A stretch of DNA of 64,000 bases from positions 5,245,735-5,309,734 of the forward strand of contig OZ257156.1 of assembly GCA_965279375.1 (NCBI GenBank), read 5' to 3'. Below the pieces are notes generated by a model that was not told the DNA's origin, did not search any database, and saw only the letters and a list, made by a program, of their open reading frames with translations. Made by a program: the position numbers and the translations under genes. Source of the DNA: Gemmatimonas sp. Lineage in GTDB: Bacteria; Gemmatimonadota; Gemmatimonadetes; Gemmatimonadales; Gemmatimonadaceae. How positions within the stretch are numbered: position 1 is the stretch's first letter; each line of letters starts with the position of its first letter. This document shows, one piece after another, positions 1 through 64,000 of this stretch.

Positions 1-1113
1 AGCACGGTGCGCAGCGGAGAGACCGTCGCACGACTCGGCGGCGATGAATTCGCCGTCGTCGTCGAAGCAACGCCTGGCGGCGACCATCCGGAAGCGCTCG
101 CGGAACGACTGCTCCATCTGCTGCGCCGCCCGATCGAGATCAGCGGACGCGAAGTCGTCGTGGGTGTCAGCATCGGCATCGCCACCGCGACCGCGGACGA
201 CGACGCCGAAAGCGTGCTCCGGAACGCGGACACCGCGATGTATGCCGCCAAGGCATCGGGCAAGGCGTGCGTGCGTGTCTTCGATCCGGTCATGCATCAG
301 GACGCGATGGAGTGGCTGGAGCTCGAAGGTGACCTGCGCCTCGCGCTCGAACGCGAAGAGTTCTATCTCGAATTTCACCCGCTTGTTCGCCTCGACAGCG
401 GCAAGGTGCAGGGCTTCGAGGCGCTGATCCGCTGGCATCATCCCACGCGCGGTGTCGTGTCGCCGGCGGGGTTCGTCGGGATCGCCGAGGAGACTGGGCT
501 CATCGTCCCCATCGGACGCTGGGTGCTGCAGGAAGCGTGTCGTCGTGCGATGGAGTGGAACGCACTCAGCGACGATCCACCTTCCGTCAGCGTGAACCTC
601 GCTGCCAAGCAGCTCGACGAAGAGCGCCTCGTCGATGATGTGCGCGAAGCGCTCGCATCGAGCGGACTCGATCCGCGCCGCCTCATCCTGGAAATCACCG
701 AGAGCGACGTGATGCGCGAACCGGAAGTCGCGCGCGTCAAGCTGGAGTCGCTCAAGGCACTCGGCCTGCGGTTGGCGATCGACGATTTCGGTACGGGCTA
801 TTCGTCGCTCAGCTACCTGCAGTATTTCCCGGTGGACGAGCTCAAGATCGACCGTTCATTCATCAGGCGCATCGACGTTGGCGATCGCGATGCGGCGCTC
901 GTGCGCACAATTGTCTCGCTGGCGCGCTCGCTGTCGGTGGAAGTGGTTGCCGAGGGCGTCGAGGAGGAATCGCAGGAGCGCTACCTGCGCGAGATCTCCT
1001 GCGATCTTGGCCAGGGCTACCTGTACAGCAGGCCGCTCCCGGCTGCTGATATCGCCGCGTTTCTGAGCAAGAAGCGTCCGCGCACCAACGCCGAAGTCAC
1101 CGCGCTGCCGTAG
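1..1113 (+). CDS. GGDEF-EAL (diguanylate cyclase/phosphodiesterase) protein, 5' end outside window
   Basis: RLGGDEF motif, ADTAMYAAK, then EAL domain (FEALIRW, LEITES, IDDFGTGYSSLSYL, VAEGVE, QGY); frame open at window start. Confidence 0.95.
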   Translation, partial: STVRSGETVARLGGDEFAVVVEATPGGDHPEALAERLLHLLRRPIEISGREVVVGVSIGIATATADDDAESVLRNADTAMYAAKASGKACVRVFDPVMHQDAMEWLELEGDLRLALEREEFYLEFHPLVRLDSGKVQGFEALIRWHHPTRGVVSPAGFVGIAEETGLIVPIGRWVLQEACRRAMEWNALSDDPPSVSVNLAAKQLDEERLVDDVREALASSGLDPRRLILEITESDVMREPEVARVKLESLKALGLRLAIDDFGTGYSSLSYLQYFPVDELKIDRSFIRRIDVGDRDAALVRTIVSLARSLSVEVVAEGVEEESQERYLREISCDLGQGYLYSRPLPAADIAAFLSKKRPRTNAEVTALP

Positions 1114-1130
1114 ACCGCTCGTAGACCTGC

Positions 1131-3830
1131 TCAGCGACGCTTTCGGTGCCCACCACCGTGACCGCGTCCGCCCTTGCCGCCGTGGCCACCCGGACCGCCA
1201 CGCTTCCCGTGGCGCCCGAACTCACCGCGAACCTCGCGCACGGTGCGCTCACGTTGACGGTCGTCCTGCTCCTCGCGCGAACGCCGCTGTAGCTGCGCCT
1301 GTTCGTCGTCGGTGAATGGCAGGTCCAGCTTCTCCTGCAATGTGAGCAGGTCGTCGGCCCGCACCGAGCCACGCTGTCCGCGGGGGACGACGAAACGGAC
1401 CGGACGATCGAGCACCGGCAGCTCTTCCGGGGCGAGTGTACGCGCCAGCTTCTCGGGTACCTTGAGCCGAACCACACCGAGCAGCCCTGCTGGCGTGTCT
1501 TCAACGTCGTAGTCCATCGCGACCGTGCGATCGCGAATCTCCACCGCGCCCGGGAGCGCGCGTGCTTCGGCTAACTGCGCGTCGCTGATGAACAACCGAC
1601 GGTCGAGTACGAGGGGCAGCGAACGAATCGTCTCCCAATCGCGTGCCTCACCCATCGCCTGCTCGTACCACGCGGTGAGCTCCGCTTGTCCGAGTCGCGG
1701 CGTGGTACCTCGCAGTCGCCGATAGACGTCGCGAATCTCCTCGACGTTCTGCTGATTGCGCCGCACGCCGGAATGTCGGAGTTCACCGCGCGCCGCCGCT
1801 TCGGCCAACAGATGGCGCGCACCGGCCGCGAACTCCATCGGGAATTCGCCCAGTGCCTCACTCTCGCGAGAGAGCTCGAAGCCGAAATAGGTCACCTTGC
1901 GACGCAACAGGACCGGCGCGTGCTTGCGATCGACATCCAGCGCGAGTTCCGGCGCGTGGCGCACGGCGTGCTGCTTGATGAGATCGATCGGCAGCTGCGT
2001 GCCCTCGATCGATGCGCGTGGCACGCCGAATCGGTCAGCGAAGTAGCGCAGCGAGCCGGCCACGGCGCCCCAGCTGCCGCAGACGCTCGTCTTGGAGACG
2101 CGTGCTTCCTGCCCGTCCGCGGTCTGCTCTTCGATGACGAGATCGAACGGCATGAAGCGCGCGACGAGATCGGCGAACTCGCGCAGCGTCTTCTCGCGCG
2201 CGATCGGCATCGACTCGGGGAGCGGCAGACCGACGCTCCGATACACGCTGGCCATCGCCAGCGCTGCATCTTCGAGCGCCTTCACCAGCACACCGCGACG
2301 CTCAGCCCAGAGCGCCACGCGCTCCGGGTCGAACAGATGGCGCGACAGCCCGTACACGTCGCCGATGTAGCCGGCCGCCGTGAACCCTTCCGCGTACAAG
2401 TTGTACGCGGTGAGGTGATCACTGCCACGCAACACCAGCCCTTCGAGATCGCGGTTCTCGCGCGTCATCCGATGCAGCGATTCCACGCCACTCATCACGG
2501 CCAGTACGGGAAGCAGCGCATCGTCGGCATTCACGATCAGCTCGCCCCACGCGCGATCCACCGGCAGCGCTTCCACCGCACGACCGTACTTCGTGAGGCG
2601 GCCATCCTCGATGAGGCCGCGACTCTCGAGATGCGTCACGGCCTTGACGTACGCGCCACGATCCAGCGGCACCGGCAAATCCAGGTCGTCAGCGCGCACG
2701 CCGAGGTCCGCACACGTCAGCGCCACGCGCTGCGAGTCGCCAGCCAACTGGAACTCAGGCGCGGTCGGACGCAGCGCTTCGAAGCGGATATCGCGGTCGC
2801 TCAGGATGTACACGCGGCCCTGCTCAACTCGGCCGTGCACGCGTCCCGCCATCTGCAGAATTTCGTTCGCACCCAAATGCACGCGCGTCAGCACATTGCG
2901 ACCGCGATCGATGACGTTCGTGAATCGCGTATCGTCGATGATGACCGTGTCGAGCCCCGGCACGTTCAGGGCGCTCTGTCCCGCCGCCGTCATCGCCAGA
3001 AAGAACGGCTTGGGGATCGTGCCTTCGAGAAACGGCCGGATCACGCGAATCGGTTCGCCGCCGTGATAGTGCGCGGCCGAGATGCGCGGATAGCGGTGCC
3101 GCACCCATTCTGCCGCTTCCTCGACGCCAGCACGCGTGGGCAGGAAGATCGCCACACCGCGCTCGGAGCGGGCCAACTTGCCCAAAAACTTCTCGTCGAG
3201 AAACGCGAGTGGTTGCTTGCGCTCCACTTCCACCTTCGCCGCCTTCTTGGGATCGAACGCGGACACCTGCAGCACATCGGCGCTGTTCAGATAGCGCGAG
3301 TAGAAGGCCGGATCGACCGTCGCCGAGAGCCAGATGAACCGACAGCCGGTACGCTTGCCAAGCGCGAGACACAGCTCGAGCTCCGCACTCGTCTGATGGA
3401 TCTCGTCCACCACCAACGTGTCCATCGAGGTGATGTCGCCGTCCTGAAACCAGCGACGCGCGATACCGGTGGTGACGATCACGACGTTCCACGACGGCAG
3501 CTCCGGCGGCGCCTCTCGCTCGCGATTCACCACGCCGACTTTGAGCGTGGTTGTGTTGAGAATCGTTTCGGCGATGGGCCGAATCGCGAGCGTCTTTCCC
3601 GTCCCGGTCCCGGCCACGATGCCGAAACCGTGGCCGCTCGACGCCAGCGCGCGCAACTCCGCGCCTTTGGTGCGTTCGAGAAAGGTGTCGAGATGCAGCC
3701 CGACGGCCAGTTCGATCGTCTCGCACGCCGCGCGTGTCGGCGCGATGACGATGACGCGGCCTGTGGACGGTTTGGCCGCGACGAAGGCGTCGCGGTCCTG
3801 CGGGAGATAGCGATCTTGAGGTGTGCGCAC
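1131..3830 (-). CDS. HrpB/HrpA-like DExH-box helicase
   Basis: AGTGTGKT, DEIH, LSAT, FLPTRA, QMAGRVHGR, HA2-like LTKYGRAVEALP, SDHLTAYNLY; basic Gly/Arg tail; GTG start at 3830 chosen over the ORF start at 3899. Confidence 0.88.
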   Translation of the reverse strand: MRTPQDRYLPQDRDAFVAAKPSTGRVIVIAPTRAACETIELAVGLHLDTFLERTKGAELRALASSGHGFGIVAGTGTGKTLAIRPIAETILNTTTLKVGVVNREREAPPELPSWNVVIVTTGIARRWFQDGDITSMDTLVVDEIHQTSAELELCLALGKRTGCRFIWLSATVDPAFYSRYLNSADVLQVSAFDPKKAAKVEVERKQPLAFLDEKFLGKLARSERGVAIFLPTRAGVEEAAEWVRHRYPRISAAHYHGGEPIRVIRPFLEGTIPKPFFLAMTAAGQSALNVPGLDTVIIDDTRFTNVIDRGRNVLTRVHLGANEILQMAGRVHGRVEQGRVYILSDRDIRFEALRPTAPEFQLAGDSQRVALTCADLGVRADDLDLPVPLDRGAYVKAVTHLESRGLIEDGRLTKYGRAVEALPVDRAWGELIVNADDALLPVLAVMSGVESLHRMTRENRDLEGLVLRGSDHLTAYNLYAEGFTAAGYIGDVYGLSRHLFDPERVALWAERRGVLVKALEDAALAMASVYRSVGLPLPESMPIAREKTLREFADLVARFMPFDLVIEEQTADGQEARVSKTSVCGSWGAVAGSLRYFADRFGVPRASIEGTQLPIDLIKQHAVRHAPELALDVDRKHAPVLLRRKVTYFGFELSRESEALGEFPMEFAAGARHLLAEAAARGELRHSGVRRNQQNVEEIRDVYRRLRGTTPRLGQAELTAWYEQAMGEARDWETIRSLPLVLDRRLFISDAQLAEARALPGAVEIRDRTVAMDYDVEDTPAGLLGVVRLKVPEKLARTLAPEELPVLDRPVRFVVPRGQRGSVRADDLLTLQEKLDLPFTDDEQAQLQRRSREEQDDRQRERTVREVRGEFGRHGKRGGPGGHGGKGGRGHGGGHRKRR

Positions 3831-3915
3831 GCTGCAACTTACTCCGGGTATACAATCCGGGCGAACGGCCGCATCTTTGGGGCGTTCTCCACCACGCACT
3901 TACCGGGATGCCTGC

Positions 3916-4215
3916 ATGCTATTTGCCAACGACTCGAGCGCGCGCGCCGAATGGGTGCAGGTGGCGTCGTATTCCACCGGACTCGAAGCCGACATCGCAC
4001 GAAGCGCGCTCGAGCTTGCTGACATTCCGGTCCTGGTGCGTAGCGACTCGCCCGGCATCTTTGGCTTGGCGTTTCAGGGAGTCGTCGCCGGCGGCGTACG
4101 ACTGCACGTTCCCTCACCCGAAGTCGAGCGCGCGCAGGCGGTGCTGGCCGAGTTCAAGGCGCGCCATCTGTCGCTCGTGGACGATGACGAGGATGTCGAT
4201 GCCCGCAGCGCGTGA
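3916..4215 (+). CDS. DUF2007-like small protein
   Basis: EADIARSALELADIPVLV...GVRLHVP...ERAQAVL pattern typical of DUF2007. Confidence 0.75.
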   Translation: MLFANDSSARAEWVQVASYSTGLEADIARSALELADIPVLVRSDSPGIFGLAFQGVVAGGVRLHVPSPEVERAQAVLAEFKARHLSLVDDDEDVDARSA

Positions 4216-4558
4216 CGACTACATCCTCCGACTGATCCAGCAAGCCGCCGCTGCACTGCGGCGCTTTCGGGAGCGGCTCGGCTCCGGTGACTCCATCGGC
4301 GACGTCAACACCGATGTCGCATCCGCGATCGGCACGCTACTCGGCCCACAGCGCATGATGCTCGAACGACTCGATGGCTGGTCGGCCGCGAATCTGCTCG
4401 GCGATCCGGAGCGCGTGTTTCTGTGGGCCGAGATGGTGCGGCTGCAGTCGGATCTGGAGCGCGCCGCCGGTCGCGACGCACAGGCCGATACGCTGGCGGC
4501 TCGAGCCGCAGAGTTGGCCAAGCATGGCACACCACTTCGACGCACCAACGATGACTGA
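4199..4558 (+). CDS. conserved hypothetical helical protein (DUF6483-like)
   Basis: DYILRLIQQ N-terminal motif; overlaps both neighbours in an operon-like arrangement. Confidence 0.6.
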   Translation: MPAARDDYILRLIQQAAAALRRFRERLGSGDSIGDVNTDVASAIGTLLGPQRMMLERLDGWSAANLLGDPERVFLWAEMVRLQSDLERAAGRDAQADTLAARAAELAKHGTPLRRTNDD

Positions 4559-5126
4559 AGACGCAGTGCGCTGCCCATGGCCCTCCAAACCGCTCGATGT
4601 CGCGTACCACGACGCCGAATGGGGGGTACCGGTGCACGATGACCGCGTTCGCTTCGAGTTTCTTACGCTCGAAGGCGCGCAGGCAGGACTGAGCTGGTCC
4701 ACCGTGCTGGCCAAGCGCGAAAACTATCGCCGCGCCTTTCTCGACTGGGACGTGGCAGCCATCGCGCGCTTTACCGACAAGGACATCGACCGACTCATGC
4801 TCGATGCCGGCCTCATTCGACATCGCGGCAAACTCGCGAGCACGGTCTCGAATGCGCAGGCGTTCCTGCGCGTGCAACAGGAGTTTGGCTCGTTCGATGC
4901 GTATGTGTGGCCATTCGTGGGCGGCACGCCGCGCCAGAACGCCTTCCGGCAGATGCGTGACGTGCCGGCGCGTACCCCGGAATCCGATGCATTGAGCAAG
5001 GATCTGCTCAAGCGCGGATTCAAGTTCGTCGGCTCAACCATCTGTTACGCGTACATGCAGGCCACCGGCATGGTGAACGACCACCTCATTGCCTGCTATC
5101 GGTACGGAGCGGTCAGCACGCGCTGA
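4551..5126 (+). CDS. tag: DNA-3-methyladenine glycosylase I
   Basis: RCPW...YHDAEWG, LEGAQAGLSW, KRGFKFVGSTICYAYMQATGMVNDHLIAC. Confidence 0.96.
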   Translation: MTEDAVRCPWPSKPLDVAYHDAEWGVPVHDDRVRFEFLTLEGAQAGLSWSTVLAKRENYRRAFLDWDVAAIARFTDKDIDRLMLDAGLIRHRGKLASTVSNAQAFLRVQQEFGSFDAYVWPFVGGTPRQNAFRQMRDVPARTPESDALSKDLLKRGFKFVGSTICYAYMQATGMVNDHLIACYRYGAVSTR

Positions 5127-5148
5127 CCGCTCCATCCGACCCGCCAAA

Positions 5149-7239
5149 TCAGAACGCGGCCAGCAACGCCTCGGCGTCGGAATCTTCGCGCGCCGACGAC
5201 TGCTCGGTTGCACGAACCCTCGGCTGCGATGCGCGTGTCTGCTGCTTCTTTGGTACAGCTTTCGACGCGGCGGACGCGCGATGCGGCCTGTGCGTTTGGG
5301 TCTGCCCGCCGATCTCGAACGTCTCGACCATGCTGGTCAGAGTGAGTGCCTGACCGGCCAGCTCTTCCGATGCACTTGCCGACTCCTCGGCGTTCGCTGC
5401 CACTTGCTGCGTGACTGAATTGAGCTGTTCGACCGCCGCGTTGATCTGCTGCACGCCGTCGGTCAGCTGCTCACCCGCGGTGGCGATGGACGCGATCACT
5501 TCTCGCACCTTGTGCACTTCGCCATCGATTTCGCCGAGCCGGGTGACTACCTCGGCGTTGAGCACCACTCCGCGTGCCACAACTAGCCCGCTCTCATCGA
5601 TCAGTGTCGAGGTGGTGCGCGCCGCATCGGCGCTGCGAATCGCAAGCTGCCGGACTTCGTCGGCCACCACAGCGAACCCACGGCCGGCGTCACCAGCACG
5701 CGCCGCTTCAACCGCGGCATTGAGCGCGAGCAGGTTGGTCTGGAAGGCGATCTCGTCGATCGTCTTCACGATCCGCGCCGTCTGATCGCTGGAGGACTTG
5801 ATCTGATCCATGGCCGCCGACAGCTGCTCCATGCTCGTCCGTCCCAGCGCCACGCGTTCGCGCGCGCTATCCGCCATCTCGCGCGCCTGCCGCGCATCGC
5901 GCGCGGTCTGCTGCGTGGACGCGGTCATCTCGTTCAAGCTCGACGAAACCTCTTCCAGTGATGACGCCTGCTCCGAGGAGCCCTGCGCCAGCGACTGACT
6001 GCCCGACGCGATCTGCTGACCCGCCGAAGACACCTGCTCCGCTCCAACCCGCACCTGCGCCATCGCATCTTCGAGCGTTTCGGCGGCCGTATTGATGGAA
6101 TCCTTCATGCGCGCGAAGTCACCAGCGTATTGCCCCATCACGCGCGCCGTCAGGTCGCGCTCAGCGACGCGTGCCATCACCGCCGAGGCTTCGTTGATCG
6201 GCGTCACCACCGCGTCGAGCGTGTCGTTGATTCCCTTGACCAGTTCCCGATACGAACCTTGGAACTGCGACGCATTGCCCCGCGTCGAGAGCTGGCCCGC
6301 CGTCGCGGCCGAGACGAGCGTCGTCGTCTCCGTCACCAGCAGCTGCATCGTCGCACGCAGCGTCACGAAGGCCTGTCCCAGTGCGTCGCGCTCACCGCGT
6401 GCCGCGACGGCAACGGTCACGTCGCCCGCACCCATCGCCGTCGCGACGGCCGCGAGCAGCTTCTGTGATTCCACCATGCGCTGCATCGCAACCGCGAGCT
6501 GCCCCAGTTCATCCGTGCTGGCGATGGCAATTGTCTGTTGCACGTCTCCAAGCGCGATCGCATCAGCCACGTGCCTGAGCTCCGTGACCGATCGCACGAT
6601 CGGTCGCGTGATCCCGACCGCCGCCACGATCGCCAGCGCGAGCGCAAACACGACGAGGCCCGCGAGAATGGCTAAGCTGCGCGAGTAGTTCGAATCGGCT
6701 TCCGCGACTGCAGCGCTCATCATCGCCAGCTTGTCGGCGGAGAGCTCATCGAAGCCGACGTCGATCGAATCTGCCTGTGCGCGAATGCTTGCCAGCCGAC
6801 CACGCGCACCCACGTCATCTCCGGCACGCGCCAGCGCGACGACCGCATCCTGCTCCGGCCGCAGCCGCCTAACGGATGCCAGTACCGCCGCCGCCGACGC
6901 CTTGGTCGCCGGCTTTACGATTTGCGACTGAAAGTTCGCGTATGCCGCGTTGAACGCAGAGTCGTACGCGACGATGTCCGCCGTGCGCTTGTCCACCGCC
7001 TCGGCGTTCTCGTCGAGAATCGCGTTGCGAACGGCGCGCGATATCTGGACGAACTGCACGTTGGCTTCCTTGAGCTGCAACGCAGGTAACGCGTGCTTCG
7101 TGTTCAGATCGACGAGAAGGCCATTGATCTTTCGTGCGGTGACAATGCCCTCAGCACCCACCACAGCCAGCAACATCGCGATTGTGCCGAAGCCGAATGC
7201 CAGCTTACGACCAATCGACAGATTTGAGAACCAACGCAT
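5149..7239 (-). CDS. methyl-accepting chemotaxis protein (4HB sensor, poly-HAMP)
   Basis: two TM helices, HAMP (STDELGQL), signalling hairpin [45 protein letters not shown] before ATG 7239. Confidence 0.96.
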
Positions 7240-7412
7240 GCCGTCTCCTGTGGCACAGCACCCCCAGGCGGCCTTCATGCATGCGTTGTCGCACGGCTAT
7301 GCGCGGTCGTCATCGTCCGCGAGCTCTATGCCTCGGGGGGCTGTTGATGGGCTGACAGTGTCGGCCGTCGTCCAGCATTAGTTCACGGCATTTCCCCTAC
7401 TTCGTGCGAATG

Positions 7413-8393
7413 CTACCGCTGCAGCAGCTTCACTCGCTGGCCACCGCGGAAAATCTCCACGCGATCGGCCAGTCCGTCCTTGTTGACGTCGGTCCACACC
7501 TGGAGAAGCTCTCCGGCCTGATCGAGGAAGATGGCGCGCCACGGCGTACCGCCACGTCCCTGATCGGGAACACGGAGCTGGAACTCGTTGGTACCGAGCC
7601 ACGTCATCACTTCGCTGCTGGGGCGCCCCTGGATGACGTCCAGCGCGGACGTCATGCGCGGCAACACCTGCGGGTAGGCCTGCGAGGCAAACGCCGGCAG
7701 ATCGTCACAGCGTCCGTCCTTGTCCTTGTCGAGACACGTCGGCGTCCCGAAGCGCAGATCGTCGCACCAGCCATCCCCATCGCGATCGAGGCATACCGTG
7801 GACCCCTGCCCCGGTGGTCGCACGTTGGGGTTGTTGTTGAAGTAGCGCGGGTCGTTGATCGCGCCGGTACCCACGATGGTGCCGTTCGGGCTGACGTACC
7901 CGCTGTATGACCCCATGGCCCCAGACTGTGACGGCGGCATGACCGGATACGACGAAGCCGGCGAAATCGCCGGCCTGTCTCCGAACAGCTGCTCGTCCGT
8001 CACCTTCTTGCTTTCGAAGTTGTCTCGCGCGTAGCGCGGGTCAACCTGCGGCGGATCTGGTGGAACGAGCGGCGGAAGCTTTTTCTCGTTCGGTCGGGCG
8101 AACCCCTTGATCACCGGATCCGGCAGACGGCTTCGGGAGCCCTTCACTTCCTCACCGTAGATCACCCGCCCGTTCGCTGACTTGTTGCGTACCGCGGTCG
8201 CGCAGTCGGTCGGCGCGGGCTGCTGCTGCGCCGGCACGCCATCCACCCACACGCGGCACATTCCGGCCGGCGGACGATACGCCGCAGGAATTGAATCAGC
8301 CTTGGTCGGACGAGGCTGCGCGTGCGCCACGGAGGCGGACGCGAGACCAATCGCGAGCGAGACGTTCAGGGCAAGCAGGACTCGACGGGACAT
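7413..8393 (-). CDS. secreted hypothetical protein with Pro/Cys motif and DxDxDG Ca-binding-like loops
   Basis: signal peptide ending AHA; PPAGMCRVW...PTDC; CLDRDGDGWCDD, CLDKDKDGRCDD, DVNKDGLAD; GGAGG RBS. Confidence 0.75.
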   Translation of the reverse strand: MSRRVLLALNVSLAIGLASASVAHAQPRPTKADSIPAAYRPPAGMCRVWVDGVPAQQQPAPTDCATAVRNKSANGRVIYGEEVKGSRSRLPDPVIKGFARPNEKKLPPLVPPDPPQVDPRYARDNFESKKVTDEQLFGDRPAISPASSYPVMPPSQSGAMGSYSGYVSPNGTIVGTGAINDPRYFNNNPNVRPPGQGSTVCLDRDGDGWCDDLRFGTPTCLDKDKDGRCDDLPAFASQAYPQVLPRMTSALDVIQGRPSSEVMTWLGTNEFQLRVPDQGRGGTPWRAIFLDQAGELLQVWTDVNKDGLADRVEIFRGGQRVKLLQR

Positions 8394-8647
8394 CACTTCC
8401 TCCAGCGGGAACTCACACCGCGTGCCACGAGCGTGACAACGGCTTTCCGACATCCCCTGAGAGAGCAGGGTCTGTGCCAATCAAGACGGTTCAGAGCGCG
8501 TGACGGCACGCTGCGCCATAAGTATCGGCAGGACATGGGGCTGCGAACAGGGGGGGAGCTCCCGTACTCCGGGTCGGGCGCCGAGTTCCGACGCCCGACG
8601 TCTCACGCGACAGACAGTACACGTCCCTGTGTAGAGACGCCGCGTCG

Positions 8648-9727
8648 TCAGTCGCCGAAGCTGATGCCGATCATGCGCGCGGCCTGCACGACGTCGTGCG
8701 CCGGATCGACACGCTTGGTCTCCGCCAGTACCTCTTCGATCGGAATCGTGACGAGATGCGGCGACTGCAGGGCGACCATGTGCCCCCAGCGCTTGTCCGC
8801 GATCGCCTGCACGGCCGCCGCGCCGAAGCGCGTCGCCAGCAAGCGGTCGTAGCCCGTTGGCGCGCCACCACGCTGCAGGTGACCCAGCACCATGGAGCGA
8901 GTTTCCTTGCCGGTGCGCTGCTGAATGTCATAGCCCAGACGCTCGGCGATCCCCCCGAGACGGCGGTCCTGACCGGGGAGCGAGGCACCGATGATGGAGT
9001 TGGTCCCACCGCGCGGCTTGGCGCCCTCGGCGACGACCACGATGCTGAAGCGGCGACCGGCCGCATCGCGCGCCATGATCTTCTCGCACACGGCCTCGAT
9101 GTCCCACTCGATTTCGGGAATGAGGATGACGTCGGCCGTGCCGGCGACACCGGCGTGCAGCGCGATAAAGCCCGCGTCGCGCCCCATCACCTCCAGCACC
9201 ATCACCCGGTCATGCGACTCCGCCGTGGTGTGCAGCTTGTCGATCGCTTCGAGGGCCGTGTTGACGGCGGTGTCGAAGCCGAACGTGGTCACCGTGCAGG
9301 CGACGTCGTTGTCGATGGTCTTGGGCACGCTGACGATGCGCATTCCCTTGGCCGCGAGCTGCGACGCGATCTTGAGGGAGCCGTCGCCACCGATGGAGAT
9401 GATCGCTTCGATGCCCAGGTTTCGGGCGTTCTCGACGAGTTCATCGGAGCGATCGATCTCCTTGTACGTCCCGTCGCGCTGGAGAATCGGATACGCGAAT
9501 GGGCTTCCACGATTGGTGGTGCGCAGGATGGTGCCGCCGGTGCCGGCGATCCCGCTGACGCTTTCTGCCGTGAGCGGAATGACTTCGTCTTCGCCGAGGA
9601 GCCCGGCGTAACCGCGCTTGATGCCGAGTACGTCCCAGCCGCGGGAGCGGGCAGAGAGGACAGCGGCACGGATAACGGCGTTGAGTCCGGGGGCGTCACC
9701 GCCACCGGTTGAAAGTGCAATGCGCAT
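8648..9727 (-). CDS. pfkA: 6-phosphofructokinase (PfkA family)
   Basis: GGGDAPGLNAVIR, GGTIL, IGGDGS, PKTIDND, EVMGRDAG, LGHLQRGG. Confidence 0.96.
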   Translation of the reverse strand: MRIALSTGGGDAPGLNAVIRAAVLSARSRGWDVLGIKRGYAGLLGEDEVIPLTAESVSGIAGTGGTILRTTNRGSPFAYPILQRDGTYKEIDRSDELVENARNLGIEAIISIGGDGSLKIASQLAAKGMRIVSVPKTIDNDVACTVTTFGFDTAVNTALEAIDKLHTTAESHDRVMVLEVMGRDAGFIALHAGVAGTADVILIPEIEWDIEAVCEKIMARDAAGRRFSIVVVAEGAKPRGGTNSIIGASLPGQDRRLGGIAERLGYDIQQRTGKETRSMVLGHLQRGGAPTGYDRLLATRFGAAAVQAIADKRWGHMVALQSPHLVTIPIEEVLAETKRVDPAHDVVQAARMIGISFGD

Positions 9728-9807
9728 GTCGGATGGTGCGTGTGTTGGAGGCTTCGTAGGGCCTTGGCGTGAGTTTGAATCAATGTACCGCAGGGACGGC
9801 CCGCCGC

Positions 9808-10158
9808 TCAGGGGAGGGACGAACCGGGAGGCCGTACGGCGACGCCAGCGGCGGCCGCCAGCTGGCGCACGATGGTGTCCTGGTAGGCCGCGGCGGCACG
9901 CAGCGAGTCGATCTGCGCCTGAAGGTCCGCGTTCTCCTCGCGCAGCTGCACGACCATGTTCCCTATGTCGATGACGGCCTGACTGGTGGACATGTCACCA
10001 CCCCCGCTGGGCAGTCCTTTGCACGAGGCGACGAGCGGGCCGAGCAGCAGCAGCGCGATCCACGGCGCGCGCCCGCGATGCACGCCGCTGTGCGTTCCGT
10101 TGGCCGAGGCATCGGCCGGGAGGGTGCCGGCCGCGGACGTGCGCGCGATAGGGTGCAT
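9808..10158 (-). CDS. small coiled-coil lipoprotein, hypothetical
   Basis: hydrophobic stretch plus lipobox-like VASC; heptad LREENADLQAQIDSLR. Confidence 0.65.
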   Translation of the reverse strand: MHPIARTSAAGTLPADASANGTHSGVHRGRAPWIALLLLGPLVASCKGLPSGGGDMSTSQAVIDIGNMVVQLREENADLQAQIDSLRAAAAYQDTIVRQLAAAAGVAVRPPGSSLP

Positions 10159-10243
10159 GGAATTGCTCGGTGGCGCGGCGTTTCGATGATGAGGCGCAGG
10201 GGGTGCGGTGTGATATAGCCAGCAACCCCAGCGGACGGAACGT

Positions 10244-10690
10244 ATGACAGTCTTGCAGCGCCCCCCTCGCGCGCGCCGTGGCTACACGCTTGTCGAACAG
10301 CTGGTGCTGCTCGCGCTGAGCGGCACGCTGCTCGGGCTGGGTGTGGTCGGCGGAGGCCGCCTGCTGGACGCAGCCGCGGTGCGATCGGCGGCGAGCGACG
10401 TGGCTGACGTATTCGCCGTCGCGCGCGATCAGGCAACGGCAACCGGACAGCGGACGGCGGTGCGGATCAGCGCGCCGGAGGGGCGAGTCGTGGTCCACGC
10501 CGACATCGACACGTTGTTGAGGCTCGAGCTGCTGTCGACGCGCGGAATATCGGTGGAGACGACGCGCGATTCGATGGCCTACAGCGCGTCAGGGCTGGGC
10601 TACGGCGCGTCGAACCTGCGTGTGGTGGTGCGGCGCGGGAGCAGCGCCGACACGGTGTCGGTGTCGCGTTTGGGGCGCGTCCGCCGATGA
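10244..10690 (+). CDS. prepilin-like (FimT/GspH-type) protein
   Basis: class III signal RRG|YTLVE plus hydrophobic helix; ARDQA...G; C-terminal VSRLGRVR. Confidence 0.8.
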   Translation: MTVLQRPPRARRGYTLVEQLVLLALSGTLLGLGVVGGGRLLDAAAVRSAASDVADVFAVARDQATATGQRTAVRISAPEGRVVVHADIDTLLRLELLSTRGISVETTRDSMAYSASGLGYGASNLRVVVRRGSSADTVSVSRLGRVRR

Positions 10691-10725
10691 ACTCGGAGAC
10701 TCGACGCGCGCCCAACCCGGTTGGC

Positions 10726-11946
10726 CTATGCGCTTTCGGGCAGCGCGATGTCTGGCTGCGCGACGGCGGCAGTGGTGCCGAAGTCGAAGCCAGGCACGGA
10801 GACGCGCGGAATCTCCTGACCAATGGTGCGTTCGATGGTGCGCACCATGCCGATCTCTTCGGCCGACATGAACGTGTACGCGTCGCCGGTGGAGGCGGCG
10901 CGTCCCGTGCGGCCGATGCGATGCACGTAGTCTTCCGGCTGCTGCGGCACGTCGTAGTTGATCACGTGCGTGATGCCGGAGATATCGAGACCGCGTTGCG
11001 CGATGTCGGTTGCCACCAGTACGCGCAGCTTGCCGCTCTTGAAGTCTTCGAGCGCCTGCATGCGTTGCTGCTGCGACTTGTCGGCGTGCATCGCGCCGGC
11101 GTCGATACCCGCCTGCTCGAGGTCACGCACGACGCGATCGGCGCCCGACTTGGTGCGTGTGAACACCAGCACGGAGTCGTGGTGCTTGGCCGACAGCAGG
11201 TGCACGAGCAGTTCGTTCTTGCGCTGACGCGGGACCGGATAAACGGCGTGCGTGACGGTCGTTGCTGCAGAGGAACGACGTCCCACCTGCACGACGACGG
11301 GCTTGCGCAGATACTTGCGCGCGAGCGCTTCGACTTCGGGGGGCATGGTCGCGCTGAAGAGCAACGTCTGGCGATAGCGCGGAATCTGTTCGACGATGCG
11401 ATTGAGTTGCGGCGCAAAACCCATGTCGAGCATGCGATCCGCTTCATCAAGCACGAGCGTCTCGAGATACGAGAAGTCCACGTTCCGCTTCTCGAGGTGA
11501 TCGAGCAGTCGGCCCGGGGTGGCGACGACCGCATCGACGCCGGCACGCAGCGCCTTTTCCTGCGGCTCGTAGCCCACGCCACCGAAGACGGGGATGACGT
11601 CGATTGGCGCGTACTTGGAATACTTGCGGAAGCTTTCCTCCACCTGCAGGCACAGCTCGCGCGTGGGAGTGAGAATCAGCACGCGTGTGCGCCGTGGTCC
11701 TCCCAGCAGGCGATTGACGATCGGCAGCGTGAAGCTGGCGGTCTTGCCCGTTCCGGTTTGCGCGAGGCCGATGAGGTCGCGCCCCTTGAGCGCGATGGGT
11801 ATGGCTTCGCGCTGGATCGGCGTCGGGAAGTTGTACCCTGCGTCGCGGAGTGCGTCGAGCAGAGGCTGGGCGAGGCCCAGTTGGGCGAAGGTCGTGTCCT
11901 CGCCGGGTGCGAGTTCAATCGCGGAGTCGTTCGCGGGTGCAGTCAT
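10726..11946 (-). CDS. rhlE: DEAD-box RNA helicase RhlE-like
   Basis: Q motif PTPIQ, AQTGTGKT, PTREL, TPGRL, DEAD, SAT, YVHRIGRTGR. Confidence 0.93.
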   Translation of the reverse strand: MTAPANDSAIELAPGEDTTFAQLGLAQPLLDALRDAGYNFPTPIQREAIPIALKGRDLIGLAQTGTGKTASFTLPIVNRLLGGPRRTRVLILTPTRELCLQVEESFRKYSKYAPIDVIPVFGGVGYEPQEKALRAGVDAVVATPGRLLDHLEKRNVDFSYLETLVLDEADRMLDMGFAPQLNRIVEQIPRYRQTLLFSATMPPEVEALARKYLRKPVVVQVGRRSSAATTVTHAVYPVPRQRKNELLVHLLSAKHHDSVLVFTRTKSGADRVVRDLEQAGIDAGAMHADKSQQQRMQALEDFKSGKLRVLVATDIAQRGLDISGITHVINYDVPQQPEDYVHRIGRTGRAASTGDAYTFMSAEEIGMVRTIERTIGQEIPRVSVPGFDFGTTAAVAQPDIALPESA

Positions 11947-12056
11947 ATGTGTGCGGGAAAGCTAATGCGCGCCGCGCGCCGCGATGTGGATCGGGGCGTC
12001 GGTGATGCGGGAGTGCGTGTGGGGCGGCTGCGTGCGCATCCGCCGCGACAGCCGTC

Positions 12057-13211
12057 TCAGATCAGTTCGATCTGGCGTCCGGCAAGCCGAGCGATCAAGC
12101 CGAGCCGGAGGGTGACGTCGATGGAGGCACTGTCAGCGAGCCCGTCGCGGGCGCTGAGCGGCATGACCGGCCACGACCACGACGGAACGTGTTCAGGCAT
12201 GACGACGGAGCGCGGCGGATGCCAGATGCCTTTCCGATCGCGGTCGTCGAGCAGGCGATCGAACAGTCGCATCCATCCTTCGTGCTTCTTGAGGAAGCCG
12301 AGCCTGGCCATGATCTCGAGCCAAGCGAGGGAGGACGGCATGTCGGCGTCCATGACGTTGCGCGTCGGCAGGAAATCGCCGAGTGCGAGGTGCGGCTGTT
12401 CGATGAGATGGACGCCTACCTGTTGCACCGCCTGCTGGCGGGGCCAGGGCTGGGTGAGGTAGGTGAAGAGGCGATCCATGACTTCGTGGTGCTCGCTGCG
12501 GAACTGCGGCATGTGCGCGAGCATGAGCAGCGTATGGAACGACGGAGCAGCGACTTCAGCGGCGAGGACGTGTTGGTTGCCGAGCCTGAGCCACGGCTTG
12601 GTGGCGAGCGGCGAGCGCAGGTATGCGCCCACACGATCGGTGAGGCGGCGGGCAGCACCGCGGAGTCGCGGGTCGCTTTCGTAGCCGGCCGTGGCGAGCG
12701 CGGCGGCAGCAGCTTCGCGGAGAATCAGGCGCCCGCGCTTGACGAGATCTTCGTCCGTGGCGGTCGCGCCCAGCTCGGCGAGGTACGCGGGATCGTTGTC
12801 TTCGGCGAGGAGTCGGAAGAGGAGGCGCTTGGTGGTGGCGAGCGCGGGGCTTTCCGGGTCCCAGCCGAGTTCGATGAGGCGTCGATAGGCGAGAATCGTC
12901 CCAACGCCCGGGAGTTCATCGCCCTTTGGGACGGTGAGCATTCCGGCGGGCCACGAGCCATCGGAGTCCTGCATCAGCAGGAGGTGCCATCCCATCTTCG
13001 ACGCGAAGGGGACGCGTGAGAGCGGCCCGTCCTTGGGCTGCGTCTGCGCGACGTCTACCAGTGCGCGATACTGTACCGCAGGTGGCGCATTGGTGAGGAG
13101 CCAATTCAGCGCGAACGTGGTCGGCGCAGCCGGTGCAGGCGCGGACAACGAGGTCGGCGGCACGAGCATGTTCGGGAACGACAGGCCGGGTATCGAGGTC
13201 GGGAGGGTCAC
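12057..13211 (-). CDS. hypothetical alpha-helical protein with QW-like (prenyltransferase/squalene cyclase repeat-like) motifs
   Basis: LLLMQDSDGSW and LLDDRDRKGIW; start uncertain (GTG 13211 or ATG 13169). Confidence 0.6.
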   Translation of the reverse strand: MTLPTSIPGLSFPNMLVPPTSLSAPAPAAPTTFALNWLLTNAPPAVQYRALVDVAQTQPKDGPLSRVPFASKMGWHLLLMQDSDGSWPAGMLTVPKGDELPGVGTILAYRRLIELGWDPESPALATTKRLLFRLLAEDNDPAYLAELGATATDEDLVKRGRLILREAAAAALATAGYESDPRLRGAARRLTDRVGAYLRSPLATKPWLRLGNQHVLAAEVAAPSFHTLLMLAHMPQFRSEHHEVMDRLFTYLTQPWPRQQAVQQVGVHLIEQPHLALGDFLPTRNVMDADMPSSLAWLEIMARLGFLKKHEGWMRLFDRLLDDRDRKGIWHPPRSVVMPEHVPSWSWPVMPLSARDGLADSASIDVTLRLGLIARLAGRQIELI

Positions 13212-13429
13212 TGAAGCGCTATTCTACCCCATCCGGTGTATTCCGCTAGAGGCGACGGGCCGCTGAACCCACCGAGATTCACGACTCGTGTCAAGATCAG
13301 CACGTTCGGTCATATTGCTGAGTTCGCCTCTAACGCTTTTGTTGCCCGCTGCGTCTACATCTCTGAGTGTGTGCAGCCACGCGGATGCGCGGTATGCCGC
13401 ACGGAACGCCCACCACCGGACTCCTCCCC

Positions 13430-13819
13430 ATGAAGAATTCCCTTCGCATTCTCGTTGCAGTTGCCTCGCTCGCAGTCGCAGCGCCGGCCTACGCCCAGGG
13501 TGGCGGTGGTGGTGGCGGCGGTGGCATGGGTGGCCCGCGCATGAGCCCCGAAGAGCGCAAGGCCAAGATGTTCGAAGGCATCACGCTGACCGCCGACCAG
13601 CAGACCAAGATCGACACCGCCATGGCGCAGTCGGCCAAGAAGCAGGCGGAACTGCGCGCGTCGATGCAGGCGGGCGGCGATCGTCAGGCGATGATGGGTC
13701 AGATGCGTGACATCCAGACCGAGCAGACGAAGGCCATCAAGGCCGTGCTCACTGCGGAACAGGCCGTGATCTTCGACAAGAACATGGAAGCGCTGCAGCC
13801 GCGCCGCCCGGGCAACTGA
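13430..13819 (+). CDS. Spy/CpxP-like LTXXQ periplasmic protein
   Basis: signal peptide ending AYA, Gly-rich linker, LTADQ and LTAEQ motifs. Confidence 0.78.
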   Translation: MKNSLRILVAVASLAVAAPAYAQGGGGGGGGGMGGPRMSPEERKAKMFEGITLTADQQTKIDTAMAQSAKKQAELRASMQAGGDRQAMMGQMRDIQTEQTKAIKAVLTAEQAVIFDKNMEALQPRRPGN

Positions 13820-13880
13820 GCATCGCGACCGAGCACGCGTAGCCGATCGAATCGCGACACGCGCATCGATCGCTAGGCAG

Positions 13881-13909
13881 AACGGGGACGCCATCTGGCG
13901 TCCCCGTTT
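13881..13909 (+). terminator. intrinsic terminator-like hairpin
   Basis: AACGGGGACGCCA-TC-TGGCGTCCCCGTT(T) perfect inverted repeat about 60 nt after the stop codon. Confidence 0.7.
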
Positions 13910-14013
13910 GCGTTCGTGTGCTTGTCCCCGTTCGACGTCGGGTCAAGATTCCGAAACGACATGCGCGCGCCCGCTCCCTTCCCGACCGACGGTACGTCGG
14001 ACTCCCGCCCGTA

Positions 14014-14898
14014 GTGCGCGGCGAATTCATCGACCTCGGTGGGGTGCGCCTGTACTGCTACGCGTTCGGTTCGCGTGGCGCGGGCGACCCGATCGTCCTG
14101 GTCCACGGGGCGTTCACGTCCTCGCATCTGTGGCAGGACCTGCTGCCGCGACTGCCCAAGGGACATCGCGTCCTCGTACTCGACCTGCTCGGACACGGGC
14201 GCAGCGATCCCCCGGCTGACGCGTCGATGACCGTTGGAGCGCATGCGGATCGATTGGCGGCACTCCTCGACGTGCTCGGCGTGCAGCGCGCGTCCATCGT
14301 TGGTCATGGGATGGGTGCCGCGATTGCCGCCTGCGTCGCCCATCGTCGCCCCGAGCAGGTCGGCGGACTCGTGCTGGTGAATCCGAGCATGCTCGGTCGC
14401 GAGCGTCGCGATACGCGCGTCTTCGGTCGACTCGCGCGCCTGGCGCTGTTGGTACCGTTGTGGCGGCGATTGGCGCCGGCATGGCTGGCCTCGACGCTGC
14501 ACTCCGCGCTGCTCCCTGCCTTCGCACAGCGGAGCAACGGCGCACACTCACTCGATCTTTACCTCAAGCACTTTCGTTCACGCGACGGTCGCGACGCCGC
14601 GTGCGCACAGCTGCGCGGGTTCGGCGGATCGAGCGCCGACTCCCCCTCCGCCCTTGCAGCCGGCGCGCTGCGTTGCCCCGTCGCACTCGTACTCGGCGAT
14701 GCCGATCCGTTCATGTCGTCCGATCGCGCCGACCGATTGCTCGCGGCGCTCGAGGAGGCAACGACTGCGCAAGCTGTGTCGCATCGACTTGGCAGCGTGG
14801 CGCATATGGTGCCGGAGGAGGCGCCCGATGGACTGGGACAGATCGTCTGTGCACTGGTCGGTCCTGGATTGGTCGAAGAACGCGTTCCGATTCCCTGA
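14014..14898 (+). CDS. alpha/beta hydrolase-fold protein, nucleophile Ser replaced by Gly
   Basis: LVHG, DLLGHGRS, GHGMG, GDAD, AHMVPEE; GTG start inferred. Confidence 0.85.
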   Translation: MRGEFIDLGGVRLYCYAFGSRGAGDPIVLVHGAFTSSHLWQDLLPRLPKGHRVLVLDLLGHGRSDPPADASMTVGAHADRLAALLDVLGVQRASIVGHGMGAAIAACVAHRRPEQVGGLVLVNPSMLGRERRDTRVFGRLARLALLVPLWRRLAPAWLASTLHSALLPAFAQRSNGAHSLDLYLKHFRSRDGRDAACAQLRGFGGSSADSPSALAAGALRCPVALVLGDADPFMSSDRADRLLAALEEATTAQAVSHRLGSVAHMVPEEAPDGLGQIVCALVGPGLVEERVPIP

Positions 14899-14922
14899 TT
14901 TTCACCGAGGTACCGTAGCACC

Positions 14923-15240
14923 ATGACGTCACGTCTCGAAATCATGCGCATCATGGCAGCCAAGCAACCGGACAATCCGCTGGCGCGCTTCGGTTACGCG
15001 AACGAACTACTGAAGGAAGGGCTGCATGCCGACGCCGAAGTGGAGTTGGCGGCATATCTCGCGCGCTACGACGACGAAGGCAACGGGTGGTTACGCTACG
15101 CCGATGTGCTGAAGCAGCTGGACCGTGAGGCCGACGCGCGTGCGGCGATCGACAAGGGAAAGGCGGCTGCAGTGCGCTTCGGGCATGGTGCCCTCGTGAG
15201 CGAGATGGACGCGCGTCTCGAGGAGTGGGACGACGCGTAG
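14923..15240 (+). CDS. small TPR-like protein
   Basis: PDNPLARFGYANELLKEG...GWLRYADVL...A...G pattern; GAGG RBS. Confidence 0.75.
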   Translation: MTSRLEIMRIMAAKQPDNPLARFGYANELLKEGLHADAEVELAAYLARYDDEGNGWLRYADVLKQLDREADARAAIDKGKAAAVRFGHGALVSEMDARLEEWDDA

Positions 15241-15266
15241 CGACTGACGGCGTGCGTCTGCCGAGC

Positions 15267-17684
15267 CTAGAGTCGGCGCAACTCGTCGGCCGCGCTGACC
15301 GCGTGACCGATGTCGCGCGAGATCGCGCGCGCTTCCTGCGTCGCACTCGTGACATCGCTGAGCGCCGCACCGACGCCCATCGTGCGAAGCTTCACCATGT
15401 CGAGCCGCAGCGAGCGCATCGCAACCGACGCGCTTTCGAGTTGACGCTGCATCGCGTCGCGGCGCGTGACGAGCTCGTTGAGCGAGTCGCGTTGACGCGT
15501 GAGCAATGACAACCGCCGCTCCCGATCGGGTGCGGACTCCGGCTCGGCGCTGACGACGGCGATGCGTTGTTCGAGTTGCGTGAGCGCATCGGTCGGCAGA
15601 TCGCGTTGCAGGCGCTCCAGTCCGCTCGCCAGGGCACCGATGCGTTCCATCAATGCGTCGGCCGTGGGCTCGACGTCGGGAACCATCGCACGGTCTGCGT
15701 CCGTGAGCTTGAGTGACGCATCGCGAATCGTCATCCGATCGTCGACCGCCGATCGCACGTGTTCGCCGTACGGCGAAGCCAGCACGGCGCTGCCGGCGAC
15801 ACGATCGATCTCTTCACGCAGCCGCAGGTCGCGTGGGCGATCATCGGGGACTTCCAACAGTGCTTGCCAGCCGCGTCCCAGGGCAGCGGTGGGTGCGACA
15901 CCGAGTCGTCGCAAGCGCAGCCCAGCGACGATGGACATCTGCAGCGCTCCTAGGCTGACGAGCAACGAGCCGATGAACGGCACGATCATCGGATTGATGT
16001 TCAGCGTGCCGCCGATGAGAAAGCTGCCCGCAGCGACTGCGGCCGCGCCCGCCGCGACCTTCACGCGTCGACGGAACGATGAGACCGCCTCGGCGATACG
16101 CTTGGGCTTCGAGATACCCGTGCTCGCATCGAGTGCATTCGGCTCACCTTCCACATCGGCTGCACCGATCACCTGCGAGAAACGCGCGCCGCGGCGGCGC
16201 AGGCGTGCCCACTGACCGAGCAGTCCCATGCTCATGCCGAATGCGGGGAAGATCACCCACGGGAACTGTCGACTGGTCAGCAGGTTGATCGTGCCCAGAA
16301 AACCGAGGAGCATGCCCGTGGACACGAGGCTCTGTCGAAAGCGCAGGATCTGTTCGCTGAGCGGACGCGCGTCATCGCGTCCCCACTGACTCATGGCGCC
16401 GGCCATGCCGCCCGCCATGCCACCAGCCATACGTCCCGCCTGCGCAACCTCGCGCATGTCGGAGCGGAGCTGTTGTCGCACGTCCTTTCGCTGCTCCTTC
16501 ACGGCTCGGCGCCACTCGCGATACTCCTCGCGACTCGCGTTTGGCGACAACGGCGGTAGCGGCGGCAGCGGCATCATGGGATACGCACTGGCTGGCTCCG
16601 GCGCCTCGAGCGCGCGCGGGTTCCAATCTTCGGCGCGATGCCCGTGCTTCTCCATGTAGTCACGGCGCGCGCGTTCGTCACGCTCGGCCTGATACGGATC
16701 GTACGACGGCGCGCGCGACGGCGCGGCCTGTCGCGGGGGCGCGATCGCGAGTGATCCATCGCGTTGCACCCGTCGGAGGGCGTCGCGCAGCACCATCGCG
16801 CTGTCGAAGCGGTCGGCAGGACGTTTCGCGAGGCACTTTTCGAGAATCTCGACGAGCGCACGCGGCGCGTCGGGGCGCGTGCTCCAGATGGGCGTCGGCG
16901 TTTCGCTCACGTGTGCCAGCAGCATCGCCGGCGTGGACGTCGCCAGGAACGGCAGCCGACCGGCGAGCATGAGGTAGCCGACGACGCCGAGTGAGTAGAC
17001 GTCGCTGCGTCCATCGACGTCCTTGTCACCCGTGGCCTGCTCGGGGCTCATGAAGGCCGGCGTTCCGACAGCGATGCCCGTCTGCGTGAGTCGTGTGCCC
17101 GTCTCTGCCGCGCGCGCGATCCCGAAGTCGGTCACCATCGCACGGCCGGACTCGCGATCGATGAGGACGTTGTCTGGCTTGATGTCGCGATGCACGACGC
17201 CGCTGGCGTGCGCATATGCGAGCGCGTCCGCCACCTGCTCCAGCACGTGCGCGATGGACGCGAAGCTTGGCCGTTCGTCGCGCGCCACCCACGCCGCGAG
17301 ACTTTCGCCTGAGACGAGCGACATCGCGAAGCAGACAATTCCCGACTTCTCGTGCACGGCGTATATCGGCACGATATTCGGATGATTCAGTCGCGCGGCG
17401 GTCTGCGCCTCGCGCACGAATCGCTCACGCACGTCCGAGCGAAAGGCGAGGTCGGGGGGCAACACCTTGAGCGCTACGTGGCGCTGCAGGCGCACGTCTT
17501 CGGCGGCGTAGACGACGGCCATGCCACCGCGACCGACTTCGCGATCGATCAGGTACTGGTCACCAAAGGCAGCGGTGACCCGATCGCGGAGCAGTGATGC
17601 GTCGGCTTCGTCTTCGGCGCGACGCTTGGCGGCAGCGTCGCCCCTGGCGCCTCGCCCCGGAACGACTGGCGTGACGTCCGGCAT
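15267..17684 (-). CDS. Hanks-type Ser/Thr kinase with TM hairpins and C-terminal coiled-coil domain
   Basis: GRGGMAVVY, VALK, HRDIKPDN, DFG, GTPAFMSPEQ, SDVYSLG; four hydrophobic segments; start ATG 17684 lies 7 nt after the upstream kinase stop. Confidence 0.93.
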   Translation of the reverse strand: MPDVTPVVPGRGARGDAAAKRRAEDEADASLLRDRVTAAFGDQYLIDREVGRGGMAVVYAAEDVRLQRHVALKVLPPDLAFRSDVRERFVREAQTAARLNHPNIVPIYAVHEKSGIVCFAMSLVSGESLAAWVARDERPSFASIAHVLEQVADALAYAHASGVVHRDIKPDNVLIDRESGRAMVTDFGIARAAETGTRLTQTGIAVGTPAFMSPEQATGDKDVDGRSDVYSLGVVGYLMLAGRLPFLATSTPAMLLAHVSETPTPIWSTRPDAPRALVEILEKCLAKRPADRFDSAMVLRDALRRVQRDGSLAIAPPRQAAPSRAPSYDPYQAERDERARRDYMEKHGHRAEDWNPRALEAPEPASAYPMMPLPPLPPLSPNASREEYREWRRAVKEQRKDVRQQLRSDMREVAQAGRMAGGMAGGMAGAMSQWGRDDARPLSEQILRFRQSLVSTGMLLGFLGTINLLTSRQFPWVIFPAFGMSMGLLGQWARLRRRGARFSQVIGAADVEGEPNALDASTGISKPKRIAEAVSSFRRRVKVAAGAAAVAAGSFLIGGTLNINPMIVPFIGSLLVSLGALQMSIVAGLRLRRLGVAPTAALGRGWQALLEVPDDRPRDLRLREEIDRVAGSAVLASPYGEHVRSAVDDRMTIRDASLKLTDADRAMVPDVEPTADALMERIGALASGLERLQRDLPTDALTQLEQRIAVVSAEPESAPDRERRLSLLTRQRDSLNELVTRRDAMQRQLESASVAMRSLRLDMVKLRTMGVGAALSDVTSATQEARAISRDIGHAVSAADELRRL

Positions 17685-17691
17685 GCGACGC

Positions 17692-19824
17692 TCAGACCGT
17701 GGCGTTCGAAGTGCGCGGCCGCGTGGCATCGCGCACTTCGTTCGCCGCAGCGACTGCGATGTCGACTTCACGCGCGAGCGCCATCGCCTGTTCGGCCACG
17801 AGCGTCACGCTCTGGACGGAGCTGTTGCCCGTGCGCAGCCGCACGAGATCGAGCCGCACGTTCTCGAGTGCGATGCGGCAGCTTTCCAGCTGACCACGGC
17901 GCGCGTCGCGACGTTTCATGCTCTCGGCGATGCCACGACGATCCCGACGCAGCTGCGCGAGACGACGGACGCGGGCTTCGGAGCGCTGACTGTCGAGCGG
18001 ATTCGCTTCGGCTTCGAGCGAGGCGATTTCGCGATCGACTGTCGCGGCGAGTCGATCGTCCTGCGACCGATCCGAGCGCGCGAGATCGAGGGCGATGCTC
18101 TCAACCTTGTTCACGAGATCCACGGCCATACCCGCCACATCGGGCATGTTCTTCTTTTCCGCGGCAGGAATCGTGGCGATCAGCCGGGCGATCTCTTCGC
18201 GATCAGCGCGGGCCCCGCGCACCACGCCGACGAACTCGCCCAACTCCTCATCGCGAGCGGGGGCGGCGGGCAACGCACGGCCGCCGGCACTGCTGGACGG
18301 AGCCGCTGTGTTCGAGCCCGGCGCCATCGGCGAAAGCACGCCCGTGAGCCGATTGCGCAGGCGCCCCTGGGCACGCAGCTCTTCGCGCTTTTGCCGAGAG
18401 AACGTGGCGTGCACGCCATCCGCAAGATCCGAGAGGACCTCGCCGAACATGCGGTGACGCGGCTGGCGCAGGACGTCCTTCCAGTCATAGCCGTCGGACC
18501 AGAGCTTCGCGTACTTCCACGCGAGGTAGATGGTCCAAAGCGTGCTGATGCTGAAGCCGATCCCGTCCTTGATGTTGAAGACGTTGATGATCAACAGCGC
18601 GCCGTTCACGAACAGGTACGGCGCGAGCTTGCGACGGAACGCGATGACCGGTGGCGCTTCCCAGCGTGCCAGATCGGCTGCGGTCGGCGCGTGTTCGCCC
18701 GTGGGCGTCGCGCCGTAGCCGTAGCTGGCGCTGGAGGGCTGCTGCGTGTTGGACTGGTACGCGGGCGGTGCGTAGCCGCCGGCGTTGGCTGCACTACCTC
18801 CGGCGGGCATACCGGCCAGCGGCATGCTTTGCATCGGGGCCGCGCCGAGCGGCATCCCGCTCATCGACATGCCACCAACCGGGGCGCCGTTGAACGTGAT
18901 AGGCGCGCCCGTCCCGCTGGTGGATGCGCGTGCGGGCGCTGGAGGCACAATGCCACTCTTCAGTGCCTGCACCACCTCGGTCGCGCTCTGGAATCGGTTT
19001 TCGGGCGACTTCTCGAGCAGACGCATGACGATCGTCGCGAGATCGGCCGGCACATCCGGGCGACGATGCGACACCGGCACCGGCATCTCGGCGAGATGCT
19101 TGACCAGCAGCGCTGGCGTGGTGTTGCCGATGAACGGCGGCTCGCCAACCAGCATCTGGTACGCGACGACGCCGAGCGAATAGAGGTCGCTTCGCCCGTC
19201 GAGATCGCGGTCGCCCGACGCCTGCTCGGGCGACATGTACGCCGGCGTCCCGATGGCCATGCCCGTCGCCGTCAGTCGCGACGTTTCGCCCGAGTCCATC
19301 ATGGCGCGCGCGATGCCGAAGTCGGTGACGAGCGCGCGACCGTCGATGCCGTCGAGCAGGATGTTGTCGGGCTTGATATCGCGATGGATCACGCCACGCG
19401 CATGGGCGTATGCCAAAGCATCAGCGACTTCGGTGACCCAGCGACGAACGTTCTCGATGGGCAGCGGACCACGCTTCTGCAGCATCTTCGCGAGGTTGTC
19501 GCCGTCGATGCATGCCATCACGAAGAAAACGAGATTTCCGACTTCGTCGACCGAGTAGATCGGGACGATGTTGGGGTGCCCGAGCTGCGCGGCGGTTTCG
19601 GCTTCGCGCAGGAAGCGCGAGCGAATGTCACGACGGAACGAGAGCTCCGGCGGGAGCAGCTTGATCGCGACGACGCGCTTCAGGCGCTTGTCGCGGGCCC
19701 GGTAGACGATACCCATGCCACCGCGTCCAATCTCCTGATCGACCTCGTATGAGGCGCTGAGCGCGCTTTCAACGTGCGCACGGAGTTCGGCGTCCGGATC
19801 GGACGGGGCTACAGAATCGGGCAC
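17692..19824 (-). CDS. Hanks-type Ser/Thr kinase with 2TM-like hairpin and C-terminal coiled-coil domain
   Basis: GRGGMGIVY, VAIK, HRDIKPDN, DFG, GTPAYMSPEQ; YLFVNGALLIIN TM motif. Confidence 0.93.
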   Translation of the reverse strand: MPDSVAPSDPDAELRAHVESALSASYEVDQEIGRGGMGIVYRARDKRLKRVVAIKLLPPELSFRRDIRSRFLREAETAAQLGHPNIVPIYSVDEVGNLVFFVMACIDGDNLAKMLQKRGPLPIENVRRWVTEVADALAYAHARGVIHRDIKPDNILLDGIDGRALVTDFGIARAMMDSGETSRLTATGMAIGTPAYMSPEQASGDRDLDGRSDLYSLGVVAYQMLVGEPPFIGNTTPALLVKHLAEMPVPVSHRRPDVPADLATIVMRLLEKSPENRFQSATEVVQALKSGIVPPAPARASTSGTGAPITFNGAPVGGMSMSGMPLGAAPMQSMPLAGMPAGGSAANAGGYAPPAYQSNTQQPSSASYGYGATPTGEHAPTAADLARWEAPPVIAFRRKLAPYLFVNGALLIINVFNIKDGIGFSISTLWTIYLAWKYAKLWSDGYDWKDVLRQPRHRMFGEVLSDLADGVHATFSRQKREELRAQGRLRNRLTGVLSPMAPGSNTAAPSSSAGGRALPAAPARDEELGEFVGVVRGARADREEIARLIATIPAAEKKNMPDVAGMAVDLVNKVESIALDLARSDRSQDDRLAATVDREIASLEAEANPLDSQRSEARVRRLAQLRRDRRGIAESMKRRDARRGQLESCRIALENVRLDLVRLRTGNSSVQSVTLVAEQAMALAREVDIAVAAANEVRDATRPRTSNATV

Positions 19825-20066
19825 TCGCTGGGGAATCGGGGGTGATGGACCGGTGGTCGTAGTGTAGCACCGGGGTCGACTGGACGACAGCGCGACGGCC
19901 GCAGGACGCCTCGGACCGGTTTCGGCCGTCGCGGCAGCAGGCTGGCAGCCCCTACGTCAGCGGGTCAGGGAAAAGTTGCAAAACCTGCCGGGATGGCGGA
20001 ACCGGGATGGTGCGAATCGTGCCTATTACCGGGCGATCTCCTCAATCCTCCATCAGGATCGAATCA

Positions 20067-22628
20067 ATGGGCCAGCGCCAAACGCTTCCCGTCCTGCCAT
20101 TGCGCGGGACCGTCATGTTCCCCGGTATCACAGCTCCGATCGCGGCCGGTCGTCCCGGCACGCTGCGGGCGATCGAGACAGCGCTCAAGGGCGACCGTCT
20201 CGTCTTTGCCGTCGCCCAGCGCGACAACAGCGAAGAGCCGACTTCCGACATCCTTTACACGACTGGCGTGATTGCCCGCATCGGGCAGATCCAGCGCGGT
20301 CTGGGCGGCGTGCAGCTGCTGCTGCAGGGCGAACAGCGAGCGACGGCGTTGCAGTACTCCGAGCAGGACGGGCACATGGTGGCCGTCATTGTCCCGGCAG
20401 AAGAAATGATGCCGCTCGACCTCAAGAACGCGGCGTTCGAAGCGCTGCATAAAGAGGCACGCGAGCGGGCAGCCGAATTGGGCGAGAAGCGCGGACTCCC
20501 CGAGGAAGTCGTGCATCAGGTGCTCGATTCCGTTGACGACGCCGGCAAGTTCTCCGATCTCGTCGCGGGCTATATCGAGCTGACCGTACCCGAGAAGCAG
20601 AGCCTGCTGGAAACGATGTCCGTGGAAGAGCGCCTGCGTCGGGTGCTGGTGCACGTGCAGCGCCAGATCGGTCTCCTCGAAGCGCAGGAAGACATCAAGT
20701 CGCAGGTGCAGGAAGAGCTGGGCGACCGCCAGCGCGAGATGTTCCTGCGCGAGCAGCTCAAGGCGATCCAGAAGGAGCTGGGTGACGACGATCAAGGCAA
20801 GGAAATCGCCGAGCTGCGCGAGAAGATCGCCAAGCTCGACCTGCCCAAGGAGGCGCGCGCCGAAGCCGAGCGTGAGCTGAGCCGCCTTGAGCGTGCCGGT
20901 CGCGAGAGCATGGAAGCGCAGGTGATCCGCACGTACCTCGAGTGGGTGGCCGAGCTGCCGTGGAGCAAGCGGTCGGACGATCACCTCGAACTGGTGCGCG
21001 CTGCTGAAATCCTTGAGGAAGACCACTACGGCCTTAAGGACGTAAAGGATCGCGTGCTCGAATTCCTGGCGGTGCGGCAGCTCCGCGCGCAGCAGGTGGC
21101 CGCAGAAGTCGCCACGACCGGTGAATTCTCCGTCTCCAAGCTGCGCACCGACGACGATGACACGCCCGTCTCGTCCAGCAACACGTCGTCGGACAAGACC
21201 ATCACGGACGCCACGGAAGCGAAGGCGCGCGTGATGGCACGCGGCCCGATCCTGCTCTTCAACGGTCCGCCAGGCGTCGGCAAGACGTCCATCGCGAAAT
21301 CGATCGCGCGTGCGCTCGGCCGCGAGTACGTGCGCGTGGCACTGGGTGGCGCACGTGACGAAGCGGACATTCGCGGACATCGCCGCACGTATGTGGGCGC
21401 GCTGCCGGGTCGCATCATTCAGGGGATGAAGACGGCGGGCACCAAGAACCCGGTGTTCCTGCTCGACGAAGTGGACAAGCTGGGCTCGTCATATCAGGGC
21501 GATCCATCGAGCGCGTTGCTCGAAGTGCTCGATCCGGCGCAGAACGATTCGTTCACCGATCACTACCTCGGCGTGCCGTTCGATCTGAGCGAGGTGTTGT
21601 TCATCGCCACCTCGAACTTCATCCAGAACATTCCCGGGCCGCTGCTGGACCGCATGGAAGTGGTGGATTTCAGCGGCTACACCGAGAGCGAAAAGGCTGC
21701 GATCGCCAAGACGTACCTCATTCCTCGCCAGTTGGAGGAGTCGGGGCTGGCGGGACGTGACCTCAGCTTCACTGACGAAGCGGTGATGAGCATCATCAGC
21801 AAGTACACGCGCGAGAGCGGTGTGCGTCAGCTCGAGCGTCAGCTCGGCGCAGTGGCACGCAAGGTCGCGCGACGTGTAGCCACGGGCGACAACTCCACGA
21901 TCGACGACAAGGTGATCAGCGCGGAAGAAGTGCGCGAACTGCTGGGTCGTCCGAAGGTGCATCCGGAGCGCGCCGCCGAGCATGACGAGGTGGGTATCTC
22001 CACCGGCATGTATTACACGCCGATGGGTGGTGACATCATGTTCGTCGAAGCCTCCATCCGCCGTGGCGTGTCCAAGCCGCGACTGGATGCGGACGAGGAG
22101 ATGGTACGCGTCGGACCGATCTCGCTCATTCTGACGGGCCAACTCGGCGACGTGATGAAGGAAAGCGCGCGCGCGGCGCTGACGTACGCGACCAACAACG
22201 CGGAGCGCCTCGGCATTCCGGCGTCACGGGTGGGTACGGCGAGCGAAGCGCACATCCACGTGCCGGCGGGCGCCATCCCCAAGGATGGCCCGAGCGCGGG
22301 CATCGCGATTGCTACTGCGTTGGTCAGCGAGATGTCCAACCGCAAAGTGCGGCGCGACGTGTCGATGACCGGGGAGATCACGCTGCGCGGACGCGTGCTG
22401 CCGATCGGCGGATTGAAGGAGAAGGTGCTGGGTGCGCATCGCGCGGGCATCAAGCACGTCATTCTGCCGAAGGCCAACGAAGGCGATCTCGAGGATGTGC
22501 CGGAAGAGGTGCGCAGCCAGCTCACCTTCTATCCGGTGGAGACGCTGATGGACGTGCTGTCGATCGCACTGGTGGACGGCGGACGCGCGCCCGCCGAAGC
22601 AGCGATCGAGGAGTTGGTCGGCGTGTAA
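20067..22628 (+). CDS. lon: ATP-dependent Lon protease (LonA)
   Basis: LPVLPLR..VMFPG, GPPGVGKTS, RGHRRTYVGALPG, LLDEVDK, PKDGPSAG (Ser), IGGLKEK (Lys). Confidence 0.98.
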   Translation: MGQRQTLPVLPLRGTVMFPGITAPIAAGRPGTLRAIETALKGDRLVFAVAQRDNSEEPTSDILYTTGVIARIGQIQRGLGGVQLLLQGEQRATALQYSEQDGHMVAVIVPAEEMMPLDLKNAAFEALHKEARERAAELGEKRGLPEEVVHQVLDSVDDAGKFSDLVAGYIELTVPEKQSLLETMSVEERLRRVLVHVQRQIGLLEAQEDIKSQVQEELGDRQREMFLREQLKAIQKELGDDDQGKEIAELREKIAKLDLPKEARAEAERELSRLERAGRESMEAQVIRTYLEWVAELPWSKRSDDHLELVRAAEILEEDHYGLKDVKDRVLEFLAVRQLRAQQVAAEVATTGEFSVSKLRTDDDDTPVSSSNTSSDKTITDATEAKARVMARGPILLFNGPPGVGKTSIAKSIARALGREYVRVALGGARDEADIRGHRRTYVGALPGRIIQGMKTAGTKNPVFLLDEVDKLGSSYQGDPSSALLEVLDPAQNDSFTDHYLGVPFDLSEVLFIATSNFIQNIPGPLLDRMEVVDFSGYTESEKAAIAKTYLIPRQLEESGLAGRDLSFTDEAVMSIISKYTRESGVRQLERQLGAVARKVARRVATGDNSTIDDKVISAEEVRELLGRPKVHPERAAEHDEVGISTGMYYTPMGGDIMFVEASIRRGVSKPRLDADEEMVRVGPISLILTGQLGDVMKESARAALTYATNNAERLGIPASRVGTASEAHIHVPAGAIPKDGPSAGIAIATALVSEMSNRKVRRDVSMTGEITLRGRVLPIGGLKEKVLGAHRAGIKHVILPKANEGDLEDVPEEVRSQLTFYPVETLMDVLSIALVDGGRAPAEAAIEELVGV

Positions 22629-22637
22629 CGCTGACCG

Positions 22638-23510
22638 CTACACGCGCTGCGTCAGGCGTGCGAAGTAGACGTCTTCGAGGTCGGGCGTGATGACCTCGAA
22701 GCCATCCCCGGGATCCACCGTGCTGTAGCGATGCACCACGGTGGCTCCTGCGGAGAGGCGCGTGCTGATCACATCCGCACGTGCGCGCCACGAGTCCGCG
22801 TCGGCACGCGGCACCGTGCGCCGCCAGATGCGTCCCTGCATCTGCTGCAGTAGTTCGTTAGGTGCTCCCTGCACCACAACGCGCCCGCCGGCAATGATCG
22901 CCATGCGCGGACAGAGCTCCCGCACATCTTCCACGATGTGCGTCGAGAGCATCACCACCACATCGTCACCCACCGCCGCGAGCAGATCGAGAAATCGGTT
23001 GCGCTCAGCGGGATCGAGGCCGGCGGTGGGTTCGTCCACGATGAGCAGTCGTGGCTGCGCGATGAGCGCGATCGCAATGCCGAGTCGTTGGCGCATGCCA
23101 CCGGACCACCCGCCCACGGCATCTCGCCGCACCTCGAAGAGATTCACTTGCTGGAGCATGGCGTCCACGCGCTCGCGACGCTCGGCGTGCTGCGTGATGC
23201 CTTTGAGCGTGGCAAAGTGGTCGAGCGTGGCATCGGCCGACATCGTTGGGTACAAACCGAAGTCCTGCGGCAAGTAGCCGAGTACAGCGCGTAGTGCATC
23301 GGGCTGCTTCACCGCGTCGATTTCGCCGAAGCGAATGCTGCCGCTATCGGGCGACTGCAGGGTGGCGATGGTACGCATCAGCGTAGACTTCCCCGCACCA
23401 TTGGGTCCGAGGAGGCCGAACACGCCAGTCGGCACCGTGAGCGAGATGCTGTCCAGCGCGCGTACGCCGTTGGGATAGGTTTTGCTGAGCGACTCGATCG
23501 ACAGGGTCAT
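22638..23510 (-). CDS. ABC transporter ATP-binding protein
   Basis: GPNGAGKST, GYLPQ, WSGGMRQR, IVDEPT, STH. Confidence 0.93.
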   Translation of the reverse strand: MTLSIESLSKTYPNGVRALDSISLTVPTGVFGLLGPNGAGKSTLMRTIATLQSPDSGSIRFGEIDAVKQPDALRAVLGYLPQDFGLYPTMSADATLDHFATLKGITQHAERRERVDAMLQQVNLFEVRRDAVGGWSGGMRQRLGIAIALIAQPRLLIVDEPTAGLDPAERNRFLDLLAAVGDDVVVMLSTHIVEDVRELCPRMAIIAGGRVVVQGAPNELLQQMQGRIWRRTVPRADADSWRARADVISTRLSAGATVVHRYSTVDPGDGFEVITPDLEDVYFARLTQRV

Positions 23511-23580
23511 GCCCCAAGTTGGCAGCTTTGCGCGCATTGTGCAGGGCTGATCGACGCCGATGCCGCTGCGGCGCCCGGCG

Positions 23581-24501
23581 TCAGCGCCCTCGGTTTGCGA
23601 GTGCTTCCCGATAGACGTGGGAGATATCGGGTTCGACCGAACGGAACTGCCCGGTGGGTGCGGCCTCCGCGCACACCTCGACCTGGACGGCGTGCGCGAG
23701 CGACGCCTGCGACAGCAGCAAGTGCTGTGATGCGATCGTGGAGACCTCTTCGGGTTCGACGGCCCCACGCCACACGCGTCCGCGCAGCTCGTCGACCAGG
23801 CGATCGACCACTCCCTCTCTCAGGAGACGTCCGCGATCGAGAATGACGAGCTGCATCGACAGATCGCGTAGCTGCTCCACGTCATTTGCACTGATGACGA
23901 CGATGCGCGACTGCGCAATATCGCGCAGCAGCGCCAATCGCTCGCGTACTTCTGCCGGCACGACGCCGGTCAGCGGCTCGTCCAGCACCAGCGCACGCGG
24001 CGAATCCGCGAGGCTGTGCGCCACCTGCAGTCGCCATCGCATCGCCGCGGAGACTGTATCCACACGCAGGTCACGTGCGTCCCACAGGCCAACCTGACGC
24101 AGCTGTGTCTCGACGTGTGGGTCGATGGACGCACCTTTGCTCCACGGCACAGAACGGCCCCGACGGTCGGCCGCTTCAGCAATCGTCATATCGGACGGCA
24201 GCGCACGCGCGAGCGGTACGGCGCGCACCAGCTGGCGCAGTCGTGTCGCGTGCGACGCCGCGTCGAAGTCGCCGAGGTGCACCGTCCCTCGATCCGGGCG
24301 GTCCTCGAGAGACAGGATGCGCAAGAGTGTGGACTTTCCGGCGGCCGCTGGGCCGACGACAACGCACAATCCTCCGTCGACAGAGAAGCTCACGTCGTCC
24401 AGCGCGCGCGTGCCGCCGGGATAAATCCTCGATACACTGCGAACCTGCAGCGCATGTCGCCGCCGCGCACGCAGAACGTTCAGGTATTGAGTGGGTTGCA
24501 C
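23581..24501 (-). CDS. degenerate ABC ATP-binding protein (paralogue of downstream gene)
   Basis: GPAAAGKST and VLDEP present; signature VSAAM; no Q-loop Gln or H-loop His; C-terminal domain similar to the neighbour. Confidence 0.75.
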   Translation of the reverse strand: MQPTQYLNVLRARRRHALQVRSVSRIYPGGTRALDDVSFSVDGGLCVVVGPAAAGKSTLLRILSLEDRPDRGTVHLGDFDAASHATRLRQLVRAVPLARALPSDMTIAEAADRRGRSVPWSKGASIDPHVETQLRQVGLWDARDLRVDTVSAAMRWRLQVAHSLADSPRALVLDEPLTGVVPAEVRERLALLRDIAQSRIVVISANDVEQLRDLSMQLVILDRGRLLREGVVDRLVDELRGRVWRGAVEPEEVSTIASQHLLLSQASLAHAVQVEVCAEAAPTGQFRSVEPDISHVYREALANRGR

Positions 24502-25127
24502 TACAAGCGCGCTCCGACTCCGCGAGGCGGCGTCGCCGGTTTGGTGCGTTCCGACGGACGCGGCGAGGTGGAGGATTTCCGGAGTTCGCGGATGATTTCC
24601 TGCGTGATATCCACGCGATCATCCGCGTCGGCGATCAGGTCATCGCTCGCACGATCGAGCACGAGGTCGAACTGTAGTCGCAGTCGTACGGTGCGGACGG
24701 CCGCTCGAAGTTGCGTCATGAGCGGTCCTCGCAACTCGTGCAGTCGTTGCTGCATGACGCCGTCAAGATTCTCGATCATCTGCTCCACGAGGAGCTCACG
24801 CGCACGCAGTTGCAGCTTGCCCGCCTCGCGTTCCCGAGGCGTCAACCGCTGCTCTGCCTGCACCAGCTCGTCGAGGGCGAGGCGCAGCGAATCCGACGCA
24901 GCGCTGACAAGCACCCGCGCCTTGCTCTGCTCCAGCGCGAACTCCGACTCGGCGGCATTGCGTTGTGGCACTGAGTCGAGCACGACGCGCGAGTCGAAGA
25001 CAGCGATGCGGGTGGAAGAAATCGCGGAGGACGATGCGCGCTGCGCGACGGCAGATGCTGGCGTGAGCGCGCCGAACGTGAATACGGCGGCGCCCACGTT
25101 GGTGAGCCAGCGAAGATTGCTGTTCAT
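24501..25127 (-). CDS. OmpH/Skp family periplasmic chaperone
   Basis: signal peptide, RIAVFDSRVVLDSVP, long coiled coil, FDLVLD...DITQEII. Confidence 0.85.
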   Translation of the reverse strand: MNSNLRWLTNVGAAVFTFGALTPASAVAQRASSSAISSTRIAVFDSRVVLDSVPQRNAAESEFALEQSKARVLVSAASDSLRLALDELVQAEQRLTPREREAGKLQLRARELLVEQMIENLDGVMQQRLHELRGPLMTQLRAAVRTVRLRLQFDLVLDRASDDLIADADDRVDITQEIIRELRKSSTSPRPSERTKPATPPRGVGARL

Positions 25128-25134
25128 GGCCAGG

Positions 25135-26118
25135 TCACGGCGACGACGGAGGTATGCTGACCGGTGCCCGATCTCCCGCGCGATCGGTACGACGTGGTAC
25201 CGACAGGGCGCGCGCGCCGGGTGACACCGCCGGGAGCGCGCCGCTCGCACTGCCCGAAGCGGGCGAGGGGCCGTTCGCCTCGACTCGCGGAACTTCCGGT
25301 GTCATCAGCATTGGTGTCTTGCCGTCGGTGACGATCACCTTGGCGTTCGGACTGCGCGCGAGTTCACGAAACGCTTCGATGGATTGATAGGAGATGATTG
25401 CGGGCGACAGCCCCTGCGCGATGATGGCCCACGAGTCTCGAATGCCGGTCGCCTCGATGGTGCGACGCTCCGCTTCCTGGCGCTCGCGATCAAGCACGAA
25501 GCGCATCTGCTCCGATCGCTGCTCGGCTTCGAGCTTCTCCTCGATGCTCCGCGCCAAGTCCTGTGGCAAACGGATGCTCTTGAGCAGCACGTTTTCGACG
25601 TCGAAGCCGCGCGGCTCGAGCACCGACATCATCTGCGTGCGAATGGCCGCTTCAATGCCGGCACGTGTGCCGGAGTGGAGGTCTTTCGCCATGTAGCGGG
25701 CGGACACGTCCGCTGCTGCCGATCGAAAGACGGGAATGATGACGTCCTCCTCGTAGCGCAGGCCGCTCTTCTCGAGGATCTTCGCCACCTGCTCCGGACG
25801 AGCGCGATAGAGGATCGAGACTTCGGCGGAGACGTTGAGCCCTTCGCGCGTGGGCATCTCCAGACGCACCTCACGGTTCACGACGCGTGACGGCACGCGC
25901 AGCACCGAATTGACGCCGGGAATGACCAACTGCGCGCCGGGTTGCAGCGGGCCGCTGGCTATGCGGCCGAATCGCGTCTTTACGCCGATCTCGTCCTGCC
26001 GGATCGTGGCGCACGCGGCCAGCGGGAGCAGCAGGAGAACGGGGAGGTGCGACGGACGGACACCGAGGGGACGGCGACGACTGGCGGTCGGCCGAAGAGA
26101 ATGCTCGCTGGTAGACAT
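25135..26118 (-). CDS. SPFH/prohibitin family lipoprotein
   Basis: lipobox LAAC; EIGVKTRFG, TREGLNV, SIEEKLEAEQ, EAERRTIEA. Confidence 0.9.
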   Translation of the reverse strand: MSTSEHSLRPTASRRRPLGVRPSHLPVLLLLPLAACATIRQDEIGVKTRFGRIASGPLQPGAQLVIPGVNSVLRVPSRVVNREVRLEMPTREGLNVSAEVSILYRARPEQVAKILEKSGLRYEEDVIIPVFRSAAADVSARYMAKDLHSGTRAGIEAAIRTQMMSVLEPRGFDVENVLLKSIRLPQDLARSIEEKLEAEQRSEQMRFVLDRERQEAERRTIEATGIRDSWAIIAQGLSPAIISYQSIEAFRELARSPNAKVIVTDGKTPMLMTPEVPRVEANGPSPASGSASGALPAVSPGARALSVPRRTDRAGDRAPVSIPPSSP

Positions 26119-26326
26119 GGCGCGCTCGCATCGAGGCGTGGTGCGAAGCGCGAGACTCTTCGCGGTCCCATCATGCGGCGCATGATGGGTGCGAAGGTCT
26201 CGCGCAGTCTGCGTCCGATGCTTGGATGCAGAGCCCGGCCGATCCGTGCGTTCTCGCGGACGCAGTCTTGACGAATTGGCCGCACGGGACGCCTGCCCGC
26301 GGTGCTACTCCCCTTCTGCCTGCAAG

Positions 26327-27556
26327 CTATGAGCAGCGCGCAGGGGTGAAAGCACCGTCGTCATTGATTGTTTCGATATGCGCCATTGACGGAAACGGCG
26401 ACAGCGCGCGTGGCCGTGCCGTCGTGACGGTGCGAGATGGCGCGCTGCGGCATGCGGCATTGACGCATCCCGGGCACTTGTGACGATACTGCGAGCTCGC
26501 CAGCTCGTTGGCGCCGAGGTGCGACGCGACGATGTCGGCCAGCGCGTCGAGGAACTCGGGGCGCGCGTTGAGCGATGGCGCGCGCCGGAAGCCCGTCATG
26601 CCGAGCGACGCGGCGAGATCGCCGTATTCGATGTCGATCTCCGAGAGCGTTTCGATGTGATCGCTGGTGAAGGCGATCGGCACCACCAGCACGTTGTTGC
26701 GCCCCTGCGCAGCCAGTCGACGGATGACGTGCTCCGTGCTGGTGCCAAGCCAGCGCACTGGTCCGACTTCCGACTGATACGAAAGCAGCTGAGGATTGGG
26801 CAGATCGAGTGCTTGCGTCACGCGGCTGACGGTTGCGGCGACTTCGGCAGGGTACGTATCGCCACGCTCGATGACGGAAAGCGGCAGTGAGTGTGCGCTG
26901 TAGAGCAGCAACACGTCGTCACGCTCGTCCGGTCGAAACTGTCGCAGCCCTTCTTCGACCACGTCGGCGACGGCGCGCACGAAGCCCTCGTGTTCGCCCC
27001 ACCGATCGATGATGCTCCACTCGAACGCATCCTGTAGCTGCAGCCGATCGAGCGCGCGCCAGAGTTCGTTGAGGCTCGAGCCTGTGGTGGTGCACGACCA
27101 TTGCGGATACTGCGTGAACGCGATCGCGCGCGTGATGCCGTCTGCCTGCATGGCGCGCAATGCATCGTCGGCCGAGGGGTTCACGTAGCGAAAGGCCACG
27201 TAGAAGCGATGTGGCGCGGTGTCTGGTGACATTGCGTCGAGACGCGCACAGAGGCCGGCGCCTTGCGCTTCCGTCCAGCGCCGAATGGGCGATCCGCCAC
27301 CGATCGCGCGATAGAGTTCGCGCACCTTGGGGGCGCGTCGCTTGGCGATGAAGCGGCCGAGTACGTCCTGCCACGGAAGTCGCAACAGTTCGCGGTCGGC
27401 GAAGAGGTTGAGCAGAAACGGCTCAACCTCTTCGAGTGTCGCTGGCCCGCCCATGTTGAGCATCACAATGCCCGTCCCTCCGCTGTGCGGCTCGCGCAGC
27501 GGGGAGACGGTGTGGGCAGCGCGTCGGAACGGGAGAATCGCGTCGTCGAATGACAT
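26327..27556 (-). CDS. hemH: ferrochelatase, animal/mitochondrial-like with [2Fe-2S] Cys motif
   Basis: [48 protein letters not shown], C-terminal CPGCVNAAC. Confidence 0.96.
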   Translation of the reverse strand: [409 protein letters not shown]

Positions 27557-27658
27557 GCCAGACAATCGGCAGACGCGCAGCGCTGCTCCATTCGCTGCTG
27601 TACCTAGACGCGCACTCCGTATTGCTACGCACGCGTCGCTGCCTGCGCGTGCGCCGTA

Positions 27659-28777
27659 CTATCGCAGCAGCGAACAGATGGAGTCCACGCGCACGTTCGC
27701 CTGTACACGCGCCGCGGAGCTACCGACGATCCCCACGCCGGCAGAGTAGCCGCGAATTCCGGCCAGCACGATCGCATCGCCCGCACTGCCATCGAGCGCG
27801 ATGTTGAAGATGCCCAGGGTTGACGTCGTTGGAGGGACGATCACGTCGGAGAAGAAGAGCAGCGGCGCGGTCGCTGCGCCCAGAAACGACGTCAGGATTT
27901 CCTGGCGACCATCCGGGAGGGCGACCAGCAAGACCAGCTCCATACTCGTCGTCGCGCCGCCAAGCACCGCGATGGCCCGCATCGACGCACTCCAAGTGAT
28001 CGCTGCGGTCACGTCGATCGAGGTATAGCCCTTGGGCCACGAGACGGTGGAGCCCATGACCACCAACACGCTGCCGCCGCCACCCGCCAGCACTGGAGCA
28101 AAGGTCATGGTATCGATGAATCCGTTGCCGGACCGCAGGTCTACGCCGCCGCGGTTAGCAATGATGGCGAGCCCATCGCGTGACTGACTGGCATTGGAGC
28201 TCGTGTACGGCGCCCGCTGGCAGACGTTCAGTTGGGGCGGCTTCTCGTCCAGGGCCTGACGCGACGTGCCGACGTCCTGTGGGGGCGTCGTCGATGCGGG
28301 CGGCGCGGGTGGATCACCGAAGACGTATTCGAGGCCTAGGCGCGAGTACTGCCCGCGCCAGCTGCGCAGCTTCTCGGCGGGATCGTCGTTGAGCGCGCCG
28401 ACCCAGCGTGAGATGCCCGCGCCATCAGAAACATCCTGCCGATCGTACAGTGCACCCAGAGAGGCTCTCGCCACATCGTCCAGGGCTGCGTTCCACTTCG
28501 GCCCAAGATCCTTCCACACCTCGTTGTTCGTGCGGACGCCGTCCGCCTGCTCCTGCAGTCCCTTGCCCCACGCTTCAGCGACATCGCTGACACGCGCGAG
28601 GTGCGCATTGAGCCATTCGTCTGACCGTGCCTCGGCTTCCAGCAGCTTGGTGGTGCGCTCACGCCATTGCGACATCGCGTTCATCCCTTCGATGAAGCGT
28701 TGCAAGCGTGCGTCAGACGTCGCTTCGAGCGCGCGTTTGAGCCGTTCGTCGATCACATCGTCCGTGAATGGGGGCAT
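27659..28777 (-). CDS. hypothetical protein (helical N-half, beta-rich C-half)
   Basis: 372-codon ORF with GGAG RBS before ATG 28777; fills the gap between PBP and hemH; no recognised motif. Confidence 0.6.
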   Translation of the reverse strand: MPPFTDDVIDERLKRALEATSDARLQRFIEGMNAMSQWRERTTKLLEAEARSDEWLNAHLARVSDVAEAWGKGLQEQADGVRTNNEVWKDLGPKWNAALDDVARASLGALYDRQDVSDGAGISRWVGALNDDPAEKLRSWRGQYSRLGLEYVFGDPPAPPASTTPPQDVGTSRQALDEKPPQLNVCQRAPYTSSNASQSRDGLAIIANRGGVDLRSGNGFIDTMTFAPVLAGGGGSVLVVMGSTVSWPKGYTSIDVTAAITWSASMRAIAVLGGATTSMELVLLVALPDGRQEILTSFLGAATAPLLFFSDVIVPPTTSTLGIFNIALDGSAGDAIVLAGIRGYSAGVGIVGSSAARVQANVRVDSICSLLR

Positions 28778-28946
28778 TCGAAGTACTCCGCCAAGAGGAG
28801 AGAGGTTGGAGCGAATCACCAGTGGTGCCGCGTTCCAAGACTGCGCTCTCCACCTCAACCCGACTTCAACGCTCCTCAACCACTCTCAAATGCGGCGATG
28901 CTACGCTCCGGTCGTCCCGGCGCTGATGCCGCGACTGCCGGGCGAC

Positions 28947-31016
28947 TCAGTGTCCGATGGCACCAAAGCGAAAGAGACTCCATGGCCAGACCGGCGCACC
29001 GGGCTCGGTGCCATCGAGATACCACTCGGTGTAGCGACGGTCTGCCGGCGTAGCGGGATCGGCGGGCTTGCCCGTGGCCCGGTCGAGTTCCACACCAACG
29101 ACTCCGGGGGGCGGCGTCCAGGCGCCGCTGCCGCGTGCGCCGTACGCGGACGCGATGATGTGCCCGGCGATCGGGGCGGCGAGTGTACCGCCGACCGCGC
29201 CCGGCGAGATCATGGCCGGCTTGTCGAATCCGATCCAGACGCCGGTGACAAGTTCGGGAGTCATCCCGACGAACCAGACGTCGGCGTTGTCGTTGGTGGT
29301 GCCCGTCTTTCCCGCGACCGCGATCCGTGGCGGCACGATACGACGCAGCGCCGTGGCGGTACCGCGGCTGACGACATCCTGCATCATGTCGCGCATGATG
29401 AACGCGATGCGCGGGTCCATCGCTGCACGCAGCGGCGGCGCGGGCGGCGTGTACGCGGCGCGTCCGGTGCGATCGTCGATGCGCGTGATGAAGCGCGGCT
29501 CGATGGCGACGCCACCATTGTCAAACGTGGCATACGCCGCGACGAAGTCGAGCGGCTGCACGACGGACGCGCCGAGTGCGCTCGATGGATAGGTGGCGAT
29601 CGGTGACCGCAGTCCGGCCCGTCGCGCGAGCGCGATGACCGAGTCCATGCCCACGGCCATCGCGAGTTGCACGGCAACGGGATTGCGCGAGCGGGTCAGC
29701 GCTTCGCGCATCGTGATGCTGCCGAGGAAGCTGTTGTCCGAGTTGTCCGGGCTGTAGTACTGCCCGTTGTCGAGCCGGATGCGGAGCGCGGTGTCGGCCA
29801 CCTGGCTGCTGGCGGTCAACCCTTCGGCGAGTGCTTGCGCATACACGAAGGCCTTGAAGGCCGATCCTGGCTGTCGATTGCCATCGACGGCGCGATTGAA
29901 CGACGAGCGCGCGTAGTCACGGCCGCCGACGAGTGCACGCACATCGCCGGTGGTAGGATCGAGCACGACGGCGGCGCCTTCGAGGCACGCCGATACCTTG
30001 GCCGGTTTGCGAGCGGGCGTCGTGTCGGCGAGTGCGGCCTTCGCGCACTTGGTACCGCGGAATCCGGGACGGTCTTCGATCTCGTCGAGCCCACTCGAGA
30101 CCGACTGCTGCGTGGCGCGCTGCAGTGCCGGATCGATCGTGGTGTGAATGCGATAGCCGCCCTGCATCACCGGCACGCCGGCTCGCTCCGCCTGCACGCG
30201 CACGATGTCGGTCACCCACGGCGCTGGCAACGCGTCGGCGGTGGACGTCTTGACGGGCTCTCGCTGTGCCGCCGCCGATTGCGCGGCGGTGATGTACCCC
30301 TGTTCGGCCATCAGCGCGAGCACCGTGTTGCGGCGCGTGCGGTTGCGATCCGGGTAGCGTGCGGGGTCGTACTGCACGGGGCTCTTGGGCATCGACGCCA
30401 GCGAGGCGGCTTCGGCCAGCGTGAGGTCGGCGGCGCCTTTGCCGAAGAACTGGCGGGCCGCCATCTCGATGCCATACGCGCCACGCCCGAAGCTGATCTG
30501 GTTGAGGAATGCCTCGAGGATCTGCTCCTTGTTGTAGTGCTTCTCCATTTCGCGCGCGGCCTGCTGCTCGCGGAGCTTGCGCACAGGAGACTTGTCGCGA
30601 CGGTCGATCAGATCCGGGTGCATGTTGCCAACCAGGAGCTGCGTGATGGTGCTGGCGCCGCGCAGGTTGCCCTTGGTGACGGCGTCCTTGATGGCGCCGG
30701 CCACGCCCACCAGGTCCACGCCGTCGTGCTGGTAGTAGCGCTTGTCTTCCACGGCGATGAACGCCTGTCCTACGTAGCGCGGGAGCGAGCGGATCGGCAC
30801 GCTGAGGCGCCGTTCCCGTCCCATTTGCCCGATCAGCGAACCATCCCGTCCCAGCACCAGCGTCGCCTGTGCCGGTACGATGATGCGCCACGCCTCCCCA
30901 GTGCTCGGCGCGGGGGGAACGGGGGCGACCTGCGCGCGAAGCGGCAGCGCGGCGAGAGTCGCAACTGCGGCTGCAGCAAGCGCAAGAAAACGGAGTCCGG
31001 ACAGGGAGCGTGGCAT
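28947..31016 (-). CDS. class A penicillin-binding protein (PBP1A family)
   Basis: EDKRYYQHDG, GASTITQ, RKLRE, KEQILEAFLN; transpeptidase motifs SAFK, SRN, KTGT. Confidence 0.95.
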   Translation of the reverse strand: MPRSLSGLRFLALAAAAVATLAALPLRAQVAPVPPAPSTGEAWRIIVPAQATLVLGRDGSLIGQMGRERRLSVPIRSLPRYVGQAFIAVEDKRYYQHDGVDLVGVAGAIKDAVTKGNLRGASTITQLLVGNMHPDLIDRRDKSPVRKLREQQAAREMEKHYNKEQILEAFLNQISFGRGAYGIEMAARQFFGKGAADLTLAEAASLASMPKSPVQYDPARYPDRNRTRRNTVLALMAEQGYITAAQSAAAQREPVKTSTADALPAPWVTDIVRVQAERAGVPVMQGGYRIHTTIDPALQRATQQSVSSGLDEIEDRPGFRGTKCAKAALADTTPARKPAKVSACLEGAAVVLDPTTGDVRALVGGRDYARSSFNRAVDGNRQPGSAFKAFVYAQALAEGLTASSQVADTALRIRLDNGQYYSPDNSDNSFLGSITMREALTRSRNPVAVQLAMAVGMDSVIALARRAGLRSPIATYPSSALGASVVQPLDFVAAYATFDNGGVAIEPRFITRIDDRTGRAAYTPPAPPLRAAMDPRIAFIMRDMMQDVVSRGTATALRRIVPPRIAVAGKTGTTNDNADVWFVGMTPELVTGVWIGFDKPAMISPGAVGGTLAAPIAGHIIASAYGARGSGAWTPPPGVVGVELDRATGKPADPATPADRRYTEWYLDGTEPGAPVWPWSLFRFGAIGH

Positions 31017-31079
31017 CGTGAGGAAAATACATACCCCGCCATCGGTTGATCGGCCGTGGCTCCTGTCACAGCTTGAAGG

Positions 31080-33005
31080 ATGCCCGGTGAACCGATCCGC
31101 CCCCTGACGCTTGCCATCTGCCAGTTCGCCCCGAAAAAGGGCGACACGGCCGCCAACCTCTCCCGCATCGGCGCGCTCTGCGCGCAGGCGGCGACGCTCG
31201 ACCCCAGGCCCCAGGTGGTCCATTTCCCGGAGACGGCGCTGTCTGGCTACTTCGTGGAAGGAGGCGTGCGCGAAGTGGCGGTGACGGCGGGTGCGCTCGC
31301 CTACGACCTGGACGACGCGTATCGCACGGCGTGTGCGGCGTCCGGCATTCACTCGGTGCCGCTCGATCTGGTACTCGGCTTTTACGAACGGTGGCACGAG
31401 ACGCTGCACAACAGCATCGCGTACATCACCATCGGCCTCGATGACGGCCCGCCGATTCTGCGGCATGTGCACCGCAAGAATTTCCTCCCCACCTACGGCC
31501 TCTTCGACGAAGAGCGGTTCGTGGAGCGCGGCTCCGAGATCCGGGCCTTCGAGACGCCGTGGGGGCGCGCCGCACTGTTGGTCTGCGAAGACGCGTGGCA
31601 CTCCGTGGCGGGCACGATTGCCGCGCTCGACGGCGCGCAGGTCGTGTTCGTGTCGTCAGCGGCACCGGCGCGTGGGCTTTGGCCGCGCGACGACGGCATT
31701 CCCGGGCCTTACAGCGCAGCGCGCTGGGAACGGCTGATGCGCGACATCGCCGAAGAGCACGGCATGTACGCGAGCTTGTCCAACCTCGTCGGTACCGAGG
31801 GAGGCAAGCGGTTCTTCGGCTGCTCGATGCTGGTGGGACCGGGCGGTGATGTGCGCGGGCGGGCGCCCGTGTGGGATGAAAGCTTCGTGTCGGTCACGCT
31901 CGATCTCGACGATCTGGTACGTGCGCGCGCCGACGCGCCGTTGCTCAGCGATTTGCGCGTGTCGCTGCCGCATCTGCTGGACAATGTGAAGCGCGTGCAG
32001 GATGGCGCCCCGACGCCGTTGCTGTACGATGGTGCCGAGCCTGCGGCGGCCGACCTGCTCCACAGCGGACGCGGCTTCACGACGGGCGAATTTCAGGTGC
32101 CGCCTGAGGCGCTGTCTATTGCCAATGCGATGGCGCGGCGCGTTCCCGATGCGCTCCCGGTCATTCGCCACGGGCTGCGCGACCACGGTGGGCCACCGCC
32201 GCTCACGATCGACGCGGCGATGGCCGAGTACTGGCTGTGCGGATTTCTGCGTGAGGAGATGACGCGTCGCGGGTTTGGACGTGCGGTGATTGGCTTGTCG
32301 GGTGGCGTGGACTCCGCCGTTACGGCATTTCTGGCGGCGAAGGCACTGGGCGCGCAGAACGTGGTGGGTGTGCGATTGCCGTATCGCACGTCGAGCGCGG
32401 AGTCGCTGGACCACGCGCAGCTGGTGATCGATGCACTCGGGATCGAGTCGCGCACGATGGACATCTCGGGCGCGGTGGATGGCTATCTGGCCAACGAGCC
32501 CGAAGCCGATGGCGGCCGTCGCGGCAACGTGATGGCGCGCACGCGCATGATCGCGCTCTTCGATCTCTCCGCCAAGTATCACGCGCTGCCGTTGGGGACG
32601 GGCAACAAGACGGAGCGCTTGTTCGGATACTTCACGTGGCACGCGGACGATTCGCCGCCGGTGAATCCGATTGGCGATTTGTACAAGACGCAGGTGTGGG
32701 AGCTCGCGCGTCATCTCGGTGTGCCCGAGGTGATCATCAACAAGCCCGCAACGGCCGACCTCATTGTGGGGCAGACGGACGAAGCGGATTTGGGGATCAG
32801 CTACGCGCGCGCTGACGACATCCTCAACGGACTGCTGCACGGCTTCTCTCATGAAGCGATGCGGTCGCGTGGATTCCAGCCGGAAGAGTTGGCGCTGGTG
32901 CAACGCCGGTTGAGTGGCACCCATTGGAAGCGACGTCCGCCGTCGACGGCCATGGTGAGCAGCTCGGGGATCGGCGAATCGTATCTGCGGCCGGTGGACT
33001 ACTGA
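31080..33005 (+). CDS. nadE: glutamine-dependent NAD+ synthetase (nitrilase-like glutaminase fused to synthetase)
   Basis: Glu-Lys-Cys triad (FPETAL, HRKNFLPTY, VCEDAW); GLSGGVDS, GTGNKTE, PIGDLYKTQV. Confidence 0.95.
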   Translation: MPGEPIRPLTLAICQFAPKKGDTAANLSRIGALCAQAATLDPRPQVVHFPETALSGYFVEGGVREVAVTAGALAYDLDDAYRTACAASGIHSVPLDLVLGFYERWHETLHNSIAYITIGLDDGPPILRHVHRKNFLPTYGLFDEERFVERGSEIRAFETPWGRAALLVCEDAWHSVAGTIAALDGAQVVFVSSAAPARGLWPRDDGIPGPYSAARWERLMRDIAEEHGMYASLSNLVGTEGGKRFFGCSMLVGPGGDVRGRAPVWDESFVSVTLDLDDLVRARADAPLLSDLRVSLPHLLDNVKRVQDGAPTPLLYDGAEPAAADLLHSGRGFTTGEFQVPPEALSIANAMARRVPDALPVIRHGLRDHGGPPPLTIDAAMAEYWLCGFLREEMTRRGFGRAVIGLSGGVDSAVTAFLAAKALGAQNVVGVRLPYRTSSAESLDHAQLVIDALGIESRTMDISGAVDGYLANEPEADGGRRGNVMARTRMIALFDLSAKYHALPLGTGNKTERLFGYFTWHADDSPPVNPIGDLYKTQVWELARHLGVPEVIINKPATADLIVGQTDEADLGISYARADDILNGLLHGFSHEAMRSRGFQPEELALVQRRLSGTHWKRRPPSTAMVSSSGIGESYLRPVDY

Positions 33006-33019
33006 GCGACTCCGCCGTG

Positions 33020-33619
33020 GTGCAGGAGTTCCAGCTGTACCTGCAGCTCGGCTTTCGGCATATCGCCGACCTCACCGGCTACGACCACATCCTGTTCGTC
33101 GCCGCACTCGCCATTCCGTTCGCACCGCGCGACTGGCGGCGACTGGCGTGGCTGGTGACGGCGTTCACCATCGGGCACAGCATCACGTTGGCGCTGGCAA
33201 CGCTGCAGCTCGTGAGCGTCTCCTCTGCGCTGGTGGAAACGCTGATTCCCGCGACAATCATCGCGACCGCGGCGCTGGCCGTCGTGGATATGCGTCGCGC
33301 GTCTGCGAACGCGAACGATCGCGCGCTGGGCGCGGTACGCTATGCGATGGCGGCCGCGTTCGGCCTCATCCACGGGCTCGGCTTCTCGACGTATCTGCGC
33401 GCGTTGCTGGGGGCGGAAGAGAGCATCGCGCTGCCGCTGTTCGCGTTCAACGTGGGGCTGGAGCTGGGGCAGCTGTGCATCCTGCTGTGCGTGTTGGCGA
33501 TAGGCGCCCTCGTTGTCCGACTTGGCGTGCCCCGGGATCGTTGGTCACTCCTGTTGGCTGGCGTGACGGGCGGCCTCGCGGTGATGTTGCTGATACAGCG
33601 GCTTGGCGCCGCGACGTAG
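33020..33619 (+). CDS. HupE/UreJ family membrane protein
   Basis: GFRHI..GYDHILF, TAFTIGHSITL, FGLIHGLGF, FNVGLELGQ. Confidence 0.9.
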   Translation: MQEFQLYLQLGFRHIADLTGYDHILFVAALAIPFAPRDWRRLAWLVTAFTIGHSITLALATLQLVSVSSALVETLIPATIIATAALAVVDMRRASANANDRALGAVRYAMAAAFGLIHGLGFSTYLRALLGAEESIALPLFAFNVGLELGQLCILLCVLAIGALVVRLGVPRDRWSLLLAGVTGGLAVMLLIQRLGAAT

Positions 33620-33675
33620 CGTGCTGCCGCAGCTGCGGCGGCGCGTGTAGGAGTCCGTCTCTTACCCGCTTCTCC

Positions 33676-35772
33676 ATGTCCTCGATTTCTTTGGACCGTC
33701 GGACGATTGGCCGAGCCGCTTGCACCGCGCTGGCCATCCTGGCGGTGCCGTGGCAGGTCGCGTCCGCACAGCAGTGGCTCAACGCGGAGCCTAACCCTCG
33801 CACGAACAAGTCATCGTTCCGCGCACTGGATGAATGGCCCTCGCCGAATGATTTCCGCGATGCATCGGGATCACCGGGTCCGCGCTACTGGCAACAGCGC
33901 GTGGACTACGTGATTCGCGCAACGCTCGACACGGTGTCGCACGGCATCACCGGCACCGAGCGCGTGACGTATCGCAACAACTCGCCCAATACGTTGACGT
34001 ATCTGTGGTTTCAGCTCGACCAGAACATCGAAGACAAGACGAGTCGCGCCAACTTGAGCAAGGACGCGCTGCCTGCGACGATCTCTCCTCAGGCGCGCCG
34101 GTTTCTCGTGCCGGAGAAGGACGAATTCGGCGGCTATGACATCAAGCGCGTGGCGACTGTTTCACTCAAGGGCGGCAGCAAGGCTGCGCGCTATCTCGTG
34201 AACGGCACGCAGATGCGCGTGGAGCTCGAGACGCCGCTGCCATCGGGTGCGTCCACACAGCTCGACATTGATTGGTCGTTCGTGGTGCCCGAGGCGGGTA
34301 ACAACGATCGCGGCGTGCGCGAGCAGGTGAAGGACGGCTGGATCTACGAAGTGGCGCAGTGGTTTCCGCGCGCGGCCGTGTACGACGACGTGAATGGCTG
34401 GCAGAACGATCAGTTCCTCGGCCAAGGCGAGTTCTATCTCGAGTTCGGCAACTACGACGTGAGCCTGACGGTGCCGCGCGACCACATCGTGCGCGCGACT
34501 GGTGCGCTCAAGAATCCGCTGGAAGTACTCACCGCCGCACAGCGCGCGCGACTGGCCACAGCGATTGCCAGCGACACGCCGGTGTTCATCGTCAAGCCAA
34601 GTGAAGTACAGACCGCAGCCAATCGTCCGGCGGGAAGCGGTGCGCTGACGTGGCGCTTCACGGCGGAGAACGTGCGCGACTTCGCGTGGGCCTCGTCCAA
34701 GACGTTCGTGTGGGACGCGGCGGGCTTCAAGTACGCGCCCACCAGCAAGGCGATCGAGCTGCACTCGGTATATCCGCGCGAAGCGATGCCCCTCTGGAAC
34801 ACAGTCTCCACCAAGGCGATCGCGCAGACGATGCGCACGTACGGCCGGTTGGCGTTCGAGTATCCGTATCCGCAGGCGTCCAACGTGAACGGCTCGGTGG
34901 GCGGGATGGAATACCCGATGATCGCGTTCTGCGGCGGTCGCCCATCACCCGACGGCACCTACAACAAGCGGCAGGAGTATGCGCTGGCCAGCGTGACCAT
35001 TCACGAAGTCGGGCACAACTGGTTCCCGATGATCGTAGCGACGGACGAGCGCAAATGGACGTGGATGGACGAGGGACTCAACTCGTTCCTCGAGTACTAC
35101 GGTTCGCTCGACTACGACAAGGAGTGGCCCAAGGGGATCCTGCGCGGTCCGTCGCCCAACATCGTCGGCTACATGAAGGACATGGATCAGGTGCCGCTCA
35201 TGACCGAGTCGGACTACATCCATCGACAGTTCGGCAACAACGGCTACAGCAAGCCGTCGGCAGGACTGGTGATGCTGCGCGAGAAGATCCTGGGCCCCGA
35301 GCGATTCGATCTCGCATTCCGCGAATACTCGAAGAAGTGGATGTTCAAGCATCCACAGCCGGCCGATCTCTTCCGAACACTGGCCAGCGGCGCCGGTGAG
35401 CAGCTCGACTACTTCTGGCGTGGCTGGTTCTACACCACGTACAACAACGATCAGGCGCTCACCAAGGTCGAGACGCAGGATGCGACGGTGTTGGCTGGCA
35501 ACACGAATCGCGGCCGCTACTACCATCGCTTCACGATCGAGAATCGCGGCGGGTTGGTGCTCCCCATCGAAGTCGAAGTGGAGTACGCGGACGGCAGCAA
35601 GGAGCGCATTCGCCTGCCCGCCGAAGCGTGGCGACGCAATGAGAAGCTGCACACGCACGGCTTCTTCTCCGACAAGGAGATCACGGGCGTGACGCTCGAT
35701 CCCGATCAGGGCTACGCCGACGTCGATCGCACGAACAACACGTGGAAGAAGCCGGTCAAGCCGATCTCGTGA
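33676..35772 (+). CDS. secreted M1 family metallopeptidase
   Basis: signal peptide; YWQQRVDY, GGMEYP, HEVGH, WMDEG. Confidence 0.93.
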   Translation: MSSISLDRRTIGRAACTALAILAVPWQVASAQQWLNAEPNPRTNKSSFRALDEWPSPNDFRDASGSPGPRYWQQRVDYVIRATLDTVSHGITGTERVTYRNNSPNTLTYLWFQLDQNIEDKTSRANLSKDALPATISPQARRFLVPEKDEFGGYDIKRVATVSLKGGSKAARYLVNGTQMRVELETPLPSGASTQLDIDWSFVVPEAGNNDRGVREQVKDGWIYEVAQWFPRAAVYDDVNGWQNDQFLGQGEFYLEFGNYDVSLTVPRDHIVRATGALKNPLEVLTAAQRARLATAIASDTPVFIVKPSEVQTAANRPAGSGALTWRFTAENVRDFAWASSKTFVWDAAGFKYAPTSKAIELHSVYPREAMPLWNTVSTKAIAQTMRTYGRLAFEYPYPQASNVNGSVGGMEYPMIAFCGGRPSPDGTYNKRQEYALASVTIHEVGHNWFPMIVATDERKWTWMDEGLNSFLEYYGSLDYDKEWPKGILRGPSPNIVGYMKDMDQVPLMTESDYIHRQFGNNGYSKPSAGLVMLREKILGPERFDLAFREYSKKWMFKHPQPADLFRTLASGAGEQLDYFWRGWFYTTYNNDQALTKVETQDATVLAGNTNRGRYYHRFTIENRGGLVLPIEVEVEYADGSKERIRLPAEAWRRNEKLHTHGFFSDKEITGVTLDPDQGYADVDRTNNTWKKPVKPIS

Positions 35773-36287
35773 GGATAGTCCTGGCCTTGATGCTTGCGAT
35801 CGCCGCGCGCACCGGCCCATCGGGGACGCCGATGCGTCACGACATTCACGTCACGCAGTCCCGTGTGGTGATCGAGAACGGCGCGGTGGTGTGGCGCGTG
35901 CGCTGCTTCGCCGACGATCTGGAGAAATCGCTGCGCGCATTCGCGCGACGCCCGACGTTCGCGCTCGAGTCGGACGGTGCTGCCGACTCGCTGGCGACGG
36001 CGTATTTCAACGCCAAGGTGCTGGTCGACGCCGATGGCAAGCGGCTGACCGCGCGGCTGCTGCAGAGCAGTCGCGAGCGCGATCCAACGGGAGGCGCCGT
36101 GCAGATCTACGTGCTGCAATTGAGTGCGACGTCACAGCCCAAGGCATTGACCGTGCGCAATGCGCTCATGTTCGAGCAATTCCCGACCGAACAGAATCTC
36201 GTCGTGTTGCTGGCCATGCCCGGCGAGCGGCGACGCTCGCTCTACTTCGCCGCATCGGACGACGTCGCGCAGACGGTGACGTTCTAG
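35769..36287 (+). CDS. DUF6702-like exported protein
   Basis: GTGA overlap with the M1 stop; signal-like N-terminus, HDIHVT, FADDLE, NALMFEQFPTEQN. Confidence 0.75.
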   Translation: MRIVLALMLAIAARTGPSGTPMRHDIHVTQSRVVIENGAVVWRVRCFADDLEKSLRAFARRPTFALESDGAADSLATAYFNAKVLVDADGKRLTARLLQSSRERDPTGGAVQIYVLQLSATSQPKALTVRNALMFEQFPTEQNLVVLLAMPGERRRSLYFAASDDVAQTVTF

Positions 36288-36312
36288 TCACCGTCTGCAC
36301 CTATCGCACGGA

Positions 36313-37176
36313 TCAATTGACCGTGAACTGCTTGAGCATGCCGTGCGCGATGTGCGGCTTGCCGTCCTTCGCATCAGGCAGGAAGCAGAGCAGCCCATAC
36401 TCGCCCGGTGTGAGATCGACGGGGAGATACACCTCACCGCCCTTCGGCATACCGGAGATGCCACCGATCGGCTTGCCCGGCGGCGGCCCCTGCGGGTTTT
36501 CTGCCCACGCGGCCATTTCCGCGACCGTCTTTCCTGGTGCCAACTGAGCAATGAACATCTCGTGCGACTGCTCGGCGCTGTTGGTCAACTTGATGACGTG
36601 CTTACCCGCCGTGATTGCAGGTGTCACCTCCCATGCGTAGTCGGTCATGCCCACGGTGATGTCTGCCGTTGGAAGCGGCGCAGTTGCGCCGGTCGCCGGC
36701 ACCACGGTCAGCGCACGCAGCATCCCCTTCATCGCGTGCGGGACGTGGTCGGCGCTCGGGATCATGCAAATGATGACGTAGTTGCCCGGCTCGAGCTGCT
36801 GGGTGAGCGACTGCTCGCCGCCAGGAATCGGAGAGTTAGGTCCGGCGACGTCATGAATCCACGGCGGTGGCGGTGAGCCGGGCTTCATCTGCTTGAGCCC
36901 CTCGGTGAGATCCGCAACTGTCTTGCCGTCGTCGAGGCGCATCAGCTGCACATGATGCAGCTCCGGACCCTGATTGACCAACTTGAGCGTGACCACACCC
37001 GCCGAGATGGTGTCCGGGGCATCGTACGCAAAATCCTTGGCGGTAATCGTGACTACCGTCGGTTCGACGGACGTCGCCACGGGTGCCGCCGCCGTGGTAT
37101 CCGCCGGCTTGGCCGCGTCGCCCGCGCACGCACTCAGGGCGCCGACGGCGGCCGCCAGCACAACAACTCCGCGCAT
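36313..37176 (-). CDS. lipoprotein with two cupredoxin-like repeats
   Basis: lipobox LSAC; two repeats each with N-x4-H and C-x7/9-H-x3-GM (CMIPSADHVPHAMKGM; CFLPDAKDGKPHIAHGM). Confidence 0.8.
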   Translation of the reverse strand: MRGVVVLAAAVGALSACAGDAAKPADTTAAAPVATSVEPTVVTITAKDFAYDAPDTISAGVVTLKLVNQGPELHHVQLMRLDDGKTVADLTEGLKQMKPGSPPPPWIHDVAGPNSPIPGGEQSLTQQLEPGNYVIICMIPSADHVPHAMKGMLRALTVVPATGATAPLPTADITVGMTDYAWEVTPAITAGKHVIKLTNSAEQSHEMFIAQLAPGKTVAEMAAWAENPQGPPPGKPIGGISGMPKGGEVYLPVDLTPGEYGLLCFLPDAKDGKPHIAHGMLKQFTVN

Positions 37177-37385
37177 AGGAAACTCCAGTCGATGTGTTCA
37201 GTCCCGGCCCATTCGTCGCCGGAGAAGTCGCATGACGCTGTCGCCTTTTGCGTGCTTCGGCAAGAGCGCCGCCGGCACCCCAGTCCAACGGGCGCTCGCC
37301 GCGCGACGATTATGTCCGCATGTTCATTCGTGGCACCGCGCGGCCGAGTTGTCGCGCGTGTAAACAATTCCTCCCAACACTCGAC

Positions 37386-37838
37386 ATGAATCACAGCATC
37401 CCCGCCAGACCATCGGCTCGCGCCGGCCGCGTCGCCGCGACCGGTCTTCTGGCCCTGCTTGCATCCTGCACGCAGCCAGCGCCGGAGAATAAACCGTCTG
37501 CTGACGCCCAGGCGCGCCAGATGCCGACGCTCGAGGCGCCCTACGTCGGCGCGCCGGACGAAGCGTTCTTTGAATGCATTCACCTCAGCATTTCCGAATG
37601 GCGCTGCCCCGAGACGTCCACCGACGCGGCGTTCAGCGCGTCCAGCATCACGTCGGCGACGGTGACCTACACCCTCAAGGACGGGCGCAAGATCACGCGC
37701 GCAGTGTCGCCGGAAGCCGACGCGATCTTTCTCACGCGCGGCGCAGCGCGGACGTTTCTGCTGCGCTACTACAAGGCAACCGCGCCGGACAAGGCCGCGG
37801 CGCTGGAGCAGCGCCTGCAGCAGGCCACCGCGAAGTAG
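37386..37838 (+). CDS. hypothetical lipoprotein
   Basis: Arg-rich n-region, LLALLASC lipobox; two additional Cys. Confidence 0.65.
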   Translation: MNHSIPARPSARAGRVAATGLLALLASCTQPAPENKPSADAQARQMPTLEAPYVGAPDEAFFECIHLSISEWRCPETSTDAAFSASSITSATVTYTLKDGRKITRAVSPEADAIFLTRGAARTFLLRYYKATAPDKAAALEQRLQQATAK

Positions 37839-37888
37839 CGATCGGCGAAACGCCGACCGCACAGCGGGTGGCGGCTCAGCGACTCGCG

Positions 37889-40540
37889 CTATCGGACAAT
37901 CCGCACCGCCCGCACGTCTGCGGACGGTGCGACCGCCGGTCCCACCAGCGCACTGAAGCGCGCCTCGTCGCGGAGCGGTCGGAACCATTCCAGCGCCGCG
38001 ATCTCTGCGCGTTCGGTCGGCAGCCGCTCGACGTGTGCCTCGAGCGTATTCAGCGCGCCCGCGCGGTCGCCGAGCAGTAGCTGCACATACCCCTCGGCGA
38101 GCAGCACCGGGTGAATCGTGGAATCACTCTGCTGTCGACCCTGAACGACGCGCAGCACGGCACGAGCGCTGTCGGTCAGCGATGCACGTGCCAGCACCGC
38201 CGAGTACATGAGGCGGCGATAGTTCCAGGTGAGCGCCAACACGCCGAGCGTATCCTGCTTCTCGATGCGCTGCAGCAGTTGCCACGCACTTTCCGCTTCC
38301 GCGCGCGTGCGTCCGGTCCAACCGAGCAAGGTGAGCTCGCATTCTGTGAAGCGCGGATCGCCACGGTAGTGCGAGAGACCGAACTGACACCACTGCCGCG
38401 CCTTGTCGATGCGGCCGGCGCGCAGCGACATGAAGAAGGCGGTGGAAGCGGTTCTGCGCACTTCGAAGAAGGCGTCGGCGTCGAACGCGCGCTCGGCCGC
38501 ATCCGCTGCCTCGGCGAAGCGTCCATCGCGCTTGGCGAGGTCAGCGAGCGTCGACCACGCCGACGCCATGCCCGGTCGCTTCTCCACGACGAGCCGCAGA
38601 TCTCGCGTAGCGATCGCCACCATCGAGTCAGCGTGCACGCTGCCGAGCACAGCCAACTGGTAGGCGGCATCGCCACGCAGTGCCAGGACTTCGGGCGCAT
38701 CGGGTTGCTGCGCGGCGAGTTCGTTGGCGATCGCGAGTGCACGCTCGCCCCAGGCGATGCGCTGCTGCGTCGTGCTCATCGCCGCGTAGCGCGCGCCATC
38801 GACTCCTGGAGGCGGGGACGGCGAACGGAACGAAAGCGCGAGCGCGACGCGCCCGCGCCGGATGCGCGGACGCAACCAGCCGCGGTCGAGTCGTTCCGCG
38901 CGCGCCAACAATGAGTCGGCGCGCAGGAAGCGGCCGGGCACTTCCTCCGCACGCGGCCGGCGCGCGACATCCTCCGTCGAGCGCACAAGATCGATCGCCT
39001 GCTGCAGCAGCTCCCATGCGGCCAACGACGATGTCTCCCGCCGATTTTCGCGAAGCGCGATCTCCGTCCCCAGTCGCTGACGCAGCGCGAACGTCACCCG
39101 GTCCGCGATGGAATCCTGCAACGCGAAGACGCTCGTCCACAGAGTAGAAACGGGCAGCGCGTACAGCAGTTGATTGGTCGGCGCGTCGGTCAGGCGAATG
39201 CTCACGCGCACCGCGTCGCCAGCGCGTGCCACGCTGCCGCTGATCACCGTTCCGACGTCGAGGAGTCGCCCCAGACTGTCGGGGGCGATCGGACGACCAC
39301 GGAACTGACGGACTCCGTTGGGCGAGATGACCCGCAGCCCCGGCACCGACGCGAGACGATCCATCAACTCTTCCGTGAGTCCGTCGGAGACCCACGTCGG
39401 CAGCTGCTCCGGCGATTGATTGTCGAGATAGAGCACCGCGACGCGGCGTGCGTCGTCCGCGAGCGTTCCGGCTTCGCTGGTCGGCTCGCGTGTCACCAAC
39501 GGTCTGGGCGTCGGCGACTTGAAGAAGAGAAACGTCGTCACGAGCACCAGCCCCGCCGTGGCAGCGGCAACCAGACTCCACGGCGAACTCTCCGTGCCGA
39601 GCGGCGTGGCGGCGGTTACGCGCGCAGGCACGCGATCAAAGTTGCCTTCGAGCGCGTCGGCCATGGCATTGGCACTCGGGAAGCGATCCGAGGGCGTGAT
39701 CTGCATCGCGCGCTCGACCACCGCAGCGAGCGACGGCGACAGTCCCGGACGATAGACGGTCATGGGGCGCGGTTCGTGCAGCATGCGCTGCGCAATGACT
39801 GCCTGCGCCGTTGGCCCCACGAACGGCTGCATGCCGGTGAGCATCTCGTAGAGGACACAGCCGAGCGAATAGACGTCCGTGCGTCCGTCCACGACCTTCT
39901 CGCCGACCGCCTGCTCCGGGCTCATGTACGGGCCAGTTCCGCGCACGATTCCGGTCGTCGTGCTCGCGACACCGTCGGAGAGTTCGACGTCGCGCGCGAT
40001 GCCGAAGTCGGCGAGATGCGGGATGCCACCTTCGAACAGGATGTTCTCGGGCTTCACGTCGCGATGAATGACGCCGCGCGTATGCGCGTAGCCGATCGCG
40101 CGAGCAAGCGCGCGCGTGATCGCGACGGCGTCGGCGACATCGAGCTGTCGCTCTTGCTGCAACCGATCGCGCAGCGATCCGCCGGTCATCAGCGGCAGCA
40201 CGCAATAGCGCAGACGAGCCGATTCCCCGAAGTCGAGCACGGGCACGATGTGCCGATGCGACAGCGACTGATGTCGCCTGATTTCACTCTCGAAGCGGTG
40301 CGCCGCTGTGGTTTCGGTGAGATCGGGGCGCAACACCTTCACCGCGACATAGCGGTCGTCGCGCTCGTCGTAGGCGCGATAGACGACCGAGGTCCCGCCG
40401 TTGCCGATCTCCGCATCGATGCGATAGCGGCCGTCAAACAGGCTGGAGAGCGGCGGCATGGATGCGTCCGGTGCGGACAGCAGTGACGGCTGGCGCGAAT
40501 CGTCGCGCCGTGCCTGATCCGTCGACTGTGTATCCCCCAT
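37889..40540 (-). CDS. Ser/Thr kinase with TolB-N/FlgO-like domain and TPR repeats
   Basis: GNGGTSVVY, VAVK, HRDVKPEN, DFG, YMSPEQ; TM; RVAVLYLDN...DGLTEEL...PGLRVIS; TPR-like C-terminus ending FRPLRDEARF. Confidence 0.9.
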   Translation of the reverse strand: MGDTQSTDQARRDDSRQPSLLSAPDASMPPLSSLFDGRYRIDAEIGNGGTSVVYRAYDERDDRYVAVKVLRPDLTETTAAHRFESEIRRHQSLSHRHIVPVLDFGESARLRYCVLPLMTGGSLRDRLQQERQLDVADAVAITRALARAIGYAHTRGVIHRDVKPENILFEGGIPHLADFGIARDVELSDGVASTTTGIVRGTGPYMSPEQAVGEKVVDGRTDVYSLGCVLYEMLTGMQPFVGPTAQAVIAQRMLHEPRPMTVYRPGLSPSLAAVVERAMQITPSDRFPSANAMADALEGNFDRVPARVTAATPLGTESSPWSLVAAATAGLVLVTTFLFFKSPTPRPLVTREPTSEAGTLADDARRVAVLYLDNQSPEQLPTWVSDGLTEELMDRLASVPGLRVISPNGVRQFRGRPIAPDSLGRLLDVGTVISGSVARAGDAVRVSIRLTDAPTNQLLYALPVSTLWTSVFALQDSIADRVTFALRQRLGTEIALRENRRETSSLAAWELLQQAIDLVRSTEDVARRPRAEEVPGRFLRADSLLARAERLDRGWLRPRIRRGRVALALSFRSPSPPPGVDGARYAAMSTTQQRIAWGERALAIANELAAQQPDAPEVLALRGDAAYQLAVLGSVHADSMVAIATRDLRLVVEKRPGMASAWSTLADLAKRDGRFAEAADAAERAFDADAFFEVRRTASTAFFMSLRAGRIDKARQWCQFGLSHYRGDPRFTECELTLLGWTGRTRAEAESAWQLLQRIEKQDTLGVLALTWNYRRLMYSAVLARASLTDSARAVLRVVQGRQQSDSTIHPVLLAEGYVQLLLGDRAGALNTLEAHVERLPTERAEIAALEWFRPLRDEARFSALVGPAVAPSADVRAVRIVR

Positions 40541-40694
40541 TTCGCTCTCCACCACGAATCGTTCGCTGTACGCCGGGCCGACACCGCGAAGCTACGGTCG
40601 TGGCAAACTCACGGCAACAAGGCCGACAGTAACACGCGCCGAGAGTCCAACCGCACTCCGGGACGCCCCTGCGACGATCGGGCGGACGCGTGGT

Positions 40695-41489
40695 TCAGGG
40701 CGTCGTGTCCCTGTAGAGCGCCGCAGGATCCGCGCTGGCCAGCTCCTGGCAGAATGAGGCGATATTCGCGACGGCCTGTGCGACGAACCGTTCTCCGACC
40801 TGCGCGGTCGCTGCACGCGGATTGCCCACGCCCGTATCCGCGGTCACCTGCGTCCACCGCCGTGGCATCCATGCCCAGCCTTTCCGCACGCCTTCCAGCG
40901 CGCTTGGCTTGACGGCTCCGTCCCCCCACACGCTCCGGGGGGCGACCAGCGATGGCGCCACGTGCATCACCGCCGCCGTCTCCAACTCACCCGCATGGTC
41001 GCCCGGCTCGGCGAACTCCGACACGTCGGCCGCCTGCCACCAGTTGACGATGCTGAGCAGCATCGGCGCCTCGGGGTGCAGCTCCCGAACCAGCGCTCGC
41101 AGTTCGTTGCCGCCGTGCGCGTTCAGCAGCACCAACGCCTTCACGCCGTGCGGCGCAAGGCTGCGCATGATGTCGCGCAGAAGAATGAGCTGCGTACTTG
41201 GCATCACGCTCAGCGTCATCGGCAGATCGAGCTGCGTCGTGTTCACGCCGAAGGGCATCGCCGGCAACGCCAGCACACCGACGCCACGCTCCGCGCACGT
41301 CGCCGCTACGCGTGCCGCGACTTCACGGCCAAGGAGTGTGTCTGTGCCGTAGGGGAGATGCGTGTTGTGCGGCTCTGTCGCGCCCCACGGCATGATGGCG
41401 ATCGGCCACTGCGCGTCGCGGACCACCGGCCAGGTGAGCTCTTCCAGCACGCCCGGGCGCGGCGACCAACCCGGCGCGTCGTCGCTCAC
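40695..41489 (-). CDS. creatininase family amidohydrolase
   Basis: GATEPHNTHLPYGTD, NAHGGN, HAGELET; GTGA overlap with upstream stop. Confidence 0.9.
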   Translation of the reverse strand: MSDDAPGWSPRPGVLEELTWPVVRDAQWPIAIMPWGATEPHNTHLPYGTDTLLGREVAARVAATCAERGVGVLALPAMPFGVNTTQLDLPMTLSVMPSTQLILLRDIMRSLAPHGVKALVLLNAHGGNELRALVRELHPEAPMLLSIVNWWQAADVSEFAEPGDHAGELETAAVMHVAPSLVAPRSVWGDGAVKPSALEGVRKGWAWMPRRWTQVTADTGVGNPRAATAQVGERFVAQAVANIASFCQELASADPAALYRDTTP

Positions 41490-42355
41490 CGACCCGCTCC
41501 GAAGGTGTCGCATCGCTTGGGATCGCCGCTGTCGAAGCCGCGCTTGAACCACGTGCGACGTTCGGCGCTCGAGCCATGCGTGAACGTTTCCCGGTTGACC
41601 TGCCCCGTCGACATCTTCTGCAGGCGATCATCGCCCACGGCGGACGCCGCGCCCAGTCCTTCGTCGAGATCACCTGCTTCGAGCTGGCCGTTGCGAGCCG
41701 CCCCCGCGGCCCAGACGCCGGCGTAGCAGTCCGCCTGCAACTCCATCGCGACCGAGAGCGCGTTCTTCTGATCGGGATTCTCGCGCTGCGCGGCACGCAT
41801 CGCGCGTTCCGTACCCACGAGATTCTGCACGTGGTGTCCGATCTCGTGCGCGAGCACGTACGCCTGCGCGAAATCGCCGGGCGCGCCGAACTGGCGATCG
41901 AGCTGATCGAAGAAGCTCAGATCGATGTAGACCTTCTGATCGCCCGGGCAGTAGAACGGTCCCGATGCCGACTCAGCGGATCCGCACGCGGTGTTCACCC
42001 CTTGGCGAAAAAGCACCAGCTTGGCGTCGCGATACTGCGGCACCAACCGATGCCATTCGGTCTGCGCGCTGTCGAGCACACTCGACATGAACTGCACCAT
42101 CTCTTCTTCGGTGGGGTCGTTGACGGCCGCTGGGGCGCCGACGGCCGGTGCCTGCACGACTGGCGCGCCACCGATGCCGATGGCATCGCTGACGAGATCG
42201 CGTTTGAAGATGACGCTGAGCACGACCAGCACGACGAGGCCGCCGATGCCAACACGTCCTCCGCCGCCACCGAAGCCGCGCCCCCCGCCTCCGCCTCCCG
42301 ACGCGCCGCGTTGATCTTCGAGATTGCTGCTGCGACCGCCGGGAGTCCACCGCAT
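41486..42355 (-). CDS. neutral zinc metallopeptidase (YpfJ family)
   Basis: SSNLEDQR, GPFYCPGD, YVLAHEIGHHVQ, ELQADC, TFTHGSSAER. Confidence 0.93.
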   Translation of the reverse strand: MRWTPGGRSSNLEDQRGASGGGGGGRGFGGGGGRVGIGGLVVLVVLSVIFKRDLVSDAIGIGGAPVVQAPAVGAPAAVNDPTEEEMVQFMSSVLDSAQTEWHRLVPQYRDAKLVLFRQGVNTACGSAESASGPFYCPGDQKVYIDLSFFDQLDRQFGAPGDFAQAYVLAHEIGHHVQNLVGTERAMRAAQRENPDQKNALSVAMELQADCYAGVWAAGAARNGQLEAGDLDEGLGAASAVGDDRLQKMSTGQVNRETFTHGSSAERRTWFKRGFDSGDPKRCDTFGAGR

Positions 42356-42394
42356 GATGTGGTTCGTGAAGTGTGAGAGAATCGAAACGCTACG

Positions 42395-42904
42395 TCATGC
42401 CGCCGCCGCGTCGTCGCGCGCAAACGCGAGGCTCACCGCGCGACGTGCGCCGCGCTTGAGCGCCCGATGCACCGAGCGAGCGTAGCGCACGAAGTTGGCA
42501 CCCGCCCACGGATGCCTGGCGAAGAACTCGAACGGCGGAAGATCGCCCTTGAGTCGATTGCACGGCCCACAGGCGACTACAAGGTTACCCGGATCGTGTG
42601 CTCCGCCGCGAGCCAGCGGGAAAACATGATCGAGCGTAGCAGTCCGCTGGTCCAGATGCGTCGCGCAGTATACACACCGCTGCCCGCAGTCGCGGAGGGC
42701 GGTTCGGCGCATGTCGCGCTTCATGGCGGTATGCACGACTCCGCCGGTGCGCAGACGCACGAGATGGCGGGGGCCCGATTTCTTGCCGGCCGCTTGCGAG
42801 CCACGGGCCCGCACCGCGCCCCGCTTGGATGGTCTGGCGCCACGAGCGGTCGTGGGCCGAGCCGCGCCACCCTGCGCGAGCCTGAGCGTTGGCTTTCGCG
42901 CCAT
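42395..42904 (-). CDS. HNH endonuclease
   Basis: CVYC...TLDHVFPLARGG...NLVVACGPCNRLKG; basic N-terminal tail. Confidence 0.9.
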   Translation of the reverse strand: MARKPTLRLAQGGAARPTTARGARPSKRGAVRARGSQAAGKKSGPRHLVRLRTGGVVHTAMKRDMRRTALRDCGQRCVYCATHLDQRTATLDHVFPLARGGAHDPGNLVVACGPCNRLKGDLPPFEFFARHPWAGANFVRYARSVHRALKRGARRAVSLAFARDDAAAA

Positions 42905-42944
42905 TCAGCGGCTCCTCGTCGGTGAGGCCGTGAACCACACCGCC

Positions 42945-42991
42945 GCAAACGACGACGCCCCGACGGAGGCGAAGGGCCTCACGTCGGGGCG
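42945..42991 (-). promoter_or_regulatory. terminator/attenuator-like hairpin in the HNH leader
   Basis: minus strand CGCCCCGACG-T-GAGGC-CCTTC-GCCTC-CGTCGGGGCG followed by TCGTCGTTTG, ending about 40 nt before the HNH start. Confidence 0.45.
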
Positions 42992-43314
42992 GAGCGCAAC
43001 GGTGTAGTGGACGACAGATCGGGCGGCGGGTCGAACCGCGCGCAGGCGCGGTGACGGGGTGGAGGCACCACGGCGCCGGAGGCGCCGGTCACGCGCTGGA
43101 CAGCGCATGCGAGATGAACCACGGGTGGAGCGCATCATCCTCCTGGACAGACCGGGTGGAGAGGGCGCAGCAAACACGGGATCGTCGGTACAACATCGAG
43201 AGAGCGAGCAAATGTCTCGTGCAGCTCGCCCTGGCGCGCATTGCCACATTAGGGTGCGTATCAATGCGCGGTCAAGAGCCCCAGTGCACCGAAATCGTGA
43301 CGGCTAGGACTTCA

Positions 43315-43800
43315 TCAGGACTTCATGCCGTCCTTTCGCAGCGGATCGCGCAGCATGCTGCCGATGCGAGCGGCCATGGCATCGAGTTGCTGACGATTGG
43401 GCATCTGCGAGCCCGGGAACGGCAGCGGGACATCGAAGCCATCGTTCTCGCGGCGCGGGATGAGGTGAATGTGATAGTGCATCACATTCTGACCGGCGGC
43501 GGCACCGGAGTTCACGACGATGTTCATGTCCGTGGCACCCGACGCGGTCTGCACCACCGGGATGAGTTTCGTCGCGACCTGATACAGGTGCAGGCCGACT
43601 GCCCCGGGGATGTCCTGCAACGTTTCGTAGTGCTCCCGGGGGACGACCAGCACGTGACCCGGGTTGACCGGTTGAATGTCGAGGAACGCGATTGCAGTCG
43701 CGTCTTCGTAGCAGATCGAAACCTCGGCCGCTCCGCGCATGAGATCGCAGAAGATGCAGTGGCCGGTCGTTGGTGACATGGGGGCAGTGGGCGCGTGCAT
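43315..43800 (-). CDS. HIT family hydrolase
   Basis: CIFC, FLDIQPVNPGHVLVVP, AGQNVMHYHIHLIPR; alternative start 43779. Confidence 0.93.
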   Translation of the reverse strand: MHAPTAPMSPTTGHCIFCDLMRGAAEVSICYEDATAIAFLDIQPVNPGHVLVVPREHYETLQDIPGAVGLHLYQVATKLIPVVQTASGATDMNIVVNSGAAAGQNVMHYHIHLIPRRENDGFDVPLPFPGSQMPNRQQLDAMAARIGSMLRDPLRKDGMKS

Positions 43801-43991
43801 GACTTGGGCAGGATGTGACAGAGGACTGCGTGCACAACATCACGGTGCATCTCGTCGTTCATCTTCCTGATCGTTCCAACGTCTGTCAACCGGTACGCGC
43901 CCGACAGTCTCCGCAACTTTGCGGAGCTACCTGCGGCGCGCCGAGCGGCTAGCTTTCCCGTCGAACCGCCCTTCCCCCCGATCTCCCGCCG

Positions 43992-46118
43992 ATGGCCACT
44001 TCGACCCGCCCGACCCGCGCCCGCAAGAGTACGACCGACGAGCTTCCGCTCTCGCGGGAGCAGCTGCTGCGCGTGTACCGCGTGATGTACATGTCGCGTC
44101 GCGTGGACGACAAGGAGATCCAGCTCAAGCGACAGAACAAGATCTTCTTCCAGATCTCGGGGGCGGGCCACGAAGCATTGCTGGCCGCCGCGGGACTGGT
44201 GCTGCGCTCGGGACACGACTGGTTCTACACCTACTATCGTGACCGCGCGCTCTGCCTGATGCTCGGCATGACGCCGAACGAGATGCTCTACAGCGCCGTC
44301 GGCGCGGCGATCGACCCCAACTCGGGCGGCCGCCAGATGCCGAGCCATTGGGGGCAGAAGGCATTCAACATCGCGTCGAGTTCGTCTCCGACGGGCACGC
44401 AGTTTCTGCAGGCCGTCGGTGCCGCCGAAGGCACGATGCGCGCCAAGCTGTTGGGCATCACCGAAGGCTTCCACGACGACGAAGTCGTCTTCGTGTCCAC
44501 TGGTGACGGAACAACGAGCGAAGGCGAATTCTGGGAGTCGCTCAATACGGCGACGAATCTCAAGCTGCCGATCGTCTACGTCGTCGAAGACAACGGCTAC
44601 GCGATCTCGGTGCCGGTAGAAGTGAACACGGCAGGCGGATCGATCTCCAAGCTCGTTGCCGGATTCCCCGGTCTCTACATCCAGGAAGTCGACGGCTGCG
44701 ACGTGCTCGCGTCGTACGACGTGCTCAGCAAGGCGGTCGCCTATGCGCGCGAGCGCAAGGGTCCGGCGCTCGTGCACGCCAAGGTGATTCGTCCGTATTC
44801 GCATTCGCTGTCCGACGACGAAGTGTTCTATCGCCCGAAGGAAGAGCGCGAGGCCGACGCCGCGCGCGATCCGCTGGTGACGTTCCCGCGCATGCTCGTG
44901 GAAGAAGGGATCGCGACAGAGCTCGAACTCGAGGCGATGCGCGAAGCGGTGGACGCAGAGATTCTCGCCGCGACGGACGACGCGCTCTCGCAGCCGCAGC
45001 CGGCCGCCAGCACGGTGCACTACGCCGTCTACTCACCGGATGTGGATCCGACGGGCGAACAGTTCGACACGGAAGACGATCCGCAGTTTGCCGGCGAGCC
45101 GACCACGATGGTGGATCTGCTCAACACGTGCATGAAGGACGAGATGGCGCGCGATCCGCGCATCCTCGTCTTCGGCGAAGACGTCGCTGACGTCTCGCGC
45201 GAGGAATACCTCGGCAAGGTCAAGGGCAAGGGCGGCGTCTTCAAGGTGACGTGGGGACTGCAGTCCAAGTTCGGCAGCACCCGCGTGTTCAACTCGCCGC
45301 TCGCCGAAGCCAACATCGTTGGTCGCGCAATCGGCCTCGCGCACCGCGGATTCAAGCCGGTCGTCGAAGTGCAGTTCTTCGACTACATCTGGCCTGCGTA
45401 CATGCAGATTCGCGACGAGCTGGCCACGATGCGCTGGCGCTCCAACAACATGTTCAGCGCGCCGGTGGTCATTCGCACGACGTACGGCGGCTACATACGA
45501 GGTGGCATCTATCACTCGCAGACGGGTGCCTCGCTGTTCACGCACACGCCGGGGCTGCGCGTGGTCTGCCCGAGCAACGCTTTGGATGCTGCGGGTTTGC
45601 TGCGCACCGCCATTCGCTGCGAAGATCCGGTCATCTTCCTCGAGCACAAGCACCTGTATCGCCAGACGTACAACAAGGGCCGCTATCCGGGCCCGAACTT
45701 CATGATTCCGTTCGGTAAGGCGCGCATTGCGCGTGAGGGCGCGGACATCACGCTCGTCACGTACGGTGCCACGGTGCAACGCGCGCTCGTCGCGGCCAAC
45801 CAGATCGCCGAAGAAGGCGGACCGTCGGTGGAAGTGATCGACCTGCGCACTCTTTCTCCGTGGGACAAGGAGACGGTGTACGCGAGCGTGAAGAAGACGG
45901 GTCGTGTCATCGTTGCCTACGAGGACTCTATCTCCTGGGGCTACGGCGCGGAGATCGCCGCCCGTGTCGCCGACGACTGCTTCGCGTGGCTCGACGCGCC
46001 GGTCAAGCGTGTGGCCAGCACAGACACTTTCGTTGGCTACGCACCCAGCCTCGAGGACGCGACTCTGCCGCAGGTGGAGACGTTCCGCAACGCGTACGCG
46101 GAAATCATGACGTACTGA
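43992..46118 (+). CDS. fused 2-oxoacid dehydrogenase E1 alpha/beta (branched-chain/pyruvate type)
   Basis: TPP motif GDGTTSEG...EDN, HSLSDD; beta part [34 protein letters not shown]. Confidence 0.95.
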
Positions 46119-46147
46119 TGTGTGCACCGAGTAGCGTGTGACTGGAC

Positions 46148-46177
46148 GGGGCCTCGCGAGAGGCCCCATTCCTTTTT
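46148..46177 (+). terminator. intrinsic terminator
   Basis: GGGGCCTC-GCGA-GAGGCCCC then ATTCCTTTTT. Confidence 0.65.
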
Positions 46178-46187
46178 CGGGGGAACA

Positions 46188-46685
46188 ATGAAAGCACGAC
46201 GTGACGAAGGACCCTTCATTCCAACGCGCGAGCTGGCCAGTCGCGTGCGCCGCACGATCATCGGGCCGATGTGGCACGGCCCCTCGGTCGACGAGGTGCT
46301 CGAGCGCTTCACAGCCGACACCGCGCTGGCGCGCCCGATCGCGTCGGCGCACTCGGCGTGGGAGCTGGTGCTGCACATGACGGCGTGGGCGCAGTTTGGC
46401 ATTGCACGGATGTCTGGGCAGCCGAGCTTCGAACTCACGGAGGAACAGGATTTTCCTGCCGCGCCGACGGTGGTGTCCGATGCGCAGTGGGCAGCGGATA
46501 CTGACGCTCTCCGTTCCGCGTATGCGGAGTTATCCGACATCGTGCGCGCGCTGCCCGTGGACACGCTGCTCGCCCCGATGGAGAACCGTGACTACAACGC
46601 TGTGACCATGCTCAATGGCATCGTCGAACACGCCACATATCACGGCGGCCAACTGGTGCTGCTGCACAAGGCACTGCAGGGATAG
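46188..46685 (+). CDS. DinB family protein
   Basis: WHGPS, HSAWELVLH, EHATYHGGQ (His triad). Confidence 0.88.
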   Translation: MKARRDEGPFIPTRELASRVRRTIIGPMWHGPSVDEVLERFTADTALARPIASAHSAWELVLHMTAWAQFGIARMSGQPSFELTEEQDFPAAPTVVSDAQWAADTDALRSAYAELSDIVRALPVDTLLAPMENRDYNAVTMLNGIVEHATYHGGQLVLLHKALQG

Positions 46686-46738
46686 CACCGGTCGCGGTGG
46701 CGGTTTGTCGTGCGCGCGATTCGGTCGTACTTTCGCGC

Positions 46739-48691
46739 ATGACCTACTCTCTCATGCGGTCCGTCGCGGCGCTCTCCAGCGTCTCTCTGCTTGGCCTGTT
46801 CGCGTCGTCGGCCGAGGCCGGTGTTCCGTGTGGCGTTGGCGCCGGTGGTGGCGCGGTCGCGGATCGCGGCGCAGGTCTCCCAGTCGCCGTTTACTGCGCT
46901 GCGCGCAGAGACGGCTTTGGGAGACCCGCGCCGCTCCCGCGAGCGGGCGTTGGAGTGGGCGCTGAGGACGTTGCGGCCAACGCGGCTGGCGTCGTCGCAG
47001 ACGCGCCCGGAGCAGTCGGTTCAGGTCTCAGGCTTCCTTGCGCCAAAGGCCCCGACACGCCGCCCTCGCAAGCGGGCGCCGGCGCAGGGTCCGTCGCCGA
47101 CGACTCGTTCCGAGCGAAGCGAGGAATGCTCGGCGGCGACGGATCCCTGCGGCCGGCGCCGAGCCCCCGCGCCGACAGGCTCCCGCCGCAGCAGCGAGTC
47201 GACGTGCTGATCACCGGCGGCCGAGTAGTCGACGGCTCTGGCGCGGCGCCGCGCGTGACAGATGTGGGTCTTCGCGGTGAACGCATCGTGTTCGTGGGCG
47301 ATGCCAAGGCGCGTGGTGTGACGGGCGCGCGCACTATCGACGCGCGCGGACTCATCGTCGCTCCGGGATTCATCGACCCCCATGCGCACGTACTCGTGGA
47401 CCTGCAGCAGGCGAGCACCAGCCGTCTCGAAGGCTACCTCATGCAGGGCGTCACGACGGTGCTCACCGGCAATGACGGCGGTGGTCCGGTGAGTGTTGGC
47501 GCTGCACTCGGAACATGGGCGCGCAATGGAGTGGGGCCCAACGCAGGGGTGTTCATCGGGCAGGGATCGGTGCGCGGCACCGTGGTAGGACGCGGCGCGC
47601 AGGCGGCAACCGCGGTGCAAATCGATTCGATGCGCGCTCTGGTTCGCCGAGCGATGCAGCAGGGCGCGTTCGGCATGTCGGCCGGCTTGTTCTACGCACC
47701 GGGCAGCTTCGCCACGACCGATGAAGTGATTGCCCTCGCCAAGGAGCTCGCGCCGTTTGGCGGGGTGTACGACACGCATCAGCGCGACGAAAGCTCGTAC
47801 GACATCGGACTGCTCGCCTCCACGCGCGAAGCGATGCGCATCGGCAAGGAAGCCGGGGTCACCCTCAACGTCTCACACATCAAGGCGCTGGGTGTAGACG
47901 TGTGGGGACGCAGCGACTCGCTCGTCGCGATGATTCGCGCGGCCCGTGCGCGCGGCGACAAGGTGTTTGCCGATCAGTACCCTTACACGGCCAGTGGAAC
48001 GTCACTCACGGCATCCCTGGTGCCCCGCTGGGCGGAAGACGGCGGCGATGCAGCGCTCCTCAAGCGGTTTGCCGACGATACGCTGCTGCCACGCATTCGC
48101 CGCGAGATGGAAGAGAACATGCGCCGTCGCGGTGGCGCGGCGTCGTTGCTGCTCGTTGCCCTGCGCGACAAGTCGCTGCTGGGGCTCAACCTCGCGCAGG
48201 TTGCCGAACGCATGAAGACTGATCCGATCTCCGCCGCGATCGCGGTGATCAAGAACGGCGGCTCCAGCGCAGCATCGTTCAACATGCAGCAGGCGGACAT
48301 CGACGTGCTGGCGAAGGAGCCGTGGGTGATGACCGGTTCGGACGGAAGCGACGGGCATCCGCGCAAATACGGCACCTTCTCCAAGAAACTTCGCGAGTAT
48401 GTGTTCGACCGGCACGTGCTCTCGCTGGAGGCGATGGTGCATCAATCGACCGCGCTGCCGGCGCAGGTGTTCGGCATCACCGATCGCGGCGAGCTGCGCG
48501 AAGGGAAGTACGCTGACGTGATCGTTTTCGATCCGGCCACGGTGAAGGATCTGAGCACCTACATCGAACCGACGCTATTGGCCACCGGCATGCGCTACGT
48601 GTTCGTGAACGGCGTCGCCGCCGTTGACGAGAGCAAGTCAACGACGGCGCGATCGGGCAAGGCACTCAAGGGCGCGAAGGCGATTCCATAG
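46739..48691 (+). CDS. secreted N-acyl-D-amino-acid deacylase-like amidohydrolase with long N-terminal insertion
   Basis: signal peptide ending AEA; PGFIDPHAH, QGVTT, THQRDE, SHIK, DQYPY, GSDG, HPRKYGTF, ADVIVFDP. Confidence 0.9.
   Translation: MTYSLMRSVAALSSVSLLGLFASSAEAGVPCGVGAGGGAVADRGAGLPVAVYCAARRDGFGRPAPLPRAGVGVGAEDVAANAAGVVADAPGAVGSGLRLPCAKGPDTPPSQAGAGAGSVADDSFRAKRGMLGGDGSLRPAPSPRADRLPPQQRVDVLITGGRVVDGSGAAPRVTDVGLRGERIVFVGDAKARGVTGARTIDARGLIVAPGFIDPHAHVLVDLQQASTSRLEGYLMQGVTTVLTGNDGGGPVSVGAALGTWARNGVGPNAGVFIGQGSVRGTVVGRGAQAATAVQIDSMRALVRRAMQQGAFGMSAGLFYAPGSFATTDEVIALAKELAPFGGVYDTHQRDESSYDIGLLASTREAMRIGKEAGVTLNVSHIKALGVDVWGRSDSLVAMIRAARARGDKVFADQYPYTASGTSLTASLVPRWAEDGGDAALLKRFADDTLLPRIRREMEENMRRRGGAASLLLVALRDKSLLGLNLAQVAERMKTDPISAAIAVIKNGGSSAASFNMQQADIDVLAKEPWVMTGSDGSDGHPRKYGTFSKKLREYVFDRHVLSLEAMVHQSTALPAQVFGITDRGELREGKYADVIVFDPATVKDLSTYIEPTLLATGMRYVFVNGVAAVDESKSTTARSGKALKGAKAIP
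46857..46942. repeat. 86-nt imperfect palindrome (REP/RPE-like) inside CDS
   Basis: arms TCGCGG/CCGCGA, GCGGCGC/GCGCCGC, GGTCTCCCA/TGGGAGACC, GCCGT/ACGGC, CTGCGC/GCGCAG. Confidence 0.7.
47075..47160. repeat. 86-nt imperfect palindrome (REP/RPE-like) inside CDS
   Basis: arms GGCGCCGGC/GCCGGCGCC, GCAGGG/CCCTGC, TCCGTCGCCG/CGGCGACGGA; apex TTCCGAGCGAAGCGAGGAA. Confidence 0.75.
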
Positions 48692-50153
48692 TTCGTTCGA
48701 CGGAGACTGGGATGCGCTCGACCACATCCCATCGCACCAGCTCGTAAACTGTGGGAGACGTCGGCGCGCCCGCCTGCGCATCTGCTGTCTTCGCCTCTGC
48801 CGCTCTCGGATCAAAGATGCGACTGATGACATGCAGGCTGGTGCCGGGTAATGGCAGCAGTCGCTGCGATACCGACATGACCTGATAGTTGAGCGTGGAC
48901 GAGACGGGAATCGATGCACCGCTACGTGTGCGAAGCCCGTAGGCACGCCGGAGCCGAAGGAGCTCCGGAATGTCCGAACGATCGGCGAATGCACCGGCGA
49001 CCTCGACGCGAATCGTTCCGGTCAGCGACGACGCCGAGTGAACCCGCAGATGCACGCCCTGGTCGACCAAGGACGTGTCGCCATCAGCGCGTATCTGCGC
49101 GAGGACGGTGGCACGACTCGCTTCCACGGTGCCGTGGATGCGAACGTAACGGAGCGTGGAGTCGGGGCGCGGGAACCAGTACAGCCGAATCCCCGCACTC
49201 TCGCCAAGCGGCAGCTCCGTCTGGTTGGAGACGGGTGTACCGAGCGGCGCGAAGAGTCCCACCACTACCGCGAGCGAGGAGCGCTTGCCGTCGTGCCCTT
49301 CGAACCGCGACGAATCGGCCCTGAACTCATAGCGCTTGTCCCGCTGCATGCCTCGAACGGTGACGATGGCGCCATCCGGCTCTCCAACGCGCACTTTACT
49401 CACGGAATCCAGTGTCAACGTCAGCGCACTCGGCGCGGCATCGCGCACCGGCTCGAGCGAGGCGCGAGCCGCCGGAGTCATGACCGCGAGAATACCCACC
49501 GCGAGCAGACTTCCGCTGGCGAGCTGCCACATGACACTTCGCGCGCGACGCTGATAAAGAGTCACCAACAGCGCCAGCGCCCCTATCGTTGCGAACGCCT
49601 GCAACGCGCCGCCAAAGCCTGCCGGCAACTCCACCTCGTCTGTTGCAACCGCAATCACCGCGAGCATCGCCGGTACAGCGATCATCGTGCCGACGAAGCC
49701 AACCAGTTGGCGCGTACTCGCCGCCACCAGCATGCAAAGCAACAGCCACCCCATGTACAACAGCGCGCCCATCGCGGTCATCGTGACGAGCCGCGTGGTG
49801 GGCATCTGCATGGAGGCAAGCACCACGGACTCGCCAAGCAGCGGAAGACCAAGCAGCGACAGCGTGAGCACCAGCTTGGCCGCCAGCAATGCGCCCACGC
49901 CAATCGGGCGGCTGGCCCAGAACGCGTCGGGACGCGAGGGCGAATCCGTCTGAACGCTCGTAGCAGCGATGATGCCGCCGAGCAACCAGACGAGCGGCAC
50001 CAGCGTCTCCATCCACATGGAGCGATCGGCTATCAGGGGCCGCGCGGTGAAGAGCGCGGCAGCGCACACGAGCAGCGCGTACCCTGCAATCCACCACCGT
50101 AGCTGCACAACGTCCTTCCGCAGGACATGCACTATCTGTCGCGCCGTCGTCAT
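48666..50153 (-). CDS. multi-pass membrane protein, probable ABC permease of the YtrA-type operon
   Basis: about 7 hydrophobic segments, FWASRPI...LLAAKL motif, ATGA overlap with the ATPase gene. Confidence 0.75.
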   Translation of the reverse strand: MTTARQIVHVLRKDVVQLRWWIAGYALLVCAAALFTARPLIADRSMWMETLVPLVWLLGGIIAATSVQTDSPSRPDAFWASRPIGVGALLAAKLVLTLSLLGLPLLGESVVLASMQMPTTRLVTMTAMGALLYMGWLLLCMLVAASTRQLVGFVGTMIAVPAMLAVIAVATDEVELPAGFGGALQAFATIGALALLVTLYQRRARSVMWQLASGSLLAVGILAVMTPAARASLEPVRDAAPSALTLTLDSVSKVRVGEPDGAIVTVRGMQRDKRYEFRADSSRFEGHDGKRSSLAVVVGLFAPLGTPVSNQTELPLGESAGIRLYWFPRPDSTLRYVRIHGTVEASRATVLAQIRADGDTSLVDQGVHLRVHSASSLTGTIRVEVAGAFADRSDIPELLRLRRAYGLRTRSGASIPVSSTLNYQVMSVSQRLLPLPGTSLHVISRIFDPRAAEAKTADAQAGAPTSPTVYELVRWDVVERIPVSVERTMESPSRP

Positions 50154-51067
50154 ACGCTTGCCTCCGTCGTAGCGCGCGTGCGCCCCGCCAGCGCGATGTA
50201 GAGTTCCTTGAGCGACGCCTCTCGCACATCCACCCGCGCCGCACCACGAAACGGCGCCGGCAGTTCACGCTGCGCGTCGGACTGTTCCATCAGCACGCTC
50301 AATCGCAGCCCCGCACGCTCCACCTGCACCCAGTTGGTCGGCAGCGGCTCAGGCAGACGCAGCGACGCATCCGTCACCATCTCCACGCGCTGAAAGCGCG
50401 ACCGCAGCTGCTCGATCGGCATCGACAACCGCATGCGCCCGTTCTCCAGCATCCCGACCCAATCGGCCAACGGCTCGATCTCGGCGATGTCGTGCGAGCA
50501 GAGCAGCACCGTCGCGCCTTCAAGGCTCGCTGCGTCGAGCAGTCCGCGCACCAGATCGTCCTTCACCGCCACGTCCATTCCGGTGAATGGCTCGTCCATC
50601 ACGATCAGGCGTGGACGCAGTGCGAGCGCCACCAGCAACGCCGCCTTCATGCGCTGTCCCCGAGACATCGCACCGATGCGCTGCTGCGGATCCAGATCAA
50701 ACCGCCGACGCAGCGACGTGGCCAGCGTTGCATCCCACGATGGATAGAGCGGTGCGCAGAACGCTTCCATTTGCTCGAGCCGCATCCAGGTCGGCAGCTC
50801 CTGTCCTTCCGCCACGTACGTGATGCGCTCGCGCTGATCACCGCGCAGCATTTTGATCGGGGTGTTGAAGACTTTAACCTGACCTTGCTGCAGCAGTCGC
50901 GTGCCGGCGAGCAGCTGCAGCAACGTGGTCTTCCCCGCCCCATTCGCGCCCAGCAGCGCGTAGAACGCGCCCGTGGGAATCTCGAAGTCCAGCGCGTCCA
51001 GTACCCTGCGCCGTCCAAACCCGTACGTGAGACCGCGCACCGAGACGGCCATCGTCGACTCACTCAT
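50150..51067 (-). CDS. ABC transporter ATP-binding protein (YtrB-like)
   Basis: GANGAGKTT, MSRGQ, VMDEP, CSH. Confidence 0.92.
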   Translation of the reverse strand: MSESTMAVSVRGLTYGFGRRRVLDALDFEIPTGAFYALLGANGAGKTTLLQLLAGTRLLQQGQVKVFNTPIKMLRGDQRERITYVAEGQELPTWMRLEQMEAFCAPLYPSWDATLATSLRRRFDLDPQQRIGAMSRGQRMKAALLVALALRPRLIVMDEPFTGMDVAVKDDLVRGLLDAASLEGATVLLCSHDIAEIEPLADWVGMLENGRMRLSMPIEQLRSRFQRVEMVTDASLRLPEPLPTNWVQVERAGLRLSVLMEQSDAQRELPAPFRGAARVDVREASLKELYIALAGRTRATTEASV

Positions 51068-51552
51068 GCATTGCTCCTGGACACGGCCGGCGATGCGGCC
51101 TGGTGCATTTTCGTGGACCGCGCGGCTGCTCGCGCATCTTCGAAGACGGACTCGGCGATGACGGACGCGCCTCCCGTCGACAGCTCCGCCCAGCGCGCTC
51201 GGACGGCGTCGAGCAAATCGGCTTCGTCGAGCCCCAACCGCTTTGCCTCCACCACCAACTGCTCGACCTCCTGCGACAGCAGCGCCGTGCGCTCCTGCGC
51301 GGTGGCCTCGCGGCCTCCTGCCACGACCGTCCCGAGGCCCGGCATGACCGCCAGCAACCCCTGCCGGGTCAGCTCCGCGACCACCTTGTGCGCGGTATTG
51401 GGATTGATCTTGAGCGCCTGACTCAGCTCACGAACCGACGGGAACGGACTGCCCGACGGCAACTCGCCGGAGACGACGGCTCTGGTCGCCGCGTACACGA
51501 CCTGCCGAAACGGCGACTCGCCCGAGGTCAGGACCACCTGGAATGGAAGCAT
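51064..51552 (-). CDS. GntR family regulator, YtrA subfamily
   Basis: FPSVRELSQALKINPNTAHK wHTH, short C-terminal helices, upstream of an ABC ATPase. Confidence 0.93.
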   Translation of the reverse strand: MLPFQVVLTSGESPFRQVVYAATRAVVSGELPSGSPFPSVRELSQALKINPNTAHKVVAELTRQGLLAVMPGLGTVVAGGREATAQERTALLSQEVEQLVVEAKRLGLDEADLLDAVRARWAELSTGGASVIAESVFEDARAAARSTKMHQAASPAVSRSNA

Positions 51553-51587
51553 GGTGTACTATCTGCACTAGTACACCTAGATGTCAA
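51553..51587 (-). promoter_or_regulatory. YtrA-type operator overlapping a sigma70-like promoter
   Basis: perfect IR GGTGTACTA-N7-TAGTACACC (51553-51577); minus-strand TTGACA (51587-51582), 18-nt spacer, GATAGT, 5 nt, ATG. Confidence 0.8.
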
Positions 51588-51704
51588 GCGTTCGATTCGC
51601 GGGGCTGCGGACCGGTCCTTGCACGACTCTCGCCCGAAGCGCCCAGGATGGGCGTCCCGCGCGACCATTCGACGCGCTCAACTCACCGCATCTTGGAGAA
51701 TCCC

Positions 51705-52064
51705 ATGCCATTGACCCACTTGGAGTTACGTCACATCGAGAAGCGCCTGCACGAGGAGCGCGACCGGATCGTCGCGCAGTTGCACGAGTTCACCGGCCCG
51801 GAAGCCGCCGAGGATAGTGAGGACCGCGCCGGGGACATTTCGCAGTTCCCGACGCATCCGGCGGACCTGGGCACCGATGTCGCGAGTGAGGAGCTGGACG
51901 CGTCCATCGCGACACGGCGATCGGCCGAAATCGCGGAGATCGACGCGGCACTGGAGCGCCTGCGTACGCACCCCGAGATGTTCGGCGTGGACGAGAACGA
52001 TGGTTCGCCGATTCCCTACGCGCGTCTGCAGATCATCCCATGGGCGCGAACGACGGTGGGCTAG
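51705..52064 (+). CDS. TraR/DksA (YteA-like) protein without zinc-finger cysteines
   Basis: HPADLGTD coiled-coil tip, EIDAALERL, FGVDENDGSPIPYARLQIIPWAR; GGAG RBS. Confidence 0.85.
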   Translation: MPLTHLELRHIEKRLHEERDRIVAQLHEFTGPEAAEDSEDRAGDISQFPTHPADLGTDVASEELDASIATRRSAEIAEIDAALERLRTHPEMFGVDENDGSPIPYARLQIIPWARTTVG

Positions 52065-53914
52065 CGCAAAGGCTCTTCTGGCAGAGGCTGCCCGGGAACC
52101 CACGCCACTTCGCGCAGCCGCGCCAGCCACGCGAGCACGCGCGCCTTCTCCACGTGTACGGGACACACGAGTACATCGCCGTCACGCGCCCAGGCGAAGG
52201 CCTCGCGGACGGCGCTGAACTCGTCCGGCGAAACGCTCACGCGCTCCGCCGACACGCCACGCTGTCGCAAGGCGTCCACGAACACGGCCGGCATTTCCCC
52301 TAACGCTCGGCCGCGCAGCATCTGCGGCATCTCTTTGATGATGACGCGATCAAACGTCGTCGCGTCGACCGCCGCATCGACCAGTGCGCGAAGCTGCGTG
52401 TCGTCGCGATTGCCGGCCTGCCCCAGCAGCAGCAGGCGCCGCCGCGCGGGCAATTTATTTGCTGTTTCGCACAGCGCGGCGAGTCCATCCGGGTTGTGCG
52501 CGTAGTCCACCAGTGCCGTCACGCCACCAAAGCGAGAAAGCTGCAACCGGCCGGGATTGTCCGACGGTGACTCGCCAAAGTGTGCGAGCGTGTGGCGAAT
52601 CGCGTCGAGCGGGACACCGCTGGCGTAGGCGACCACACTCGCGCCGACGAGATTGGACACGTTGTGCGGGGCCGCGCCGCCGAGGGCGAGTGGCATGTCG
52701 GCGATCGCGCCGAGGTCGTGCCATCGTCCGTCGATGCACATGGTGATGCGTTCGTCGCGCACGACGGCGGCGAGTCCACCGAACTCTGCGTGCCTTGCGA
52801 GGCCATCGAACTCCGCGCGCGTGCTGAACCACGCCAGTCGCGCCCCCACCGACGGCGCGACCTCCACGAGCGTTGTGTCATCGGCGTTGAGCACGAGCGT
52901 GCCCTCGTGGTCGATCAGCGCGTGCCGAATGATGAGTTTCACGCGCGCGAGGTCGTACAGCGTATGCACGCCGTACTCGCCGAAATGATCGGCGGCGATA
53001 TTGGTGATGATACCCGCGCTCGCGCGCTGCGTGGCCAAGCCGCGCCGCAACATCCCGCCGCGCGCTGTCTCCAGCACAGCAGCTTCCACGCGATCGTCCT
53101 GCAGCACGACGCGCGCGCCGGCCGGCCCTGAGTAGTCGCCGCTATCGAGCTGCGCGTCGTCCACCCACACGCCATCGCTGCAACACCAGCCCGTCGCCTT
53201 CCCCGCCGCGCGCCACATCGCCGCGACCAGTCGTGTCGTGGTCGTCTTTCCGTTTGAACCAGTCACCAGCGTGACAGGGACTTCGCGCACCGCCTCCCAC
53301 GCGATGTCCACTGGCGCGGGGAGTGCAGCCATTGGCCAAACCAGTGCGCCGGCGCCGGTTCCGATCGACACGCGCTCATCATCGAACGCGATCGTGTTGC
53401 CCCGCGTGCGCGCCAGCCGGTACACCTCGGCGAGATGCGGTCGCATAGCACGCTCCTGCTCGAACTGCGCGCTGAGCTTCGCCGCCAACGTCGGGTCGCC
53501 GTACACGTAGCCCTCGATCAAGTGCGAGCGTTCAGCGATCACCCACGACTGCTCCGCAATCTCCGTCGCGGTCATGAGTCCATCGACGGGCGCCGGCACG
53601 AACAACGAGACAGTCGTCGCACCGGGCGCATTGTCAGGAACAATGCACATCTGTTCCGTCGGCCACCGTAGCATGCCGAGTTGCCGCCTTGCCTCCGTTG
53701 CCCACGCATCGTACAGGCGCACGCGCGAGATCGCGGGCACATCGGCAACGTTCACCTCGAGTACTGCGCCCTCGGTGCTGCCATACAGGTTCGCCCCCAT
53801 CAACCGCCGCGAGTCCACGATGCGTGGCGATGGGTACTCCGATTCCGTCACCGGTGCTTCTGTCGAGTGGGGCGCTACGGCCTCGCTGGGCGCATCCGGC
53901 GGAATTGCAGCCAC
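52061..53914 (-). CDS. cyanophycin synthetase-derived Mur ligase (N + M domains, ATP-grasp domain absent)
   Basis: DSRRLMGANLY N-terminus; VTGSNGKTTT, GDYSGP, LETARGG, DHFG, VLNADD, PGR, DYAHN, GNRDD all parallel the neighbouring CphA M domain. Confidence 0.88.
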   Translation of the reverse strand: MAAIPPDAPSEAVAPHSTEAPVTESEYPSPRIVDSRRLMGANLYGSTEGAVLEVNVADVPAISRVRLYDAWATEARRQLGMLRWPTEQMCIVPDNAPGATTVSLFVPAPVDGLMTATEIAEQSWVIAERSHLIEGYVYGDPTLAAKLSAQFEQERAMRPHLAEVYRLARTRGNTIAFDDERVSIGTGAGALVWPMAALPAPVDIAWEAVREVPVTLVTGSNGKTTTTRLVAAMWRAAGKATGWCCSDGVWVDDAQLDSGDYSGPAGARVVLQDDRVEAAVLETARGGMLRRGLATQRASAGIITNIAADHFGEYGVHTLYDLARVKLIIRHALIDHEGTLVLNADDTTLVEVAPSVGARLAWFSTRAEFDGLARHAEFGGLAAVVRDERITMCIDGRWHDLGAIADMPLALGGAAPHNVSNLVGASVVAYASGVPLDAIRHTLAHFGESPSDNPGRLQLSRFGGVTALVDYAHNPDGLAALCETANKLPARRRLLLLGQAGNRDDTQLRALVDAAVDATTFDRVIIKEMPQMLRGRALGEMPAVFVDALRQRGVSAERVSVSPDEFSAVREAFAWARDGDVLVCPVHVEKARVLAWLARLREVAWVPGQPLPEEPLR

Positions 53915-53917
53915 GGG

Positions 53918-56773
53918 TTAGTCGTTGGCGTCGGGGGCGAGGATGACGCCGCGTGCGTCGCGCAGCAGAACCAGATCCTCCGAGGTCGTTGTCCAGCGGG
54001 ACGGCGCTTCTTCGCGAACGGGCGCAGCCTTGGCGGGTTCGATGTCGTCCGCGGGACCTTCTTCCAGCACCGCGGCCCGCGGCACCGAGCGCGCAGCGCG
54101 TGGTGCAGGGATCACCGTCGCATCTGCATCGGGCCGGAAGTTCACGATCTGCTTCCAGCCGCGCGCGAGTGCGTCGGCGAATACGAGCACCAGGTCCGTC
54201 GCACGGGCCATCCGCAGCACCGTGTCGATCGCCTGCTGCTCGTCCACGATCACGGTGATGTGATCGTCAGGGATACCACCCGCTCGCAGCGCCGACGCCA
54301 ACATCTCTGGAATCTCGCGTTCGCCACGTCCACGCAGCGCGTCATCGCGGCGGCAGATGTAGTGATCGAACTGCGCCGCCGCCGCCACGTTGGCGATCGC
54401 GATGATGTCTTCGTCGCGACGGTCGCCCGGCGCAGACAGCACGCACAGCCGGCGTCCCTTGGGCGACATGCGATTGACCAGCTGACAGAGCGCGCTCACC
54501 GCATGCGCGTTGTGCCCGTAGTCGAACAGCACCTTGAACGGATGCTGATCGTAGACGTTGAGCCGCCCCGGCGCCTGGAAGAACGTCGTGTCGAATGTGC
54601 GCAAGCCATGACGAATGTCTTCCAGCCGCACGCCCATGCTGAACGCCATCGCTGCCGCGAACATCGCGTTCTGTACGTTGAAAGTCGCGCGCCCCTCGAG
54701 CGTGGCCGGAATGAGATGCGTCCAGAGCAGCGGGATATGCGCGCCGCGATCGTAGATCGTGATCATCTGTCCGTTCACACCCGCTTCGATCGCACACGCG
54801 CGACCACCCGCGCGAATGTGCTCACGCACCAGATCGTGCGCCGGATCCATCGTCACGTAGCAGACGTGCTTTGCATCCGTGTACGCCGCCATGCGCAAGG
54901 TGAGCGGATCGTCCGCATTGAGCACGGCCGTGTCGGTCGCGATCTCCACCACCGTGCGCTTCACCTCGGCCAACTGCTCTAGCGTGTCGATCCCCTTCTG
55001 CCCCAAGTGATCCGGCTGGATGTTGAGCACCGCGCCCACGTCCACGTGCCGCATCGCCATGCCAGCACGCAGCAAGCCACCGCGCGCCGTCTCCAGCACC
55101 GCCACCTGCACCGCCGGATCGCTGAGCACGATACGCGCCGAGGTCGGTCCGGTCATGTCGCCTTCGACGGTACGCTGCCCATCGATGTACACGCCATCGG
55201 TGGTGGTCAGCCCAACGCGCTGGCCTGCCAGCTTGTGAATGTGAGCGAGCAGTCGCGCGGTCGTCGTCTTACCGTTCGTGCCCGTGATCGCCGCAATCGG
55301 AATGGTGCTCGGCGCGTTCTTCGGGAACAGCATGTCGATAACCTTCCCGGCCACATCACGCGGACGCCCCTCGCTGGGGGCCATATGCATGCGAAAGCCG
55401 GGCGCTGCGTTCACCTCACAGATCGCGCCACCGATGTCCTTGTACGATTGCGTGATGTCGGGCGTGAGGAAGTCCACGCCACCCACATCGAGTCCGATCG
55501 CCTGAATCGCGCGCACGGCCATCTCGGCATTGTCCGGGCTCACGACATCGGTCATGTCGGTGGCCGTGCCGCCCGTGGAGAGATTCGCGGTTAACCGCAG
55601 GTAAACATTCTCTCCCGCCGGCGGCACGCTCTGAGGTGTGTAGCCCAACTTGCCCAACAGCCCCATCGCCTGCTCGTCCAGCTCGATCTGCGTGAGCACC
55701 TTCTCGTGGCCAATGCCGCGACGCGGATCGGTGTTCACCACGGCGACCAGCTGCTCGATGGTGTGCACACCATCGCCCACCACCTTGCCCGGCTCGCGCT
55801 TGGACACGGCCACCAACTCGCCGTTGACCACCAGCATGCGATGATCGTGCCCCGTGATGTAGCTCTCCACGATCACGCTGCGCGAAATCTCCGCCGCGCG
55901 CGCAAAGCCTGCCGTTACTTCTTCTGAGTTGGTGAGCGAGATGGACACGCCGCGTCCATGGTTGCCGTTGTACGGCTTGGTCACCACGGGATAGCCGATG
56001 CGCTCTGCAGCAGCGACCGCACGCTCCGCACTCTGCACCAACCGCTGCTTGGGTACCGGCAGCCCCAAGCGCGACAAGATGTGATTGGTTTCTTCCTTGT
56101 CGCTCGCCAGATCCACGGCGATGTGTGGCGTGCGTCCGGTAATCGTTGCCTGAATGCGCTGCTGGTTGCAGCCGTAGCCCAACTGAATGAGGCTCTGCTC
56201 GTTGAGGCGCATCCACGGGATGTCGCGCGCTTCGGCGGCGTGCACGATGCTCGCGGTGCTGGGCCCCAGCGCGCGTCGCTGCGCGTACCGAATGAACGAA
56301 TCACGACGCGCCGCAAGATCGAAGCTGGCGTCGGCATCGGCCGGTCGCAGCTCGGCGGGCAGCAGATGATGCAGCAGGTCGAGTGCGACGTCAGCGGCCT
56401 CGAGCCCAACATCCTCCTGCTCGTATTCGAAGACCACGTCGTACACACCCGGCCGCGCGGTTTCACGCGTCTTGCCGAAGGTGACCTTCACGCCGGACAC
56501 GTTCTGCAACTCGATCGCCACATGCTCCAGCACATGACCGAGCCACGTGCCTTCGTCCTCCGTCATGCGACGCACGAACCCACCGGGCTCGCCATACGAG
56601 CAGCCGTGTTCCTGCAGGCCCGGCAGCGCTTCCAGCAGCGACGCGATGAATGCGTCACCGAGGCGACGCGTCGGCCATGCTTCCAGTTCGCCCAGGTCGA
56701 GTTCGAGCCGAATGACGGGGAAGTGCGCGTAGTGGCTAGGCCCAACGTAGACGGAGCGATCGAGGATCTTCAT
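53918..56773 (-). CDS. cphA: cyanophycin synthetase CphA1
   Basis: N domain (HGCS...GHVLEH), LGPST, ATP-grasp (KPYNGNHGRGV, GHDHR, NLSTGG, EVNAAPGFRMH), Mur domain (ITGTNGKTT, ETARGG). Confidence 0.97.
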   Translation of the reverse strand: MKILDRSVYVGPSHYAHFPVIRLELDLGELEAWPTRRLGDAFIASLLEALPGLQEHGCSYGEPGGFVRRMTEDEGTWLGHVLEHVAIELQNVSGVKVTFGKTRETARPGVYDVVFEYEQEDVGLEAADVALDLLHHLLPAELRPADADASFDLAARRDSFIRYAQRRALGPSTASIVHAAEARDIPWMRLNEQSLIQLGYGCNQQRIQATITGRTPHIAVDLASDKEETNHILSRLGLPVPKQRLVQSAERAVAAAERIGYPVVTKPYNGNHGRGVSISLTNSEEVTAGFARAAEISRSVIVESYITGHDHRMLVVNGELVAVSKREPGKVVGDGVHTIEQLVAVVNTDPRRGIGHEKVLTQIELDEQAMGLLGKLGYTPQSVPPAGENVYLRLTANLSTGGTATDMTDVVSPDNAEMAVRAIQAIGLDVGGVDFLTPDITQSYKDIGGAICEVNAAPGFRMHMAPSEGRPRDVAGKVIDMLFPKNAPSTIPIAAITGTNGKTTTARLLAHIHKLAGQRVGLTTTDGVYIDGQRTVEGDMTGPTSARIVLSDPAVQVAVLETARGGLLRAGMAMRHVDVGAVLNIQPDHLGQKGIDTLEQLAEVKRTVVEIATDTAVLNADDPLTLRMAAYTDAKHVCYVTMDPAHDLVREHIRAGGRACAIEAGVNGQMITIYDRGAHIPLLWTHLIPATLEGRATFNVQNAMFAAAMAFSMGVRLEDIRHGLRTFDTTFFQAPGRLNVYDQHPFKVLFDYGHNAHAVSALCQLVNRMSPKGRRLCVLSAPGDRRDEDIIAIANVAAAAQFDHYICRRDDALRGRGEREIPEMLASALRAGGIPDDHITVIVDEQQAIDTVLRMARATDLVLVFADALARGWKQIVNFRPDADATVIPAPRAARSVPRAAVLEEGPADDIEPAKAAPVREEAPSRWTTTSEDLVLLRDARGVILAPDAND

Positions 56774-56778
56774 GGGGC

Positions 56779-57609
56779 CTAGTCGTCGGAAGCGAAAACG
56801 GCGGCGCCGGTCGCCTGCCGTGTATGCAGGTTGAACGTCGAGCCTTGGGTGAGCACATGCACCGTCACGCCAGTCAGCGTTACTGCTTCACCTGGCTTGG
56901 CCTCTGCGATGGACGAAAACTCCACGCGCGACGGATCGACCACGGTCACCGCGCCGGTGCCCTGCACTTCGAGCGTTTCGTCAGGACCGATGAACGCCGC
57001 CGTGTCTTCATCCACGCCGAGTCCGACGGCGAACGGATTGTAGGCCAGTGCCGTAAGCAGGCGGCCGAGTCGATCTCGTTGACGGAAATGCTGATCGACG
57101 ATGACACGGTTGGTTAGACCGAGTCCGGCGCACATTGTGACCATACCAGCGCGCGGCGTGGAGCCGTCTTCGCCAAAGGCGATCATGTGCTCGCTCAGGA
57201 ATGCGGCGCCGGCGCTGGTGCCCGCGATGTGTACGCCGGCCGCGTTGCGAAGACGCAGCAGCTTGGCCACCGGGGTCCCGCCGAGCGTGGCCGTCAGCTT
57301 GAGCTGGTTGCCGCCGGTGAGGAATACGCCGGTGGCGCTGGCCAGCCAGTCCAGCCAGTCGCTGTCATCACAATCGCTGCGGCGTTCGAAGCGGAGGGAC
57401 TTGGCGAACCGCACGCCGAATTTGGCGAAGACCCGCTCGTAGTAGGTCCCCATGTCCGGTTCGCTGGACGCGGTGGGGATGACGGCAATGCGTGCATCCG
57501 CTCCGCCGCTGACGGCGACGAAGCGTTCCAGGATAGAGTCGTCCGCGAGCTTGCCGCCGATCGGGATGATCCAGCCGCGCGCGACGTCAGGAATGGGGCG
57601 TGAAGGCAT
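56779..57609 (-). CDS. cphB: cyanophycinase
   Basis: IPTAS, TGGNQL, GTSAGA (Ser nucleophile), DQHFRQRDRLGRL, GVDEDT; immediately upstream of cphA. Confidence 0.95.
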   Translation of the reverse strand: MPSRPIPDVARGWIIPIGGKLADDSILERFVAVSGGADARIAVIPTASSEPDMGTYYERVFAKFGVRFAKSLRFERRSDCDDSDWLDWLASATGVFLTGGNQLKLTATLGGTPVAKLLRLRNAAGVHIAGTSAGAAFLSEHMIAFGEDGSTPRAGMVTMCAGLGLTNRVIVDQHFRQRDRLGRLLTALAYNPFAVGLGVDEDTAAFIGPDETLEVQGTGAVTVVDPSRVEFSSIAEAKPGEAVTLTGVTVHVLTQGSTFNLHTRQATGAAVFASDD

Positions 57610-57686
57610 GGTGACGCAAGCTAACGCCCGCCGTCGCGCTCTGGTAACGTTCGCCGGTATGCTGCGACCGCCCTGCTGATACTGCC

Positions 57687-58871
57687 ATGCTGACCCTGCT
57701 CCGTAACGCCAACGTCTACGCCCCCGAGCCGCTCGGCCTCCGCGACCTGCTGATCGGCGGCGAACGCGTGCTCTGGATTGGCCCGGCGCTCGACGCCCTT
57801 CCCACGTCGCTCGGCGTCTCCGTCGTGGATCTGGGCGGGCAGCGTGTGATTCCCGGCCTGATCGATGGACATGTGCATCTCACGGGCGGCGGCGGCGAGT
57901 CCGGGCCTGCGTCACGTGTGCCCGCGCCGGAGCTCACGCGCTACACGCTTGGCGGTGTGACCACGGCGATCGGCGTGCTTGGCACCGACGACGTCACGCG
58001 CACGACAAGCGCGTTGGTGGTGGCTGCGCGTGCGCTCGTGGCAGAGGGGTTGAGCGCGTGGTGTCATACAGGCGGCTACCATGTGCCGCTGACCACGCTC
58101 ACCGGCACGGTGCGCGGCGATATCGCGCAGATCGATCGCATCATCGGCGTGGGCGAGGTCGCCATCAGCGATCATCGTTCGAGTCAGCCGACGCTCGACG
58201 AGCTGCTACGCATCGCGTCGGAAGCGCACGTGGCGGGGCTGATGTCCGGAAAGGCGGGCATCGTCCATCTGCATCTGGGCGACGGCGAGCGCGGACTCTC
58301 ACTCGTGCGTGAGGCGATCCGCACCAGCGAGATTCCGGCGCGCGTCTTCAATCCCACGCACGTCAATCGGCGCAAGGCGCTGTTCGAGGAGGCGCTGAGT
58401 TTGGCGCGCGAAGGCTGCTTCGTGGACATCACCGCGTTTCCCGTGGCTGATGGCGAAGACGCATGGGGCGCCGCCGACGCACTCGTGCGCTATCTCGACA
58501 GCGGTGCGCCGACGGCGCAGGTGACCGTCAGCTCCGATGGCGGCGGCTGTCTGCCCACCTTCGATGCGAATGGGCGCGTGGTGCAGATGGACGTCGGCGA
58601 TTCCCGCGCGTTGCTGGGCACCATCGCCGAGCTGCTGCAACGCGGATTGGCACTCGAGCGCGTACTGCCCGCCTTCACCAGCAATGTGTCGGACTTGCTG
58701 CGCCTGCCGAGTAAGGGCCGAATCGCGGTGGGCGGAGACGCGGATCTCGTCGTGCTGAACGCGGCCCACGAGGCGACCCATGTCATGGCGCGCGGCGCGT
58801 GGCATGTGCGTGACGGCACCGCCATCCGGCGCGGCACGTTCGAACCACCCCGGGATCCGCAAGTCGCTTGA
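57687..58871 (+). CDS. iadA: isoaspartyl dipeptidase (beta-aspartyl peptidase)
   Basis: PGLIDGHVHLTGGGGESG, LGTD, TGGY, GEVAISDHRSSQP, HLHLG, PTHVNR, SSDGGG. Confidence 0.95.
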   Translation: MLTLLRNANVYAPEPLGLRDLLIGGERVLWIGPALDALPTSLGVSVVDLGGQRVIPGLIDGHVHLTGGGGESGPASRVPAPELTRYTLGGVTTAIGVLGTDDVTRTTSALVVAARALVAEGLSAWCHTGGYHVPLTTLTGTVRGDIAQIDRIIGVGEVAISDHRSSQPTLDELLRIASEAHVAGLMSGKAGIVHLHLGDGERGLSLVREAIRTSEIPARVFNPTHVNRRKALFEEALSLAREGCFVDITAFPVADGEDAWGAADALVRYLDSGAPTAQVTVSSDGGGCLPTFDANGRVVQMDVGDSRALLGTIAELLQRGLALERVLPAFTSNVSDLLRLPSKGRIAVGGDADLVVLNAAHEATHVMARGAWHVRDGTAIRRGTFEPPRDPQVA

Positions 58872-58896
58872 CAGAAGCGCCCGGGAGGTCGATGTT
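58868..58896 (+). promoter_or_regulatory. sigma70-like promoter for the riboswitch-RNR transcript
   Basis: TTGACA (overlapping the iadA stop), 17-nt spacer, GATGTT. Confidence 0.45.
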
Positions 58897-58969
58897 CCGC
58901 ATTCGCGATTGCAGGCAAGTCGTGGTCGCGAGATGACACAGAACAAGACATAGGTGCTGGTCGTTGTGT

Positions 58970-59170
58970 GCCGCCTCTTGGGTGCACGACGCGAAGAGGG
59001 AACCCGGTGCGATTCCGGGGCGGCCCCGCCGCTGTGAGGGAGGACGACGAAGTCGAGAGCCACTGCAGCCAGTTCGGTGCGGGAAGGCGGCTTCGAAGGA
59101 TGATTCCCGAGCCAGAAGACCTGCCAGAGACCCGGAGTCCGCGCACACCCTCGAGGGAGGACGTGCCGGG
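58970..59170 (+). ncRNA. cobalamin (B12) riboswitch
   Basis: GAAGAGGGAA-CCCGGTGCGATTCCGG-GGCGGCCCCGCCGCTGTG ... GCCACTG ... GGGAAGGC ... B12 box GAGCCAGAAGACCTGCC; P13-like CCT-CGAGGG-AGG. Confidence 0.93.
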
Positions 59171-59207
59171 GATTGTCGTCGGCGCATGTGCGTCGGTGGC
59201 GCCGCTG

Positions 59208-59240
59208 GGCTCCTTGCGTACCTCGCAGGGGGCCTTTTTT
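59208..59240 (+). terminator. riboswitch expression-platform terminator
   Basis: GGCTCCTTGCG-TACCT-CGCAGGGGGCC then TTTTTT, about 110 nt before the RNR start. Confidence 0.8.
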
Positions 59241-59347
59241 GCCGCGACCAATCATCGGTCGCGGCGATGGCGCAGCGTCCTCGGGGGTGTGCGTTCCACG
59301 CGCAGTTGAGATGCACTTGAGTGGTCTCACCCCCAATGGAGCTGCAG

Positions 59348-61765
59348 ATGACGACCATCGCCCCCGAATTGATTTCGCTAACGCCGTACGAATTGCCGCC
59401 GCTCGCGTCGCGAGCCACCGCCGTCATCAAGCGCGACGGCCGCACGGCAGCGTGGGACCCGGAGCGCATCACGCGCGCGATCGCGCTGGCGTTCTTCGCC
59501 TCGCGCTACGACAACGCACCCAACCCCAACGCCGACAACGCCGCCGCGCGCTTCGGTCTCGGCTTCAGCGACTTCTCCGAAGTGCTCGCGATCACGCAGC
59601 TCGTGGTCAACACGGTCCATCGGAAGGTCGAGACGCGCACGCCGACGGTCGAAGAGATTCAGGACATCGTCGAGATGATGATCGCGGCGCGTGGCCACTG
59701 GGACATCGCCAAGCGGTTCGTGATCTACCGCGCCACGCGCGCGACGCAACGAATGATCGCGCACGACGAGAACGGCATGCAGGACTACATCTTCTTGTCG
59801 CGCTACTCACGCTACCGCGACGACCTGGGTCGCCGCGAAACACCCGCCGAAGCATTCACGCGCGTGATGGACATGCATCGCACGCACTTCGCCGATCGCC
59901 TCGATGCACCGGTGACCGGCCTTGGCAATCGCACGCTGCGTGCGCTGATCGACGAGACTGAAGCGGCGCTGCAATCGCGCGCCATTCTTCCGTCGATGCG
60001 TTCGCTGCAGTTTGGCGGTTCGGCGATCGAGGCGAACAACGCGCGCATGTTCAACTGCGCGTTCACGCACATGAATCGCCTCGATGCCTTCAAGGAGGCA
60101 TTCTTCCTGCTCCTCTCGGGAACTGGCGTAGGCTTCAGCGTGCAGCGGCATCACGTCGCGCAGCTCCCCGCGTTCCCGTTGCGCGCCGCAGAGAACGAAC
60201 TGCCGGTGATGCATCACACTGTGCCCGACCAGCTCGAAGGGTGGGCGGACGCGCTCGACGTGCTCATTCGCAGCTACCTCGAAGGCGTGAAGGTCGAGTT
60301 CAACTACAGCGAGATTCGTCCGCGTGGCGTTCCGCTGCGTACGTCGGGCGGTCGCGCGCCGGGACATCTGCCGCTCAAGAAGGCGCTCAGCGCCGTCGAG
60401 CGCGTGCTCGAACAGGTGCCGGGACGTGCGCTTCGCCCAATCGAAGTCTACGACATGATGATGCATGTCGCGGTCGCCGTGCTCTCGGGTGGCATTAGAC
60501 GCTCGGCGACGATCTGCCTCTTCTCCGCCGACGACGACGAGATGGCCGCGGCGAAGACCGGCAACTGGTTCGAGACCAATCCGCAGCGTGGCAAGTCGAA
60601 CAACTCCGCGGTGCTCATCCGCGATCGCGTGCAGGAGCGCGACTTCTCGCGGCTGTTCGAATACCAGAAGGAGTTCGGCGAGCCCGGGTTCTATTTCGTG
60701 GATGACGCCGAGTACGGTGCGAATCCGTGCGTGGAGATCGGCCTGGCGCCCGCGCTCACGGTGGACGAAACGACACAGCGCCAACTGGCAGCACACGGCA
60801 AGCGTGACGCGCAAATCGGCGAGCGGTTGTCCGGCTGGCAGATGTGCAATCTGACGACGATCAACGCGGCCTCGTGCGACAGCGCAGAGACGTTTTACGA
60901 CAGCTGCCGTGCGGCATCGTTGTTGGGCACGCTGCAGGCGGCGTACACCGACATTCGCTACTTGGGCCCCGTCACGCGCGTCATCAATGATCGCGAAGCG
61001 TTGTTGGGCGTGAGCATCTGCGGCATTCTCGAGCGTCCGAGTTTGTTGCTACAGGCAAACGTGCTGGAGCGCGGTGCACAGATCTGCCTCGACACGAACG
61101 CCGCAATCGCCGAGCATTTGGGTATCTCGCCGGCCGCGCGTATCACGTGCGTGAAGCCGGAGGGCACCGCGAGTCTCGTGCTTGGTGCCGCGTCCGGCAT
61201 TCATCCGCATCACGCGCGTCACTACTTCCGCCGTGTGCAAGCGGCGCGCACCGAGCCGCTGTATCAGTGGTTCAAGCAGCACAATCCGCACATGACCGAA
61301 GCCTCGGTGTGGGACCCCGAAACGACGGACGTGATCACGTTTCCCGTCGCGGCCAACGCCGATGCGATTCTGCGCGCTGACGTCGGTGCGGTGCAGTTTC
61401 TCGAGTATGTGCGTCTCGTTCAGGAACACTGGGTGTGCGCCGGCCGTCGTCACGAGCAGTACAACCCCGGGCTGCAGCACAACGTGTCCAACACCGTCAC
61501 CGTGCGCGACGACGAGTGGGACGCCGTACACGATTTCATCTGGAGCAATCGACAGTACTTCGCGGGCATTTCGCTGCTGCGCGAAACGGGCGACAAGATC
61601 TACCGGCAGGCGCCGCGTGAAGAAGTCACGACCGAGGCGGATATCGCGCGATGGAACACGTTGCGCTACACGCCGGTGGACTACACATCCCTGCTCGAGA
61701 GCGACGATCGTACCACGCTGGCTGATGTGATCGCGTGCGCAGGCGGGGCCTGCGAGATCGTTTAA
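59348..61765 (+). CDS. nrdJ: class II (adenosylcobalamin-type, monomeric RTPR-like) ribonucleotide reductase with N-terminal ATP cone
   Basis: ATP cone VIKRDG; LPSMRSL, NCAF, GVGF, GGIRRSA, GEPG, finger loop NPCVE, CNL, KPEGT, C-terminal CAGGAC; GGAG RBS. Confidence 0.88.
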   Translation: MTTIAPELISLTPYELPPLASRATAVIKRDGRTAAWDPERITRAIALAFFASRYDNAPNPNADNAAARFGLGFSDFSEVLAITQLVVNTVHRKVETRTPTVEEIQDIVEMMIAARGHWDIAKRFVIYRATRATQRMIAHDENGMQDYIFLSRYSRYRDDLGRRETPAEAFTRVMDMHRTHFADRLDAPVTGLGNRTLRALIDETEAALQSRAILPSMRSLQFGGSAIEANNARMFNCAFTHMNRLDAFKEAFFLLLSGTGVGFSVQRHHVAQLPAFPLRAAENELPVMHHTVPDQLEGWADALDVLIRSYLEGVKVEFNYSEIRPRGVPLRTSGGRAPGHLPLKKALSAVERVLEQVPGRALRPIEVYDMMMHVAVAVLSGGIRRSATICLFSADDDEMAAAKTGNWFETNPQRGKSNNSAVLIRDRVQERDFSRLFEYQKEFGEPGFYFVDDAEYGANPCVEIGLAPALTVDETTQRQLAAHGKRDAQIGERLSGWQMCNLTTINAASCDSAETFYDSCRAASLLGTLQAAYTDIRYLGPVTRVINDREALLGVSICGILERPSLLLQANVLERGAQICLDTNAAIAEHLGISPAARITCVKPEGTASLVLGAASGIHPHHARHYFRRVQAARTEPLYQWFKQHNPHMTEASVWDPETTDVITFPVAANADAILRADVGAVQFLEYVRLVQEHWVCAGRRHEQYNPGLQHNVSNTVTVRDDEWDAVHDFIWSNRQYFAGISLLRETGDKIYRQAPREEVTTEADIARWNTLRYTPVDYTSLLESDDRTTLADVIACAGGACEIV

Positions 61766-61784
61766 CTCCCGCTTTTGGCACCAA

Positions 61785-61827
61785 GCAAAACGCCCGTCGC
61801 TGCGCACTGCAGCGACGGGCGTTTTGC
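61785..61827. terminator. bidirectional intrinsic terminator
   Basis: perfect 19-bp IR GCAAAACGCCCGTCGCTGC-gcact-GCAGCGACGGGCGTTTTGC between convergent genes. Confidence 0.88.
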
Positions 61828-61844
61828 ATCGGGGCCGAGAAGAA

Positions 61845-62366
61845 CTAGTGCTTCATCCCCTTCATCGGCGTGCACCCTTCTTCCAGCACGTCGAACTTGT
61901 CGTGCAACGCCTTGAGCGCGTCCTTGATCGTGTTGTTGTCGGCGTTCTTGGCCACCAGATCCGCGACGCTCTGCGTCTGTGGGACGAGATTCGTCGCCGC
62001 TTCCTTGAGCTTGGGCGTGGCGCACGCCGTCGGTGGCGTGGACTTGGCCAGCACCTTCGCCGCGGCGACCATGTCCGTCGCCTTGGCCCGAATCGGCGCG
62101 ATGTCGCCATTCTCCTTGGCCGGATGCCACGTGGCCATCATGAGCATGTGATACGCATCGAGCTCCTTCCAGCCGCTGCTCGGCATCTCTTCCTTCTTGC
62201 CCGGCATGGAGTGGTTCATGCCGCCCATGTCGTGCTCCATCCCGCCCGTCTTGGCGGGCGCTTTGGCGGGTGGCGTGGACGACGACTGCGCGGCGAGCGG
62301 CGCAGCACACAGGAGCAGCGCCGAAGCGGCGAGCGCAGAACGCAGTGTGGACTTGAAAGCGTGCAT
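61845..62366 (-). CDS. secreted helical protein with Met/His-rich segment
   Basis: signal peptide ending LAA; MEHDMGGMNHSM; YHMLMMATWHP; LHDKF; two mature-region Cys. Confidence 0.72.
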   Translation of the reverse strand: MHAFKSTLRSALAASALLLCAAPLAAQSSSTPPAKAPAKTGGMEHDMGGMNHSMPGKKEEMPSSGWKELDAYHMLMMATWHPAKENGDIAPIRAKATDMVAAAKVLAKSTPPTACATPKLKEAATNLVPQTQSVADLVAKNADNNTIKDALKALHDKFDVLEEGCTPMKGMKH

Positions 62367-62590
62367 GTGTGGAAGGTCCTGTCAGACGGTGGATGGGGCG
62401 ATCGGCTGCTGGCGGGCGTACCCGCCGTATGCGCCAAAGTTCTCGCCCGAGGCCGCGCTGCACAACAGGGCCTCCAAACGCACGAGAGCGACGAGCCTTT
62501 CGGCCCATCGCTCTCGTCGTATCCGAACTGCCTGCCGGTCGATCGACTATCGGTACAATGTCGGCCGACCGGCCTGCGCAGACCTCGCCC

Positions 62591-64000
62591 TTACGGCGTG
62601 ATCTTGGGCGTCTGCTCCACGTTGTAGATGCTGTTGAAGAGCATCTTGAACGTGCCGTGCGGCTGTCCGCGGAAGGTGATCTCCGGACCGAACAGGAACA
62701 TCTTGCCGCGACCCAGCGTCGCCTCGACGGCAGTGGTGCCGCCCTGCAGGTAGTTCTGTCCCCACGCCCAACCGCTGCGCAGCGGCGTGGCCGTGTCGAA
62801 CCACGCTACGGGACGAACGCCACGTGCAGCGGCATCAGGCGCGAGACGGAACACCGGGTTGTTGTTGAAGAACATGTCCGTGTGCCCCTGGAGGCCCAGC
62901 GCCGAAGAGGCGGTGGAGTCCGTCGCCACGCGCAGCACCGAGCCCGGCACATAGTACTTGTCCGACGCGAGACGGGTGTCGGCCTCGCCCGGGCGCTTGT
63001 CGACCATGTAGTCGGAGATGGGCAGGCCAAGCTGCTGGCCGATGCGCGCCGAGTTGCCGGCGGCGACGAGAATGCCGCCCTGCTCGACGAACTTCTTCAG
63101 GTTGGCGAGGGCGTTCTCGCCGTTGCCAGTGCCCTTGGTGACTTCGCACAGGCTGCGCAGGTCGGGATCGGTGGACGGCGCCGCTTCGATGTCGCGACCG
63201 CCACCGCCGCCCCCACGTCCACCCGCACCACCCACGCCGCCGATGTTGCCGTCCGACGGGAGCACGATCACGTCATACTTGCCCTTGAGATCGCTGTCGT
63301 CGAAGCCGGCACCGCAGACGACCTTGAACGGGAATTCAAAGCGCTCGAGCAGGAAACGCGTCCAGCCGGACGACATCGAGCCCGTCTGCGAATCCCACAG
63401 CGCAACGCGCTTGGTCGACAGCTTGTTGGCATTGGCTTCGGGCTTCGCGTTCGTGCCTTCCACGCTCACGCCGAGCTCCTTCGCCGCCGCCTGCAACGCC
63501 GTCGCAGCGGACGCGCTGGCGGTGACGTAGAACGAGCCTGCGCCAAACGTCTTGCCGTTCGCGGTCATCGGACGCGTGAGTCGGAAGACTTCACCGTTCG
63601 CCTTGAGCACGCGATTGGCGACCGTGAACGCATCGTTGACTGCGCCGGAGAGCAGATAGCCCGCCGCACCATTGGCGCCAGCAACCGTGCCGGCGAGCGG
63701 CGAGGCGAGGCCCTTGATCTCGACGAAGGGACCCTTCACTTCGTCCATGAACCGATCGAACTGAATGCCCATCTGATACGCGAGCGTCCAACCCGCGTTG
63801 TCGTACGGACGCTTCGGAATCCCACGCTCGTCCATGTCGTTCGGATGATCCTGCGGCTCGAACATGTCGATGACATGCGCGCGACCGGCCTGCGCCGAAT
63901 GCACAACGTACGAGCCGGCACCGTAGTTCTTGCCATTCACTGTGAACGGCGCCGTCGCCTGCTGCACTTCCACGCCGACGTAGCGAATGGCGTTGACGAA
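62591..64000 (-). CDS. C-terminal part of a large M14-type zinc carboxypeptidase-like protein, 5' end outside window
   Basis: PYDNAGWTLAYQMG, GWTRFLLERFEF, YDVIVLP, LKKFVEQGGILVA, FRGQPHGTFKMLFN; catalytic part not visible. Confidence 0.7.
   Translation of the reverse strand, partial: FVNAIRYVGVEVQQATAPFTVNGKNYGAGSYVVHSAQAGRAHVIDMFEPQDHPNDMDERGIPKRPYDNAGWTLAYQMGIQFDRFMDEVKGPFVEIKGLASPLAGTVAGANGAAGYLLSGAVNDAFTVANRVLKANGEVFRLTRPMTANGKTFGAGSFYVTASASAATALQAAAKELGVSVEGTNAKPEANANKLSTKRVALWDSQTGSMSSGWTRFLLERFEFPFKVVCGAGFDDSDLKGKYDVIVLPSDGNIGGVGGAGGRGGGGGGRDIEAAPSTDPDLRSLCEVTKGTGNGENALANLKKFVEQGGILVAAGNSARIGQQLGLPISDYMVDKRPGEADTRLASDKYYVPGSVLRVATDSTASSALGLQGHTDMFFNNNPVFRLAPDAAARGVRPVAWFDTATPLRSGWAWGQNYLQGGTTAVEATLGRGKMFLFGPEITFRGQPHGTFKMLFNSIYNVEQTPKITP

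Follow-up and report, generated by a model that had tools for sequence, protein, structure and literature searches.

A cyanophycin synthetase paralogue without the ATP-grasp domain, encoded beside one clade of CphA1

Directly behind the cyanophycin synthetase gene of a Gemmatimonas genome lies an intact reading frame for a 617 aa protein that resembles the M half of CphA1 but stands outside CphA1, CphA2 and MurE/F membership. We give about even chances to the reading that this G-less protein is an ATP-dependent ligase that acts in trans on the cyanophycin of its partner CphA1, with a specificity, for the amino acid or for the acceptor, unlike that of CphA1; this reading draws on conserved motifs and on a predicted structure. 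The locus in the window, by which we mean the whole stretch of 64,000 nucleotides that was analyzed, is laid out as follows.

52061..53914 (−): G-less CphA paralogue, 617 aa (N-like domain, Gcore remnant and M domain)
53918..56773 (−): full-length cyanophycin synthetase CphA1, 951 aa, with the N, G and M site motifs intact (TIGR02068, 1134.6 bits, cut-off 850)
53921..53968 (−): C-terminal tail motif of the partner CphA1 with a D-x-R-G core, a candidate docking peptide (tail comparison)
56779..57609 (−): cyanophycinase gene cphB (TIGR02069, 241.4 bits, cut-off 126.6)
57687..58871 (+): isoaspartyl dipeptidase gene iadA, divergently transcribed (TIGR01975, 406.6 bits, cut-off 331)

In CphA1, the ATP-grasp G domain adds Asp to the backbone and the M domain adds Arg. 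Cyanophycin synthesis is described, in the portions of the sources used here, as the job of one enzyme (CphA1) or as the re-polymerization of dipeptides (CphA2) (PMC9262961, PMC9427784, PMC10273328). The G-less protein represents a third architecture. It accompanies one large clade of CphA1 in nearly all of the genomes examined, across several phyla, and this implies an unrecognized step. No description of such a family was found in the literature covered, and the family is apparently uncharacterized.

The G-less frame had been noted to begin 3 nt after cphA, and indeed the cphA stop and the GTG of the frame are 3 bases apart; every motif that the original prediction quoted is found in the translation. 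The database copy of the protein starts at ATG39 and is 579 aa long. Conservation sets in at about residue 25 and certain homologues reach residue 1, so comparison of the sequences favors the upstream GTG over ATG39 as the start. GC3 is 0.80 for the G-less gene, 0.80 for cphA and 0.78 for cphB, which lies upstream of the pair, and the genome has a single copy each of the G-less gene and cphA. No further conserved neighbor gene was found across 30 loci, where the recurring clusters are mostly opposite-strand frames of known genes or local neighbors present in 3–4 loci.

The G-less protein is divided into the following segments.

53444..53827 (−): shortened N-like domain, aa ~30–157 (hhalign, model, overlay on CphA1 from residue 1)
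53333..53443 (−): Gcore remnant, first helix and beta-hairpin, aa ~158–194, equivalent to CphA ~170–209 (hhalign, model)
53285..53332 (−): short linker in place of the ATP-grasp domain (hairpin-to-P-loop distance)
52568..53284 (−): Mcore (residue map against CphA1, family motif counts)
52103..52567 (−): Mlid, boundary approximate (residue map, family motif counts)

The Pfam scan of the protein returned Mur_ligase_M (residues 217–428) and Mur_ligase_C (455–584) only, both above the gathering score, which places it in the Mur domain-containing ligase superfamily, with no ATP-grasp family and no PF18921; the neighboring CphA matches PF18921 and several ATP-grasp families. TIGR02068 scores 352.4 bits against its cut-off of 850, with the match confined to residues 209–585, and BLASTP aligns the protein to the neighboring CphA at 36% identity across residues 212–584. 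Pairwise BLASTP finds no significant N-terminal likeness between the two. With profile–profile comparison in hhalign, the N part of the family matches CphA1 1–209 with a probability of 92.9% and an E value of 3.6e-7, pairing the same two segments that the original prediction had named, and the structure overlay agrees. The N domain is thereby of the CphA1 type but diverged, with PF18921 not matched. In the model it consists of two strands, a helix, two strands and two helices, and it is without the C...HxxEH hydrolase motif. As a lead only, ESM Atlas comparison of residues 25–215 gave best matches of 0.85–0.89 to unnamed clusters, and a match of 0.75, likewise a lead only, to a PF18921 cluster (57% of its members).

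Compared with CphA1 (TIGR02068; 7LG5, 7LGQ, 7LGN, 7LGM, 7WAE), the protein shares the N-domain fold, the first Gcore helix-hairpin, a complete M domain with the ATP/Mg and catalytic residues, the N–M geometry in the model, and the operon. It differs in being without the ATP-grasp G site (~265 aa) and the C...HxxEH site, in having lost most of the dimer module, in alterations at both M substrate sites, and in falling below the TIGR02068 cut-off. The loss of ATP-grasp sequence had been put at about 280 residues; measured from the [LI]GxG hairpin to the P-loop, the net loss is 265 (300 in CphA, 35 here). The Cx19HxxEH primer-making site occurs in most, not all, CphA1, and its Cys/His/Glu/His motif is, as had been predicted, missing here, with HxxEH in 0 of 121 aligned family members.

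The AlphaFold model of the protein has a pLDDT of 94.2 and a pTM of 0.93. It overlays on N plus Mcore of TeCphA1 (7wae_C) as one body, with a Z of 38.5 and an rmsd of 2.8 Å over 412 residues (model 29–454), and on SuCphA1 (7lgq_A) with a Z of 35.0 and an rmsd of 3.8 Å over 557 residues. In CphA1, a cyanophycin analogue sits between N and Mcore (PMC9427784, as described in the portion used); since the N and M domains of the model are in CphA1 geometry, the polymer cleft between them is predicted to be retained. The same portion gives the CphA1 dimer interface as Gcore 162–234, 306–324 and 400–487 (PMC9427784). Most of this module is gone from the G-less protein, in which the first ~40 residues of Gcore are left, and the canonical hetero-tetramer with CphA that had been envisaged is weakened for this reason.

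The G-less architecture is a property of a family. The 120 best homologues listed are 492–618 aa long and contain Mur domains only (one with an unrelated extra Pfam), in a search that spanned lengths of 339–1080, so that full-length orthologues could have shown up; several of the 120 are labelled Gemmatimonadota. A profile search of 50%-identity representatives gave at least 150 matches, and an alignment was built from the query and 120 near-full-length representatives, with 30 partial, split, long or fused rows excluded. More than 120 clusters at 50% identity have the architecture. The 121 aligned members, from several phyla, are 550–620 aa long with a fixed junction: the hairpin-to-P-loop distance is 32–46 aa (median 35) in the 113 of 121 in which it could be measured, against 300 in CphA. 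Among 50 diverse members scanned with Pfam, none matched ATP-grasp and all matched Mur_ligase_M and Mur_ligase_C (one Mur_ligase_C below the gathering score). The absence of the G domain from orthologues (ATP-grasp in 0/50), together with the junction fixed in the 113 members in which it could be measured, means that the window does not carry a strain-specific deletion.

On these data it is hardly credible that the gene is a duplicate of the neighboring cphA, truncated in this strain only or in the course of decay. The family does diverge faster than CphA, with a median M-domain pair identity of 47% against 70% for the partners, which could mean relaxed function, and in one relative (G038) the G-less gene is broken into three frames; set against this are the uniform length and domain content of the homologues, and the phylogeny. 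In an M-domain tree of 107 rows made with a quick method, all 33 rows of the family fall into a single clade (99*), which lies outside a group (support 92) made up of 9 betaproteobacterial rows and all but one of the 50 CphA1 rows. Tests with two models (p-AU 0.00046 and 0.00014, 39 rows) reject a clade that would unite the family with the partner CphA1s, which argues that the G-less gene is, as judged from sequence, an old paralogue of CphA and no recent copy of its neighbor. Conservation and phylogeny together thus refute a truncated or decaying duplicate. Grouping of the family with an actinobacterial G-less clade received support of 37 and 0. The M-domain pair identities within the family are correlated with those among the partners (Spearman 0.69 over 33 pairs), as kinship alone can yield.

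Linkage of the gene to cphA, predicted from the window, extends well beyond it. In Gemmatimonadota, the phylum of the window, 301 genomes were scanned (E<=1e-30, four candidates scored per genome); 86 gave matches, and 69 carry the G-less family gene. The N+G part of CphA was searched in 80 of the 85 non-window genomes with a match and is present in all 80. In the 63 gene carriers among them, CphA is 65–87% identical to that of the window; of the five genomes outside this search, four were confirmed as loci and the fifth has an adjacent CphA-sized frame. The 17 genomes without the gene comprise 15 with only a distant CphA (43–53%), one at 56%, and G141, where CphA is 69% identical and the contig stops 305 bases past cphA. 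The gene is therefore present in 69 of the 70 phylum genomes that have this CphA1 clade, a count over kin, which are not independent, and no equivalent of a statistical test. It sits directly behind cphA in 20 of 22 loci examined; in one of the other two it follows a second, inserted cphA, and in the other it is found on a separate contig.

The same association is seen in the Luteimonas family (Xanthomonadales), where 200 genomes were scored and one more was left unscored. Matches were obtained in 54, and 52 of these carry the gene: 50 directly behind cphA on one contig, one split between contigs and one beside a cphA that is cut off. In place of the gene, the remaining two genomes have the betaproteobacterial tandem type, so that the partner clade is accompanied by the G-less gene in 52 of 52 genomes, which again are kin and not independent. 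Named carriers among the matches listed include Steroidobacteraceae, Luteimonas lutimaris, Lysobacterales, another gammaproteobacterium, two Acidobacteriota, a Planctomycetaceae MAG and Plesiocystis pacifica. A full cphA and a cphB accompany the gene in all 8 named-carrier loci; in 6 of these they lie upstream in the same orientation as the gene, and in the other 2 they are convergent with it. One counter-example, G332, has iadA-cphB-cphA of the partner clade on a single contig and no G-less gene.

All 8 partner CphAs that were examined have intact N, G and M motifs. Their closest solved relatives are TmCphA1 (7LGN) and AbCphA1 (7LGM), and a clade-specific Mlid loop of the partners is common to both. 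In the portion of the preprint used, TmCphA1 and AbCphA1 make cyanophycin without a helper in E. coli, and TmCphA1 alone yields insoluble cyanophycin that is 94% Arg (bioRxiv 2023.01.09.523336). Replacement of a dead partner site by the G-less protein is rejected on the intact motifs of these 8 partners, and the shared Mlid loop, found in enzymes that work alone, tells against the same idea. Since the partner motifs are complete and the closest solved relative is self-sufficient, the G-less protein is an accessory to CphA1. Primer making, a role that had also been proposed, is weakened because 8 of 8 partners keep the Cys/His/Glu/His motif in their own N domain.

The partner clade has a C-terminal motif that follows a variable Pro/Ala-rich linker. 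In its strict pattern it occurs in 21 of 30 partners and 0 of 74 other CphA-like proteins; 29 of 30 tails compared contain the D-x-R/K-G core, and the motif recurs in 6 of 6 further partners. Comparison of the tail with the PDB gave no meaningful match. The tail is a candidate docking peptide, and its partner might be CphB, IadA or CphA itself; a role solely in docking the G-less protein is weakened by G332, which has the tail and no G-less gene, and by L024, which has the gene beside a partner without the tail. This motif, the near one-to-one linkage to one CphA1 clade, and a gene that begins a few bases past the cphA stop would suit a protein with a regulatory or structural role, one that binds both ATP and polymer and tunes chain length or granule formation while docked on CphA1, perhaps by way of the conserved tail, with catalysis secondary. 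We consider this improbable, as near-invariant catalytic residues point to an enzyme, most of the Gcore dimer module is missing, and both the exceptions and the other possible binders of the tail loosen its tie to the G-less protein.

The catalytic residues are indeed well kept. The M-domain residues retained are, in Mcore, the P-loop K223/T224, S246, E282, R285, D309-H310, K326 and N421, and in Mlid R456, D470, H473-N474, R503 and R534-G-R536. K223, T224, S246, E282, R456 and H473 are the equivalents of CphA1 K499, T500, T522, E558, R731 and H748, which are described, in the portion used, as binding ATP/Mg or as required for activity (PMC9427784); D309/H310 are the equivalents of D585/H586, for which the same is described, also in part (PMC9262961). 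When 129 family sequences are compared with 50 CphA1, the P-loop is kept in 128 of the 129, E-x-ARGG in 126, DH in 125, D-x-x-HN in 125 and RGR in 127.

The residues around both M-domain substrate sites, in contrast, are changed family-wide relative to CphA1 at the level of sequence. G266, R268, R291 and G-E-Y-G 312–315 are family-specific in Mcore; in Mlid, the second Arg of GDRR is gone and the loop before RGR is one residue longer in most members. In numbers, GD..GP.S occurs in 2/129 family sequences versus 38/50 CphA1, RGG..RRG in 127/129 versus 2/50, G-E/D-x-G after DH in 103/129 versus 0/50, N-P/A-GR in 106/129 versus 4/50, GDRR in 7/129 versus 47/50, and the longer loop before RGR in 84/129 versus 0/50. 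We take the Ser of the first of these motifs to contact the polymer and, by analogy with MurE, the two Mlid loops to choose the incoming amino acid, so that these loops would serve as amino-acid selectors. The extra Arg residues could equally bind an acceptor of greater acidity while Arg remains the donor.

A side-chain ligase, perhaps for a residue other than Arg, had been the central prediction, and it fits a ligase site that is intact but has changed residues around the substrates. The N-like domain would grip the cyanophycin chain in the N–M cleft, Mcore would phosphorylate an Asp carboxylate using ATP, and an amino acid held by Mlid would attack the acyl-phosphate. Lacking a G site, the protein cannot extend the backbone with Asp, and lacking HxxEH, it cannot cleave primers; we therefore propose a tailoring or capping of chains, in which a non-Arg side chain, or a residue where CphA1 does not serve, may be added. 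Against a ligase in trans stand the self-sufficiency of TmCphA1, which gives no sign of a need for a helper, the much greater variability of the family M domain relative to that of the partner, which could mean relaxed function, and G332, with a cphA of the partner clade but no G-less gene.

The retention of all catalytic residues, of R285 and R503, and of the N–M geometry in the model would also be expected of an enzyme with CphA1-M-like chemistry, that is, an additional ligase for Arg (or Lys) that accelerates side-chain addition, completes Asp positions left without Arg, or makes beta-Asp-Arg starter units. The additional Arg residues close to the polymer site would be suited to an acceptor rich in Asp. 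This enzyme seems unlikely to us, given that Mlid motifs near-universal in CphA1 are changed family-wide, that the partner retains both an M site and the primer-making motif in its N domain, and that an enzyme closely related to the partner is active on its own.

Mur ligase reactions are reversible, and the protein might serve mobilization instead, either by removing side chains through the reverse ligase reaction (ADP + Pi) or by acting on a breakdown product or other small acceptor. The loci almost always include cphB and often iadA, and this, together with substrate sites unlike those of CphA1, is in keeping with such a role, which we nonetheless regard as decidedly improbable: the gene lies behind cphA and, in the genomes searched, never occurs without it, bar one on a separate contig, and the model has a polymer-holding N domain in CphA1 geometry.

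If the ligase in trans does change side chains, it would be a natural tool to tune polymer composition and solubility, which is relevant to cyanophycin production, and a stand-alone M domain is a setting in which to study amino-acid choice. One may go further and, as a tentative proposal that we hold to be on the doubtful side, envisage a two-enzyme system for a chemically different cyanophycin, in which chain synthesis falls to CphA1 and a dedicated tailoring ligase, a mirror image of CphA2 that is perhaps tethered by the tail, adds a non-Arg side chain or end cap in Gemmatimonadota, Xanthomonadales, Acidobacteriota, Myxococcota and Planctomycetota, with a second G-less clade (Actinomycetota, Chloroflexota) doing likewise.

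Both the G-less protein and CphA2 (7TA5, 8FXH) are reduced from the CphA1 type to one site. CphA2 is described as CphA1-derived with one active site, a non-catalytic N domain, an active G and a truncated, inactive M (PMC10273328, in part); the reduction here is the opposite, with no G and a full M. MurE-type ligases (TIGR01085; 1E8C, 2WTZ, 4C12) have in common with the G-less protein the Mur central and C-terminal domains, the P-loop and a presumed acyl-phosphate chemistry. They differ in that the N-terminal region of the G-less protein overlays the CphA N domain and its gene is linked to cphA at the loci examined, and MurE, the best Mur ligase overlay, reaches a Z of 24.6, that is, ~24 against 35–38 for CphA1. 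The Mur models score low, TIGR01085 at 93.9 bits (cut-off 257.3) and TIGR01143 at 49.4 (cut-off 288.6), and the gene context and CphA-type N domain point away from a UDP-MurNAc-peptide as substrate. Database names of family genes include 'Mur ligase family protein', 'cyanophycin synthetase', 'UDP-N-acetylmuramyl tripeptide synthase' and 'hypothetical protein', and these current names can distort surveys of cphA copy number.

The tandem cphA/cphA' of Betaproteobacteria, presumably the copies named CphA3/CphA3', is alike in having a second CphA-like gene beside cphA and an apparent division of labor. It is unlike the pair described here in that both copies retain G-domain sequence (7 + 9 sequences): one has the N hydrolase motif with a degenerate G and M, and the other has G and M without the N motif. 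Tandem cphA copies have been noted before, and in Tetrasphaera a longer copy is accompanied by a shorter, less expressed one (PMC10687191, in the portion used). The shorter Tetrasphaera copy is possibly of the actinobacterial G-less type.

Besides the family to which the window's gene belongs, another clade of G-less CphA is found in Actinomycetota and Chloroflexota, at the following loci from other genomes:

L029, 6383-8221; L031, 8246-10003; L032, L037, L048, L057, L066, L069, L084, L085 and L087: G-less CphA of the second clade

In these proteins the M domain is fused straight onto the N domain, with the Gcore remnant absent, and the N part gives a profile match to CphA1 1-174 (P 95%). The M-domain tree, built by a quick method from 107 rows, places them as a separate clade with a support of 98 by that method. 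Of the 11 loci, 8 have a cphA gene close by on the other strand, and the L057 protein carries an extra TPR domain at its C-terminal end. A clostridial form comes from a Sarcina MAG:

L088, 6638-8236: G-less protein of 532 aa

This protein appears to retain the same Gcore hairpin as the window's family; its N part is a weak profile match, and cphB-cphA are located on a different contig of the MAG.

Within the window's own family, some members (for example, L023, 6965-8935) have an in-frame insert inside the N-like domain, which looks like a translated palindromic repeat. Among the representatives from the profile search, P0129 has a DUF559 domain preceding the matched region. P0131 (972 aa) contains two sets of Mur domains, with a family protein as its C-terminal end, and may represent a fusion, by read-through or in the assembly, of the end of cphA to the family protein.

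Tandem cphA pairs occur at these loci:

L038, L054, L071, L073, L080-L083, L091, L137 and L138: tandem cphA pairs

Copy 1 retains the N hydrolase motif and has degenerate G and M sites, and copy 2 retains G and M without the N motif. Because the motifs retained differ between the copies, the pairs suggest a division of primer making from polymerization. The window's phylum has one further CphA1 clade, at whose loci a protein of 330-400 aa is encoded between cphA and cphB:

L116-L125 and L134 (e.g., L117, 6579-7565): N-domain protein

It consists of a CphA N domain (PF18921) and ∼180 residues without an assigned domain. HxxEH is present in all three of the sequences inspected. The protein is possibly a stand-alone primer-making hydrolase. 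Both CphA1 clades lie side by side in four genomes (L104, L105, L106 and L134), in one of which the second cphA sits between cphA and the G-less gene.

The partner CphA1 in the window ends in a tail motif that is conserved in its clade and was not found in the other CphA1 sampled. The tail and the genes flanking the locus are as follows:

53921-53968 (-): conserved C-terminal tail motif
51543-52064 (+): DksA/YteA-like ORF (TIGR02890, 58.7 bits, under the cut-off)
58941-59142 (+): cobalamin riboswitch (RF00174, 115.9 bits)
59321-61765 (+): 814-aa ORF 3′ of the riboswitch

From its sequence, the 814-aa ORF looks like a putative B12-dependent ribonucleotide reductase. The DksA/YteA-like ORF is convergent with the G-less gene, the two overlapping by 4 bases at their stop codons.

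Follow-up and report, generated by a model that had tools for sequence, protein, structure and literature searches.

A cobalamin riboswitch upstream of a second, monomeric-type class II ribonucleotide reductase gene in Gemmatimonas sp.

Cobalamin riboswitches are routinely taken as marks of genes for B12 uptake or synthesis, or of B12-independent genes. In the 64,000-nucleotide stretch of Gemmatimonas sp. DNA analysed here (the window), a conserved switch of this kind instead marks a B12-type enzyme, the ribonucleotide reductase (RNR) encoded by nrdJm, and the question is why. The initial annotation had pointed out this paradox, which would disappear if the protein were a class I NrdA with a cognate NrdB encoded elsewhere. 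Neither applies, and the paradox stands, since the protein is not of class I (its best fold match is 1L1L) and the genome, 99.95% complete, yielded no NrdB. Of the explanations offered at the time, an ON switch and a B12-independent enzyme fit poorly, while an isozyme for scarcity or for alternative cobamides fits best. We consider it reasonably probable that the riboswitch precedes a second, monomeric-type class II RNR, likely OFF with plentiful coenzyme B12, and that this enzyme, still dependent on cobamides, serves as a back-up when B12 is scarce.

The leader and its elements

The elements of the locus, in window coordinates, are the following.

58868..58896, + strand: inferred own promoter, TTGACA, 17-nt spacer, GATGTT (conserved motif)
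58941..59142, + strand: cobalamin riboswitch aptamer, RF00174, with P6 extension (115.9 bits)
59020-59029 and 59109-59125, + strand: parts of the aptamer, L5 lying within the former and the B12 box being the latter
59134..59140, + strand: J1/13 element E1, which can form 7 bp with the left arm of the terminator, as a candidate antiterminator, or pair with E2
59143..59164, + strand: P13 hairpin, core 59149-59160, L13 (59152-59157) CGAGGG
59165..59173, + strand: conserved element E2, which lengthens the P13 base through pairing with E1 (alignment; 88% of cells paired)
about 59175..59200, + strand: spacer hairpin (folding)
59207..59240, + strand: terminator-like hairpin of 12 bp (59207-59235), then U6 (-21.7 kcal/mol)
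59241..59265, + strand: hairpin 3' of the U-tract (sequence and folding)
59279..59292, + strand: E3, predicted anti-SD strand, with the P13 5' arm plus L13 (14 bp) or the SD region as alternative partners
59328..59341, + strand: SD region, including the C-rich strand that partners E3; GGAG at 59338-59341
59348..61765, + strand: nrdJm, 805-aa monomeric-type class II RNR (profiles, fold, motifs)
59420..59740, + strand: ATP-cone domain, residues 29-135 (PF03477, 54.9 bits), the sole ATP cone found in the genome
61787..61825, no strand assigned: gene-ending hairpin flanked by A4 and T4, facing a convergent ORF (sequence)

The canonical B12 aptamer recognised in the initial annotation was confirmed by a full-model match to RF00174 (model positions 1-189), whose score far exceeds the gathering score of 31.5 bits (E 2.3e-28). 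By this score the leader upstream of nrdJm is a genuine class I cobalamin riboswitch, with a predicted response to the ligand. The feature had been placed at 58970-61765; its end agrees with that of the ORF, but the aptamer starts about 30 nt earlier. The P13 hairpin with its CGAGGG loop, the spacer hairpin and the U6 terminator were all found as described, while the description had lacked the J1/13 helix, the translational layer 3' of the terminator and the ATP cone at the N-terminus of the protein.

Three pairs of the P13 core are invariant in 39/39 leaders. L5 is C-rich and L13 is G-rich, which is the complementarity characteristic of class I cobalamin riboswitches, and class knowledge makes L13 the predicted kissing-loop partner of L5 (PMC10653944). 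The evidence for the terminator-like hairpin is its conservation (across 37 leaders, 93% of cells are paired and compensatory swaps from G-C to A-U occur), since a terminator scan carries no weight by itself (3 found versus 3.3 expected); several orthologues have a weak U-tract.

The candidate promoter scores under the threshold of a consensus scan. The motif TTGAC, with a background of 6%, occurs no more than 130 nt upstream of the aptamer match in 40/40 orthologue leaders. Read-through from the upstream cyanophycin genes is an unlikely source of control, since the promoter motif is conserved and the upstream genes vary.

The nrdJm product and the other reductases of the genome

Translation of nrdJm was assigned to ATG 59348 rather than to 59321 or 59336, because GGAG precedes it, an in-frame stop separates the two ATGs in two orthologues, and the database gene call is also of 805 aa. 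As initially described, this is a single-gene RNR: no partner gene follows, and next come the hairpin and the convergent gene. The inventory of RNRs shows, besides nrdJm, a dimeric housekeeping NrdJ at 2937886-2940420 of the genome's contig C1, without a riboswitch. Across the 99.95% complete genome no NrdB (PF00268), NrdD (PF13597), MetE or CobS was found; MetH and PduO are encoded.

The best fold match of the modelled protein is 1L1L (Foldseek E 6.7e-30; Z 34.5, rmsd 2.9, 580 residues aligned). Monomeric-type class II motifs had been read from the sequence, and NPCxE and CNL indeed occur in 40/40 clade members, as does the P-S-M-R apical loop; the C-terminal cysteine pair is present in 36/40, some members being cut by contig ends. 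In numbering from 59336 the residues are C241, N463-C465-E467, C504 and the C-terminal C801/C806, with P-S-M-R at 59990; we take their roles to be those of the L. leichmannii enzyme. Among families, TIGR02505 matches best, yet its 230.6 bits lie below the curated equivalog cut-off of 340.05, and the match to PF21995 (24.9 bits) is slightly under the cut-off of 27. The P-S-M-R motif has been assigned to a triphosphate-type apical loop (PMC8365446).

Sequence and predicted fold confirm the nrdJm product as a stand-alone NrdJm of the P-S-M-R subgroup with an ATP cone, a domain present in 11.3% of class II RNRs (bioRxiv 2022.04.23.489257). Its RNR barrel carries the dimer-mimicking insertion of monomeric class II enzymes. 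It shares a 580-residue fold, this insertion domain, the finger-loop N-x-C-x-E, the C-terminal cysteine pair and the triphosphate-type apical loop with the L. leichmannii RTPR (1L1L), the NrdJm of a Thermus virus (PMC6459318) and the P-S-M-R NrdJ (PMC8365446). Unlike these, it has an N-terminal ATP cone, riboswitch control and a score below the TIGR02505 cut-off, and its identity to 1L1L is 25%.

Other classes were rejected. Class I NrdA is contradicted by the fold, by the genome without a PF00268 match, and by FAGISLL (residues 742-748), correctly read earlier in place of the YY pair of class I; no YY is found among the commonest forms of this stretch in the clade. Class III NrdD is contradicted by the absence of PF13597 matches from the genome. 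Class O (nought), taken here as a minimal alpha subunit without an ATP cone beside a ferritin-like gene, does not suit an 805-aa protein with an ATP cone and an insertion, no co-oriented neighbour and a Z of only 24.1 to 7URG.

The enzyme could also be a cobamide-free, class II-fold substitute for NrdAB with a radical source of a new kind. In its favour are the score under the TIGR02505 cut-off and the lack of any assayed member of the nrdJm clade in the literature searched. Against it stand the missing partner gene, NrdB and YY pair, the extensive match to 1L1L and the retention of conserved residues: the clade keeps 164/168 positions conserved outside it, the remaining 4 changes being conservative. 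Moreover, the P-S-M-R NrdJ, a distant relative whose likeness to the nrdJm product was judged by eye, depends on AdoCbl (PMC8365446). Given the kept positions and this relative, B12 independence appears unlikely from the sequence. From the sister clade the nrdJm clade differs by 5 conservative replacements, with no fixed change hinting at tighter B12 binding; the median dN/dS of nrdJm is 0.16 (n=39).

Direction of switching

The initial annotation had derived OFF-with-B12 logic from a pairing of L13 with the terminator left arm, CGAGGGAG:CUCCUUG (59152-59159 with 59210-59218). The pairing exists, its 6 bp being kept in 225/228 cells of 38 leaders, but it is weak (mean -8.7 kcal/mol versus -7.2 with letter-shuffled partners) and its folding probability is about 0; though conserved, it is probably not the main switch. 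E1 pairs with the same left arm at -12.4 kcal/mol here (mean -10.7 versus -5.0 shuffled; 93% of cells paired, 38 leaders). An intact P13 can coexist with this J1/13 helix, which taken alone might signal ON.

The second, translational layer centres on E3. The 14-bp P13:E3 helix (-27.2 kcal/mol) is present in the ligand-free MFE structure, and the alternative E3:SD pairing has -17.8 kcal/mol. When own- and cross-species pairings were compared by permutation, P13:E3 was found to covary (0/5000), while E3:SD was marginal (257/5000). With P13 locked, opening the SD cost over 1 kcal/mol more in 16/37 leaders (here 4.9 to 7.4) and became easier in 1; overall the effect is small (median +0.66 kcal/mol; 20/37 within 1 kcal/mol). 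Locking P13 left the stability of the terminator unchanged (median 13.6 kcal/mol in both states), so folding did not reproduce terminator switching in either direction. The conserved pairings favour an OFF response to B12, and do so most clearly where the ribosome binds.

An ON switch, in which B12 would favour the P13-compatible E1:left-arm helix and block termination, would make the enzyme only when its cofactor is present, which is the simplest physiology. The 7-bp helix was seen in a folded intermediate with P13 intact, and an activating corrinoid riboswitch is known (PMC10653944). However, that switch, from cobT of Alkalihalobacillus halodurans, shares with our leader the class I aptamer and a predicted bulged kissing loop, but its P13 and terminator share bases, whereas here the P13 core ends at 59160 and the terminator starts at 59207, 47 nt apart. 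The housekeeping NrdJ also lacks a switch. P13:E3, the strongest of the conserved helices, is incompatible with P13 and leaves the SD open, which predicts OFF, and the related leaders control nrdAB and metE, where the equivalent J1/13 helix should mark the B12-free state. We therefore regard ON as improbable.

The nrdJm leaders cluster with three nrdAB and two metE leaders (SH-aLRT 85, quick tree) at an aptamer identity of 0.70-0.77. An equivalent J1/13 helix, there competing with an SD-side hairpin, was seen in 3/6 comparison leaders, in a scan run without shuffled controls, in which unrelated sites of the other three leaders reached similar energies. The repressing metE riboswitch of Priestia megaterium (PMC10653944) likewise has a P13 with an internal loop, a spacer hairpin and a terminator whose left arm can pair with the P13 3' side (weakly here); the J1/13 helix and the anti-SD layer are additions of the present leader.

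In the OFF reading, bound B12 would lock P13 through the L5-L13 kissing loop, and E3, thereby released, would cover the ribosome-binding site; the terminator left arm would probably be released too. Without B12, E3 would pair with P13, E1 (or L13) would hold the left arm, and the gene would be read.

Distribution, origin and possible role

Orthologues were found to retain the riboswitch, which precedes nrdJm in 40/40 close orthologues whose upstream DNA is available (intact in 39, partly deleted in L032) and in 0/34 sister-clade genes, each with >600 nt upstream. Quick trees give the riboswitch-bearing branch a single origin (SH-aLRT 100 and 99). Among 80 viral and 80 metagenome loci the aptamer occurs in 4, three at 79-81% and one at 65% identity, on the same branch where placed; those placed among these best-80 sets show no independent recruitment. 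The homologue sets of the distant alignments were the best 80 of 469, of 605 and of 579 matches.

A B12-repressed nrdAB, nrdABS, accompanies a B12-dependent NrdJ in Streptomyces coelicolor. In Gemmatimonadaceae a Cbl riboswitch was found at 9/9 nrdA loci checked; as in these systems, the switch here lies on the second RNR with a related leader, and the housekeeping RNR is a dimeric NrdJ, but the regulated enzyme is itself of class II, without a radical-generating subunit. Among 63 genomes of the genus, 34 carry nrdJm and 4 riboswitch-nrdAB with a true NrdB, with an overlap of 0 (P=0.04 on the assumption, which does not hold, that genomes are independent). Neither back-up occurs in about 24/63 and in most of the family. 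Weak PF00268 matches in 25/63 were rejected as NrdB: three inspected are R2lox-type fusions (one confirmed by NCBIfam), and one match, in G238, is a broken fragment; the source genome has none.

The best reading is that riboswitch-nrdJm took over the regulatory slot of nrdAB; relatives give the scarcity role to a B12-free RNR, and here it is likely given to a B12-type enzyme. The occupation of this slot, with co-occurrence 0 among 63 genomes of the genus and 161 of the family, two sets that overlap, also speaks for a cobamide-free enzyme. However, sister-clade genes coexist with NrdA and NrdB in 7/34 genomes tested, or with NrdD in gut Verrucomicrobia-type genomes, as is common for class II enzymes, and we judge that alternative highly improbable. 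In genus g20 the switchless sister enzyme is the only RNR found (5/5 genomes). A riboswitch search at nrdAB of sister-enzyme genomes covered 8 stretches, several of them truncated at contig ends, and gave 0 matches.

Alternatively, nrdJm may have replaced nrdAB behind an existing switch and been retained on other grounds, for instance triphosphate specificity or control by the ATP cone, repression merely sparing cofactor or protein. The likeness to nrdAB and metE leaders, the loss of most of the switch in L032 and the frequency of NDP and NTP NrdJ pairs (760/1108 organisms; PMC8365446) agree with this. It seems unlikely, as the switch is intact in 39/40 orthologues separated by synonymous distances of 0.8-1.4, shows compensatory changes, has gained a second layer, reaches the 65%-identical branch, and has flanking genes unlike those at the nrdAB loci seen.

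Under the preferred reading, a scarcity back-up, one Gemmatimonadaceae lineage would have put an ordinary NrdJm under an nrdAB/metE-type leader. The enzyme would reduce triphosphates with adenosylcobalamin and be active at cofactor levels where the dimeric NrdJ fails, possibly because it binds the cofactor more tightly, because more apo-enzyme is there to capture the little that is present, or because it uses cobamides poorly sensed by the switch. The viral NrdJm works at equimolar B12 and falls to 40% at 0.1 mM (PMC6459318), and P. aeruginosa NrdJab has a K0.5 of 13 uM or more (PMC4520616), these being two unrelated enzymes in different assays.

The literature searched held no case of a riboswitch upstream of nrdJ. 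We take mutA to encode methylmalonyl-CoA mutase. The mutA riboswitch of Veillonella parvula is, in the portion of the source available (PMC9600662), a repressing Cbl riboswitch named for a B12-dependent enzyme gene; it concerns another enzyme, and that portion does not discuss an isozyme pair. The portions available of PMC5704485, PMC8123684, PMC12816986, PMC9600381, PMC11575231 and PMC3766115 contain neither a riboswitch before nrdJ nor a usable affinity value.

Why many genomes keep two class II RNRs is an open question (PMC8365446), and the pair of riboswitch-nrdJm and NrdJ gives a direct test in cultivable bacteria. Should the nrdJm enzyme need no B12, its radical chemistry would be new to the class II fold. 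A difference within the pair in affinity for the cofactor or in the range of cobamides used would show a strategy of B12 economy, a scarcity isozyme, among freshwater and soil bacteria that scavenge B12.

Leader of nrdJm and its conservation

A cobalamin aptamer of the RF00174 type precedes nrdJm, as the initial annotation had proposed, and it is the sole family match in an Rfam search of the whole 64-kb window. The P13 element, spacer hairpin and U6 terminator-like hairpin described there were likewise all seen before the reductase ORF. The locus and its neighbours are as follows.

52061-53914, 617-aa ORF, resembling (by eye) the C-terminal half of cyanophycin synthetase
53918-56773, minus, cyanophycin synthetase, above the NCBIfam cut-off
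56779-57609, minus, cyanophycinase, above the NCBIfam cut-off
57687-58871, plus, isoaspartyl dipeptidase, above the NCBIfam cut-off
58941-59142, cobalamin aptamer (Rfam, 115.9 bits, E 2.3e-28)
3' of the aptamer, in order: P13, spacer hairpin, 12-bp hairpin with U6 (59207-59240), another hairpin, ORF to 61765
59348, ATG start codon of nrdJm
61845-62366, minus, 173-aa protein whose N terminus looks like a signal peptide, with stretches rich in His and Met

The cyanophycin cluster (52061-58871) thus lies upstream of the leader. The 173-aa protein matched no Pfam or NCBIfam family; similar convergent ORFs lie 3' of nrdJm at four fetched loci (L009-L012).

The full leader has a more stable fold than shuffled versions of it (z -3.5). 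Because a TTGAC motif is conserved 5' of 40/40 orthologous aptamer matches (background 6%), the sequence suggests that the leader has its own promoter. An upstream Rfam match was found for all eight nrdJm orthologues among 40 relatives. The initial annotation had raised the question of whether orthologues keep the riboswitch, and among the best 80 of 469 GTDB loci, which overlap with our genome sets, they do: 41 loci are at least 75% identical to nrdJm, one lacking upstream DNA, and each of the remaining 40 is preceded by an aptamer match, partly deleted in one case. None was found at the 39 loci of 55-62% identity in the same best 80, five of which have less than 350 nt upstream, and an Rfam run on 37 of these agreed. 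In trees the switch is confined to one branch (14 sampled members, SH-aLRT 100), which reaches a 65% identical member; no aptamer preceded nrdJm relatives in the best 80 viral loci. A natural deletion (L032:2700-2930) retains the promoter, 5' aptamer, E3 (the predicted anti-SD strand, 59279-59292) and SD but has lost the B12 box, P13 and terminator. The riboswitch-nrdJm system is real and conserved.

Full-text searches, in a collection with few subscription papers, turned up no publication in which a cobalamin riboswitch stands ahead of nrdJ. The accessible text of regulon surveys places B12 switches on synthesis, transport and B12-independent isozymes (PMC3766115). A partial precedent, from the part of the source available, is the repressing cobalamin switch of Veillonella parvula named for mutA (PMC9600662). 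The system is made of known parts in a new arrangement.

The NrdJm protein and the reductases of the genome

The assignment to monomeric-type class II reductases held: the top family match is to the monomeric class II RTPR, with a score under that family's cut-off, and 1L1L is the best solved relative both by sequence (E 4e-28) and by comparison with the structure model (pLDDT 81.7; Foldseek E 6.7e-30, Z 34.5 across 580 residues). The protein contains an ATP cone, which 11.3% of class II enzymes carry according to the accessible part of a survey (bioRxiv 2022.04.23.489257), a P-S-M-R apical loop, NPCVE, CNL and a C-terminal cysteine pair. As first reported, it has no YY pair, and YY is absent from the commonest versions of that stretch. 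dN/dS is 0.16 (n=39). Outside the riboswitch clade 168 positions are conserved, as judged from 39 proteins of the switchless sister clade and from the 59 of 150 representatives that lack long inserts; 164 of these positions are unchanged and four are replaced conservatively. The available text of PMC8365446 gives the P-S-M-R loop for 2.1% of NrdJ and reports GTP reduction with AdoCbl by one natural P-S-M-R NrdJ, being inconsistent on which of two organisms supplied it; its Parvibaculum sequence has, by eye, the same motif and layout as NrdJm. That the enzyme is B12-independent, one of three options offered initially, is very improbable.

The genome holding the window (G000) is a single contig, 99.95% complete, and the names of its homologues put it with Gemmatimonas-type bacteria. 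Its one other detected reductase is a dimeric NrdJ of the P-N-S-P type, which scores over the TIGR02504 cut-off and has no riboswitch; whole-genome family searches found no NrdB, the possible cognate subunit raised initially, and no NrdD, MetE or CobS. GATase_3 gave weak matches only. With MetH and a PduO-type adenosyltransferase encoded but neither MetE nor CobS found, the organism looks like a B12 scavenger; its two detected reductases are both class II. No NrdR was detected genome-wide through the ATP-cone family, because the only ATP cone found is that of nrdJm.

Of the other two B12 switches of the genome, one lies ahead of a BtuF-like ABC operon and one ahead of genes for a TonB receptor and a CobW-like GTPase; both assignments fall under curated cut-offs. 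The second of these, the top-scoring switch (G000:C1:3374429-3380000; L002, L303), lies before a receptor whose best match is ZnuD-like, with a Fur-like gene nearby (by eye), and the locus may possibly serve cobalt rather than B12 uptake.

Predicted response of the leader to B12

Among the conserved pairings of the leader, the strongest joins P13 to E3, 3' of the terminator (-27.2 kcal/mol in G000), and its covariation across 34 distinct leaders was reached in 0/5000 permutations; the alternative partner of E3, the SD region, gives -17.8 kcal/mol and 257/5000. In studied switches B12 binding stabilises P13, according to the available part of PMC10653944, which would free E3 from P13 to pair with the SD region, so translation is predicted to be OFF with B12. 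Constrained folding leans weakly the same way: the SD was harder to open in 16 of 37 leaders and easier in one (median +0.66 kcal/mol), three unparseable leaders being left out.

The proposed L13:terminator-left-arm antiterminator is conserved as a pairing, but it barely beats composition, and a 7-bp helix between J1/13 (59134-59140) and the left arm is stronger. The leaders most similar to that of nrdJm belong to three nrdAB and two metE operons (support 85, not strong), and a J1/13 helix of the same kind is found in 3/6 comparison leaders, there in competition with an SD-side hairpin, in a scan without a shuffled control. Because the genes behind the comparison leaders with this helix (nrdAB, metE) are B12-independent, by analogy it most likely marks the B12-free state. 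The original OFF-with-B12 claim is favoured by P13:E3 and leader homology; at the terminator, folding did not reproduce a dependence on P13. OFF with B12 is very probably the direction, and an ON switch, also among the initial options, is unlikely.

Relation to nrdAB and the role of nrdJm

Cobalamin riboswitches were found at 9/9 nrdA loci fetched. PF02867 matches occur in 60 of 63 genus genomes, mostly housekeeping NrdJ; nrdJm is present in 34, true NrdAB in four, both in none, a distant NrdJm in one and neither nrdJm nor NrdAB in 24. This non-overlap has P=0.04 on the assumption of independent genomes, which does not hold for kin. A draw of 161 genomes from the family contains seven with NrdB, and none of those seven has a full-length nrdJm relative. 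With 100 candidates scored per genome, three single-contig genomes each yielded two switches, before nrdJm and a btuF-like gene, and in a fourth the two lie ahead of nrdA and of a btuF-like gene. The sister enzyme comes without the switch; in 5/5 genomes of genus g20 (G049, G106, G141, G169, G191) it is the sole reductase found, and the usual dimeric NrdJ of the family was not detected there. It accompanies NrdA and NrdB in 7/34 genomes tested, which argues against any general exclusion.

Several other loci were observed. Compact 137-nt aptamers (40-43 bits), unlike other leaders, precede nrdAB at L097:4842-4978 and L099:2072-2208. Among L098, L100 and L125, nrdAB and then metE lie under one switch in two genomes, and in the third the switch precedes metE adjoining fragmentary nrdA and nrdB matches. 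An R2-like ligand-binding oxidase fused to a ~170-aa N-terminal domain (SCP2-like by eye) is encoded at L104:1653-3059, L105:1532-2941 and L106:2286-3626, with similar weak PF00268 matches in 25/63 genus genomes. A distant NrdJm (38-40% identity), unlike the riboswitch clade, is split over two contig pieces (G230:C332 and C293).

Inherited control without special enzyme properties could also account for the arrangement, but we consider it improbable. By analogy, NrdJm and dimeric NrdJ may differ in B12 affinity: in the accessible text of the sources, equimolar B12 suffices for a viral NrdJm and excess inhibits it (PMC6459318), and a split dimeric NrdJ has a K0.5 of 13 uM or more (PMC4520616). 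Of the options first listed we favour the scarcity isozyme. With B12 bound, P13 would be stabilised, E3 would cover the SD region and nrdJm translation would be off; without B12, the P13:E3 helix would form, with the J1/13:left-arm helix likely marking this state. The gene is thus probably a B12-repressed, cobamide-dependent back-up reductase.
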